DNA of 64,000 bases from Octopus vulgaris (lineage: Eukaryota), in NCBI GenBank assembly GCA_951406725.2, contig OX597823.1, positions 42,470,001-42,534,000 on the forward strand, in the 5' to 3' direction. This document shows, one piece after another, positions 1 through 64,000 of the stretch. The notes beneath the pieces were generated by a model that made no database searches, had not been told where the DNA came from, and saw only the letters and a list, made by a program, of their open reading frames with translations. A program made the position numbers and the translations under genes. Position 1 is the stretch's first letter. Each line of letters begins with the position of its first letter.

Positions 1-129
1 GAGCAATCCTATATGTAAAACCAAAATTAATCAGAAATGATAAACGATAACACCAATATAAATTTATAGAAAATGAGATGATAATTATACTACATAACAA
101 TAATACTAATAATAATTACTTTTATTTGC

Positions 130-412
130 TAGTGAGGCATCAAGTGGGGTATACAAAGACTGTACAGTTTCTGTGGAGGTTTACATAAACAATGAGGGAA
201 AGAAAATGTCAAAAGAGAGGACAAAGAAGGACAGACAAACGGATTAAGTCAATTATATCGACCCCAGTGCATAACTGGTACTTATTTAATCGACCCCAAA
301 AGGATGAAAGGCAAAGTTGGCCTCGGCAGAATTTGAACTCAAAACGTAGCAGCAGACGAAATACCACTAAGCATTTCGCCCGGTGTGCTAACGTTTCTGC
401 CAGCTCACCACC
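130..412 (-). mobile_element. tRNA-derived SINE (family A), near full length
   Basis: Reverse complement of the + copy at 28003-28230 (gagctggcagaaacgttagca...gagttcaaatt...gcctttcatcct...ggggtcga); A/B-box-like head. Confidence 0.8.
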
Positions 413-852
413 AATCGAGCACTGGAGTTGATGTAATCAACTTAACCACTCCCCTGTAAATTGCTGACCATGTGCCAAAATTTGAAACCAGTATTAGCAG
501 AATCATTACCATTTCAGACAAAATGCTTAGTGATATTTCTTCTGGCATTTTATATTCTGAGTTGAAATCTTGTCATGGTCATCTTTGCTTACCATCTGTT
601 TGAAAGCAATAAAATAAAGCATTACCGATGTACTGGAGTCAATGTAATCAACTAACCATCCCCACAAAAATTGCTGAAATATATTGAAATATTGTCTTGC
701 TTGGAAACAAGTGAGTATTGGTGACAGAAAGGGTATCCAGGTTTAGAAAATCTAACTTTCCCTTCATCAAACCTGTCTGATTTGCAAGAATGGAAAATAT
801 GAATGTTATTATGATGATAATGATGAGAAGGGGAGAAGTAGGAAGAGAAAGA

Positions 853-865
853 GGTGTGTGTGTTT

Positions 866-958
<93 letters not shown>
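853..958. repeat. (GT)n/(GA)n compound microsatellite
   Basis: Directly visible. Confidence 0.95.
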
Positions 959-960
<2 letters not shown>

Positions 961-1531
961 GCAATTTGCATCATGTTAAAGTGATGATAACCATTTAAAA
1001 CAAACTTATAACATTACATTCACTAAATTGAATACAATGTTTGTATTTATATTTCAATGAGTCTCAGGATGCTTGTATAATGCAATTGTCTCAGTTTTGG
1101 CATAACTGAATCTCAAAACAAACCAAAACAGTAACACTTTACTATATATGTAAGTTCCAAAAACATAATTAAAGCACAAACAAATGGAAACCAGGCACAG
1201 AAGGTTACCAAATCCTCAACAGTTATTGGTCACCATTTTAGTACCAGCAAAAAAAAAAAAAAATGGAAGATGTGTATGTATTTGAATTTTTCTTGTTATA
1301 TATCACATTTAAACACAGACATTTTTATTCTGATGTTTAATCTTATATCTCACGATTTTACATGATTGATATATATGCTAATTCATATTTATAATGTATA
1401 ATTTATAAATTTTAATTCTTAGTATCACAAAGTATAATTTTTATTCTTAAATTTTTAATTCGTAATTTTTAATCATTAATGCTTAATTGTATTAAAGGGA
1501 TGTAAAATTAGATATATAATATTTTGAAATA

Positions 1532-1663
1532 GAACCTGAAGATGTGTTGGAATAATTGTAAATCTGACGATTGCATATATGTATTTATGTATGTATATAT
1601 GGGTATACAGTCGTGTATACGTATATATATTGTAATCTTCCAATACTGAAAGACGTGTAGTTC
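1532..1663 (+). ncRNA. Type I hammerhead ribozyme motif with very long stem II (slightly decayed)
   Basis: gaac-CTGAAGA-(t)gtgttggaa...ttccaatac(t)-GAAA-gacgtg-TA-gttc. Stem I gaac/gttc; stem II gtgttggaa/ttccaatac; stem III one change from palindromic cacgtg. Confidence 0.7.
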
Positions 1664-2199
1664 CTTCATATTTAACAAATATAAAGATTAACTAATGTAT
1701 GATATAATTAATGAAGTACATTATTTCGTGATGTGCAAACTGATACCATGAGTTTACTGTAACATATATTCATTAGGTTATTTTTGTATTATCTGAAATA
1801 GAATTACCGCAGATTGGTTAATCCCCCAAAATTGAATATTGACTTTTATCAGATACTTTGTATATTTATAGATAAATATATAAATATATAATAAATAGGA
1901 CCCTAAAGTACAATATGTAGATGCATATAATGCTGTAGGGTTACACCTGATTGATTTGGAAATTTGTTTTCCCAAATTATTTATATCATATATAAATATA
2001 CACACACACATACATCACAACATTTATATAATATAGATAGATACATACATACAAAGACACACACACACAATTGTATATATATATTCCTAATGGACCCAAA
2101 CAAGTGACTGGCTATCAGCATCGAACAGCAATATGATAGAAAATAAGTTAAAGATACAAAGGCAAGGAAAACCCTTGGACCTTCATGAATCATAAGAAA

Positions 2200-2858
2200 G
2201 GTGCTTAAAATTTCTGCTAGAGTAGGATATGGTCTAGTCACCTGTATACTCAACGAGGTGCTTCAGGAAGATATCATATCCAATGACTGGTGTAGTAGCA
2301 TTATAGTTATCTGCTACAAGGATAAAGAACGTGCCATAGATAGAAACAATTACATGTCATGAAAGTTACAGAGAGATTTATGGCCTAATTGATTAGAACT
2401 TTGAGAAAACCTTTTGCAGTGTCTCTCGCTCTATTAATCTGGTGGTCTCCAAGGAAGTTAGGAGTAGATGAATGACTTGTTAGAGCCACACAAGCCATGT
2501 ATAGGGGTGATGTCAGTAGGGTGAATGTTGGCCTTGAGTATTGTAATGAATTTAGTGTACAATTAAGGGTTCACCAGGGCCCAGTTCACAGTCCATTCTT
2601 ATTCATCATAGTCCTCCAGGCCATAACAGGACACTTTCACACTGGCTGCTCATTGAAGCTACTATACATTGATGACCTTCGTCTTGTGGAATCTGTAGCA
2701 GAAGTGGAAACAAATTCCAGGAATGGATGTAAAACAATGGAGTAAAAGAGCTTTAAAGTTAACATTACAAAAACAAAATCTATAGTTAGCAAGAAAGCAG
2801 ATAAGACTCTCTTTCCACCAGGTAAATGACCTTGCTCACTATATAGGAAAAGTGTTTG

Positions 2859-2860
<2 letters not shown>
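2200..2860 (+). mobile_element. Decayed RTE-clade LINE reverse transcriptase fragment
   Basis: Translations NDWCSSIIVICYKDK..DRNNY and VHQGPVHSPFLFIIVLQAI..TGCSLKLLYIDDL match RT QGS-LSP and YADD motifs; stops and frameshifts present. Confidence 0.85.

Positions 2861-2861
<1 letters not shown>

Positions 2862-2930
<69 letters not shown>
2862..2930. repeat. (TA)n microsatellite
   Basis: Directly visible. Confidence 0.95.
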
Positions 2931-2932
<2 letters not shown>

Positions 2933-3120
2933 AAATTGTACTTAAAATTAGAGCTTATGTAGGAGACTTTAAGGTGTAATATCCAAACCTTGTAATGGGA
3001 ATGTCTCTTGTGGTGTGCCTACAGAGCACGTTCCCCACTTACAGCTATCAGATGTCATCTGGAGTAGTGCACTTCCATTGCTGGATATACATAAGGAATT
3101 CCTTGGTGCTTGTTGAGTGT

Positions 3121-3806
3121 ATTCTAAATGATTAATACCGAAGACAAAGTGTACTGGAAGCTTTATTTAGGACAAAGATCATTTTGGCTTACTTCTGCAC
3201 TGCTTCCCAGTGGGTGAGGAATGAGGTAATGGAATCAAATGCACTCTATATTGCAGAAGAAACCTCCTCAGGCCACATAAAGCAGTTTAGTGCTATAAGA
3301 TATACATTTCACTGATATGTGTGGTAAGATATGTTAGTAGTTCACCAATGGATTAATGAGGTAGGATTTGTGGTGTATATTTAGTGGGTGATTGTTAAAG
3401 AATGTGAGAAAATAAATGTAAAAAATTGATGCAATAGCCAGAATGGTTTTTTAACGAAAAGGGTTCCTCCAAAACCCATTCTGACCATTCCAACTATTCT
3501 TTATATTTATTTTTTGTCTTCTTTACAATTTCCTAAATATACACTAGAAATCCTGCCTCTAAGGGTGAACTACTAACATGCATATGATACCAACATATCT
3601 TGCCACACATATCAGTGACATGTACATCTTATAGCACTTAACTGCTTAATGTGACCTGAGGAAGTTTCTTCTGCAATATGAGGTGCATTCGATTCCATTA
3701 CATCATTCCCCACCCACTAGGATGCAGTGCAGAAGTAAGCTGAAACGATAGTTGTCCTAAATAAAGTATCCAGTATACTCTGTCTTTGATATTAATCATT
3801 TAGAAT
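3121..3806. repeat. Fold-back element: ~225-240 bp imperfect inverted arms (3121-3346, 3564-3806), one HHR motif per arm
   Basis: attctaaatgattaata...ttagtagttcacc is the reverse complement of ggtgaactactaa...tattaatcatttagaat. HHR on + at 3653-3756 and on - at 3171-3274. Confidence 0.85.
3653..3756 (+). ncRNA. Type I hammerhead motif (right arm of fold-back)
   Basis: gac-CTGAGGA-agtttcttctgca...tgcagaagtaagct-GAAA-cgatag-TT-gtc, followed by AATAAA. Confidence 0.65.
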
Positions 3807-3837
3807 GTGTGTGTGTGTGTATGCATACATACATACA

Positions 3838-3869
<32 letters not shown>

Positions 3870-4358
3870 CATGGATGAAATATATAAATACATACAAGAA
3901 CAGACAGGCATATAACATTTATGTTATGTGTGCGTTTGCCTACATATATATTTGTGCGTATAGTTGTGCATATACTTAAGGAGTGGGATGTGATCAACAT
4001 TTCAACCATTATTGCAAATTATCTCTAATTATTTAATGAAAGACAATCATTAATATAAAGAGATCAGTTGCATTATTAAATAAAACTTGCTGAGCCACAG
4101 GAAACAAGTAATAACTAATGGTGGAAGTTGTTTTGTTTATGTTTAGATTTCAATAATGGCTCATTTGCAATAAAAACTGCAATTAAATCTAAGAACACTA
4201 AACTTAAAGGAAATTTAGAAATTTCGGATGAATTCGAATGTGGTGGGGGAAAAGCAGAAGATGGCATTTCAAGTTTGACCCTTTGTTTTACACATGCACA
4301 TGCAAACACACACACACACACACACTCACATACATACATACATACATACATACATACA

Positions 4359-4420
<62 letters not shown>

Positions 4421-4439
4421 CATTATCATATTATAATCA

Positions 4440-5175
4440 TCATCATTCTCATTGTGATCAACATTAGCATTTAACATCTGTTTTCCATACTGGCATAGTG
4501 TCTACAGTTGGATGCCTTTCTTAATGCCAACCCTTTTACAGTGTTTAATGAGTGCTTTTTTTTGTGACACTGACCACATTTTTGTCACACTGGCACTAGT
4601 GGGGTTACCAAGTAGCTCACAAGTCAAAGAAAATGGCCTGTCAACTTACTGAGGTTGTAGTAGAGAAGATATGGGCGAAACAAACTGAGGAAGACCTGAA
4701 ATCACAGCACCGTGACCTCAACGCTGCGAAGGCCAACGCCATGGATCAGTAAGCATGGAATAACATTATCGCCTGAGTCCATCATCCAGTGGCACCCATA
4801 GTAGCATATTGATTGAAAAGACAGCCTCCCCTTCTAGACATCAGTTAGGGAATAAAGATGAAGTAGAGACATTTGTTTCTTTGTCGATATGAGTGTGTGT
4901 ATATATTTATCATGATTAACATTTAACATCCGTTTTCAATGCTGGGATGGGTTGGACAGCTTGACTGGAGCTGGAAGGGCCATAGGCCACACCAGGTTTC
5001 ATAGTCTGTTTTAGCTTGGCTTATACAGCTGGATACCCTTCCTAATGCCAACTACTTTATAGAGTGTACTGGATGCTTTTAACTTGGCACCATCACCAAC
5101 ATTTAAGGGACACCAGAATCAGTGCTTTTTCCATGACACCAACACCAATACCAAAGCTTTTTATGTGACACCACA
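4440..5175 (-). mobile_element. Two decayed copies of a (CAT)n-tailed SINE-like repeat (family C)
   Basis: tttaacatc(c/t)gttttc...ggat(g/a)cc(c/t)ttc(c/t)taatgccaa at ~4470 and ~4920; same family as 46830-47310. Confidence 0.65.
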
Positions 5176-5754
5176 ATTTCCATTGTCCTGGGTAGGCTTT
5201 CTTGAGTACTACAACGTGCCACATATCTCAGTTCTAATATGACAGTTTCCACCCTTTCTATAGTATATCTACGTTAAGTATGATATACAGAATGCTAAAT
5301 TTGAACTAATACTGCTTTGTAACAAGTTTTTCATCCAGCCTGACAGCAAAATTGCAACATCAGTAATTTGTTAATTATTGTTTTTCCATGTCAGTGTAGG
5401 CTAGATTTGTCTTAGCACATGGTTGCTAGAGGATGCTTGCTATTGATGATGTTAAGTGAAGTAGAAATGCATATTTATCAACTCCACCACCACTGCTAGA
5501 CACGTTTTGTTTGCTACTGAAATTTTATTGTGTTTTTAGCACTATATATACATTTATACAACATGCTTTCTCAAGATGAATATCATAGATTCCAGATTTC
5601 TACAATATATCTGCATTAAGTATGATATACATAATGCTGGCTTAGAAGAGAACTTAGAAAATTGAGGAAATAGAAGGTGAAAAGAAGGTGGCCAGCAAGC
5701 CTCTACTGACAATCAACCCCTGTATCTCTCAAATTCTGGCATATATATATTTAT

Positions 5755-6205
5755 ATCTTTTATATTTTACTTGTTTCAGTCATTAGACTGCAACCATGCT
5801 GGGATACACCTTGAAGAATCTTAATAGAGCGAATTGACCATGGTACTTATTTAAAAAAAAATCTGGTACTTATTCTATCAGTCTCTTTTACTGAAGCACT
5901 AAGTTACCGTAGATGTAAACACACCAACACTGGCTGTCAAGTAGTGGTGAGGGATAAACAAAAACACAAAGACACATACAAATATATATATATATATATA
6001 CACATATATACATATATACACATATATACATATACATATATATTTGATGGGATCCTTTGAGTTTCCAACTACCAAATCCACTTACAAACTTTTATTTGGC
6101 CTGAAGTCATAGAAGACACTTGCCCAAGGCGTCATGCATTGAGACTAATTCTGGAACTATGAGGTTGGGAAACAAACTCTTTACCACAGAGCTACACCTG
6201 CACCT
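5755..6205 (-). mobile_element. CORE-like tRNA SINE (family B)
   Basis: Reverse complement of 9249-9665 (gaagacacttgcccaagg; ttttacttgtttcagtcatt). Confidence 0.8.
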
Positions 6206-6224
6206 ATGTAGATATGTATAATAT

Positions 6225-6545
6225 TTGTCATTATCATCTTCATTTAATGTCTATTTTCCATCCTGGCATGAGTTGGATGGTTTGACAGGACTTGGTAAGC
6301 CTAGGGACTGTGCTAAGCTCTACTATTTGCTTTGGCATGATTTTTACACTTGTATACTCTTCCTAACGCCAGCCCATTTACATAATGTGCTGGGTGTGTT
6401 TTATGTGACACCAGTTCTGGTGTGGTCTGCAGTGGAATGGTTTTTTAGCTGGATGCCCTTCCTAACACCAACCATTTACAGAGTGGATCGGGTATGGTTT
6501 ATATGTCAACGACACCAGCAAGGTTACCACATACCATGCAAGACA
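6225..6545 (-). mobile_element. SINE-like repeat family C
   Basis: tttaatgtctattttccatcctggcatgagttggatgg...gctggatgcccttcctaac. Confidence 0.6.
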
Positions 6546-6949
6546 AAGATTCCTCAATCGAGGAGAGGAATGTTGAAGGAAGTGGCTTTGTGCTAGGGCA
6601 TACTCCCAGGTTTCAAGGGCATGACTATGAATGGAATGGTAAAGGATTGCTCAGGGTGCATGAGTAGGGTGTTCATGAAGGTACCAAAGGAGAGAAGGGG
6701 TGAGGGAAAGGAGGGAATGTTGTGAGTGGTGAAACACAAGTATATAAAGGAGCAATGAGATATCGGAGTGATACTGCTAGCAGAGGGGGGACAAGAGAGA
6801 AAGATTATAGAGCAGTGTTAGGCTGCAAGAGTCGGGATAAAAGAAGAGTATATTTATATATATATATAGAAGTGATGGAATTTGGTACATTAAGGTAGAG
6901 TGTGTGAATTAATGTTATATATGGGTGGAATGCAATGTGCTATCAGAAC

Positions 6950-7385
6950 ACAGTTTTGCTGAGGTGGGCAGATCCTCTGAAGAATGTTATATCACCAGAT
7001 ATCTCACTCCACTGTAATTTCCGCTGTGACACTTAGCATCTTGAAATCAGCCCCCATTACTTCATTCCATGTCTTTTTGGGTCTTCCTCTTCTGAGGGTG
7101 CCATGCATTTTAAGTGATCAGCACTTTTTATACAACTTTCTTCATTCATGTGTATCATGCGTCTATATCAAGGTAGTATCAACATCATATATTTTGCATA
7201 GTACATCAGATTCTTCTTATGTCCAGTTTTTCTCTCAGCTTTTTTGCTTTTTCTTGTACATGTACACTGATGCTGCACATCCATTGGATCATGCAGCTTT
7301 CATTCCTCTCCAGTCTTTGCATGTCCTGTATATTCAGGACTCATGTCTCACTGCCATGGAGCATAGCCATTCATACACAAGCATC
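6950..7385 (-). mobile_element. RTE-clade LINE 3' coding relic
   Basis: Minus frame MLHGSET*VLNIQDMQRLERNESCMIQWMCSISV..LREKLDIR matches the RTE C-terminal region. Confidence 0.75.
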
Positions 7386-7495
7386 ATAAATTATATATAA
7401 TATATACCATATATATAATATGATATATATATATATATATATATGTTTATATATAGATATGCTTTATATACATATGTGTATAAACATATGAATAC

Positions 7496-7526
<31 letters not shown>

Positions 7527-7531
7527 GATAT

Positions 7532-7580
<49 letters not shown>

Positions 7581-8352
7581 AATAGAGGAAGAGAGAGTGG
7601 TTTCTCTCATCTGAGAAAGAAAATATTCCCTAAGAGAGAACAAATATGTTTAAAAACTGAATCTAAGAAGAATCAGCTAAGTGTAAGAAAGAAGTCTACT
7701 TTGGTAAGGGCATATGATGTGTATAAATGTGTTTGTATACTGATGTGCATGAGAATGTGCATATAGATATACACACATACACACATGCACACAAATATAT
7801 ATATATAAAGAAAGAGAGAGAGGTAAATAGATAGATAGGTATTGTTTACATTTAGAATATATATGTTGGAGTATTGAAAAATAGGTAAATAAATCATTTG
7901 ACAATATATCTTGAAGCAAATACAGCTATTAATAAAAGCTTGCAATATATTTGGTTAAAATCCCCTTTGAGGGATAGAGGGTCGAAGGCTACAAACGTTG
8001 CTGCTAATTAGATCACCTGGGTAACAGAGGCCATCGTGTGTTTGAAGTGGATAAAATTAGGAAGTAGAAAAATAGACATTATTAAAACTTTTTTTTTATC
8101 AATATTTTCGTATCAGTAAACAAACATCTCTGTTCAATCATATTAAGCCAAAAATGAAATTAAGAGACATGACCTCACCTTAAAAAATTGTTGAACTCAG
8201 TTGCATGCAAATTCACCACGCACACATGCATTTCCTTACATAGTACATTTATACATACATACATACATATGTATGTGTGTATATGTGTATATATATATGT
8301 ATATACATACATACATACATACACACACACACATATATATACATACATACAT

Positions 8353-8385
<33 letters not shown>

Positions 8386-9248
8386 CATACACACACATAT
8401 ATGTATGCACATATACGTACAGCCCACCCATAGACACTTATGCACAGAATATTAGAGATAAAAATCAAAGTTTTTGTACTGGACTTATTCAACTTGACAG
8501 GAAGCCAACCTAATCTTGTAAACTACAATAATGTTTCATATTAAATATTATTAATTGCCTCCTTGTTGATTCAAAACACAGACACCAGCTGTACGGAATG
8601 TTAATCACTGACCAAACAAGCCGCTGGAAAGAGGCGGACTGTGGCCATTTTTAATCCCCCCACTCAGAGTGTGTCTATCATTTGGTTGCTTTCATTCAAA
8701 TGAGTTCTCTATGTATTTGAGAAAAACACAAGAAAATCTATTCGGTTGCTACAGTCATGTTTGAATAGATATTTACCACTAATCCTGACCAGACAGTCAG
8801 ATAAAAGATGCAAAGAATTCATTTCTCATTTTCATTTATTCAAATCTCTCTTTCCATCACTGTCCATCTCCCCATCTCCCCATCTCTCCCTCCCTCCCTC
8901 CCTCCCTTCCTCCCTCTCTCTCTGATTAAAAGATAATCCCCCCATCTTGCTCTGAGTTAAACTATAAATCTGTAGAAGAAATTTTCAATTACAATTAGAA
9001 TTACAAAATGTATTGTATATAAAATGCTGATTAGTAGAAAACTTGTTTTGAATTTGACAAATATAGCAATTATATTTGGCTCTAGCAAACACACGAAATG
9101 TTATATGCTTCTAAAAAGATATGATCTCATAAATTGTATATAATTGATTCAATATACGTATATAATACTCTATATAAATGATCTATGTAATTGCTCTGAT
9201 AGGCATAGGTGTGGCTGTATTGTATGAGATGCTATCAAAAGGTTCCCA

Positions 9249-9665
9249 GGTGCAGGAGTGGCTGTGTGGTAAGTAGCTTGCTTACCAACTACATGGTTCT
9301 GGGTTCAGTCCCACTGTGTGGCACCTTGGGCAAGTGTCTTCTACTATAGCCTCGGGCTGACCAAAGCCATGTGAGTGGATTTGGTAGGCGGAAACCGAAA
9401 GAAGCCCGTCGTATATATGTATATTTTTGTATGTGTGTATATGTTTGTGTGTCTGTTTTTGCCCCCCCCCCCCCAACATCGCTTGACAACCGGTGCTGGT
9501 GTGTTTATGCCCCCGTAACTTAGCGGTTCAGCAAAAGAGACCGATAGAATAAGTACTAGGCTTACAAAGAATAAGTTCTGGGGTCGATTTGCTCGACTAA
9601 AGGCGGTGCTCCAGTATGGCCGCAGTCAAATGACTGAAACATGTAAAAGAACTAAAAAGAAGAAG
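9249..9665 (+). mobile_element. CORE-like tRNA SINE (family B), near full length
   Basis: tggctgtgtggtaag (A box), gggttcagtccca (B box), CORE-like ccttgggcaagtgtctt, internal (TA/TG)n, tail gactgaaacatgtaaaaga. Confidence 0.85.
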
Positions 9666-9669
9666 ACTA

Positions 9670-9900
9670 GTTCTGTAGTGTGCCAACAGATAGCAGCACA
9701 AGATTGTGTGTGTAGTGAGAGCTAGCAGTGACCTTCATGAGGCAGTGAGCCAAGTGACATCACTGTGTTTACATCACAAGATGGGAAATTGGGGATTTTT
9801 TGATCACATGTATGCAGATGTGTGTGATTTTGTCATAGCCAGGAAGTTGGAACAAAGAGTCAAATTGAAATTTTGCATTAAACTTGGGAAGTCTGGTACA
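9670..9900 (+). mobile_element. mariner 5' fragment (transposase N-terminus)
   Basis: KLEQRVKLKFCIKLGKSGT matches the mariner EQRxxIKFCxKLGKSATE start; truncated. Confidence 0.7.
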
Positions 9901-9929
9901 AATATATATGTGTTTCTTAGTGATGTTAT

Positions 9930-12539
9930 TTCAAGAGTTCATGCAGCTTTATACTGAATACGTGGGCAACCAAGTCCGGTCTATCTGATGAAGTTTGGCC
10001 TGGAAGTAAATTTTCTCTAACTTCTTGCCAATTAGGATTGCAGGTTACTGTGAGGAAGATATCAGGAGGACCATATATGTGCACAATAGTCATGGCATCT
10101 TAATAGTGCTCATGCATATTCCTAGGAGAACATTGAAATGATGAAGGCAAGATAACTGTGTGTCCTATTCGAGCATTTGCAGCATTAACAGCATTCTGTA
10201 AATGATTGGCAAGACCATGGTATTCTACTGCTTTTAACTTGTGTTAATGATTCTTCCCAAAATCTATATTGTTACCTTCGACTTGCAGGTAAGAGTCTAA
10301 TGCCCATTACTGGAAGAGATTGCATCCATGAATAACTGGGTTGAATTCACCATCTCTAACTGCTGTAAGAGACATTATATGTTGGAACAATGTAACAGTT
10401 TGCTTCGAGTTTGCTCTATTTTTGTTACCAATCATATGTGGTTGCCAGCCTGGTTCTCCGTATGGAAAGAACAATACATATGTCATTGGGTCGAGGTTGG
10501 GGCTAAGAATGTTCAAACTGATCATATGAACTTCATTGTTTCTTGGGTAAACTTTGAAATCTCTGTTGAATGGTGGCTTGCCATCAGTATTGCTGAAGAC
10601 CATAGCTATTTCATTAGCTGATGGTAAATTGTATTTCCACCTATCAGCAATGCATTTCCTGTTGAAGACTAAATTTACGACAGACATAGGCCTCTGTTCC
10701 TGTTGAGGATGCTGTTTCTCGTGCAATTCTACTTCTCGTGATGTCCTGTAAGATGCAGCATAGACATTGTTCGCTCTGATAATCTCATCAAATCTGTGCA
10801 TCACCTCAGGTGTACATCTTTCATTTGCTGCATTCTGAGCCCGCACTGTGGTGGCTTGAACGCTGTCAACAACATACTGTTGTGCAAATTATTTGTGGTA
10901 GCCCTCAACAGGATGCATGTGCAAAGTCCTGTGATAAACGTGGCCATGACCTCTGAAGCAGAAAGGACCTCATCCTTCTGGGTCATCAATGTGAACACCC
11001 ATTGATGTGAAAGATTGAGCAGAGTTGTATGACCTTATGTTTTCCTTGAAGTTAACATAATGTGGATGTTGAAGGTCTGACAACAGAGATTGTAAGTATG
11101 GAGGAAAGTCTCTTTTAACTGAAGGCAGGACTTACCCTTTATGGCAGCAACTGTTAAAGCACCCGTCTGATGGTCACTCTGAAGCAAAATGTTTGGCTCT
11201 ACAAAACTGACACAATGTGTTCATATCACCACAATTACGAACTGGAACAGTCTCTTCATTATAAGTATGATTATTTACTAAATTTACAAGATTTCCAACT
11301 CTTCATGCAACTCTCATTGCATTCGCATTCAGCTGCCTTCGATTATTTCACTGTTCTTCCATTTCAGTATTAATTAATTCTTCCATTCTTCTCCTCATTC
11401 ACTCTCTGGAATCATTTACTTCTGCTTCAGTTTCATTTTCTGGTCTTAGTCTCTCTCTCTCTCTATCTTAAACCTTCTCTCCCCTCTGCTGCCTGCTTTT
11501 CCATTTCACCTTGGTGCCTTTGCAATGTTCTCTCTCTTTCAATTTCTCTCCTTTGGGCTGCTTGCTATTCAGTTTCATCTTGTCACCTCTGTGATGCTCT
11601 CATTCTTAGATCTTCTCTCTTCTCTACTACTTGCTCTTCTGCTTCATCTTGGCGCCTTTGTGATACACTTATTATTAGATCCCTCCTCTCAGCTGTTTGC
11701 TCTTCTGTTGCACCTTGGCACCTTTGTGAGGATTTCATTCTTAGATCTTCTCTTCTCTCTACTGCTTGCTGTTCTGTTTCATCCTGGTGCTTTTGTGCTG
11801 CTCTCTGTCTTTGGATATCTCTCCTTTGTGCAATGAAGTTCTCCTTTTTATTTTGATGTCTTCAAGTCTGTCATCTTGCATCATGTGCTCTTCTCTCTTG
11901 TCTCATTTCTTGTGATTGATTTAATAATACTTTTTTTAATCTTCTATTTTGTAATCTTCTTGCTTCCAGTTCTTTCTGAGTGAGACTGGCTATTCTTCGC
12001 CTTTGTCTCACTCTTGCTAATAGTCACCTTCTGCCTGTTTCATTGTCCATAGCAGAAGGAAAAGTATCAGTGAATGGATAACAAACACTACATACCATAA
12101 ATAAGTTATGAGAGTACGGATGACTAAAAATATCAGTGAACTGATAACAAACACGGTGTTTAGGGTTAGGGTTAGGGTTATGCCAAAATTGGATGGTATG
12201 TGTATTCTTTACCCCTGCCAACAAACACAATATACAGTAAATATATACACACATTGGAACTGAAATATTAGAGAAAATGATCTTTGTAAAATGTAAACAA
12301 AGCATTTCGCCTGTGAAATGAGAACCTTTTGCAAGCAATACTCGTTTTGCCACTTCTCCTCTCTCTCATTGCTATCACTTTCTCTCACTCCCTCTTAGTC
12401 ATGGCTATTACTCTCACTACTTCTCCTTCACTGAATTACTATTTATTTTCTCTCCTCTCCCTTCACTTATATTACTCTTTCCCTTACTCCCACCAACTGT
12501 GTAATTTTGGACAAATGTATATACATATGTATATATAGA
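9930..12539 (-). mobile_element. Decayed Helitron, N-terminal RepHel region, 3'-truncated
   Basis: Minus-strand motifs CCHKGKV, NIRSYN, YNLPSANEIAMVF, LDPMTYVLFFPYGEPGW, VILPSSFQCSPRNM, PDIFLTVTCNPNWQE, DRPDLVAHVF. Candidate 5' end A|TCTATATA at 12539. Helicase part absent. Confidence 0.9.
11562..11810 (-). repeat. In-frame 66-69 bp tandem repeat encoding 22-23 aa ETEEQ..ERRE units (STPR-like) in the Helitron N-terminus
   Basis: Units start 11562, 11631, 11697, 11766; minus translation DETEQQAVERREDLRMKSSQRCQGATEEQTAERR...DEAEEQVVEKREDLRMRASQR. Confidence 0.7.
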
Positions 12540-12919
12540 TATTGGCCTGCTCACTTAGCCAGCGGGGTGGCGTCATTCGAAGGCTAAAACAATGCGAACG
12601 CATTGTGACCAGCGATGTGTAACTACATCTGATGGACTGGTCGGTCACATGATATACAGATATAGATATAGATGTATAAAAACACAATACTCATTATCAT
12701 ATTAGATCGTGAGCCTGATGCTCTAACCACTGAGCCATGAGCCTTCATTTAACACCCATTTGTCATGCTAGCATGAGTTAGATGCTTTAACAGGTTCCAT
12801 CAAGCTTCAAGGCTGCACTTAGCTCCAGTGCCAAGCCATGACATGTTTTCTACAGCTGGTTGTCGTTCATAATTCCCCAATGTCTTGTATATATATAAAA
12901 AAAATTAATCAACTTTCCT

Positions 12920-13125
12920 TCCTGACTCATAGGCTCATAAGGCCACTTTCCTGGCTTCTGTAATGAATATATTTTAACTCCTAGACAGGCTGCTAGTCCA
13001 TCACATGTATACTCATTTTTGACAAATTAGCAGACTGGAGCGATGTGAAATGAAGTGTTTTGCTTAAGAACATAATGCATCATCTGGTCCTAGAAATGAA
13101 ACCACAATCTTACAATTGTGAATGA
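12920..13125 (-). mobile_element. SINE family D fragment
   Basis: gactggagcgatgtgaaatgaagtgttttgcttaagaaca resembles 51320-51360. Confidence 0.55.
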
Positions 13126-13854
13126 AATATACTACACTTCCACTGTATATGTATGTGTGGGTGTTTCTGTGTGTGTATTTGTGTGTGTGTGTGCGTGTGT
13201 GTGTATGTGTGTGTAAACACACATCTAGATGTTTGTGTTTATTTAGTCATATTGAACTGTGTAGTATGTTTACTTATAATCCTCCTTCAATGAGTTTTCC
13301 ATAAATTCATCATAATTAAAATTTTGTTAATTCTTGTAGACATAAATATACAATGTTTCTTGTGATTAATTTCAATTTATATTCTATAGTTTTAATCTTG
13401 GAAAATCACTTATAAATATATATATATAATGAAAGCCCTTAATTATTTTATTTTAATTGGATACATTCCAAAATGTTATATAAACTTAATATTTGTACTT
13501 GAGGCAAGTAATGTCACTTGAGAAACTTATATTCATAACAAGCAATCTCTCAGTAATCCTCATAATAGAACACTAAACATATCCATTTCTTTAATTATAT
13601 CAGACAAAAATGTATAATTACTATGCAGTTTTACGTATAAATTGATAATACTTCATATAAATATATCAATTGGCAGGTTACTGATGTGTGATACAGCAAT
13701 TTTATAATTCACAATAAACTGTACTATTGAGAACTAAATGAAAATTATTGTAATGTTTATTTTTGTATTTAAATGACTAAAATGTTTCTTGGATGATGTA
13801 ATTTTATGTATATGTATGTATGTTTGTGTTTCTATATACATATATATATGTATT

Positions 13855-13897
<43 letters not shown>

Positions 13898-14046
13898 TAA
13901 TAGTTATCGCCATACTAATATGGCAGTCTTATAAATATAAGACTAAAGCTGTCGCTGATTAGCTCCAAGAGGCCACCGCCTCAAGCTAGCTATTAATATC
14001 CAGTAACACTGCCGTAATCTCCTTTAGAGAGACTTAGTAATTTTAA

Positions 14047-14082
<36 letters not shown>

Positions 14083-14085
<3 letters not shown>

Positions 14086-14220
14086 TCTGGGGAGAGTCAC
14101 TCTGTTTTAATGTCTTATTAATTAACACACTTACAAGTTCAATTCCCACTCTTATTTTTTCTAAAATTTTCGTTGCTTCTTGCTAACACTTCAATAGTTG
14201 TTGACTCTGTTCGTTATCAG
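14083..14220 (+). repeat. Short interspersed repeat next to (TA)n; inverted copy at 29315-29437
   Basis: gtctggggagagtca...ttcaatagtt..gactctgt versus acagagtcaaaactattgaa...tgactctccccagac. Confidence 0.6.
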
Positions 14221-14281
14221 GGCTGTGTTTTTTGCTTGTTTGTGCACATGTGTGTGTGTGTCAGTGTGCATGAGTATACAC

Positions 14282-14312
<31 letters not shown>

Positions 14313-14832
14313 TGTATGTATGTATGTATGTATGTATGTATGTATGTATGTATGCATGTATGTGTGGATGTATGTATGTATGTCTCTTCTATTTTTTAAT
14401 TGTTATAAATCTTCCACTGGGGAGGGTGTTGGTTTCCAACAAAGATACACAGCTCCATTTTTGGGATGTAGCTAACAAAAGCAAATTCACATTGGGAACT
14501 TGGGAAAAGTCTTGCATTTGCTGTTCCACTCACAGATTGCACTTGTAATGTATGAATCAGTTGGTTAGTTTCTTTTTCTGAAAATCCCAGTTTATCCAGA
14601 TTCTCCTTTAAGAAAACCTGTATGCTGAGTGCTTTCTGTCCAGGTCTTCTCTGAGGTAAGAGAGCCCAGCTGTTTTGGGGCTGTATAGGAGATCATCAGG
14701 AAGAAGGTGTTTCTTGAAGTTCACTGCCAATTCGTACAATGTTGCTCGCTTCACTTTTCAGGACTGCATTAACATATTTATTTTTGCTGCTGTTGTTTAG
14801 CAGGTGCTGCCTGAGTGATACCATACAGCTCC

Positions 14833-16722
14833 ACCAGTTTGCTGGTACTATAGGAAATTCAAGTGTACACAGCCCTGCTTTTACTCTTCTCAGGGAAACT
14901 AGGCAGAGAGGCGTTGGGTACGTCAGTTGTCTCCCCCATTGATTCACCTTACCGTGCATTTTTTTTTTATCCAAGGTGCTATTTCTTCAAAATCCTTTAT
15001 AGTGGGAGCCAGCGTGAGTATCTGGCTTCGAAGGTTTACTTCCACCAACCCTGGTCTTTCCGGCATATCTCTCTACGCGGTGAATCACTCAGTCATTAAA
15101 ACCTACGGACAAATCTCTCTTTCCCTGGATTTATCACTCCATAGGGATTTCAAGTGGATCTTCGTCATTGTGGACCTTTCCTATCCCATCCTTAGTGCTG
15201 ACTTCTTACATCACTATTCTTTCCTTATGGAAGTCAGAGGACGCCGGCTTATTGACGATACTATCTCACTCACCATTCTTCTGTCCCTGTTGTGAGCCCG
15301 CCTTTCTTTGTGGCTGCTTCGGGTAGCTCTTACCACCAGTTACTCGCTGCGTTTCCAGATTTGTCTGATTTGTCATTTCATCCGTCGAATCCAGCCCATT
15401 CCACAAGACATTTCATCACGACTAAGGGACATCCAGTTTTTTTCCCGTTTGTCTCCAGAGAAACTCCGGATTGCCTGGGCTGAATTCGAGCACATGCTCC
15501 AGCTGGGCCTTATTCGTCCCTCCACGATCCCGTGGGCAGCACCTTTATACATGGCCAGGAAGAATGAAGCTGATTTTCGTCCGGTTGGAGATTTTGGACG
15601 TCTTAACACTGTTACTGTTCAGGATCGCTATCCGCCATCAAATGTGCAGGATTTTTCGTCTGCCCTGCATGGTAGTAAGATTTTTTTCTAAAATTGACTT
15701 GGTACGCGTGTACCATCAAATCCCTGTCAACCTCGACGACATTCCAAAGACAGCTGTCACCACGCCTTTTGGGGCGTTTGAATTTTTGTCTATGCCGTTT
15801 GGACTTCTTAATGCGGTCAGCACGTTCCAAAGTTTCATTGATGAGGTCGTTCGTGGGTTAAAATTTGTCTTCGCATGCGTCGATGACCTTCGAATCGCTA
15901 ATGGCACTCAAGACCAGCACTTTCAACACTTGACCCAGCTGTTCAAGTACCTACGTTCCTATGATGTGAAGATCAAACCGGCTAAGCGTGTATTTGGTTC
16001 AACCAGTTTGGAATTTGGGGGGCATCTCATTGACGCCGACGGTTTTCGTCTGCTCCCTTCTAAAGTGGAAGCCACCAAACGCTTGTCTCCTCCTGTTTCC
16101 TTAAAACAGCTCAGAAATTTTATTGGTTTAATTAATTGTTATCGTCGTTTCCTTCCTAACTCTGCGGAAAAGTTGCTTCCCTTGATCCAGCTTTTGAATC
16201 TGACAAAACTGCTCAAGCATCCTTCCTCGCTCATCCTATTGCGGATACAAAATTGTCACTCACTGTCAACGTGCATCATCCGCTATTGCCGCAGTTTTAG
16301 AGCAATCTGTCAACAGCCGAAGCCAGCCGTTGGCTTTCTTTTCTCATCAGTTGAAAGCTGTCGAACTGAAATACAGTGTGTTTGGTAAAGAACTCTTAGC
16401 AATTTATCTAGCGGTGAAGTATTTCTCTCACCTCGAAGGTAGGGACTTCACGACTTTCACCGACCACAAACCGCTAACGTTCGCTCCCTTTGCCAAAACG
16501 GACCGGTACGCGTCCATAGAAACAAGGCACTTGAACTACATATCGCATTCGCCACATCGCTGGCACTGACAACATATCCGCCGACGCCTTATCTCACCTA
16601 CCTGCCGGTGCATTGTGGTCTCCTGCTTCGATTGATTTGGTTGCTAAGGCTACTGGCCAACCCTCCTTGGACTCTCTGTACGTCTCTTCACCACAGATTT
16701 CCTGCTGCAAGTTTGAACACCT
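14833..16722 (+). mobile_element. Decayed Ty3/Gypsy LTR retrotransposon internal region (CsRn1-like): gag end, protease, RT, RNase H
   Basis: Gag end CWYYRKFKCTQPC..QGN*; protease region IKTYG..W.F.I.D..PIL.ADFL; RT PWAAPL, DRYP, FSKIDL..YHQIP, MPFGL.NA..FQ, CVDDL; RNase [20 protein letters not shown]. Frameshifted; no LTR or integrase seen. Confidence 0.93.
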
Positions 16723-16827
16723 GGTTAGGAAGTAAACTTCTTACCACACATACACGCTTGTTTTATGGATTTTAGAAACAAAAACACGAAATACTTTCAT
16801 AAAAATTCAAGATAAATAAAATGTATA

Positions 16828-17872
16828 TGTGGGGATGCTGAAAGTTCCTGGCTTTGGGTAAAAGAAAACACAGGAGGATTAGTTGATTATAATTGTAATC
16901 AAAATATTCTGCTCTCAGATTTACACTTATTGCACCCCATAAATAATGCGGTTTTTTCAATAACATGAATTAAAAGTCGAAGGGGTACAGGATAAACTAC
17001 GTTCATCAACTTACTGTAAAAGCAGGTAGTAATTTTACCTTGCTCTTATTCTTAATACAAGTTTTGCAGAGTTCAGTTCGATTTTAACAGTTATTTTTTT
17101 CAAAGCTATAATGGAAGTGACAAACAAACATATTCGGCATATTTTGCTTTATGAGTTCGACAAAGGCAACAACGCAATGGAAAATGCGAGCAATATTAAT
17201 GCAGTATATGGGAATCGGGCAGTAAGCGTAAGCCAGTGTGAACAGTGGTTCCAGAAATTCCAAGCCACAAACCACAGCCAAGAAGACCAGCCTCGTCCTG
17301 GAAGATCTGTAAATGAGGATGTCCTGCAAACCCTGGTGGAACAAAATGCCATCGTAATTGTTGAGGAACTAGCAGAGAAGCTTGGATTTGCTATCGGAAA
17401 ATCAGCAATTTGGGTCAGTGGGTTCCTCACAAACTTTCCGAGTCTAATCGCGCGCAGAGAGTGAATGCGTGCTCTTTGCTGTCACGTCTCACGAATGAAT
17501 CTATTTGGGAGCGATTAGTGACTGGTGGTGAGAAATGGGTTCTCTATAAAAATGTCAATTGCCGAAAACAGTGGGCAGGAAAAGGAGAAACATCGGCACC
17601 TCAGGCTAAAGATGGACTTCACCCAACGTAAGGTGTTGTTATCTGTTTGGTGGGATATGAAAAGTTTAGTCCACTTTGAACTTTTAAACCCAAACCAAAC
17701 GATAACAAAGCAGATCTACTGCGAGCAGCTTAAGTCAGCGCTAGAAGAAACACAATCATCTTTGCTTTCAAGACGAAAAGCGTTCTTCCATCAGGATAAT
17801 GCTCAGCCACATACAGCGAAGATGACATTCCAAAGGCTGGAGCAGTGTGAATGGGTAACTATGCCCCACCCT
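16828..17872 (+). mobile_element. mariner transposon, decayed and 3'-truncated
   Basis: HIRHILLYEF..WFQKF..PRPGR; WVPHKL; LVTGGEKWVLY; LLSVWWD; HQDNAQPHTA. TA followed by TIR-like tgtggggatgctgaaagttcctggcttt. Confidence 0.92.
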
Positions 17873-18394
17873 TCATGTGTATCAAAGCAATAATAAAACA
17901 CGTATAATAAAACATGTATCAAGCGTCTTCAAGGTTGTCTCACAGTTCAACTAATTGCTACAAACATTGATGTTATGCGTGTGGTTTGTTGTATTGGGAA
18001 AGACAACCAGTTGAAAACCATTGTTATTATTTAACGTGTTTATTGACGTTGCTTGATTACACGGACGACATTAGCGTAGTGATACATTGTTTACTTTTCA
18101 CACAGTTCGTACTATTCACTACAAAATAGTGCCAAGAGTAGGGAGTAGTTTGGCATTCGCAAACACACAGATATGAATATGTAACAATTGGTCTAGCTTT
18201 TCTTTTGTGCATGTGTTTTCTTTTTTTCTAAATAAATCACTATCCCATATGTTGATGCATATATTGGCTAGGATTCCAGAAAACTCTATTGGTTGCTTAA
18301 AATAGACAGAATTTATCACCAAATGAAATTTGATTCAATAAATGAATGTCCATGCATATTTATTTTATACATATGTACGTATGCATGTATGTTC

Positions 18395-18425
<31 letters not shown>

Positions 18426-19385
18426 TGTATGTATGTATGTATGTATGTATGTATGTATGTATGTATGTATGTATGTATGTATGTATGTATTTATGTTATA
18501 TATGATGTGTGTGTGCGTGTGCATTATATTCATGTTATGTGTATATGATATATATATATATAAAACTTTATATAAATCTATATGTTATACAATATATATA
18601 TGATACACGCACATGCACACACACACATACACATGGAATGACTGAATGCTTGGAAGTTTAATTTAGAGACAAATTATTGTAAGCTCAGTTGTTCTAATTT
18701 TATATATTGTGCATTTAATCTCTCATAAATTTTTATGAAAAATATTGGATAATTACGTTCATGTTTAAGTACGTATGTACGTGCATGTACATATATGTGT
18801 GTATGGGTATGTGTGTGTATGTTTATTTACATATTTGAAAGAGAGAGAGAGAGAGAGTGAGAGAGAGAAAGTGAGATAAAGAGATAGAGATGGTTAAATT
18901 TTACAGAGTAAACATTAGCCTCTAGAAAACTTATCAACCAAATTACAATTCTTAGTCACAGCTATATTTTTTTGGTTATGTTGTTAATGCCATTAGGAAA
19001 TGAATCAGCACCACCTCTTCAAACATTTATATTCAAATGAAACTGGAATTTTTCATACATGCAAGAGAATTCACTTCATAGAAGACGTAGGTTTTATTTT
19101 TTTTAGTTATTAAAATGTTTCGTTTCATTTCACATCTTTTCTTGTACGAGGTGTCATAGCAATTGTGTCACTTACTATCAAACTGCTTAATAGAGACTTT
19201 GCAATTTTAGGCTGTCCCTCCTCCTCCTCCTCCTCCTCCTCCTCATCATCATCATCATCATCATCACCATCGTCATCATCTGTTATCATCAGTTTCATGC
19301 TGGTATAGGTTGGATGATTTTACAGAATCCAATGGATGTATTCATTAGAGCAACTAAATGTACATAAATACATGCCCACATATAT

Positions 19386-19430
<45 letters not shown>

Positions 19431-19825
19431 TATATATTGGATGAAGAACTGAAAAATGACCTCAGACTGCTGAACCATTCAGACAAGACGACAAAGGACT
19501 AAGATGCCTGGTGCCTTGCTACACCCAAGAAGACCCATACTCCACAGCAAAAGGATTAACACCGGTTCCCCGCACCCCCGGTGGTAAGGATTGACCTGCA
19601 AGAGTCTTGGGCTGGTGACATGTAAAAAGCACCCATGTGGCACTATATAAAAATGCCTGTGCGATGCCGTATAAAAGCACCCAACACACTCTGTAAAGTG
19701 GTTGGTGCCATAGAAATCATGCCAAATTGGACTGAAGTTTATTTATTTATCTATCCTACAGTTTGCAACTTGAGTTGTTATGAATGCGAATAAAAATCCA
19801 AATTGATGGAGTGGAGCAGGTAAAA

Positions 19826-19917
19826 TCTAGGCTACATATATTTCGTAGATAACAGATCCTCTGATGTAATAATTACCCAATGAGGGGTACTCCACTAGCT
19901 ACTTATCAGGCTGAAGA
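19826..19917 (-). ncRNA. Decayed type I hammerhead motif
   Basis: Minus strand: gc-CTGATAA-gtag...ctac-GAAA-tatatg-TA-gc(ctaga). Inner stem taccc/gggta; G8 changed to A. Confidence 0.55.
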
Positions 19918-19985
19918 TACCTTAATTATATGAAGGTTACATATATATATATGCATTGTTATATATATATATATATATTTAAAAC

Positions 19986-20168
19986 AATGCAAATAATTAA
20001 AAAATGGAGAAAAAACATAGATTAACAGATAAATTCCTGGGAATTTTGATCAGAAACAGCTGTTAATTTTGTTATGTGTTGCTTTGTATAAATAAACAAG
20101 CTTTAAATGTGTTTCTATCAATGTGCTGGCTAATCTATGTTTTCTCCATTTTTTTAATTATTTGCATT
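19986..20168. repeat. Small element with ~39 bp terminal inverted repeats next to (TA)n
   Basis: aatgcaaataattaaaaaatggagaaaaaacatagatta versus taatctatgttttctccatttttttaattatttgcatt. Confidence 0.75.
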
Positions 20169-20313
20169 AGTTCCTAATAAACTTTTGTTTATCCTATTAT
20201 CACCTGCACCCGGCCTATATAGTGTCCCTGCACACCATTGCACGGGGATAACACAGGTAGCGGAAACTGATGGTGCATACGGATATTTTATCCCTTAGTC
20301 AGTTACTACAACT

Positions 20314-20391
<78 letters not shown>

Positions 20392-20410
20392 CATAAACAG
20401 ACATATACAT

Positions 20411-20585
20411 ATATATGTAATTATAATTAAGAGCATAGAAAGAAAATTTCTAGCCTATATGCTGAAAAGTACATGCTAAATCATCTCGCAACTCACCACT
20501 TAATTGGTGAGACGATTTAACATTTACTTTTCAGTATATAGGCTAGAAAATTCCTTTCTATGCCCTTAATTATAATTATATATAT
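20411..20585. repeat. ~175 bp near-perfect palindrome in (TA)n
   Basis: taattataattaagagcatagaaagaaaatttctagcctatatgctgaaaagta versus tacttttcagtatataggctagaaaattcctttctatgcccttaattataatta; centre ctcacca-cttaat-tggtgag. Confidence 0.9.
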
Positions 20586-21466
20586 ATAATTTCATCTTAA
20601 TCGGTCCTTTTTTTATATGCTGGCCACTGATAAATTTTTTGTTTTTTATTTTATCCTTTGCTATTGTAATTATATCTGTGTGTGTGTGTGTGTTTAAAGA
20701 GGAAAAGAGAGAGAAACAAGCAGAATAATAGTTTGTATATATATGTATATATATATATTTTCTATTCATATCCCTGTACCTGAAGAGCCCACTCAAGCAC
20801 CATTTTTCAAGCTCTTTTAGGCTCCACCCTAATTGCGTTTACTCATTCTTCTATAATGCAAGTAGCCATGTAGCTTCTCTACCTTTTCTGGCCTCTTCTG
20901 TTATACTTTAATCTATCATCTCTTAGTGTGAAGCCATATCCCTCTCTACTGTAGCCACACTCTGTTGATGGGTATCTAAGTCAGGCAAACTACATGACAG
21001 CCTTCCTGTTGCTGGTGTTATAGAAAAAGTACCCAGTACACTCTGAAATGGTTGGCATTAGGAAAGGCAAACACTCCAACTGATGCCAGTATGGAAGATG
21101 GACATTAAGAGATAATGATGATGATGATGATTAGATACATCAACATCATCATGTCTTCATCGTCATCATCATCATTTTATGATGCTCCACAATACCATTC
21201 ATCAGCATCATTTCGAGGAGCATTTTTATCGCCATTATAATTTTTACTACTAAGTTATTGAGCTAACAGAATAACTGGCACACTGTCCTTACATTTCTGA
21301 ATTCAAATTCCACTGAGGTCAACTTTGTCTTTCATCCTTTCGAGATCTATAAAATTAGTACCAGTTGAGAGCTAGGGTATGTAACTGACTTAGCCCCTCC
21401 CAACATAATTTCTGGCCTGGTGCCTTTAACAAACAATTATCATTATTATTATCATTATTATTATTA

Positions 21467-21520
<54 letters not shown>

Positions 21521-23121
21521 TTGAGTGAGAGTGCAGCACATGCCAAAGTGACACTAGCATAAAATATATGAAGCCCAGTATACTCATCATGACACCTGAT
21601 AAGGGTACACCAGGCATATGCATCACAATCATATGTGCATGACAGGGTGACCTTGTATCAAGATAAACAGTGCATGAACTTGCAGGTGGGACCCAGTTAG
21701 AATTTTAGATGTAATATTAGGCCCTGCGCTTATAACAGAATGGATTATTATTATTAAGTCACACTCTCAAAGACTTACTAATCCACAGAAATTTTTCTAA
21801 CACTTCTTTCATTACTCACCATTTATTATCAACCCCAAACTTCAAAAAATCAAAACATTAAATATCTTGCCAATATTTTTATACAAGATATATTTTCATG
21901 TATGTTTTTCACTATGAATAAAGCATCTATTTAACAAAAGGACTTATTTTGGTCTTAGGAAAAACTTAAAAGGGAAATTTTACCAATTTCCTTGCCTTGT
22001 AGACAAAACTATATAAATGCTGAATCATTTATAGGATTTTTAAACCTATTACAAGGAAGTTTCAAATTTAATGTTTCCCATGTTTCTTAAGTCTGTTTTT
22101 GATTTGACAACCTCTCCTGTGAACCATTTCCAGTTTGTGTGGTTACACTATGGGAAGATACATTGCTTTGTGAATTTATTGCATAACTTTTTGATCCTGA
22201 ACAGACAAAATTGTTATTTACTGTATTTTCATATAAACAAGTTACTTGTCTTGTCTATGGTCTTAAGAATATAATGATAGAAATATACATTCATGAGACT
22301 AGAATAAGAATCATATTAACTATAATACAAATGAAGGAAGTTTGCAACATTTGCTCATATATATTTTTTCTAACATTCTATTTAGAAGGATTATGTTTCC
22401 TTCATTGGCTAACAGTAAAGAAGCTTATGTTTCAAAAACCAAATTCTTCTAATGTATGTTGCTACAAACCATTAGCATTTATATTATCACATAATACATA
22501 CATACATACATATATGTATGTATGTTTGTATATATGTATGCATATATTAGTATGCATATGTATACATATATATATATATAGATATATATATATATATATA
22601 TATATGTATATGTTTGTGTATATGTATGTGTATGTATATACAGAGATAGATACATATATATATACATACATACATACATACATACATACATACATACATA
22701 CATACATACATACATACATACATACATACATACATACATACATACATACATGCATACATACATACAAACATACGTAATATATGCACGTTTTTAGCAAGTA
22801 AATCTATCTCTTGGAATAGTTTTTCAAACTTTGTATACTACTAAGAAGTAAAAATTATGTAGAAAATGCAGAACCAATTATTGTTTTAAAATGATTGCCA
22901 GAATTTATTGGGACACTACAGACTGGTTTAATCATGAAGAACAAAAATTATTCATAAATAAAATAAGACCAAAATCTTCTCTGTTATTGATACTCAATAA
23001 GATATTTTTTGACTGTTTCCTAATTCCGTATGAAAGCTGAACTATGACAAAATAGTTATATCATTTTTATAACATGATATTAAGACATAAAATATCACTG
23101 TTAAAATATCTGTAGGATAAT

Positions 23122-24527
23122 AATGGTTTCAAATTTTGGCATAAGGCCAGTAATTTGGGAGGAGGGTTAAGTTGGGTACATTGCCCCTATTACTCAACTA
23201 GTACTTATTGTATTGACCCCAGAGGGATGAAAGGCAAAGTCAATCTCCACAAAACTTGATCTCAGAACACGAAGACAGACAAAATTCTGTGAAACATTTT
23301 GCCCGACATGCTAAGGATTCTGCCAGCTCACCACCTTAATAATAACAATAATAATAATAATAATAATAATAAAAGTGTTATCATGTACATTGTTTTGTCT
23401 TGGTATAAAAGATGGGCTACAGCAAATATTCTGCTCAATACCACAGATTTGTTTGTCAGTTGTTTGACCGTAACCAGTTGAGCATGTCCCTTAGTGGCTG
23501 ACGATATGTGCATCTCTGATCACGAGCAGAAGTAGTGGGGGAGCATCATAGCCATGTGTTGAGAGGGATTCTTTGGGGTTTGAATAATTCACCTCTGGAA
23601 ACATGGGTGGTTCTATCAACATCCTTAAACAACCCTTATTCAGGGACCTTTTGAGCGGGATGGGCTACTCAACCTGAAGAAAATTCTAACTGGGCCCCAC
23701 CTGCAAGGTCATGTGCTGTTTATCTTGATATGAGATCACCATGTCGCGCACATATGGTTGTGATGCCTGTGCCTGGTGTACCTTTATCAGACGGGTAGTC
23801 ATGATGGGTATATTGGGCTTCGTATATTTTACCCCCGTGTCACTTTGATGGCATGAACTGCTCTCTCACTCAATAATAATAATAATAATAATAATAATGA
23901 TAATAATATTCCTTTGTACTATAGGCACAGGGCCTGAAATTTTGGGTGGACGGGAATGGTCCATTACATCATCCCCAGAACTTGACTGGTATTTAATTTA
24001 TCAACCCCAAAAGTATGAAAGACAAAGTAGACTTCGACAGAATTTCATCTCAGAATGTAGCGATGTGCAAAATACTGCTAAGCATTTTGTCCTGTGTGCT
24101 AATGATTCTGTCAGTGCACCACAATAATAATCCTTTCTACTATAGGCACAAGGCCTGAAATTTTGGAGTAGGGAGCTAGTCGGTTACATCAACCTCTGTG
24201 TTCAACTAGTACTTATTTTATTGACCCTGCTGGCATTAAAGGCAAGATTGGACCTCAGTGGAATTTGAAGTCAGAACACAAGGATGGACGAAATGGCACT
24301 AAGCATTTTGCCCAGCATTTTAACGATTCTGCCAGATTGCCACATTTTAATGGTTTCAAACTTTGGCAGAAGGCCAATAAAATTGGGGGAGGGAGTAAAT
24401 CAATTACATCGACCCCTGAGCCCAAATTTTACTGACCTCCAACAGGCAAAGTCGACCTTGGCAGAATTTGAACTTAGAACGTAAAGACAGACGAAATGCT
24501 GCTAAGCATTTTGCCCAGCTTGCCACC

Positions 24528-24577
<50 letters not shown>

Positions 24578-24789
24578 TCTTTCTTCTATAGGCACAAGGC
24601 CTGAAATTTTGCAGGAGGGGACTAGTTGATTACATTAACCCCAGTTTTCCATTGATACTTAATTTAACAACCCCGAAAGAATGAAAAGCAAAGTTGACTT
24701 TGGCAAAATTTGAACTGAGAAGGTAAAGATGGGCGAAATGCTGCTAAGCATTTTGCCTTGCATGCTAACAATTCTGTCAGCTCACTGCC

Positions 24790-24792
<3 letters not shown>
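23122..24792 (-). mobile_element. Head-to-tail array of five family A SINEs, mostly separated by (AAT)n
   Basis: Copies at ~23122-23337, 23910-24122, 24131-24343, 24350-24530, 24578-24792, all in the same orientation. Confidence 0.85.
23366..23872. mobile_element. ~500 bp non-coding interspersed element embedded in (TAA)n (family E)
   Basis: Reverse complement of 54375-54870; partial copy at 21520-21705; copies adjoin (TAA)n/(TTA)n. Confidence 0.75.
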
Positions 24793-24847
<55 letters not shown>

Positions 24848-24849
24848 CA

Positions 24850-27660
24850 GTAAATCTATTTTTATTAACCACAAACGGTTTGCAATAACGAAACATTATG
24901 GACAGTACAAGACAAAACAAAGAATGTGTATGGGTATGTGTTGTGGTAAGAGTTTTGTGTGTAAACAAAAAAAAAAACAAGTTCAACAATATGTATTTCT
25001 CAATACTGAGGAGACGTTCGAGGGCTGCTCATGGAAAAACCCCATAAAAACCACGGGTACTCTGACTTTTGTGGCAAGTGCCTATATTTACGTTCCTTTT
25101 CTCCAACTACAGGTATATGCTCAGGGCATATACCTAACAACGCAACCTTCGTGTTTTGCGTCGAAGAATTGGTCGAGTGCCAATCTCACAGCGAGCACGT
25201 CGGTCGCAATGCCTTTCTTAAAAGCCTTGTCTAACTTCCTGGCTAGCCTTACCTCTACTCTGTTTCTTTCTACTACTAGTCATTTGCTAAACCTTATTAA
25301 TTCTATTCTAATCGCCTGCTACCATTTATAATAAATGGTGAACTACCATTTATTATTGATGATTGCCCCCATCAACGCTTAATTAGTTCACTAATCCGGT
25401 CTCTGAAATCTTTACACGCCGGCGGCGATGTGTTCAACTACTAGTAACCGGGTCCATCAATGGAGCCTAAGCCAACTGTACAGATCACGAATTTGTGGTC
25501 TGTGTAGCTGATTACTTTAAAATGTGAACAATCTATGCTCTCCTTATCTACTACTCTACAGATGCGGTTTGACTAAGTCCACACTGGCACATCAGGGAAA
25601 TCCAGTCGATACCTGTCAGACAGCTGGAATCAACTGAGCAGGTTTTGCACGCTCCTTCCCAATCTGCTAAACCCACAGAGTCCCACCTTACATCTAAAAC
25701 ACCATTCCAATCCCCCACTAACATTAAAGAGTGGGACGTTCCAAGGACAGTTTCCAGACGTCTGAAGAAATCTGGTCATCCTGCCTCTGTCAGAGCATAG
25801 ATGGCAACTAGCCTGAAAGTATGTCCTTTGCTGCCAGTCACGTCCAGCACTACCTTCTTATCTTCCGGATTCAGGAAGATCGTCCGTATTGCAAGCTCCA
25901 GATCTTTCCAAACCATCGGCGACTCCACCGCCCACTACCGGACGATTTGGAGATGCGTACACCTCATAGTCAGCGAAAATGGGTTGGAGGTCCCGTGAGA
26001 CGGAAATTCTGGTTCCACTAATAGCCACCACATCGACATTCAGTGCCCTGAGGTTGTTGAGCAGGTGACCCCGCTTCCAAGACGACTCCAGGCTACTTAC
26101 ATTCAAGCTGCCTATTCTGTACACAATCATGTTGTCAGAAAAAGAAACGGAAAGAAAAGGAAAGCTTACTTGTTTTTTTAAAGTTTTTTTTTTTTTTTGA
26201 GGGGAAGTTTGTTCGTTTCTCCTGTTGGCTTGGGGTGTTTCCAGCAGCAAGTCACCAACAATCCTCTTGGTGATATTCCCTCGAGAATCTCCGATTTCCT
26301 GTGGGAATTGCGTTTTTAAGTGTGTGTATGCGTTTTGTGTTTTGAACGATTTGTATGTGTGGATGTAGGGAGATTGTGGGTGTGAAAAATCTTCTGGTGT
26401 AATGCTTGTGTGTGTTATTATGTACTTTATCAATTCATTGTTTTCGTGCTTTTTGCCATGTAGTTTGTAATGCTAGTCTCTTTACTTTGTGTTTGTTGCT
26501 GTTGTTGTTGTTGATGTAGTTGTATGTTTGTGGCGTTGTTGGTTGAGGTAATGTTTCAAGTGTTTGTGGTAGTGGTGGCGATACAGTGTCTGTTGTGGGT
26601 GAATTTAATATTGTTGGTTTTATTTTTTCCCCCTCTCTACTGCTTGTGTAGATGAGGATTGTTGCTGTTTGTCCATAGATTTGGTTTTCTTTTTGTGAGT
26701 TTTCGTTTTTTCTTTTTTTTTGCTTTCATCATTCACTCCTTATCGCAATCATATTCTCCACATGTGATGTCCGTTTGCTCGACATCAGAAAGTAGAACAT
26801 CTTCGGGCGCTGAGAAGTGTTTGCTGGAACTCAGTGTCGCTATGGTTGGTATTGGTGCTGCCATGGCTGAATCTGCTGATGGTGATGGTGCTGTTGTCAC
26901 TCGAGTTCTGGTGTCTTTTGTTGGTGTAGAGAGGACAGGTGCCCGTCTCTTTTTATTCTTTAATCTAGAGCAGAAGGCTTTCAGATGAGTGGTAGAAAAG
27001 CAAACGTGGCACTTCACTTTCCCTCCATCTACTCTGACTGGAATAATGTTACCTCCAAGCAGATGGATCTGGTGTGGTATGAGATCCACGTTCTTTTGGG
27101 TTGTTTGGAGGTGAACTTCTATCGTCATTCCGAACTAGTTCTCCTTTTTGATTTGACAGTCTTTGAGGATTTTCAGGTTTTCCTTGATGACTATCGTTAC
27201 TGCAGCAATTAGCCAAGGAATGGCTATTTCTGGCGGCACCTGTTGTATAATGTTTTAGCCAGTCTCTGGCTACAGTAGAAGGGAACTAACAACAGCTCCT
27301 CGGTTTTGAACTGTTTCAAAGAGTGAGATTTAGCTTCCTCCTCTGTGCAGAATCTCACCTCCACCATCCTATAGCCCCTTCCTCTCTGTATATATTCCTT
27401 TAGATTCGAGACGGAACTTACAGCTTTTGGTATTTGATCTCTGTGGCTCTTTCTACCCTCCTCGATTTTAATCCGATTGTGTGATAAGTCACTGTGTAAC
27501 GTATCGTATTTTGGATAGTTTCCATGGGGATATTTAGCTTGATAGCTAACCCGTCTTTTTCGACTAAGCTGTCTGGCATTTTTTACTTCCTCTTCCTCTT
27601 CAGAGAATTTTATTCTCAGAAGAGAGTGAAGGTAAATTTATTGCTATTCCAAGCTATTGC
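24850..27660 (-). mobile_element. Tx1/L1-like non-LTR retrotransposon, internally deleted (ORF1 CCHC, APE; RT missing); 5' region may extend to ~28690
   Basis: ORF1 KCHVCFSTTHLKAFC; ORF2 start at 26130 MIVYRIGSLNV..VDVVAISGTRI, FRLVAIYA, MLVGDWNGVLD; AATAAA then (TTA)n at the 3' end. Confidence 0.85.
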
Positions 27661-28002
27661 AGCGGCTTGTTGCTCAGTTCCTTTGTCGTCCTTATTGTTG
27701 TTGTTGCTATTGCTGCTGTTGTTGTTGTAGTCACTCTTGTTATGGTGGCAGTTGTAGTTGTTGTTTTCTGCTGTTGCAGTTGTTTTTGTTGGTGGTGTCT
27801 TTAAGTTTCTCGTAGGTTTCATTAACGTGTTTTGTATTGCCTTTGTCGTTCACTTTGTCCCTGTTTGCTTTTTTTTTTCAATATTGTTTGTTGTTGTTGT
27901 AGTGGCTGTGGTGTGTGTGGGGATGGAGTTACTATTCTTGCTGTCATTCTCACCGTGTTCGCAACTTAACTTTATGCTGTTACTACTAGTGATGGTGGGG
28001 GT

Positions 28003-28230
28003 ACGAGCTGGCAGAAACGTTAGCACGCCAGGCGAAATGCTTAGCGGTATTTCGTCTGCCGCTACGTTCTGAGTTCAAATTCCGCCGAGGTCGACTTTGT
28101 TTTTCATCCTTTCGGGGTCGATAAATTAAGTACCAGTTACGCACTGGGGTCGATGTAATCGACTTAATCCGTTTGTCTGTCCTTGTTTGTCCTCTCTGTG
28201 TTTAGCCCTTTGTGGGTAGTAAAGAAATAG
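28003..28230 (+). mobile_element. Young family A tRNA SINE
   Basis: CpG-rich gagctggcagaaacgttagcacgccaggcgaaatgc...gagttcaaattccgccgaggtcgac...ggggtcgataaattaagtaccag. Confidence 0.85.
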
Positions 28231-28724
28231 GTAATGTTACCGCTGCTGATTTCTCATGCTCTTTCACAGTTCACATTGTTGTGGTTGTTGTTGTTGCTGT
28301 TGCCACTACTGCTGTCACCACTGTCACACTTCACTTCATAAGCTACAAGGTGAGCGGGCAAAGAAAGAGGAAAATGTCTTCATGTGAGGGAGAGTTGGTG
28401 GAAGAAATGGATCTCCCTCTCAATGATGCGGTGATGGCAGATGGTGACGCCTTCTTGAATGCCTGCTTGTTTTTCCCAAAATAGGTGGATATTTTATGAA
28501 GGCAAAAATGTTGCTCCTTACAGGGCAACAACAACCATAGAACCCCAGGCAAAAGGTTCCTGGTGTTCTCCTCAACAATTTTACACAAAAACTTAGAACA
28601 CAAAACAATAACAAATAGGTGAAAATAATAATTATAGCTGAGACTCACGCAGCATCTTTGAAACCATGTGTTTACACCTCCACAGCAAATATAATAATAA
28701 TAATAATTATAATAATAATAACGA

Positions 28725-28940
28725 TAGTTTCAAATTTTGCCACAAGGGCAGCAATTTTGGGGGAGGGGATGAATTGATTACATCAATCCCAGTGTTCAAT
28801 TGGTATTTATTTTATTGACCTCAAAAGGATGAAAGGCAAAGTTGACCTCGGCGGAATTTGAACTCAGAATGTAACAACGGACGAAATACTGCTAAGCCTC
28901 TTGTCCAATGTGCTAATAATTCTGCTAGCTTGCCACCTTA
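28725..28940 (-). mobile_element. Family A SINE (another decayed copy at ~29488-29668)
   Basis: aaggatgaaaggcaaagttgacctcggcggaatttgaactcagaa. Confidence 0.8.
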
Positions 28941-30244
28941 ATCATCATCATCATAATAATAATAATAATAATAATAATGATAATAAGAATAAGAATAATA
29001 ACATATGGAGGTGCACATCCATACATATAAACATAGTACATAGTTGCAAAACACACACACACAGACAAGCACACACAAGGAGACAGAGGTGCATACATAT
29101 ACAAACACACTCACACACACACATACATAAAAGATAAACAAACACGGACATGCAAGCACATGAATATGCAGAGTACATACATACAGATGCACACACATAC
29201 ATACATATATATATATGCATACACACACATATATACATACATACATACGTACATGCATGCATAGGTACACACACACATGCGCACAAACAAACAAAAAGGA
29301 ATGCAGTGTAAATAATGGACAGAGTCAAAACTATTGAAAAGGTTGCAAGAGAATAAAAATAAGAAATAAGTGAAAATTTTACTGGTGAGTGTGTTAAATA
29401 ATAAGGCACAAAAAAGAAAATGACTCTCCCCAGACAACAGAATAATAATAATAATAATGATAATAATAATAATGATAATAATAATAATTCTTTATAATTT
29501 TTGGCACAAAGCCAGCAATTCTGATGGGAGTCAGAAATCAACTGCATCAATCCTACCGTTCAACAGGTTGACTTTGTTGGTATTTAAACTCTGAAGATAA
29601 AGAACTAGAAAAAATGTCACTAAGCATTTTGCCTGGCATGCGAACAATTCTGCCAGCTTGCAGCATTAAATAGTAATAATAATAATGATGATGATAATAA
29701 TAATGACAACAACAATAATAGTAAAGATGATGATAAATAAATAAAAGAAATTAAAAAACTTCGTTAAAGATGTCCTTCAGAAAAAGTAAAACAACAACAA
29801 ACAAACCATGGTGTAAATATGAAGTGAAAGAGTTAAATTGGCATCTTTCAATTTTTGCAAAGATATTCACAGAAGAGATGCCTTACCAACAGGGGGTTCT
29901 TAAAAGAAAAGAAAAAACAACAAAACAAAAAGCAAAACAGGTCATAAGATTCCATTTACTGAGAACATTGTACTTTACCATGTCTTCATCTGACAACAGT
30001 AACAACAACAACAACTACAACAACAACAACAAACCTGAGAATGAGTAATAATAAAACTAACATTACCAACCATCAAAGATACCTCATGACAACCAGCAAA
30101 AAAAACAACAACAGCAGCAACTAAACACAACTGCAATATTAGCAAGAATTTTCAACTTTAATATATATAAATCCACTACATTAAAACTAGTGGCCTAGAA
30201 ATATTCTTTGAATATTAGAAAATTTGATTAATAGAATTCACTTA

Positions 30245-30260
30245 AATAATAATAATAAAG

Positions 30261-30323
<63 letters not shown>

Positions 30324-30382
30324 TCAACAACAATAGAAATAATAATGATAATAATAATGATAATAACGACAACAACAATGAT
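30245..30382. repeat. (AAT)n/(AAC)n microsatellite
   Basis: Directly visible. Confidence 0.95.
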
Positions 30383-31017
30383 AATTGTTACATTAAGGTC
30401 TTTCAGAAAAGAATGACTATTAATGTGATTATGTTCAGCTAATAATAGTTATAAATTAGTTAAAATGCATACAGAAAGTTTCTAGACCTAAGGGCTGTTC
30501 CTGTCATTCCTTTTAACAATCAAGAAAAGATTGAGAAATGCGATGTGGGTCGTAGGGTGGCGATGGAAGAGCATGAAAACACATATTTGCCTGAAGTGCT
30601 CGTTCTTCAATATGTATGTACAAATATACTAAATACCATATATATATATATATATATATTTGTGTATATATATATGTATATATACCTTTATATATGCACA
30701 CACATTTATGTATATATATATATATATATTTATATATGCACTCACATTTATGTATATATATATATATATATATATATGCATATGTTGGTATACATATATG
30801 TATATAGGTATGTATACACAAAACATGTGCAATATATATCTATGTGTATGTGTTTATGTGTTCAAGTATATTTAATCAGCTGTGCTGATGTAATTTTATA
30901 TTTATATAAATCTTTAACTCTTTCTATATTTTTGTCATAGTAGGCAGGGAAAGAATGAATTGGAACATGTTCAGAGACCTAGTGCCACTGCTGGCTATAA
31001 AGGCCTTCACCCTCAGG

Positions 31018-31064
<47 letters not shown>

Positions 31065-31111
31065 ATATGTATCAAATGAAATAAAATGAAAAACAGGACA
31101 CTAGGGATGTC

Positions 31112-31204
31112 GCAGTACACATGTTTCAAGCTTTATAGAACAACTTATTCTTACAACAATGCATAATCGACATAACAGATAGTTCAAAAGCCCTCTTCAG
31201 CCGC
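31112..31204 (-). ncRNA. Type I hammerhead ribozyme, core intact (left arm)
   Basis: Minus strand: gcgg-CTGAAGA-gggcttt...aaagctt-GAAA-catgtg-TA-ctgc; stems close with G-U pairs. Confidence 0.75.
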
Positions 31205-31375
31205 ATGCAATTGCTACACCAAAGACTTGTATCACATTATGAAAGATTTGATTATGAAGATTTACAAACATACTTTCCCAGTGATATTCGGTTTACCTAC
31301 TATTATAAATAATACCAAATGTTCCTTCTCAAACCTTTCATAATGTGATACAAGTCTTTGGTGTAGCAATTGCAT

Positions 31376-31468
31376 GCAGCTGAAGAGGGCTTTTGAATTA
31401 TCTGTTATGTCGATTATGCATTGATGTAAGAATAAGTTGTTCTATAAAGCTCAAAACATATGTACCGC
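31376..31468 (+). ncRNA. Type I hammerhead motif, G12 lost (right arm)
   Basis: gcag-CTGAAGA-gggcttt...aaagctc-AAAA-catatg-TA-ccgc. Confidence 0.65.
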
Positions 31469-31580
31469 AACATCCTTTGTGCCCTGCTTTTCATTTTATT
31501 TCATTTGATACATATATCCTCTCACCTATGCTACTAGCTGGCATACACAGGTGCTTACATTTATCAAGTATTCATCCTGA

Positions 31581-31629
<49 letters not shown>

Positions 31630-31852
31630 TATATATATATAGGAGTCCCACATGCACACCCATATCCTGAGATGTAACATGTGGGAGTTGAACATCCTGT
31701 TGAAATACAAGTCTGCTATTTCATTGGCACAGATGTGGCTTTGTGGTTAGGAAGCTTGCTAGTTCAGTCCTACAGACCAAAGTCTTGAGAGTGGATTTGG
31801 TAGAGAGAAAATGTTGTGTACTTACAATCATGAACACTCATGTACATACACC

Positions 31853-31979
31853 TGTATATGTGTGTGTGTGTGTGTGTGTAAAGGTGTATTTTAGGTAAAA
31901 GAAAATCTTGTAACATGTATTGAAGATTTTTTTTTACCTAAAATACACTTTACACACACACACACACACACACATATAC
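31853..31979. repeat. ~125 bp imperfect palindrome with (TG)n/(CA)n outer arms
   Basis: gtgtaaaggtgtattttaggtaaaagaaaatctt versus aagatttttttttacctaaaatacactttacac. Confidence 0.85.
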
Positions 31980-33714
31980 ATCAAATTAATAATTTTAGTA
32001 TTTGCATAAACTTATGTTATAAATCATGGAAGGTTCACAACTAAAACATAAGTGATCTTTGCTTTCTGTAATACTCACAGCTGATAACCATATTGAATGT
32101 TACAGCGTATATCATTTTTATATTAACATAGCAATTAATTTAGAATCTTATTTGTCTAAAATGCCAGAAAAGGATGTAAATATTTCATCTCATTGTAGAA
32201 AAACAGCTACATTGTTTTTCTTTTGTTTTTCTCTGAGATTATTGAAAAATCATTGGCCTTTGTTCTGCTGTCATCAATAAATGATATCAATAATTTGATA
32301 TTGTTTAATTGTTTAATAATTATGATGATATTAATTATCAAAATGATATTACTACAAGACTTATAGCGCTTGATTTCATCTTTAGCTGAATACAGTAGGG
32401 AAAGTGGCTGACATTTTTTGCTGTTAAGGCGAGATATTTAAATTAAAGGAAAGCAGCTGAATATAAAAGTACATGGCTAAGTGGTTAAATGGTTTGGTTG
32501 ATTTGCTTTGTTAAAGTTATGGGTTCAATTCCTGGATTAGGTGGGGGTGATTTTTTATTTGTTTTTAAATGAAGTAGTTCATTCAATTTTGCTCCAGTTT
32601 GTTCAGCTGGGATAAGTTTCAACCAAGTAGAAGAGATCCAGCTATCACATGCTGGATGTTCTGCTGGATCAACAGTTTGGGGTTTAAAAGGGTTTCCATG
32701 TCTGCTTGTGTCTAGATAATTATGTACAGCAATTATGAAAAGCAGTGTCACAGACAGACTTGCCTACATCAGCAACTGTTAGTCATGCTCAAAACAATCT
32801 ACTCAGTACAGCTCATTTAGGTGCAAAGTATGATCAATATTAATCAACAGAGGCCACCACATCAATGACAACCAGAGCTGTAATCACTATACTCAAAATC
32901 CACATTTATATCAATGTCCAAAGACAGATATTTCCCATAACCATAGCAAAATTTGTAATCCTTGAATAATCAAGCTGTAATTGATACCAAACTTGATATT
33001 TTATACAGTGAAGGGATTTTTATAGAAAACCAGAATCAGACCCTGGCCAACATACTCCAAGACCTTAAAAACTCCTAGTTTAACAGCACCATCTGACACC
33101 ACCATTAGATCAGAGTCCACTATATTGAAAGTATTCAGGATAGAGTACCGTTCGAGGCTAAGTCTCTCCCTTCTTTTCAATAATGTCATCAGAAACTCTG
33201 AAGAGAGCTACAGGCTCAGTAACTTCTTCTAGCTAAACCTTCAAATATAGCAGAACACAGAAGCTACAGCCACAGTAATACTTGTTTGTAATATAGGCAA
33301 AAGGCTAGAAATGTATGTGAAGGGATTTGTCAATGAAACCAAACTTCAGTACTTGAATGGAATTGGTATTTTATTTCATCAACTCTACAAAGATTAAAGG
33401 GGAAGTTGATAAGGATTTGAGCACCATATCATCATCATTATCATCACCACCACCACCACTACCACCATCAGCAACAGCAGTATTGTTTTAATGTTCATTT
33501 TTCTACGCTTGCATGGGTCAAATGGAATTTGATGAGACAATTTTTTTACAGCTGGATGATCTTCCTCTTGCAAACACTCACCTATTTCCAAGCAAAGTAA
33601 TATTTCCCCATGGCCAGACATGTTTCCATGGTAGTTTGGATATGAATGATACTATTTATATAATAGTGACTTATGTTTTACAATTTGCATGCAGTGTCAA
33701 GACAAGGAGGCACA

Positions 33715-33915
33715 AAGGCACACAGCACAACCATATACACATATATACATATATATGACTGGCTTCTTTCAGTTATCTTCTATCAAATCTATTTACAAGG
33801 CTTTGATTGGCCTGGGACTATAGTAATAGACACTTGCTTAGAAGAGTGCCACACAGTGGGATTGAACTCCAAATCATGTAGTTGAAAAGATAACTTAACC
33901 ACCACACAGCCATGC
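33715..33915 (-). mobile_element. Family B SINE 5' half
   Basis: ggcttctttcagtt...gacacttgc...gccacacagtgggattgaac...accacacagcca. Confidence 0.7.
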
Positions 33916-34046
33916 CATTACATTAAGCCATATCTACTTGATCAGGGTTGGCATGAGATTAAACATAAAAAAAACAATAATAATGATTTTTCTTATTGGT
34001 ACATGAACTCAAATTTCTGATTAAAGAGTTACACACACACACACAC

Positions 34047-34082
<36 letters not shown>

Positions 34083-34230
34083 GCGCACACACAAACACAC
34101 TTGCATGCACAAATTGTTGGATCAGGTGATGAAAGTCAACTAATTAGCCTAACTAATTAAGGACTAAGTTAGTTTAGATGAGATGCAGATGAGATGCATT
34201 TGTCTACTCACTCATATATATATATATATA

Positions 34231-34908
34231 TATTATATTAATAATTACATAAATAATTATAACAAGGGATTGGCTGAACGCCTCACCACATGCTGAAGAT
34301 AGACACCAAAGGCACTAAAATCACCTTAAAAACTCCAAAAGCACAGGGAGTAGTTGAGCAAAAGAAAGATAATAAATTAAACTTTTGGTTAATCATGTAT
34401 AAAGATCTCATTTCAGGCTAAAGGTAAAGAAATTACCTACTGCTATCATCAGTATCGATATTTCATTGTATAAATGTACAAATATCCACACATACCCATA
34501 CGAGCAGAGCCGTCACACAGCAATATACATACCCACTTGCAAAAATATATAGTAAAGGTAGAATTTACCTCTTTCTCTTCAGCCATGTGTTATATATCAA
34601 AATAATGCAGCATTGAAAATTTTCATATATTAATTATATAATAAGGATATAATCATTCATAATTTTATCAAGTCGACAGAATATTGACACTGATGATAGC
34701 AGTCAGCATTTTTTTTACCTTTAGCTTGAATTGAGATCTCATATGCAATTAACCAAAACTTTGATTTATTATATTTCATTTACTCGACTACAACTGTGGT
34801 TTGGAGTTTTTAAGGTGGTTTTACTGCCTCTGGCGTCTAGTTTCAGCATGTGGTGAGGCGCTTTGCTAATCCTTTGTTATAATTATGTATATAATTATTA
34901 ATATAATA
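34231..34908. repeat. Fold-back element: ~230 bp inverted arms (34231-34464, 34679-34908), HHR relic in each arm
   Basis: cgcctcaccacatgctgaa versus ttcagcatgtggtgaggcg; tgctatcatcagt versus actgatgatagca. HHR relic on + at 34684-34748: ttgaca-CTGATGA...GAAt-tgagatctca-TA-tgcaa. Confidence 0.85.
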
Positions 34909-35014
34909 TTTGGAAAATTTACCTATTAGGTATTTTCGTGCTGAAAATATATATGTATATATATATATATATATATGAAAAAAGGTTTGAAAATGCAATT
35001 TAAACGATGTTTAT

Positions 35015-35059
35015 TTACTTAACCGGTTTCACTCTTTGGTAAAAGATTGTCAAAAGTAA
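35015..35059 (-). ncRNA. Minimal 45 nt type I hammerhead motif, U3-A8 core variant
   Basis: Minus strand: ttactt-TTGACAA-tcttttaccaaagagt-GAAA-ccgg-TT-aagtaa, then AATAAA; lies in a ~105 bp island between (TA)n tracts. Base of stem II imperfect. Confidence 0.6.
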
Positions 35060-35075
35060 CATTGAATATTATGGG

Positions 35076-35390
<315 letters not shown>

Positions 35391-35984
35391 TCAAATTTTG
35401 GTATTTGAAGCAGTTTGATAATGTATGCATTACCAATATCACAGACTTAATGTATGTGTCAACACAATACATCCCCTAGATGACATACAGCAGCAACTTT
35501 GTAGTGTTTAAGTGTTTAATAATGCACATACATTATGTATGTAGTATTGAAAATGCTAACATTAATAAGCTGCTTCAAACAGAAAATTTGTATTTTGTTT
35601 TACTTGTGTGACACTTTTGTACACCAGAAAATAGTTTTTATGTTATTTTGTATACACATCTCTAGTTAGTTGAGGTGAGTCATTTCGGACTGGAGGAATG
35701 TGTGGCACTGAAGAACGAAAATGAATGTAAAATATTGATATCTGTTATTCTCTTTAACTTCTGAGTTGATTTTATTTCACCTGGCTTTCAGTTATGCTGT
35801 ATTTATTTTTAAGATGATACATCTTTAAAGGGATCTCCTCCGAATGAATACCACAGTTTTGCAGAGTTTACTAACACACATACATTGAGTGTGTAATATT
35901 TACTTCTTTATTACCTACAGGGGGTCAAACATGAGGGGATAAACGAGGACAAAGGTATTAAGCTGAAAGGCAAAGTTGACCTCA

Positions 35985-36480
35985 GACTTGGTCTGCTTAG
36001 AAGGTTGCTGTGTCCTAGCATATGTGTTGCTTATTTTAGTTTTCATATTTTCCAGTGGTGTTCTCTGTCTATTGTTTTAACTTCATCCCACAGGGGGAAG
36101 TGGTCTTCATTTTCCATACATGATCAGCTATACTCAATTTATCAATATCTCCTCATGTCACAGCTTTGTGGTGTTCCCCTACCCTTATTTTGAGGGGGTG
36201 GCATGTTTCACCTTTGCATAACCTATCACAGCTGCATGGGATGGAGTACATGCATTCTTTAGTCATTTTCTCTTCTATTGGTGGTTTTGCTCGACGGAGA
36301 TATTTGCGAAGTATTGTATTACTCTTGAATAATAGAAAATAAATAACAGACAGAGAACACAATTGAAAAATACGAAAAGTAAAAGAAGCAGTACATGTAC
36401 TAGGACATAATAATCTCCTAAGCAGACTGAGTGCAGATATGAGTAGCATATGGGAACTGGTATTAAGGAAGGATAGGAAA
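35985..36480 (-). mobile_element. Penelope-like element relic: GIY-YIG endonuclease fragment with inverted duplication of its 3' end
   Basis: Minus CMYSIPCSCDRLCKGETCHPLKIRVGEH..IADHVW (35985-36330); 36343-36435 is an inverted copy of 35985-36070 and continues on + as KEAVHVLGHNNLLSR..IWELVL. Confidence 0.85.
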
Positions 36481-36523
36481 ATATTAGGTTTATAAGCCCT
36501 AAAATTCACTCCATAATTGCCTA

Positions 36524-36755
36524 CAGTTATATGGTATAGTGGTTAAGAGCTCGGGCTACTAACCCCAAAATTCTGAGCCCGATTCCAGGCAGTGACCTGA
36601 ATAATAATAATAATAACATCGAAATTTTCCAAACACACCTTATAAAGGTTGGAGGGTATATCAGCCGAAATGTGTTAACAACAAACAAGATGAGGCAAAT
36701 ATCTGTCAAATGTAAATAATATACATAATTCCTCATCTCTCAAATATAGAACTGT
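36524..36755 (+). mobile_element. tRNA-like head, (AAT)n, then minimal HHR relic (36633-36676); probable PLE terminal repeat
   Basis: tggtatagtggttaagagctcgggctactaacccc...gcccgattcc; acac-cttataa-a-ggttg..cagcc-GAAA-t-gtgt with decayed core. Confidence 0.55.
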
Positions 36756-36790
36756 ATATATATATATATATATATATGTTGTATATATGT

Positions 36791-37120
36791 GAAGGCACAT
36801 AGCTTAGTGGTTAGGGTGTCGGCACTACAATCATGAGGTAGTGTGTTTGATTCCCACACCAGATTGTGTGTTGTGTTCTTGAGTAAGAAACTTTATTTCA
36901 CGTTGCTCCAGTTCACCCAGCTGTAGAAATGAATTGCAAAATCACTAGTGCTAAGCTGTATTGGCCTTTGCCTTTCTCCTGTATGACATTGGTGGCATAG
37001 AGAGGGGAGGCTGGTATGAAAGGGCGACTGCTGGTCTTCAATAAACAACCTAACCTGGAGGGTAACTTTCTTTTCGGGTGCAATCCCATGGTCATTCATG
37101 AGCAAATGGGGTCTTTACTC
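36791..37120 (+). mobile_element. CORE-like tRNA SINE (family D-related)
   Basis: tagcttagtggttagggtgtcgg (A box), gtttgattccc (B box), gttcttgagtaagaaactttatttcacgttgctccagttcac. Confidence 0.75.
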
Positions 37121-37191
37121 TTTATATATGTATATATTTTATCTTTTACATGTTTCACTCAGTAAACTGCAGCCATGTTGGGGCACCACCT

Positions 37192-37730
37192 TATATATAA
37201 TTATATATAATTAATTTCACCCTTTATTGTTACTGATAACCATATTTTATCCCAGTAAATGACCACAGCATCTTGTCTTGGCTACACGTGGGTGGAAAGG
37301 GGCTGGTGACACAAACTTTCATTCACACTTTGAATTTCGTGGTACTGGTAATGGCTTTAGCTCGCTCTGACACTGAGTTGAGATGATGTCTTCTAGTATC
37401 TCAAAATTTAATATACAATTATTCATAATTGTAGTGTCCTACGCTGATGAGAAAAGAAGTTGGGTAAGGTAGAATTATCTAATTCTTATGCTTTCCTAAA
37501 ACTTGATTTCGAAACGTACGTCCGTAGGTGACTTAAAATTGTATGATAGATTGCCGTCATTTCATTCTCTCTTACCTGTCTGTGTTTGCCTTTCAAGTGC
37601 TGTGTTTTTACTGAGATCTCCCTTTTAGTAGAAAGAATAGCTATAACTCTTTGACTGCTATTTCTAAATTCGGTGTGTGGTGAGGCAATTCGTTGCTAAA
37701 CCCTTAATTGCTTAGTATTATATATATATA
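37192..37730 (+). mobile_element. ~540 bp non-coding TA-flanked element carrying an intact HHR
   Basis: Bounded by TA-rich tracts; 3' end gtgtggtgaggc..ttgctaaacccttaatt shared with the outer arm of the 34231-34908 fold-back. Confidence 0.7.
37438..37528 (+). ncRNA. Canonical type I hammerhead ribozyme; predicted cleavage after GUC at 37522
   Basis: cctacg-CTGATGA-gaaa..aagtt..agaatta/taattct..aactt..tttc-GAAA-cgtacg-TC-cgtagg. Perfect 6 bp stem I, G-C closed long stem II, palindromic stem III, all conserved core bases present. Confidence 0.9.
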
Positions 37731-37849
37731 TATATATATAATATATAATAAAGGACTATAGTGTTATTTCTTTCTTTTTAGCGATTATCAGCATAATTTA
37801 ACTTGTAATTATATGCATGTGCACATACACACACACACACACACACTAA

Positions 37850-38210
37850 TAGAGGTGGCCGTGTGGTTAGAATCTTGCTTCCCAACCACATAGTTCTGGT
37901 TTCAGTTCCACTGTGTGGCATCCTGATCTTTTACTATAGCCATCGAAGTGGATTTGGGAAATGGAAACTGAAAGAAGCCCATCATGTGTGTGTGTGTGTC
38001 TAGGTATCTGTATTTGTCGTCCCATCACCACTTGACAACTGGTGCTGGTGTGTTTACATCTCCGTAACTTTGTCGTTCGGCAAACGAGACCAAAGAATAA
38101 GTACTAGACTTTAAAAAATAAGTCCTGGGATCAATTGGTTCAACTAAAATCCTTCAAGGTGGTGCTCCAGCATGCCACAGTCAAATGACTGAAACAAATA
38201 AAAGAATAAG
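37850..38210 (+). mobile_element. Family B SINE
   Basis: cttgcttcccaaccacatagttctgg...aaatgactgaaacaaataaaaga. Confidence 0.8.
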
Positions 38211-38249
<39 letters not shown>

Positions 38250-39084
38250 CACATATTTGTATACACACACACATATACACAAACTACACACTCACACACA
38301 CACTCATATACATGTATTTGATTCACTCAATCTGAGTATATAACTGGTATCTAATTTTACTCATATTGAAGGTAAGAAGGGAAAAGTCAGCCCTGGTGAA
38401 ATTTGAGCTCAGAATAGAATATAAAAGGATTTAGCTCAATACATTTAGGTATCTCCATCCCCAGGCTAATAATATTTACAAGAATAGACAAAGTGAAGAC
38501 GGCAGATGGGGTAGGGTGATGTGATGGGGGTGTAGATAGGAAGAAATGAAAGATTCTTTCAAGCAAATCCAATCATTTCAAACTGCAATGTGCTACACAT
38601 GCACTTAATTCTTAATCAAGATTATCCTGAAATGTATTATGGATTGCTTGAGTGCAAATTACTGAATAGAATGTGCAACCATAATGGATGTGAATGCATG
38701 CAGCTATTCACGTCAACCACCCTTCCATCTTGTGTCCAATTTCATTAACTACCAAGATACCTGACTGATCATTAGGAGACATGTTCTCAGTTATGAATAT
38801 TTTGTATGTTGTTTAGCCCCAAGTCAATTTTAGTTAAGTAGACCTAAAATCAAAAGCATTCCAGCTATGACCATCCAAACTTTTATTTTATTTAATTATT
38901 TTTTTCAGCCTATCTCAGAATACATTACTCAACCTAACCTTTCCTTATTTAAAATAACATGGTGTGATATGAGGAAGATTTAGCTGCTCTTTCAAGCTTG
39001 GTTTAATGACAGCATAAATACTTCCACTTTCACAAATAATATTGTTGTTGTTTAGTGTAAGAGGAATAAGAGGTGGGGCAAATA

Positions 39085-39390
39085 AAGTTGCTAGAGGTGG
39101 TGGTGGTGGTGACAGTAGTATGTGATAATGGTGGTTGTAGTAGTAGGGGTGGTAGTGGTTAATAGCTGCGGTAGTAGTATGTAGTGATGGTGGTAGTGGA
39201 GGGCTGTGAGATGGTGGGTCTGGTGACAGTGGTACAGAATGTGGTGGTAGTTGTGGCAATAGTGGCTGAAATAAGTGGTTGGTGGTGGCAGTGGTGGTGG
39301 TCATGGTGGTAAGTGGGACTGGTGTTGCTGTCGGCATTAGTGGTGATAGTAGTAATAATAGGGGTGGGGATAAGCTTGCAGTGATGTTAT
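39085..39390. repeat. Degenerate (GGT)n low-complexity tract
   Basis: Directly visible. Confidence 0.8.
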
Positions 39391-39404
39391 AGTGCTGCCT
39401 CATT

Positions 39405-40189
39405 GGTGGCTGTGTGGTAAGAAACTTGCTTCCCAACCACATGATTCTGGGTTCAGTCCCACTTCATTGCACCTTGGACAAGTGTCTTCTACTATGGACT
39501 GAGGCCTTGTGAGTGGATTTGGTAGACAGAATCTGAAAGAAGCCTGTCATAAATATATGTATATATTTATGTGTCTCCGTGTCTGTGTTTGTCCCCTCAT
39601 CACCCCTTGACAATCAGTTGGTGTGTTTGTGTCACCATAACTTAGCTGTTTGGCAGAAGAGACCAATAGAATAAATACCAGGCTTAACAAAAAAATAAAT
39701 ACTGGGGTTGATTCATTCGACTAAAAGAATTTTTCAAGGTGGTGCCCCAGCATGGCTGCACTCTAATGACAGAAACAAGTAAACGATAAAAAAGATAAAA
39801 GATGTAGGAGTGACTGTGTGGTAAGTAGCTTGCTTATGAATCACATGGTTCCAGGTTCAGTCCCACTGTGTGGCACCTTGGGTATGTGTCATCTACTATA
39901 GCTTCAGGCCAACCAAAGCCTTGTGAGTGGATTTGGTAGACGGAAATTGAAAGAAGCCCGTTGTATATATACTCTCTTTTTACTCTTTACTCTTTTACTT
40001 GTTTCAGTCATTTGACTGCGGCCATGCTGGAGCACCGCCTTAAGTCGACCAAATCGACCCCGGGACTTATTCTTTGTAAGCCCAGTACTTATTCTATTGG
40101 TCTCTTTTGCCGAACTGCTAAGTGACGGGGACGTAAACACACCAGCATCGGTTGTCAAGCAATGCTAGGGGGACAAACACAGACACACA

Positions 40190-40220
<31 letters not shown>

Positions 40221-40587
40221 CATATATACGACAGACTTCTTTCAGTTTACGTCTACCAAATCCACTCACAAGGCATTGGTCGGCCCGGGGCTATAGCAGA
40301 AGACACTTGCCCAAGATGCCACGCAGTGGGACTGAAGCCGGAACCATGTGGTTGGTTAGCAAGCTACTTGTGTGTTTGTGTGTGTGTGTTTGTCCCCCAC
40401 AACATCACTTGACAACCAATGCTGGTGTGTTTACGTCCCCGTAACTTAGCTGTTTGGCAAAAGAGACCGATAGAATAAGTACTAGGCTTACAAAGAATAA
40501 GCCCTTGGGGTCGATTTGCTCGACTAAAGGCGGTGCTTCAGTATGGCCACAGTCAAATGACCGAAACAAGTAAAAGAGTAAAGAGTA
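39405..40587. mobile_element. Cluster of three family B SINEs, one nested in inverted orientation
   Basis: + copy 39405-39800; + head 39805-39962; - copy 39975-40368; + tail 40369-40587. Confidence 0.85.
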
Positions 40588-41470
40588 TATAAAGTATCAC
40601 AAATAAATGATATGACACTTGTATGTGACTGATACCATGTGACAAGTACCATATGACAGTTACCATGTGACAGTGATGATAACAACAGCAATGTCATAGG
40701 GTGAAGCAACAGCAATGCATTGCTCACTCTAATGGTGAGCTTTAAGTGAAGGCAGGAAACAGTCATTTTAAATTCTGATGTAAAATATCCATAATGACTG
40801 TTGCCAAGTAATCTTTTTCTCTGTACATTTTTTCTTGAAATTTCTTATTGGCTATTTTATTTTTCACTCTTTACAAGGATTTTTGTTCCTCAACTCATTA
40901 TCTCTCAGTTCCTCTCTCTCTCTCTCTCTTTCGCTTTCTCTCTCTCTCTCTCTCTCTCTTGTACTATCATACCCTTTCTACTTTATCTCTCCTTCACTTC
41001 CCCCACTCCTCTCTTAATCTCCTCTTTTCTTCCTATTTCTTTGTCTCTGTCTCTCTCTATATCTCTTCCTCTCTCCTTAACTACACATACCCTTATTCTG
41101 TTCCTTCATCAATTTTCTCCTCTTTCCTTTTCTATTCTCATCTTTCCTCATCTTCCATGTCCCATTCCACATTTTCTTCTACTTCATTATCCTCTCTCTC
41201 TGTCTGCCTGTCCCTCCATCTGCCCAACTGTCACACTGTGTGTGTGCCTGTGTCCTCTCTCTCTTTCTCTCCTTCCTCTCCCTCTCTGTCACCCCAACAA
41301 ACACTAGCACACACAAACTCCTCTCTTTGACTATACCCACTCCCAATTCTCTGTAACCTCTTTATTACTCTCTTTAATCTGCCTTCACTCTCACTCTAGT
41401 ATTTTGTTTTTCTGCCCCCTCTAACACTCCCAATTTTTATTCTCTTGGTGTCTTTCCAGTGCTCCAAAAC

Positions 41471-41491
41471 ATCTATCTATCTATCTATTTT

Positions 41492-41567
<76 letters not shown>

Positions 41568-41683
41568 CCTACCTGTCTGTCTGTTTGTCTATCTATCTTT
41601 CAATCTACTTACCTACCAACCTACCCATTTATCTGTCTGTCTCTGTCTCTCTCTCTCTCTATCTATCTATCTGTCTATTTATC

Positions 41684-41771
<88 letters not shown>

Positions 41772-41880
41772 CATCTATCTATTCATCTCTCTCTACCTGT
41801 CTGTCTGTCTCTGTGTGTACCTGTCTGCCCATTCATCAGTCCATGTCTCTGAGTATCAGTCTGTCTGTCTGTCTATCTAT
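41471..41880. repeat. (TCTA)n/(TCTG)n microsatellite following a long pyrimidine-rich tract
   Basis: Directly visible; 40905-41340 is (CT)-rich. Confidence 0.95.
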
Positions 41881-43039
41881 TCTCTTCTATCCATTTATCT
41901 TTATCACTTCATCATTCGTTTTTATATCAATCTATAATTTCTTCTCTATCAACTTCACATCTTCTGTCTCTGATAATATCTGGCAGAATTATCCAATCCA
42001 TGGAAGGTTTTGCTTCCTTAAATTCTTAAACAACTTCAAATTCATCAACGCCATCTTCAACAACACCACCATCATCATTGTCATCATCATCATCATGATC
42101 ATCATTATCATTGTTATCAATGTCGTCATCGTCGTCGTCATCATCATCATCATCACCATCATTATCATCATTTAGTTTTCCAAATATTTGAAGTTGTTTT
42201 TGAAGAATTTTAACACATGTTTTGTGTTATAAAGTTGTTTTTTTCTTTTATTATTAGAGTGTGTTTCACAATTTCCATAAACATATATGACTGTGTATTT
42301 GCATGTATTTGACTGTGTATGTTTTGTGTATGTGTACATGTATATTTTTGTTTGTTTGTGTGTTTAAGTATGTGTGTGTGTGTTCCCAGGCTTTTGGGGC
42401 TTTTTCTATAGTTTTTTTTTTTTGTTTTTAATTCATCTTTAATCTCTGTCTAATGTTTTCTTTTTACTTTCTGACAGTTGGCAAAGGTATTAACCAAAAC
42501 AAATAAATAAATAAAATTTAATAAAAAGTGAACAAATATTTTAGATGATTAAATGGGAAACTATGGAAGCCAGCTTATTTCACTCCTACTCCTATCTCCC
42601 CTACTCCAGTAATCTTCAATTTTATTTCACAAATCAACAGGAGAGCTCTTACAAAGTCACTCAGTCTTCTTTCTGTACCCAACCAGATGTTTAACAACCA
42701 CCTCCCCACTGTCTTAAAATCAGACTATCTGTACTAATTTTTGTATTTTCAGATAACATGGTTTGATAACAATTATACAGAAGTGGTCAAGGCTAGAATG
42801 TTGATTGGGTTGAATGCAGAATTTCAACCCAAATTTATGGCTGGGTACTTTATATATATATATATACATTGTATAGGCACAGGCAGGGCTGTGTTGTAAG
42901 AAGCTAGGTTCCTAACCACCACATGTTTCTGGATTCAGTCCTACTGCATGGCACCTAAGGCAAGTGTCTTCTACTAAAGCCTTGGGCTGACCAAATCCTT
43001 GTGAGTGGATTAAGTAGCTGGAAGCTGAAAGAAGCCCAT

Positions 43040-43077
<38 letters not shown>

Positions 43078-43089
43078 TATATCCAAACA

Positions 43090-44095
43090 TATATGTACAT
43101 ACCTACATATATATGTATATATACATGCATATATGGGTACAGGACATCAAAAAAAAGAAAAACCGTTGAACACAATGAGAAACGAAAATATTAAAACAAA
43201 AATATAGAAACGAACTTCTTTTTGGAACAACGGAAAAACAAAACAGAGAAACGAGACATGCAACCTAAAGAATATTCCCCTTCTTCAGTTGTACCTGTTT
43301 CATCTACTCCGCGTTGGAAGGCAAGGACAATATGCGATTTCATTGAAACAGTCTTTCCCGCAAAGCAAATTAAATAAAATTTGGGATTTTTTGCAGAGGG
43401 TGAAAGTGGTAACAAGAACAGAGCAGCGAGAACAAAACAGTAAAAACAAACGGTGAGGGTTGTTAAGCCAAGACGATAGAAAAATTATGAATGCTAGGAA
43501 GACGAGCTTATGAGAGGAGTCCAGTATAAGCACATTTTGTCTTTATGAAGGTAGTGAGCAGAAAGATAGATTCTCTTTCATCACGTGTCAGCGACGCGAG
43601 AGTCGAGGAGGAGGAGTGAGAGAGAGAGAGAGAACAGTGAAGAGGAGAGGAGGAGTGAGAGAGAGAGAGAGAACAGTGAAGAGGAGAGGAGAAGAGTAGG
43701 GAGGCGGGGACAGAAAACCAGAAAGGACGAAGAACAAGAGAGGGTGAGAGAAGAGATAGTAGAAATAGAAGAGTGCGCATCGTAATTATTGAGATAAAAC
43801 TTGGAAAAGGATGCGTGGCGTTCGATCATATAATAATATAAATAATATATGCATATATACATATATATATGTACATACCTACACATATATGTATATATAC
43901 ATGCATATATGGGTTCATGACATAAAAGACGTTGAACACAATGGGAAACGAAAACATGAAAATAGAAACATAGAAACAAACTTATTTTGGAACAACGAAG
44001 AGAAATGAGACATACAATATAAAGAATATTCCCCTTAAAACTTACTTGGAAGAGGGTACATGGCGTTCCATCATATAATAATATAAATCATATAT
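43090..44095. repeat. Two tandem copies of a TA-embedded element (~775 bp and an internally deleted ~230 bp copy)
   Basis: 43090-43282 recurs at 43867-44036 (gttgaacacaatg.gaaacgaaaa..aagaatattcccctt); 43795-43850 recurs at 44036-44095. Confidence 0.75.
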
Positions 44096-44407
44096 ATATA
44101 TTTATATATATATATAAATTAGGATAAGACCGTTAATTTAAAATAAAATAACGATCTTATCAAGTAGCCAGCATGGAAAAAATAACCTTCAAAGGTAATA
44201 ATTATTAAAATTATAAATCAGGGTATCTACGAGATACCACCATGCTGAAAATAGCAGCCATGATCCGACTCTAAAACCACCTTAAGTTTTCATATAGCAA
44301 CATGGAGAGAAGAGAAAGAGACAAGATGAAACTAGTAAAAAATTACTGGATATGCATATATACATACACTCACACAAAATTTGAGTTAAAAGAAAAATAA
44401 TAATAAT

Positions 44408-45110
44408 AATCCTTTCTACAATAAGCACAATGAAAAAAATTGGGGGGAGGGGGCTAGTTGATTACATCGACCCCCAGTAATCAACTAGTACTTGTTTTAT
44501 CGACCCCCAAAGGGATGAAAGGTAAGGTAAAGTTGACCTTGACAGAATTTGAACTCAGAATGTAGCAAAGGGCAAAATGTCACTGAACCTTTTGCCTAGC
44601 GTGCTAACGGTTCTGCTAGCTCAATTCCATTTTACTATAAGCAAAAGGCCTGAAATTTTGGGGGACGGGGTAAGTTGATCACACCAACAGCAGTGCATAA
44701 CTATTACTTATTTCATTGATCCCAAAAGGATGAAAGACAAAGCTGACTGTGGCAGAATCTGAACACAAAATGTAAAAATGGATGAAATACTGCTAAGCAT
44801 TTCACCCAGTGTGCTAAGAATTCTACCAGCTTACCACCTTCTATAATAATAACAATAATGATAATAATAATAATCATAATAATATTAATAATCCTTTCTA
44901 GTGAAGGCACAAGGCCTTGAAATTTGGGAGGAGAGAACTAGTCAATTACATTGTTCCCAGTGTTTCACTGCAACTCATTTTATTGATCCTGAAAGGCAAA
45001 GTCGACCTTAGCAGAATTTGGACTCAGAACATAAGGACAGATGAACTGCTACTAAGGATTTCACCTGGTGTGCAAAGGATTCTGCCAGCTTGCCACCTTA
45101 ATAATAATGG
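44408..45110 (-). mobile_element. Array of three family A SINEs (two more at ~46070-46275 and ~46318-46460)
   Basis: Repeated gaaaggcaaagtcgacc..gcagaatttgaactcagaa units, mostly separated by (AAT)n. Confidence 0.8.
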
Positions 45111-45120
45111 TAATAATAAT

Positions 45121-46039
45121 AACAAGAGCACTCAGAGAGCACAAACCTCCACCAAGGCAATACCAACATCCTCTCAACGATCAACCAGAGATGATTTTTA
45201 AAATGAGAATATCTGAGATAAACTCGACTACTCTCACAAACGAGAATACTAAAAATTAATCCAACCGCTCTAAAACATTAAGTAAAAAACTCTTAAAATA
45301 ATCCACAATCCTTGTCCAGTGCCTGTACGATCCCAATAGAATGTAAAGGTGGCTGTGGAAAATTTAGTAACAGTAATAAATAGTTTATCCTTATCTAATA
45401 CTAGCGTAAGTTAACAAATTCACCATTCAAAATAGTTTCAAAGACGGACGTAATAATAATTTCTACTCAGGAATTTTTAAATGAATATCATGAGACCTTT
45501 TGGTTTTCTCTTCTCTTAAATTCCAACCTTCCTTTAGTATTCATGATGTTTTAGATCGATGTATAGATGCATGTATATATGTAAGTATAGTGTAAAGTGT
45601 TAATATGTATATAAGATATATAATATATATATATTATAAAAATATATTAGTGTTATTTAATTTCTGAATGGTTTTGCTGCCGTTTGTTTATGTAGTTTGA
45701 TTTCTTTATCCATCAGTTTCTACTAAGATACAGATGCGAGTAAAATTAATAATAGAGAAATGGAAATAAAACTTTGGAAACAGCCTAAAGGGAGACAATT
45801 GAGAAAGACTTGAAAGTGAACATAAGATCGTAATCATGTTAATTAAATGTAGCAAACAATCTAGAATCCTTGTCCAGTACTGAATTGATCCCCAAATCTA
45901 ATCAGTTCATGCCAGTTATGGGGCCAAACATCCCTGAAAGTTTCATCCAAATCCATCCTGTGGTTCTTGACATATCTTATCCGTGGACAAACAAAAAAAA
46001 AACAACTGAAAACAATACCTTTGTCTTCGCTAAGGCGGA

Positions 46040-46044
<5 letters not shown>
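45121..46044 (+). mobile_element. Non-autonomous Helentron-type (HINE/DINE-1-like) element
   Basis: Subterminal acctccacc (45145) is an imperfect inverted match to terminal ggcggaggt (46034-46042); 3' hairpin acctttgtctt-cgct-aaggcggaggt; internal direct repeat aatccttgtccagt; inserted in (AAT)n. Confidence 0.55.
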
Positions 46045-46072
<28 letters not shown>

Positions 46073-46829
46073 CCTTTCTGTTATAGGCACAAGGTCTGAA
46101 GTTTTGTTGGGAGGGGCTAGTCGATTCCAAGGACCCCAGAATTTCACTGGTATTTAATTTATCGACCCTGAAAGGATGAAAGGCAAAGTCGACCTTGGCA
46201 GAATTTGAACTCAGAACATAGCAACAGGCAAAATACCGCTAATCATTTTGTCCAGCGTGCTAACAACTGTGTCAGCTCACCGCCTTAATAATGATAATAA
46301 CGATAATAGTAATAATAATCCTTTCTACTGTAGGAACAAGGCCTGGAATTTTGTGGGGACTAAGGGGCTAGTGAATTACATTGAGCCAAGTGTTCAATTG
46401 GAACTTACATTATTCACCTTTGCAGAATTTAAACTCAGAATGTAACGACGTGAAATGCTAAACTAATAGTAATAACTGTATTAACAGAACAAAAAAAAAA
46501 AAAATAATGGTCTACATGTTTTTGACCTTTTTTTTTTACTCAAAAGTCAGAGAAAATTTATTTTTGAATTTCTTTAATGAAATATGTTGCAAATATAAAA
46601 AAAATGTTTTTTAGTTATCTCCTTCAAATTTTGTTTATCAAAACAAAATTCCTTTTGATTTTCAATGTTTTAAAAAAAATGCTGTAAATGTATACAAGAG
46701 AGAGAGAGAAAAAAGAGAGAGAAAGTGAGAGAGAAGGGGAGAGAGAGGAACAGCAGCAGCAAACTGTCACATTCCACCAATGCATCAAAACTGGTACCAC
46801 ATGATGATGATGATCATCATCATCATAAT

Positions 46830-47310
46830 CATCATCGTTTAACATCCGTTTTCCGTGCTAGCACGGGTTGGACGGTTCGACCGGGGTCTGGGAAGCCAGG
46901 AGGCTGCACCAGGCTCCAGTCTGATCTGGCAGTGTTTCTACAGCTGGATGCCCTTCTTAACTCCAACCACTCCGTGAGTGTAGTGGGTGCTTTTTACGTG
47001 CCACCGGCACAGATGCCAGGGGAGGCTGGAAGCGGCCACGATCGGTTGGTGCTTTTTAGGTGCCACCGGCACATCGCCAGTCAAGGCGGCGCTGTCATCG
47101 GCCACGTTCAGATGGTGCTTTTTACGTGCCACCGGCACAGGTGCCAGGGGAGGCTGGAAGCGGCCACGATCGGTTGGTGCTTTTTAGGTGCCACCGGCAC
47201 AGAAGCCAGTCAAGGCGGCGCTGTCATCGGCCACGTTCGGATGGTGCTTTTTACGTGTCACCGGCACATGTATCACAACTACAATTTCCATTTGATATTT
47301 ATTTTGATGT
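46830..47310 (-). mobile_element. Young family C SINE-like element with internal 62/66 bp alternating tandem repeat
   Basis: ggtgcttttta(c/g)gtg(c/t)caccggcac at 46986, 47048, 47114, 47176, 47243; CpG-rich; (CAT)n tail. Confidence 0.8.
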
Positions 47311-47454
47311 TGATGGTAAATAGCAGAAATATTTATAGCTTGAGAAATACCTTGATATCTTGCAGTTTTGACAATGAATGTACCTATGAACTCATACAGG
47401 AGGGAAATGAGTTATATCAGATTTGTTTGGGTACAAACATACTTGATATGGAGG

Positions 47455-47865
47455 TGCAGATATGGCTGCATTGTATGAAGCTTGCTTCTCAACCACATAG
47501 TTTCAGATTCCGTCCCACTGCATGGCACATTGAGCAAGTGTTTTAACCTCAGGCCAACGAAAGCCTTGTGAGTTTATTTGGTAAAAGGCCGAAAGAAACT
47601 GAAAGATGACTGTCATTTATATGTATATGTATATGCATATAACTATGTGTATTATTACATATGTATTTGTTCCTCACCACTGTTAGCAAATGGTGTTGGT
47701 TTACTCGTATTTACATCCCCATAACTTAGCAGTTTGGCAATAGAAATCAATAGAATAAGTACTGGAGTTGATTTCTTCCACAAACCCTTCAAGGCAGTGT
47801 CACAACATGGCCGCAGTCCATGGAGTGAAACAAGTAAACAAGTAAAAGGTAAAAGAAAGATAAAA
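47455..47865 (+). mobile_element. Decayed family B SINE
   Basis: cttgcttctcaaccacatag...aatagaataagtact...gaaacaagtaaa. Confidence 0.7.
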
Positions 47866-47969
47866 GATACACATACAGACACAGACACACACACACTCAA
47901 ACAGATAGATAGATGGATGGATGGATAGCAAATACATATATAATGTATATGTATAAAAGCCTCAGTATA

Positions 47970-48854
47970 CACAGGGTGCTTGGGTAAATTGTCGCCATTT
48001 TATATTTTTAATTTCATGCATGTGCATTGTTCTTTTTATTTTCTCAACTACACAGTATAGTAGGGTCAGTTGGGCACCATCTGGAGAAAACAGCCTCATG
48101 ATGTAATTCACTCTGACAGAAATTTGGAAACAACATTCTGTACTGCTTGGAATTCTTGCCAGAAGCTCCAGTACGAACAGATGGTGAACACACAGAACAA
48201 CTGTTGGCTTGCAATGTCCCCAAAACATACGCTGAGAGTAATAAAAATCAAACATTCAGTCAACACATGGTGTTTGAAGTGAACACTAGTGATGGTGATA
48301 TTATGCCTCCATTCCTCTTCCCTCATGGCTTCAGACTCAACACGGAGGACTACATCATGTGCTTGAAGGAGGTGGTGCTGCCCTGGGTCAAGAGGATGGC
48401 TGCTGGAAGACCCTAGGTCTGGCAACAGGACCCTGCCCCAAGTCACACAAGCAGGAAAACACAGACACGGCTGTAAGACAATTTCTGCAACCACATCACC
48501 CCTCACATCTGGCCACCTAACTCCCCAGACTGCAACCCCCTTGATTATTATGTGTAGGGAACATTTGAATGAGAGACCAACAACACTTCTAGTAACACCG
48601 AAGAGGAAATGAAAGCAAGGATTATAGCAGCATTCACCAAATTAAACAAGGAGACTGTCCAAAAGAGTTGCATGAGATTCTAAAGTCATCTGGTGGCCAT
48701 GGTTGAAGCCAATGGCGATTTTATTGAATAAATTTATTCTTTAGTATTTCGAGGTATTTTGGGGTAATTTTGGTAAACATATCTGTTAAAATGAGTTGCC
48801 AGTGTTATTTTCATTTTTGGGTAATTTAGACGACAATATATTCACTACACCTTG
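47970..48854 (+). mobile_element. DD37D (maT) Tc1/mariner transposon, internally deleted
   Basis: WQQD followed by 37 residues to the D of SPDCNPLD; imperfect TIRs cagggtg..aaattgtcg and cgacaatat..caccttg; TA on both sides; in-frame stops. Confidence 0.88.
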
Positions 48855-49306
48855 TATATCTAATTGTATATATACAAACATAAATATATATGTATGAATA
48901 TAAATTCATATATATTTACACACACACATACACACACATACACACACACACATTACATATATCTTGATTACATTATAAAGTAGGTTTCCTTGCTTATATT
49001 CGTACAAGGAAAGAAGAATGCTTAATGTTCATGCTAATATCACGAAAGTGAATATGTGAAGACATGTATGCAGAAGAAATAAGTTATCAATCCAATATCA
49101 GGATTCCATGCTGCTCTACACATTCTGAAGCTGCTGTAAGTGTCATATTCAGTAGGAAAGAAGAATATTACTGAAGATGAAAATCTCCATCACATTAAAG
49201 AATCATGCAGTTGTATAAAGTCATAGTATTGGTGTTTTTTTATCTAAAGTTTTTATCTAACGTGTGTGTGTGTGTGTATATATATACATATACATATACA
49301 TACATA

Positions 49307-49356
<50 letters not shown>

Positions 49357-49430
49357 TATGTGTGTGTGTTTCTGTCTTTATATATATAAATTTAGAAATA
49401 CATACACACACATATGTATATATGTACATG

Positions 49431-49512
<82 letters not shown>

Positions 49513-49679
49513 CATGTACCCTATGGTCATAGATAAAGCCATAGCAAATTGAATCATGAATTCAGTTACATGTTACAGTTAAATGTATTTCGTATCAGGA
49601 ATCACCTTGGAATATGCACAAAAATGAAAGCTTCCATTTCCAAATGGAGTTACCATTCTGAGTAATTATATATTATATG

Positions 49680-49734
<55 letters not shown>

Positions 49735-49840
49735 TACACATAAATTTAAATACATATATATATATACATATATATATATGTGTGTGTGTGTGTGTAAATA
49801 AAAAAAAAAAAAAAAAAAAAAATAAAAAAAAAAAAAAAAA

Positions 49841-49877
<37 letters not shown>

Positions 49878-50066
49878 AAATGAAACAAGTGGAAAAATAC
49901 CAAATACCAGTGGTGAGAATATTTAAGCAAAAATTATCTTCTCATTTGTAGAATGAACATATAATCATATACATGTGTGTGTACATATACAAATATATTA
50001 TATATACATATATATATATATACATATTTATTTTAATATAAATATGGTTTAATATAAATATATTCG

Positions 50067-50098
<32 letters not shown>

Positions 50099-51094
50099 CT
50101 TTCTATATATATATCCATTCTATATACTATATATCTCCATGTACATATATTATATATATATATATATATCATATATCCATCTGTGTATCATAGTTAATGC
50201 AAATACATGGCAAAAAGACATATTAACTTCAGTATTTATCCCTTATGGACGTACTGTGCTGAAAAATAGGAATATATTTCAATAGTAAGCAAAAAGTAAC
50301 CAGCAGCAGTAGTGACAATGTTAGATGTGCATTTATGTCTTTTTGAGCTTTGTCAGTAGCATGTACTTACTGTCAAGCATATGATAAGACAAAATCAGTT
50401 GCTACCAACATAAATAAACAGATGGAAATGTTGACAGTGACTTTGAAATTTCAGCTTGCTTGTCTTCATCAGACTACTTTACTTTGGGTTTCTTCTTTTG
50501 GTTTATAAAATTTTAGGCCTGCTAATTTTTTCTTCTTTTTTTTTTGTATCTGTTGGTGGAGTCATGTGAATGAGATTTTTGTGTGATGTAGGTAGACAGG
50601 ATAAGTAGTTGTGTTGGAAAAAGGAAGCAGAGAAGTATTGCAAAGTATGTGTTTGTAGAGTGTAGGTTGATAGAGAGAGATGGTGAAGGGATTTGCTTTT
50701 GTTTGATGTAGGAATTTTGTCATTGCTTAGGGTATGCATGTGTATATGGAGGGATCTCCCTTACTTCAGAGGACGAATTATTGTTTGATTAACTGAATTA
50801 CCTGCTCTTGAATTAAGGATTAAATAGTTGAAAAATGTAAATCCCAAACAAAATAAGTGTGAGACAGTATGATAAAGTTGTACCTTTGAATTATTGACAA
50901 ACACAATCTGGAGAGTTTCTTCACACTTTACATTATTCCAATTTCTCTTGGATGTCATAAGTCAACACAATGGTATAGAAAATGACATTTTCCTGAATTG
51001 CTGGGCAGTCAGATCAAGCCCGAGACAATTTGGTTGTGATGTGAACTTCATAAGCATCAGCCACAGTCTAATGATTGAAACAAATTTTAGATAG

Positions 51095-51433
51095 TGTAAC
51101 TGGCACTTCGTTGGTTACAACGATGAGGGATCCAGCTGATCAAATCAACGGAACAGCCTGCTCGTGAAATTAACTTGCAAAATGGCTGATCATTCTACAG
51201 ACACGAGCACCCTTTACGGAGATTCAGCATCACACAGCATCAAGGAGATTCAGCATCACACAGAATGTGACATCACTAACCCTTTGAAATAAAGATAGTA
51301 CTCGTTTTTTGCCCGCAGAGTGAACTGGACCAGCATGAAATAAAGTGTCTTGCTTAAGGCACCGCCGGAAATTGAACTCATGGCCTTACGATTGTGAACC
51401 GAATACCCTAACCACTAAGCCACGTGCCTTCAC
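51095..51433 (-). mobile_element. CORE-like tRNA SINE (family D)
   Basis: Minus head tgaaggcacgtggcttagtggttagggtattcggttcacaatcg..gagttcaatttcc. Confidence 0.8.
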
Positions 51434-52247
51434 TAATAGATAATATAGATATTATCTCTTCTTGGGATAGAGAGATTGTCTTGTATCCTGCAAGCTTGAA
51501 AGGTAGCAAGTGATGGATAGTTGTAGAGGTGGATAACGTTTACCAACAAGGACGTGTGTCAGTCATGAATGACCTATGGAAAGGCATGAATGGGTAACCA
51601 TACAGAAGTGGGATAAGACATTCACTTTTATTTGTAACATTTGTTTCACAGGCATTGTGCTGGGAAAACGAAGTCAAGTGATAAGAATGTGGGGGTGTAT
51701 AGGAAGAAATCTAATTTTTATTCCGTGTTTTATGGATAGCATGGCATGGTGAATATAGAAGAGAGCGAATAATAGGCTCGTCTATGACTTATGTAACATT
51801 GGGTCTATAAATACTCGAAGTATTTCTCTTCATTGCATTGATTTACGCCGAGATATCATCATCATCGTTTAAGGTATATACACATATACATGTGTATATA
51901 TAATTGTTTTTGGCTTCCTATGATCTTGCAAGCTGACAAACTCCCTCTAAATCTAGTTAGTTCTTGACTGTTCATATTGTGTCTCTTTGTAAGGAATTCT
52001 TTTGTGCAAATAGTCCAAAAATCAAATTTCCGATAATGTTGCATAATTCAGCCCCACCATACACTTTCATGGAAAAAAAAAATTCAACTCCTTTTCTTTT
52101 ACTCAGAAAAACAAAACAAACAAGAAAATTCCTTGAGCATATAATTATCTTGATGCGAGTTCATTGAATGAAGCGATAGCACTGCCGAAGGCTACAACAT
52201 TGAAAAGCAGTGGTTTAGTTATGGAAGAACAACATTGTATAATATCT

Positions 52248-52402
52248 TGGCTGTGTGGTAAGTAGCTTGCTAACCAACCACATGGTTCCGGGTTCAGTTC
52301 CACTGCGTGGCATCTTGGGCAAGTGTCTTCTGCTATAGCCCCAGGCCGACCAATGCCTTGTGAGTGGATTTGGTAGACGTAAACTGAAAGAAGCCTGTCG
52401 TA

Positions 52403-52473
<71 letters not shown>

Positions 52474-52685
52474 TTGTGTGTCTGTGTTTGTCCCCCTAGC
52501 ATTGCTTGACAACCAATGCTGGTGTGTTTACATCCCCGTTACTTAGCGGTTCGGCAAAAGAGACCGATAGAATAAGTACTGGGCTTACAAAGAATAAGTC
52601 CCAGGGTCGATTTGCTCGACTAAAGGCGGTGCTCCAGCATGGCCACAGTCAAATGACTGAAACAAGTAAAATAATAAAAGAGTAA
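52248..52685 (+). mobile_element. Young family B SINE
   Basis: Close match to the reverse complement of 39975-40368. Confidence 0.88.
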
Positions 52686-53759
52686 ACTGAGTACATGTAC
52701 AGTACTATTTGTACTCAGTACTAGTAAAAAAAATTCTATAACAGATATAATGTTGTTCTAAGGACATACAATTGTTACATAATTGCAATAATACAATAAT
52801 TTCCATTCTAAGTGTAACAGAATCCTTGATATGCTTTCTAACGATTGCTAATTTGGTTTCAGCAGTGTTAATTATCCTGCATTGAAGATTAGAAGAAAAT
52901 TAGCTTTGTAGTCTTCAAGAGTAATATATGGTGTGTGTAGGGTTAATGATTTTACTCTCTCGTTATTAAGAGTAGTGGTGTTCCCTTTAGCTAATACGTT
53001 TGTGGAGTTGTATGCATTTGTGTCAGAATATTTTAATTATAAATCTTCCAAGATAACAGTTTATGTTAAGTTTATGCATTTTGGCAATTCCATAAAATAA
53101 GCTTTTTATTAAATAAAATCACTCATAGAACACACGCTGACAAATACCCATTACCTCTTTTGCTCTAGTTTGTGTTGCATATTGTGATTAACAAGTGATT
53201 CCTTGAGCAAATCACACTAATTAAATGAAATGTACGAGTTACTGGGACCCTGTCGACATTCTGCAAGATATTTGTTTTGTAACATACCTCAAAACATCTA
53301 ATCAACTAATCATTTTTTTAAGGGGGGTGAATAATTGGATCACCATGACACCATATTTGTTTTCATTCTTGTTGTTTGTGCTGTGAGATTTTTCATTGAA
53401 AGATTTTAGCAAAATCTTTTACAGATAGAAATTGTAGTCTTAAATGTTATTCTTGTTATGGTCAAAGCTATTTTAATCTTCTCTTCCGCATTCTCATCCT
53501 CCTCCACTTCCGCCTCCTCCTCAACCTCCTCCCCAACCTCCTCCTCCTCCTCCTCCTCTCATCGTCTTCCTCCTCCACCTCTCATCGTCTTCCCCCCTCC
53601 TCCTCTCATCGTCTTCCTCCTCCTTCTCTCATCGTCTTCCTTCTCCTCTCCTCTTCATCTTCCTCCTTCCCCCTCCTCCCCTCCACCTCCTCTCATCGTC
53701 TTCCTCCTTCCCCTCCCCCCTCATCATCATTACTATTATTCCTTCGTAACACAGTATAG

Positions 53760-53997
53760 GTAAAAATGCAACGGATCCTTAGTCATCTGTCAAGTCACAA
53801 CAAGGACTTCAGACAGATAGTACTTACCTTAAGATGTGCACTGTGCCCACTAAGGCTGCTTTTTGCAAGATATCAATCTTGCATAGGCTTTCCAGTTGCG
53901 TTTAGAAGTTTTGAAGTTTCAATGGGTTTCAGCCCAGTGCTCCGATCACCACTGGTATCACTTTTACATTGCCCTCTCGCATTCTATACAGTCTTGC

Positions 53998-53998
<1 letters not shown>
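53760..53998 (-). mobile_element. R4/Dong-like LINE 3' end
   Basis: Minus VIPVVIGALG..DILQKAALVGTVHILR*VLSV*; abuts (TTA)n. Confidence 0.75.
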
Positions 53999-54067
<69 letters not shown>

Positions 54068-54073
<6 letters not shown>

Positions 54074-54309
54074 TAGTTTTATTTTTTATAGCGTGCTTTC
54101 ACTTCACTACCGAGCGCAGCTCTGTGTGCCTTGGGTATGTGCTGTGATTTGTTGTGATGCTCTGATGGTTATTGTATGGAAAGTGTTCGGCGTAGGATGT
54201 GTGCAGTGCCTAGTAGTGCAATTTTCTGTATGTTATATGTGTTTGTAAGTCCTGGTGTTTTTGTTATGAGTACTTTTTTATCATGCCTAATGCACCTACT
54301 ATGATAGGA

Positions 54310-54310
<1 letters not shown>
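54068..54310 (-). mobile_element. R4/Dong-like LINE 3' end, second subfamily; short 3' UTR copy at 57462-57535
   Basis: Minus PIIVGALGMIKK..TKTPGLTNTYNIQKIALLGTAHILRRTLSIQ*; (TTA)n on both sides. Confidence 0.8.
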
Positions 54311-54374
<64 letters not shown>

Positions 54375-54375
<1 letters not shown>

Positions 54376-54925
54376 GAGTGAGAGAGCAGTGCATGTCATC
54401 AAAGTGACACAGGGGTAAAATATACGAAGCCCAGTATACCCATCATGACTACCCGTCTGGTAAGGGTACACCAGGCAAATGAACCATAAGTGCGCGACAT
54501 AATGATCTCATATCAAGATAAACAGCGCATGACCTTGCAGGTGGGACCCAGTTAGAATTTTCTTCTAGTTGAGTAGCCCATCCCGCTCAAAAGGTCCCTG
54601 AATAAGGATTGTTTAAGGATGTTGAACGAAACACCCATGTTTCCAAAGGTGAATTATCCAAACCTCAAAGAATTCCTTTCAACACGCCACTATGATGCTC
54701 CCCCACTATTTCTGCTCATGATCAGAGATGCACATATCGTCAGCCACTAAGAGACATGCTCAACTGGTTAAAGTCAAACAACTGACAAGTAAATCTGTGG
54801 TATTGAGCAGAATATTTGCTGTAGCCCATATTTTATACCAAGACAGAGCAACGTACATGATAACACTTCCAATCAGTTAAGATCAGAAGCCATGACAGCC
54901 ACTGTCTAGTACTGCATCAAGGCAA
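54375..54925. mobile_element. Family E non-coding element in (TTA)n
   Basis: Inverted match to 23366-23872. Confidence 0.75.
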
Positions 54926-54974
54926 TTATTATTATTATCATCATCATCATCATCATCATCATCATAATTATTAT

Positions 54975-55660
54975 CGCTTTATCATGGGTTTTATTGGAGC
55001 TCCTGGATGGAGTCTATCATACGTAGCGAGTTGACTACCTGCAGCCTACGGTACCATACCATTCGTTCTTTTCAGCTATCTAATACTTACCTGATTATTC
55101 TGGCCATGCCAAGGAGGCAAACATTTTGTAACAGTTCTATGAGGAATTATGTTCCAATTTCCTTTATATTCCTCTTGATGCCTCCTAATACTGTTCTCAA
55201 GGACCCAACAATAATTGGCACTGTTTTCACCTTCATTTTTGCTAGCTGGACTATTTCGTACTTAGAGGGTTGTATCAATCTATCTATCTTTTCGCCTTCT
55301 TTCTTGACTATTTGTAGGTCAAAGGGGCATGCAACATCAACTATATAGCATATGTGGTGCACCTTGTTCACCACCATTAGGTCCGGCCTGTTATACTCTA
55401 GCACGTGATGTGTTTAGATTGGGAAATCCCAGACTATTTTGCTCGCCTCCAACTCCACCTCTCTTTGCATATTGTACTCATACCACGTCTTGCCTCTCTA
55501 GCGTCCCCCCCCACTTTTGCAGTTTTCCGTGTAGCACTTTCACTACTTGTAATGGTTTTGGACAAATCTAGGGCATTCGTTCGTGATATGGGCAATGATT
55601 TCATTCACACTATTGCAAAGCAAGCTTCTGAAATTATGGTTACGTTTCTGGAAAACATTC
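54975..55660 (-). mobile_element. R4-like LINE fragment: CCHC finger plus restriction-like endonuclease
   Basis: Minus LCNSVNEIIAHITNECPRFVQNHYK, KIVWDFPI, LEYNRPDLMVVNK..IVDVACPFD..EKI, VPIIVGSL. Confidence 0.85.
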
Positions 55661-56386
55661 TGTAAGTAAAAAAAAAAAGAAAAGAGAATGTTACCTGGGC
55701 TTTGTGTGAAGTTTCCATTCTGCCGTCATGTACAAATACATATACATACAATAACTAATGGTTCATCGAATAGCTAGAAGGCTTTATGCTACAATAATCT
55801 AGATCGGTAGTGATTGAAGAGAATGTTATGCTAGGTATGTGTACAGCACATCATAACAAGGAGACCTGAGTCTGGAAGAGTGACAACAATATTAGACTGA
55901 GATTAATTGTTCCTTCAGAACATTCTGTGAACATATCATATTATTAAGATTGCAGATTTTCAATTATTAGACTAGTGTTATGGAAATATGATGATAAATG
56001 AAAGTGTGTTGAGCTACTAATATATAAGAGTTAGCAGAGGTGATGTCCACATGAACACGAACACTGATAGTCGAAGGAGTTGTCTTTGTTAACAAATTTA
56101 GGCTATAACCAGAACAAAGGGAATACCACAAGAAATTGGTTGGTTATAGTTGGTTAGGTATAACTAGTTAGTTGACTGTAGTCAATGTAGGGTTATTTAA
56201 GTAAAAGTAATAAAGACTTAAACTACAATGGTTATAATTGCTTTAAGATGTGCTTTCGGTTATCAATAGAGAGGAATAAGTAAATATGGAGATGGAACCA
56301 AATCATAGGAAATGAAGAGAAATATCTGGTTAGGTGAGAAATAAATAATAAACAGAATATTTCCAAAGAATATTAAAATCAAGAAC

Positions 56387-56450
<64 letters not shown>

Positions 56451-56744
56451 GTCTTTATTTCAAAGGGAAGTAAGGGCTAGTTGCCCTCATAGTGAAAATG
56501 AAATAAAATTACATGCCAAGTGTGATGTATTAGTAAATTTTAGTAGCATGTTCTCCACTATTTGTGATTGTTCTGCATCTAGCTGCAACCCTCTACCATT
56601 TGGGCAATGCAGGGGATTGAAGTTCCACTTTGGCATTCTATGGAGAATTAGTGAGGGCAAAAGTGTGCTTCTATGAAAATCAACTGACTGCTGTTTCGGA
56701 GGACTTTCGGGACACCTACCTGAAAAACTCTGAGGACTGGAGGT

Positions 56745-57082
56745 TAAAACTTGTTTCAAAGAAGGAAAACAAGAAAGCATCATACTCAGTAACAAAACAG
56801 GCAAAAGTATATCTTACTGAATTCCAAATACAACAAATTCCAGAATTAGACGTACTAGAAACAAGCACAGAAAAAGCTAAGCGTATGAAAACCCGTGCTA
56901 AAACTGTTGCCTTAGATAATCTTACTGATAAATGGAAGAAAAACCTCACAATAACAAATATCCAAAAAGAGATAATAGTACCTACGTTGACAAAGCTTTT
57001 ACCCATCAATGGTTAGTGTCTTTTAGCTTAAGATCAGAAACAGAAGGGTTTATCATAGCGGCCTAAGATCAAACGCTTGCCT
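56745..57082 (+). mobile_element. R4/Dong-like LINE fragment (region downstream of RT)
   Basis: LTDKW..DKAFTHQWL..LRSETEGFIIAA*DQ. Confidence 0.75.
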
Positions 57083-57084
57083 AA

Positions 57085-57375
57085 ATGAAGTAGGGCAAGG
57101 GATGACAGGCGGTAATAGATGACCGAAACGATGTACGCATTCGCCACCTTCTCCCGACATTTCAGGGACAGTTTCCTCTCTGCTCATTTCTGGGTGAGAT
57201 TGGCTACCCTGCTAGTTACCTACTTCCTCCATTTCTTGTCCACCTGGAAGCACGGACTAAACCAGACCCCGAGCAATTTAACCGGTCCTTCAGTCCAGCG
57301 CCCTACAATGCTGTCGGTTGGCATTGACCTGCCTCTCTAGGTGCCGAGCTGCAGGTCCATCGACTTTTCCTGATT
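57085..57375 (-). mobile_element. Tx1/L1-like RT C-terminal fragment
   Basis: Minus GPVKLLGVWF..QKWAERKLSLKCREKVANAYIVSVIYYRL. Confidence 0.75.
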
Positions 57376-57402
57376 AATCTTAGCTCTAATAATAATACCC
57401 TC

Positions 57403-57433
<31 letters not shown>

Positions 57434-57532
57434 GATAATGATAATGATAATAATACTATTCAGTAGCTTTATTTTTATAGCGTGCTTTCACTTCACTACC
57501 GAGCGCAGCTCTGTGCCCTGGTATGTGTTGTG

Positions 57533-57635
<103 letters not shown>

Positions 57636-57748
57636 AACAATAATAATGATAATAATAATAATATTTTAAAATGACTGATGTCACTCTTCACAAAGGTGAA
57701 CAGACAAGAAGAATAGTGCAATGCGATTGAAATAGATATTTTATTGGC

Positions 57749-57789
57749 TGAACGATATATTGACCGCAAGCGTGTCTTTGTCGAGTTCA
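57749..57789 (-). ncRNA. Minimal hammerhead relic downstream of the GIY-YIG fragment
   Basis: Minus tgaac-TCGACAA-a-gac..gtc-AATA-ta-TC-gttca, then AATAAA. Stems I and II intact, core mutated. Confidence 0.45.
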
Positions 57790-57994
57790 AAATAAAAAAG
57801 TGATAAAAATTCAAAATTATGGAAATTCAAATCTAAAGTAAGAACGAGACCAACCACCGTCCACAGGTTGATAGAATGACATAACAAGTTTTTAAGTTTC
57901 AATTTTATAACTGGCGGAAAGAAAAAGACAGAAAGAGAGAGAGAGAGAGAGAAAAAAAAGGAAAGAAAAAAGAAAATGAAAAAGAAGAATATTT

Positions 57995-58510
57995 GATCAA
58001 ATAGTTATGTATAAGTTTGATGATATTCTCCCGTCATTTTATTCATTCCTCCGTGGTGTGATGTTAATAATCCGCAAACATATTTCTCCTCATGCATTTT
58101 TAGTATTGAAAATGAAGAGATTCAGAATATTATCTGAGAATATGCACTTTCGAGTCTTTTTCAAAATTGCAGCCATCTGTCGAACTACCGTTATTATGCC
58201 TGACATCATATATGTGCCCATTAAATCTTTTGTTGTGTTCCGTGCATTCTACTGCGTACACCAAATAGGAATCTCCACATGTCCCATCTTCTGTATAAAA
58301 CATAACATTTCTGCTATGATTCCTGGTGGAATTCACTTGACTCACGTTGTTGCACAATGAACAGCGTTTACCTCTCTTGCGGCTGTTTTTCAAGGTACAG
58401 CGTGCAAATACTCCAATGTTAGTTTTCTTGGAGTCAGAAATAGAGGTCAATAGTTCTCTTATATTGTTTTCCTGTCCAACACGAGTCTATGAATTCTTCG
58501 GGTTTAAATC
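57995..58510 (-). mobile_element. Penelope-like element 3' relic (Cys-rich linker plus GIY-YIG, YIG segment deleted)
   Basis: KRCSLC..GTCGDSYLVYAVECTEHN-KRFNGHIYD, then EEKYVCGLLTSHHGGMN. Confidence 0.7.
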
Positions 58511-59091
58511 ATATTCTTTTTTTTTTTTCTTCCGAAATTTCATCTAATAGTTTATGCATCGTCCTTGTTTGGACAGACAATTATCATAATACTTTTCTTT
58601 CATTTAGCCATATTTCAAATTACCACAGAAGAGTGCCAGCATAAATAAATGCAATTGGCAACCGAAGCAAATTTGTGGAGTGAATAAAATATTAGAAAAG
58701 CTTTTTTAAAAAAAGTCTAGTAAAAACCATTTCTAATAACAATGAAAAAAGAATCTGACACATATTTATAGAAACATAATGAAATTGTGGCAGAAAATGG
58801 TGACAATATTAACTTAAACATTCACAGCAAAACTGTAAATAAGAACATCAACGAAAATAACAAATAGAAAAGCACTAACACACATAAATACATACATACA
58901 TACATTCATGCATGCACGTATGTATACATGCATACATGCATACATACACATACATACATACATAAATACATACAAACATGCATGCACATATGAATACATG
59001 CATATTACATGCGTTCATACATACATGCTTACATGTACACATACATACACACACATACATACATACATACATACATACATACATACATACA

Positions 59092-59125
<34 letters not shown>

Positions 59126-59169
59126 CACACGCACAAATACATGTACTAACATTTACATACATATACTGA

Positions 59170-62100
59170 CACGCTTGATTTTGCCAAGTGTATATAGTCG
59201 AGTCTTCGGAAAAAGTAACCAGGAAAGCACAGAAAGGGCAGCAGCAGAACCAGAAACAGCTACAGCTGATCCCTGAGGCTACTTTTTCAACATCTGGAAA
59301 TAGAATAGAAAATTACCTCGTCATTTGTTTCCAGATGACCAGGCCAAATCCCAATTTCGTAGTAGTGACACCTCTCTTTTTGCGGGGATGTGGTAGCCGA
59401 AAGAGAAGTATCGGACCGTCACGAAAGGAAAGATAAATGTAGGTACGTACAACCAGATGTTTACGACACTAGAAGAAAGTTTTTTTCCATGAAGTCTCCC
59501 AGTCTTACGAAGAACCGAAATTACGAACTAAATTAACTTAACTTGGGTAACATAGACCAACAAATATACTGGCTGAAGAGAGATAGAATGCGAATATTGG
59601 AAGCAATAGCAGGGTAAGATTTTAGGGAAGCTCACAGCAGTAGTCCACAGACGTTTAAAAGATCATACGTCTGCGGCTGTTGCATTATTCAAGTCTCAAT
59701 TTGCCCCACCAAATGCTTATTCGGGCGTACCTATGTCCAAAGCAACGAGTGTCATGCGAGCTACACAGACAATCGTGCCTGCCTGCCACTTGTTGAAAAG
59801 CAGGAACAATTGTATAAATTGCACTGTAGTATAAATTTCATAATTGGATATCATAGCTCTCCATGGTCTTGTTGACAGAATTTTACGTAGCGAGAAAACA
59901 GAGCAATAAGCTAGTACAACAGCAACTACAAACACCACTCTCTCTTTCGCTACTGCCACCGAGTCCTTTTTTCAAAGCGTAAACGTTTCCGAGGAAGAAC
60001 TCAAAAAAGCAAGACAGTTGGCAGAACGAGATAGACAAACTGTCGAACTCAACACCTCGATCGACTCAATCCAGTGACATACCGTACTATTTGATTATAG
60101 TCGAGAAGCTGGGAAAGAGTCAATGGTGCAATATCCATAAAGCATTAAGTTCCATTTAGAACCTAAAAGAATATATCTAAAGAGTAAGGAGTTATAAAAT
60201 AGAGGAAATGAAATTTGAAACAGAGAAGGCCAAAACTCACTCTCTAAACCGCCTGAAATGTGAAAATTTCTTACTGCTGCAACAAGAGACTAGCAAGAAT
60301 CCACGTCCAGCAGGTGCCGTCAGAGATAACCAGCCTTGGCTAATTGCTGAAGTTGTGGTAGACATCGAGGAAAATACAAACATTATCGAAGTCTTCCAGA
60401 CCCCACCCCCAAGAAAAAGAGATCTTCCTAGAAAGGAGATAAAACTTTTCATCCAAATCAGTCAAAAAATGTGGAAGTCATCCCAGATCAGACATATGCC
60501 TCAGGTGGCATCATCATACCCATTAGAGTGAAAGAAAATGGGGTCAACTGTGACACCTGCCTTTCCACCACACACATAAGAGCACTCTGTTCAGCTTTGG
60601 ACAAGAAAGAGAAAAGACCCTCTCTTCTCCCAGCACCAAGAAATCCACCAACCACCACCACATTTCAAAAAGCAACATTATCCTCAACAACACGAGCTGC
60701 AACATCAACAAAAACAACAGAAAGACCAACTACAACAGCCGCTGAAAAACCAGTACCTCTTCCACCATAGCAACACGAAATTCTCCTAGTCACCCCTCAA
60801 CTCCAATACATAACAAGCCACTTTCCGATTCTCGACGGTCAGACATGACGTGCAGCAAGTATGATCAGGACTAAAAGAAAGAGAAGAGATTAAAAGAAAA
60901 ATAAATCATCAAAAGACAACGAACAAACATCATCCACACAGAAAGTGGAGAGAAAAATATAAAGGCCGCAAGTAAAAAAACACAGCAAGGAAACTATATA
61001 TCACCATCACTGCCACAAACATCTCAAACATCTCCTCAACGAACAACACCACGAACCCATCCCAACGCACATATGCAGTAACAAAGACAACAACAACAAC
61101 AACAACAGAACCAAACGCAAAGTAGAGAAAATACTACTACGTACTATAGGGCAATAAACACAAAAAAATGCATTATTCATGAAATAGATAAAAACACACA
61201 AACATCGCACAAACAGATTTTATAACATATACAATCCCCATATCTACATACATAAAAATCATTCTAACAACATATGACATTTACACACACCTAAAAACTA
61301 AATTCCCAAAGGCAATCGGTGACTTCCGAGGGAAGATCACGAAGCGAATACTTGGTGATATGTTGGTGAAAATACCCAACAAAATCGAAGAGACGGCCTA
61401 ATCGCTCAACCACACAAAACCATGTAAGTTTTCTTTCTCATTTTTCTTCTTATCCCAGTGACGTGGACTTGCTCAAAATATAGGTAAGTAGTGTGAATGC
61501 CCTGGACTCACCAGTTCAACGACTTCAGATCACTGAACATCGATGGGGTGACCATCGGCGAGATCAGAATTCCTGAACAACGATACTGCGAACCCATTTT
61601 CGGAGAATATGAGGTGTACACATCTGGGAGTAGGAGGCAGTGTCGCCGTGATGTTTCAGAAGATCCTGGATCTCGTGATACGGGCCATCTTCCTGGATCC
61701 AGAAAATAAGCTGGTGTTCTTGAACGTGACCGGCAGCAAAAGACATGCTTTCAAGTTAGGTGCCACTTGTGGTCCAACAAGGGAAGGACAGCCAGATTTC
61801 TTCCGGCGTCTCGAAACTTTCCTAGGAGCGTCTTTTATTTACTTTTTGTGGATGGTTAGGCGGCCAGGCAGTCAGACGTTTTCCAAAACTCTCTGTGTGG
61901 CGGCTTAGGCATGTCGTGGCCTCTGATGCACGGACACGCTCTCAGGTTGCCTTACTCATGTTGCTCCACCAGTAACGATTTCTGGACGGTGAGCGTGTGT
62001 AGGCTACATTTATGAGGCACGTCTTGCCGCAGATCGGCTCTTTGACGGAGTTGTAGTCTGAGATGAAGGATAGCCCAAGACTGGGTTTCTGCCACCTAGA

Positions 62101-63032
62101 ATGTCGTCCGGCTCTTGCAACCCTCTACCGATGGAGAAATGGGATCGGTGGATATTCCTCTTTAGCAATACATAGAGGATTAGTGACAGGAAGTGCGACG
62201 ACGTCTCCAGGAAAAACCCTGTTCCAGAAGACTTTCCAGTCGGAGTCTACTATGTATAATTTCCAAATGTCCTTGGCCTAGCAATACTACCGAGGGGCGC
62301 TTCTGGTCAACCTTACAGGCATGAATGCGCAGCCAAATGGCCTTAGTCCGAGATGCGCTTAAAGTGACGAAACCGTTCAACACGCACCCGTTCAGTGTCT
62401 GAGCATTGCTGATCTGTGGAGTTATGTCGAATAGCTGCCGTCTCATGTGGATGGATACGTCTATCGGCTAGGTCCATAGTGATGATTGCCTCGTCGCCCT
62501 CCCTTAATCGGGCAGGTAAGGCAGTTTTCCTTTGTCTGGTGGCAGTGGCGAATGAAGCTCTCTGGTGGACGAAGCTGAAAGGCATGACAGCAGAGACTTT
62601 CCGCTTTGGTATAGCCCTCATCGACTTTTTCAAGCCTTAGTGAGGGTGGAGAGGAAGGTGTTACCCACGAGTGAAATTTGAAAAAAATGGCAAGAGTGGA
62701 TGGTACAGCTGTAAGTATATAGGCCTGTGAGTCGGAGAAAAGTAAGTGTAGAGGACACTTGCTCTTGATGTTCCGGAACATCTTGGACGACGTGTTTCCT
62801 CGATTATCCCCCAAAAAACCTTTCAGCATAAAGTTGATCACATCACTATCGTCTTGTTTCTCTTTCTCTGCTTTTACTGTTGTACTCTATGTATACTACT
62901 CTTCTTTGTTTTGTTGTATATCGTGTATAGTTTCTGTTTAGCTTTCATCATTTCATTTTATGTAAACCCCTATACTTTTTTCTGTTTTTGTGCTGTCCTC
63001 TCCATCCTCTACCCTTGTAGCAAATAAAAGAA
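59170..63032 (+). mobile_element. Tx1/L1-like non-LTR retrotransposon, same family as 24850-27660, internally deleted
   Basis: ORF1 NCDTCLSTTHIRALC; APE PIFGEYEVY..GGSVAVMF..IFLDPENKLVFLNVTGSKRHAFKL..QPDFFRRLETFLG; C-terminal region 61840-62720; AATAAA at 63023 then (CAT)n. Confidence 0.85.
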
Positions 63033-63057
63033 ATCATCATCGCCATCATCATCATCG

Positions 63058-63088
<31 letters not shown>

Positions 63089-63499
63089 TATCATCCACCA
63101 CCACCACCACCACCACCATAGTTGTTGTTGCTGTTGTTCAAAGATAAATATTTACAAAGCCTGTCTTTGAATCAATAGGATATTACTTTCTGACAGTTTC
63201 TCCTCGTTAGGTGTGAATTTTTTCTAAAATTCGTACTTTTATTATATATTTTTATATATATTTTCTCATGTATATATATATATATTTTTGTAGCATAACA
63301 AAAGAGATGATCCCTATCACATTCAATAAGGAAAATCACACAGAGTTGCCTCTGCCCCCATCTCGCTGCTCCCAACCTCCCACATTACATTTCCCTTGTT
63401 CATGAAATACGCATAATCAATCAATTTGAAAACATAATCAAAATCATAAGGCTTTATGCATTTATTTATCTATTTGTTTATTTATTTATTTATTCATTC

Positions 63500-63533
63500 G
63501 CGTGTGCGTGTGTATATATATGTATGTATATGT

Positions 63534-63566
<33 letters not shown>

Positions 63567-63568
63567 AA

Positions 63569-63626
<58 letters not shown>

Positions 63627-63773
63627 ATGTGTGTATGTATATTTTATGTATATATATATATATATGTATATGTATATATGTGTGCGTATATATATATATG
63701 TACACACATGCATACACATACATATACATATATGCATATATATTTGTATGTATGTATGTATATATATAGGTGC

Positions 63774-63829
<56 letters not shown>

Positions 63830-63865
63830 ATGTATGTATGTATATACATACATATATTATTATAC
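63500..63865. repeat. (TA)n/(CA)n/(TATG)n compound microsatellite
   Basis: Directly visible. Confidence 0.95.
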
Positions 63866-64000
63866 AATTTTCTATCATGACCACTGAACACAGCAGTTTC
63901 AAATAAACAAGTTACCTCCTGTATATGATAAATACTGTGACACCCTATCAAGAATTGAACCAGCACAATGTGTCTAACTGCGTTTTGCAAGTTTTTTTTA

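Follow-up and report, generated by a model that had tools for sequence, protein, structure and literature searches.

Organization of the locus

The analyzed window, a stretch of 64,000 nucleotides of the Octopus vulgaris genome (contig OX597823.1, positions 42,470,001 to 42,534,000), is AT-rich and microsatellite-dense and belongs to a host genome of 2.8 Gb. The inverted repeat of the preliminary description is present: its arms, 31063-31251 and 31329-31517, are complementary except at 13 of 189 positions. The layout given there was revised at two points: the supposed 77-bp spacer (31252-31328) is ordinary family sequence, namely the 5' continuation of the right-hand copy (31246-31584), and the right end placed at 31517 is too short, the right-hand copy reaching 31584 with its tail included. 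Copies of the family elsewhere in the same genome align without a break across the supposed spacer and often beyond 31517; the locus therefore consists of one long copy on the plus strand joined to one short copy on the minus strand. Its features are the following:

31021-31062, no strand: left (TA)n tract, putative target site judged from the sequence
31063-31245, minus strand: short 5'-truncated copy of the family 3' end, stopping at the inner end E1, without tail
31112-31204, minus strand: left type I hammerhead motif, core CTGAAGA at 31200-31194 and GAAA at 31127-31124, predicted cut after 31116
31246-31251, no strand: 5'-to-5' junction, a 6-nt overlap of the two copies in which the left copy matches 5 of 6 positions
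31246-31584, plus strand: long 5'-truncated copy of the family 3' end, stopping at the outer end E2
31252-31328, plus strand: family sequence upstream of the right arm, formerly described as spacer
31376-31468, plus strand: right hammerhead motif, with two changes at CpG sites, A for G12 at 31453 and a mismatch in stem I at 31378
31518-31584, plus strand: tail of about 70 nt between the 3' end classes E1 (31512-31517) and E2 (about 31584)
31585-31641, no strand: right (TA)n tract, putative target site judged from the sequence

The overlap of the two copies at the junction accounts for one of the 13 arm mismatches. Since E1 terminates the short arm and E2 the long one, the stretch of about 70 nt between these ends is a one-sided tail, carried by the right-hand (long) copy only, and both flanks of the palindrome are (TA)n. 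Fixed terminal inverted repeats, by which a MITE or Foldback DNA transposon would be recognized, were not found, as the inner breakpoints vary by locus and the outer ends are unlike. Public contigs over the region are repeat fragments of 30-150 nt, none of those listed spans the junction, and 30860-31083 is without cover; family fragments are present in one public contig set, the RNA origin of which is only guessed.

Elsewhere in the window, motifs mark three fragments: 10307-10888 (minus strand), which resembles a Helitron helicase, 15296-16569 (plus strand), presumably a Gypsy-type reverse transcriptase (RT), and 17033-17893 (plus strand), presumably a mariner transposase. Two older fold-backs at 3121-3806 and 34230-34909 carry hammerhead half-cores in their arms and match none of the fetched families.

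The repeat family, its two 3' ends and head-to-head pairs

A search of the species' own genome with the right arm returned 1165 candidates, of which 40 were scored and found to be 95-97% identical. Two end classes, each followed by (TA)n, were recognized among 91 pieces of at least 80% identity, namely E1 in 43 and E2 in 34. An inverted partner is present in at least 13 of the 28 distinct top-scoring loci, with a different inner breakpoint at each. Among 98 distinct pieces 17 head-to-head pairs were identified, and every one (17/17) combines an E1 arm with a tailed arm; if the ends were independent the probability of this pairing would be 6e-6, the counts being based on top-scoring loci rather than on a random sample. 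For this count L022, which ends at 31571, was scored as tailed, and L165 was excluded as its long arm lacks a 3' end. In four of the 17 pairs (L003, L008, L025 and L180) the tailed arm consists of the tail sequence alone. The junctions of most other pairs show an overlap of 0-1 nt or a short gap; the 6-nt overlap at the present locus is therefore not a rule, and microhomology as a general feature of the junctions was rejected. The head-to-tail layout of non-LTR retrozymes was likewise searched for, and no repeated full unit was detected among the 98 distinct pieces, apparent "tandem" rows being split alignments or members of another family.

Shortly before the outer end E2, a TCACCC/TCATCC motif is found in three families (window 31570-31582; tails of L124 and L192), possibly a shared RT-start signal. 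No paper on this octopus repeat family or on counts of tailed and untailed arms was found in the literature searched, most subscription papers lying outside that search.

The parent element and a young sister family

The family was traced to a coding element by three loci. L178 carries an open reading frame (ORF), a 3' UTR and the family 3' end in that order, and at the point where the ORF is truncated in L165 and L180 there follows directly a piece of the family tail in inverted orientation. These RT–GIY-YIG ORF pieces are broken; their DNA is 85-88% identical among themselves, and they share 51-67% protein identity with an intact 836-amino-acid ORF of a sister family. ORF pieces and sister ORF alike show the CxCX5C linker, no CCHH, and the CxxC and CxH motifs which define the Hydra clade. 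Judged by these sequences, the family would represent the 3' end of an endonuclease-bearing (EN+) Penelope-like element (PLE) with an RT–GIY-YIG ORF, and the reading of its long copies as a 1-kb non-coding element was dropped once the ORF-linked copies appeared. No ORF is present at the locus itself, and for its own family the fetched loci contained neither an intact ORF, a full-length copy nor a partial tandem.

Another candidate parent, the GIY-YIG ORF upstream of the family end in L032 (13660 candidates), was rejected: it has its own, unlike 3' end, and the family end lies downstream in 0 of its 29 other fetched copies. In this more abundant RT–GIY-YIG family (L063-L092) a hammerhead-like stem and GAAA are seen at the 3' end, with CTGTYGAA replacing CTGANGA in most of the copies shown.

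The sister family is young, its copies being 98-100% identical, and its hammerhead region and tail are about 72% identical to those of the present family. Young autonomous loci with Hydra-type motifs and intact ORFs of up to 836 amino acids were noted at L184-L186 and L153-L160 (e.g., G000:C4:50164500-50173500), with inverted arms of up to 2 kb. The sister element is about 4.4 kb long with a long 3' UTR. Its full-length copies (L184, L185 and L186) have the hammerhead and the tail placed ahead of the ATG in partial tandem, the stretch matching the tail running into the 5' UTR to about 78 nt before the ATG; L184 begins and finishes at E1 and comprises exactly one unit. The sister protein shows YRDD, DKT, the CxCX5C linker and a YIG endonuclease without CCHH and with CxxC and CxH, while RWK reads RWA; seven relatives of this ORF carry RWK, RWR or RWQ. 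A Pfam scan of the 836-amino-acid ORF gave zero matches, so that the RT and endonuclease assignment rests on these motifs and on the relatives, which number 1377, nearly all without a name, with PF01541 on two of those listed.

The rule of one tailed and one untailed arm was observed for the sister family in 14 of 15 head-to-head pairs, in which one arm ends at E2 by design since the pairs were fetched with a tail-bearing query. Eleven of these pairs are sharply E1 plus E2, in three the short arm ends 13-19 nt before E1, and in the remaining one, L163, both arms are tailed (1/15).

The hammerhead motifs

A type I hammerhead requires the core CUGANGA, GAAA and UH with three stems, which is found in the left arm, whereas the right arm deviates at G12. 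On the minus strand the left arm keeps CTGAAGA, GAAA and TA intact, in accordance with the preliminary description. The right arm has A in the position of G12 (31453), which is G in 73 of 76 family copies. The ancestral motif that had been reconstructed from the two arms is indeed the commonest state among natural copies, and the 3' sides of the ribozymes point outward in both arms, as claimed. The motif was also called the best-preserved one; its core is intact, but for stem I a pairing of 0.0 is predicted in either arm, as compared to 0.8 in an intact natural copy. Moreover, the left hammerhead has G-U wobbles in stem I and in the closing pair of stem II, and its loop III palindrome is imperfect. 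In the predicted fold of the full element, every hammerhead pair has a probability of 0.0 in a transcript of either strand, a duplex of -292 or -331 kcal/mol being formed instead. The working double hammerhead implied by the earlier account is thus not supported, as the motifs lie on opposite strands, G12 is missing from the right one, and both would, by prediction, be locked up in the fold-back. Both hammerheads are probably inactive relics.

Across the family, 68 of 76 copies retain an intact core. Rare variants among genomic copies occur at 6/555 core positions as compared to 97/7187 in the remainder; since the core thus varies at the background rate, selection on it in the genomic copies was rejected, and its conservation belongs to the once-active lineage and not to the inserted copies. 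Folding z-scores of +1.09 and +0.65 were not significant. In a test for covariation of the stems on 20 family rows, 97.1% of the cells were paired, a value reached by 276 of 500 shuffles, and the six two-sided cells were reached by 13 of 500. Loop III is palindromic in the subfamilies (CATATG and CACGTG), with CATGTG in between, and the helix II domain of the family hammerhead comprises 66 nt.

Rfam gave zero hammerhead matches at E up to 10 in 31060-31560, and over the window no hammerhead was among the best 150 of 201 matches; its microRNA matches in the window were discarded as hairpin and microsatellite noise. The hammerheads are probably missed because of the long helix II domain, and ribozyme counts in such genomes are accordingly probably too low. 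A scan for the core combined with a 6-nt palindrome and stems returned 182 matches in 862,002 fetched bases, a set redundant and enriched by design, as compared to 0-1 in 10 Markov controls. These matches fall into about ten sequence types with helix II domains of 44-85 nt and unlike palindromes, and since the scan required pairing they do not constitute independent covariation. An ORF link was found among these types only for the present family and its sister. Further unrelated hammerhead-like motifs, with helix II domains of 44-85 nt and a loop III palindrome of 6 nt, were noted at L061:704, L111:201 and 2509, L117:1315, L140:1228, L167:4262, L170:3762 and L174:3447.

A further element of the window, at 37208-37720 (plus strand), is a non-coding repeat of young age, for which 2044 candidates were returned and 40 scored (97-100% identical). 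It carries an intact hammerhead of another family with a long helix II, its core at 37444 and its loop a palindromic CGTACG. Copies elsewhere form head-to-tail partial tandems of about 0.6 kb as well as head-to-head pairs with two end classes about 100 nt apart, and the repeat has the appearance of a retrozyme mobilized by the PLE machinery. For a cleavage assay, the hammerhead at 37444 is a better candidate than the palindrome at 31063-31584.

Differences between the arms

Outside the overlap the arms differ at 12 positions, and relative to the commonest family state five changes fall on the right arm and seven on the left. The arms of the locus have zero shared non-majority variants, and two of the left-arm differences are variants common to 24 and 31 other copies, neither of which is present in the right arm. 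The arm-to-arm divergence amounts to 6.7%, and 36 of 77 other copies are closer. The decay had been ascribed to methylation of CpG sites. Differences are in fact enriched at family CpG sites (4/16 CpG positions as compared to 8/350 others; Fisher p about 0.001), but this process accounts for only four of the 12. Nine of the 12 differences fall within 36 bp, an unexplained clustering that exceeds the prediction from family site rates (simulation p 0.003).

In young sister pairs, arm mismatches numbered 0-8 in about 900 nt in six of eight cases, 0 in 266 nt in one and 9 in 457 nt in one, while the between-locus divergence of the sister family has a median of 2.3%, well above the differences within pairs. 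Near-identical sister arms fit a shared template or later conversion. An A/G site in loop III (window 31460; left mirror 31120) differs between the arms in three of 11 pairs compared (L001, L020 and L058), which may reflect the use of two templates, recurrent mutation or an edited template RNA.

Proposed origin of the palindrome

We consider it highly probable that the locus consists of two copies of the family 3' end, both 5'-truncated and placed head to head within a (TA)n tract, likely derived from one insertion of a Hydra-type PLE, with the hammerheads probably carried along as inactive passengers. The earlier suggestion that two 3' ends meet head to head, in the manner of inverted PLE terminal repeats, is borne out by the tie to the ORF and by a layout, tail and target which match published PLE insertions. 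For the Poseidon PLE protein, two internal RT start sites were reported to bound the tail, both target strands being cut and extended (PMC11167929). A sequence of events may be proposed from what was observed: the occurrence of two end classes and the way they pair, the link to an ORF, the (TA)n surroundings and the neutral decay. By analogy to that system (PMC11167929), the PLE endonuclease would cleave the (TA)n target on both strands, and reverse transcription would be primed by each freed target end, with one cDNA begun at the outer start (E2) and its counterpart at the inner start (E1). Each cDNA would stop early, and their far ends would be joined, here across the 6-nt overlap. The palindrome would then be a by-product of insertion, and a read-through RNA is predicted to form a duplex of about 185 bp rather than a ribozyme.

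Self-priming or template switching, in which one cDNA or RNA end loops back and copies itself into the second arm, has been proposed for head-to-head PLE junctions (PMC3846280). Both the near-identity of the young sister arms, with 0-8 mismatches in about 900 nt in six of eight pairs, and the 6-nt overlap at the present junction would be in line with it. However, a fold-back copy would be expected to stop variably and not at the other fixed family end, as seen in 17 of 17 pairs, the four arms consisting of tail only have nothing in common with their partners, and an overlap is absent from most junctions. We thus regard this explanation as unlikely.

A still less probable origin is by two independent insertions from different source copies, back to back in one (TA)n tract. 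It would account for arms which are unlike at two subfamily-variant sites and have no private variants in common, and the family does favor (TA)n, where different PLE families stack (L032 and L092). Against it, no TA is left between the copies, and head-to-head partners recur in at least 13 of 28 top loci, always as tail plus no tail.

A functional role, be it as a double ribozyme or as a hairpin RNA under selection (dimeric hammerhead, siRNA source or editing substrate), is very improbable. The left core is intact, its loop III self-pairs in the predicted dimer (-8.0 kcal/mol), and a long duplex would be expected upon transcription. Contrarily, as the hammerheads lie on opposite strands, a single transcript carries one sense copy, and the right copy lacks G12; neither the neutral decay of the copies nor the folding z-scores indicate selection, and no host exon was recognized when the 66 long frames of the window were read by eye. 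An assembly artefact from a chimeric fold-back read has no positive support and a negligible probability, as it would give identical arms and not 12 CpG-biased differences and two different biological ends.

Returning to the two-copy PLE insertion, a broader proposal is offered tentatively, and we hold it to be less likely than its alternatives: the layout would be an obligate two-primer footprint, in which a PLE dimer uses the outer RT start on one target strand and the inner start on the opposite one, often copying the same stretch of RNA twice, and the hammerheads would form an undescribed subtype (helix II of 44-85 nt, 6-nt palindromic loop III) in about ten families of PLE-type repeats, where the long helix II insert could be a handle for protein-assisted or dimer cleavage. 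By itself the locus is minor: its layout, seen here in decayed form, is a published one and recurs throughout the genome. For PLE specialists the family-level counts have some value. The rule of tail and no tail (17/17, and 14/15 in the sister family) allows the two-start-site model to be tested on genomic data, for which the young sister family, its ORFs intact, offers better material.

Comparison with known systems

The inverted truncated copy, the one-sided tail, the (TA)n target and the opposite-strand hammerhead pairs have all been published already. Insertions of EN-bearing PLEs with an inverted truncated copy, a one-sided tail and a (TA)n target were described by Craig et al. (2021, PMC8557442), and the inverted truncated copy together with the one-sided tail by Arkhipova et al. 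(2013, PMC3846280); for Penelope-13_HM of the Hydra clade, an inverted truncated copy is listed along with hammerheads on both strands (PMC8557442 supplement). In accordance with these EN+ PLE insertions, the octopus locus has a head-to-head truncated copy at the 5' end, a tail at one end, (TA)n and a hammerhead near the 3' end. It differs from them in that the truncation points of the two copies lie far on the 3' side of the ORF and in that the tail measures about 70 nt instead of 30-40. The Hydra clade, including Hydra-1_Obim (PMC8557442), shares with the sister ORF the DKT motif and with the present elements the CxCX5C linker, the lack of CCHH, CxxC and CxH around the end of the endonuclease and (TA)n, whereas the sister ORF has RWA and not RWK. 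The family hammerhead is unlike the sequence given for Hydra-1_Obim, and its loop 2 of about 52 nt compares with 3-10 nt in the Hydra elements listed (PMC8557442). A partial precedent for long loops is found in two spike-moss elements with loops of 29 and 35 nt (PMC8557442 supplement), and half-cores lie 35-50 nt apart in Naiads (PMC8557442).

Pairs of hammerheads on opposite strands, 100-700 bp apart, were reported by Cervera and de la Peña (2014, PMC4209133). The type I hammerheads of PLEs described in that study resemble those of the octopus family in their short stem I, 7-bp base of stem II, dimer-suited palindromic loop III, arrangement in opposite-strand pairs and expected low activity; differences are the 66-nt helix II domain and, in the main subfamily, the lack of an extra base between A9 and stem II. 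The non-LTR retrozymes (bioRxiv 10.64898/2026.07.22.740005; PMC7229834) are, to judge from the excerpts available, similarly non-coding, PLE-related and equipped with a type I hammerhead, but they are built of head-to-tail tandem units, whereas the short copies described here are truncations of a coding element.

A mechanistic parallel is drawn to Poseidon PAc (Frangieh et al., 2024, PMC11167929), where the tail is likewise bounded by two internal RT starts and an AT-rich target is cut and extended on both strands. Insertion by Poseidon PAc in vitro proceeded without need for hammerhead cleavage (PMC11167929). Poseidon PAc belongs to a different clade, and the pairing of tailed and untailed arms in inverted genomic copies, as counted here for the octopus families, is not among the results in the available part of that report.

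Follow-up and report, generated by a model that had tools for sequence, protein, structure and literature searches.

The window analyzed here, a 64,000-nucleotide stretch of Octopus vulgaris DNA, carries on its forward strand a type I hammerhead ribozyme (37438..37528), as read from the sequence, its folds and its pair counts. The core elements stand in the order CUGANGA, GAAA, NUH with helix I open, the arrangement that marks a hammerhead as type I. Stem I (CCTACG/CGTAGG, 37438-37443/37523-37528) leads into CUGAUGA (37444-37450), a 60-nt stem II (37451-37510) with GAAA/TTTC closing and the pair G10.1-C11.1, the core GAAA (37511-37514) and a palindromic stem III, ACGTACGT (37514-37521), with cleavage predicted after C37522 (37522/37523). 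Beyond stem I, a 2x2 internal loop (GU/UG) is followed by the pairs AGU/ACU (37433..37533), and this extension is a candidate loop 1 for a tertiary contact. The original prediction of a type I hammerhead at this site is thus borne out by the full core, the three stems and, as described below, compensatory changes in sibling families. Its description as "intact canonical" holds for the core, which is intact, but not for the second adjective, since the 60-nt stem II lacks the terminal loop (loop 2) of a canonical type I ribozyme. The window otherwise is rich in microsatellites and holds many SINE-like repeats (the genome is 2.8 Gb in size), and broken remnants of a Gypsy-type RT/RNase H and of a Helitron (Pfam), together with what looks by eye like a mariner-like transposase remnant, lie at 14903-16570 (+), 9929-10888 (-) and 17033-17893 (-).

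In RNAfold predictions for 37420-37545, stem I, including the agt/act extension that had been proposed beyond the 2x2 internal loop, and stem II both form in the minimum-energy structure (z = -2.41, with 2 of 200 shuffles scoring as well), and a hammerhead descriptor finds one site in the window versus none in 20 shuffled windows. These two stems have an ensemble probability of 0.76-0.80, whether the ribozyme is folded alone, in the whole repeat copy or in the circular unit described below. Within stem II, a 2x2 internal loop follows the first 4 bp. Of the pairings first proposed for it, the gaaa/tttc closing stands, while agaatta/taattct can form only 6 pairs, as 7 would leave a loop of 2 nt; this segment is changed in the other subfamily (unit sites U530, U531 and U533). 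As a monomer, stem III amounts to 2 bp with a GUAC loop and is absent from the minimum-energy fold, and the full monomeric hammerhead with this 2-bp stem has an ensemble probability of ~0.002 in a calculation that leaves tertiary contacts and Mg2+ uncounted. Pairing of two palindromes is predicted at -9.8 kcal/mol and the monomer hairpin at +2.4, which makes plausible the dimeric cleavage for which the self-complementary stem III had been thought suited. Rfam gives no match at the gathering score, and its 10 matches at E<=10 include no hammerhead family; the long stem II may be the reason.

What had been overlooked is that this hammerhead is part of a mobile repeat, a 583-bp unit with hundreds of copies. 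It sits within a copy of 513 bp on the + strand (37208-37720), flanked by a TA-rich tract on the left (37191..37207) and a (TA)n tract on the right (37721..37747), which together form the target site; a target-site duplication is indistinguishable inside such a microsatellite. Tandem copies close into the 583-bp unit, which has a GC content of 36% and, taken as a circle, a longest stop-free frame of 69 aa. Numbered so that U1 (37523) is the first base past the cut, the window copy is 5'-truncated and circularly permuted, running from U269 to U198 (0.88 unit) with one ribozyme, and is 98.1% identical to the unit in locus L004. Exact matches in the genome number 242 for a 22-mer of the unit (control 0) and 365 for a 21-mer close to the 3' end, and the best 40 genomic copies are 98-100% identical. 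With one private substitution and a nearest relative 1.0% away, the window copy is young, as had been supposed. The retention of CpGs against a CpG-poor background, also part of the original prediction, is seen in observed/expected ratios of 1.52 for the 91-nt hammerhead, 0.64 for the whole copy and 0.46 for the window, and reflects both the youth of the copy and the constraint under which stems I and III stand. At 11 of 83 loci, a set enriched for them by choice, there are tandem repeats in which each unit has a complete hammerhead, and the window copy itself is not tandem; with its single ribozyme no unit release is possible, and judging from its sequence this copy would be a dead end.

The manner of insertion can be read from the ends of the copies. 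Our sample comprises 123 segments in 83 non-redundant loci, after dropping 7 duplicate fetches and all segments of <30 nt or <88% identity. All 83 loci were picked for holding a ribozyme, and 15 were taken because they are tandem or inverted; length counts, such as the 46 of 123 segments that exceed one unit, are biased upward by this selection. The 3' ends fall into two zones, which we call start sites S1 and S2: 73 of 123 lie at U176-205 (S1; 37698..37720, where the window copy ends, at U198) and 37 at U288-306 (S2; 37227..37245, read through in the window copy), with 13 elsewhere and none near the hammerhead cut. The two preferred ends are ~103 nt apart (U196 and U299). Nearly all segments (110/123) continue into TA-rich sequence, and the two zones hold only 10 of the 54 TA dinucleotides in the unit. 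The 5' ends, by contrast, are scattered from U24 to U557. Among 36 head-to-head loci, an S1 end is joined with an S2 end in 26 and with another S1 end in 1, while 9 have one end elsewhere; where both ends lie in S1 or S2, 26 of 27 loci thus combine the two sites (p = 2e-7 against 0.5). The 45 single-segment loci end at S1 in 38 cases and at S2 in 6, and loci chosen by a 3' motif instead (L221-L250) have the same ends and many short copies. An LTR-internal-LTR layout is found in none of the 83 loci.

Clustered 3' ends, scattered 5' ends, head-to-head arms and fusion to (TA)n are the insertion signature of Penelope-like elements (PLEs). Such elements are described as truncated at the 5' end and partly tandem, with a 5' copy in inverted orientation, a tail at one of the ends and a bias for TA (PMC8557442). 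When purified, a PLE protein makes nicks in both strands of AT-rich DNA and initiates at two internal positions, the spacing of which corresponds to the tail (PMC11167929). As these two sources portray Neptune/Nematis PLEs, the octopus family shares with them the truncation, the partial tandems, the inverted 5' copy, a pair of 3' ends of which one bears a tail, (TA)n targets and starts downstream of the hammerhead. It differs from them in that the unit is without reverse transcriptase or endonuclease, its ends being ~103 nt apart rather than separated by the PLE tail of 30-40, and in that its ribozyme is full-sized, not minimal, with the start 196 nt past the cut. Lacking an ORF with RT and GIY-YIG, the unit is not an autonomous PLE.

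Potential donors of the enzyme are present in the same genome. Intact PLE ORFs of 781-784 aa, with GIY-YIG (Pfam) and a CX4CX2C linker typical of Neptune/Nematis PLEs (PMC8557442), occur in many copies that are 99-100% identical. At least three young PLE families (L052-L080, L151-L158, L195-L220) have an upstream ORF and head-to-head copies, with two 3' ends ~35 nt apart, in (TA)n. The ends of these families also contain motifs of hammerhead shape that lie ~80-90 nt before the end and have a U3-A8 core; in one family GCAA stands in place of GAAA. A U3-A8 hammerhead variant has been described (PMC4209133). Against 68 PLE loci from a few families (30 of one family, 8 longer loci of two families and 30 with GIY-YIG), the unit shows no blastn similarity except for separate neighboring sibling insertions, and the partner may be among other PLE families beyond those sampled. 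By eye, one PLE tail matches the S2 region over 10 nt, a likeness that was discarded as too weak. On the minus strand of the window, at 36153-36300, lies a decayed stretch, YSIPCSC...KGET, with no Pfam match and no tblastn match to a Neptune-type protein. It resembles a PLE GIY-YIG motif, and is separate from the hammerhead finding.

Sibling families provide evidence that the ribozyme is maintained. Family B has a unit of 585 bp, ~70% identical to that of the family described so far (family A), with 44 exact 18-mer matches and the same two 3' ends (L161-L190, L082-L110). Its hammerhead has the palindrome ACGCGCGT, a GUA site and two extra bases after G10.1. Between the two families 2 of 12 pairs are changed on both sides, with 98.5% of 204 cells paired against 12-44% in slid controls, a covariation that rests on two families only and hence on two events. 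A third altered pair is seen in a 594-bp sibling (L266-L270, G000:C1:10.836-10.839 Mb), where U-A replaces the outer C-G of stem I; here a seamless array of >4 units runs from U9 to S1, with repeats 0-4 differences apart. Within family A the core positions are invariant or nearly so across the 83 loci, for U499-520 partly through the selection of loci. These compensatory pairs bear out the view that the motif is constrained. Further type I hammerheads with stem II of 39-59 nt and a 6-nt palindrome (CAATTG, CGATCG, CATATG or CTCGAG) occur at L122, L199, L119, L139, L167 and L194, the core kept and the stems different; by their sequences these are probably further retrozyme families.

The best-kept region between families A and B is U101-300 (70-84%), and within it lies a motif shared by the whole superfamily (37655..37681, + strand), contained in two predicted hairpins just before S1. 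This motif has 6,228 exact pattern matches in the genome (control 0) and folds into similar hairpins in both families, and in most of 30 loci a 3' end follows it by 46-76 or 161-184 nt. We regard it as a candidate binding element for the reverse transcriptase. A search of 30 superfamily loci with PLE protein found no linked ORF.

Taken together, the repeat is very probably a hammerhead-bearing element mobilized by PLEs. From the observed copy number, unit length, closed permutation, end sites, TA fusion, arms, haplotypes and intact PLEs we infer a fuller path, that of a new non-LTR retrozyme family moving via a ribozyme-made circle copied by a PLE reverse transcriptase, to which as a whole we assign a probability of roughly 0.6. 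Tandem copies would be transcribed, and two ribozymes would then pair by their palindromes and cut out one unit, which a host ligase would close into a circle. A Penelope-like reverse transcriptase/endonuclease would copy this circle into nicked (TA)n. A dimer-dependent ribozyme would leave monomer circles untouched while cleaving tandem transcripts, as PMC4209133 proposes for dimer-dependent hammerheads. The octopus ribozyme is like the dimer-working type I hammerheads with palindromic helix III presented there in its 6-bp helix I, its G10.1-C11.1 pair and its 2-bp helix III with palindromic loop; unlike them, as far as that account goes, it has a helix II of 4 bp, then the 2x2 internal loop and ~50 more nt instead of a terminal loop, and no Rfam model matches it.

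The main rival to this path concerns the nature of the template. U1-U20 has 274 exact matches, and in 260 of them the sequence extends back over the cut to include the preceding six bases. This excludes a cut linear monomer as the template and leaves a circle or an uncut multimer. At 36 diagnostic sites, mismatches number 2/462 between tandem repeats and 9/562 between inverted arms, as against 37% between loci, and locus-private variants are common to 10 of 36 tandem pairs and 6 of 39 inverted pairs. With one haplotype per insertion, both arms and every turn probably derive from a single RNA molecule or a single source. Uniformity within insertions is also what a young, homogeneous tandem source would produce, and in one locus (L034) two repeats share private variants absent from the third, a pattern showing that DNA-level duplication or conversion too can yield identical repeats. 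A recurrent G/A difference at U188 in L006 and L047 was considered as a sign of a shared source, which was ruled out as their haplotypes differ.

It is possible, if somewhat unlikely, that with the same element and the same enzyme the template is read-through RNA from tandem loci that stays linear and uncut, and that the ribozyme is dispensable for insertion or takes part in a different step. In vitro, the PLE enzyme starts internally on unprocessed RNA, and ribozyme mutants insert normally (PMC11167929). A young uniform tandem source predicts copies that cross the cut site, arrays of more than one unit and one haplotype per insertion, and by our own count ~10 of 77 loci among the matches listed for the 22-mer have two same-strand ribozymes. 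Linear copying, however, only shortens arrays, and the presence of 44 haplotypes among 55 loci implies many successive generations in which seamless tandems were formed. Sister insertions show no inherited repeat-to-repeat difference, in a comparison of little power, and the core is maintained with compensatory changes across families. We therefore prefer the circle, as seamless tandems need regenerating over the generations and the ribozyme is conserved.

A circular template and a borrowed enzyme have also been proposed for the metazoan non-LTR retrozymes (PMC7229834; 10.64898/2026.07.22.740005), with which the octopus family has much in common: an ORF-free tandem unit with one type I hammerhead, a GC content below 50%, PLEs in the genome and many monomer-length derivatives. 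Its units of 583-594 nt exceed the 170-400 nt given in PMC7229834 and lie within the 51-972 nt of 10.64898/2026.07.22.740005. Unlike those elements, as the two accounts portray them, it has a stem II of 50-62 nt and consists mostly of dispersed insertions of 0.2-2 units; relative to the same accounts, the mapping of insertion ends is new. Coral and mussel ribozymes cleaved as monomers (PMC7229834). Of 9 frog retrozyme dimers only 1 cleaved (Li, Clavereau and Pollet 2026, 10.64898/2026.07.22.740005), a result that counts against the proposed path. In the literature on hammerheads and retrozymes in octopus or cephalopods we found no description of the 583-bp family, although the supplement to PMC7229834 may list such motifs.

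The frog elements raise another reading, which we consider improbable, namely that the unit is only the pseudo-LTR of an unsampled autonomous PLE and the copies its truncated ends. In frogs, 24 of 57 retrozyme families show homology to PLE pseudo-LTRs (10.64898/2026.07.22.740005), and in the octopus PLE fragments lie directly 3' of the unit at two of the 83 loci of family A and two of the 30 of family B. These 4 of 113 loci are close to chance density by a rough estimate from 29,711 candidates, however, and the adjacent fragments, always 3' of the unit, end in their own unrelated termini. The unit is self-closing and leads into an ORF at none of the 83 loci, and no similarity to same-genome PLE pseudo-LTRs was found among the 68 PLE loci of a few families compared above, in contrast to those frog retrozymes that match pseudo-LTRs. 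In one case (L031, G000:C1:155.325-155.327 Mb) a copy of family A that ends at U196 is followed by a few TA units and then a 5'-truncated PLE in the same orientation; this tight junction may have arisen by template switching or by two separate insertions into a single TA tract.

The suggestion that the ribozyme might cut a host pre-mRNA at this locus, made in the original prediction, would require a domesticated copy and is very improbable. The hammerhead core is intact, and a lone hammerhead inside a sense intron could in principle cut, as is established for intronic hammerheads. Set against this, the insertion is recent, with its one private change and hundreds of fellow copies, the stem III of the monomer is weak, and no host exon was detected among 117 unmasked ORFs of at least 55 aa in the window, a search that would miss short exons; these ORFs matched only Gypsy-type RT/RNase H, Helitron and two sub-threshold matches. 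Spread as a satellite by DNA-level events, of which L034 shows homogenization, or as a SINE-like element moved by a LINE, is less credible still, being largely refuted by polarized 3' ends at two internal sites, head-to-head arms and TA fusion, and the copies have no poly(A) tail and the unit no A- or B-box (Pol III) by three simple patterns.

Returning to the retrozyme path, a bolder version of it may be entertained, if tentatively. The superfamily would comprise thousands of circular RNAs of 530-600 nt with long-stem-II hammerheads, unrelated to PLE termini, that parasitize PLE proteins via their own double hairpin; a protein dimer would prime both (TA)n strands from two sites ~100 nt apart on one circle, rolling round. 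If this is true, rolling-circle reverse transcription of a circle made by a ribozyme has left its record in the genome.

Considered simply as a ribozyme, the hammerhead is ordinary, and it likely represents a new family within a known kind of element, not a host gene switch. The movement of animal retrozymes by a PLE enzyme on a circular template is a hypothesis in the literature (PMC7229834; 10.64898/2026.07.22.740005), while a single in vitro PLE study points to unprocessed RNA (PMC11167929). The main value of the octopus family lies in its insertion ends, which make the retrozyme mobilization model testable: with clean footprints beside intact, recently active PLE proteins, natural sequences can be used to test directly whether the template is circular or linear and what part the ribozyme plays.
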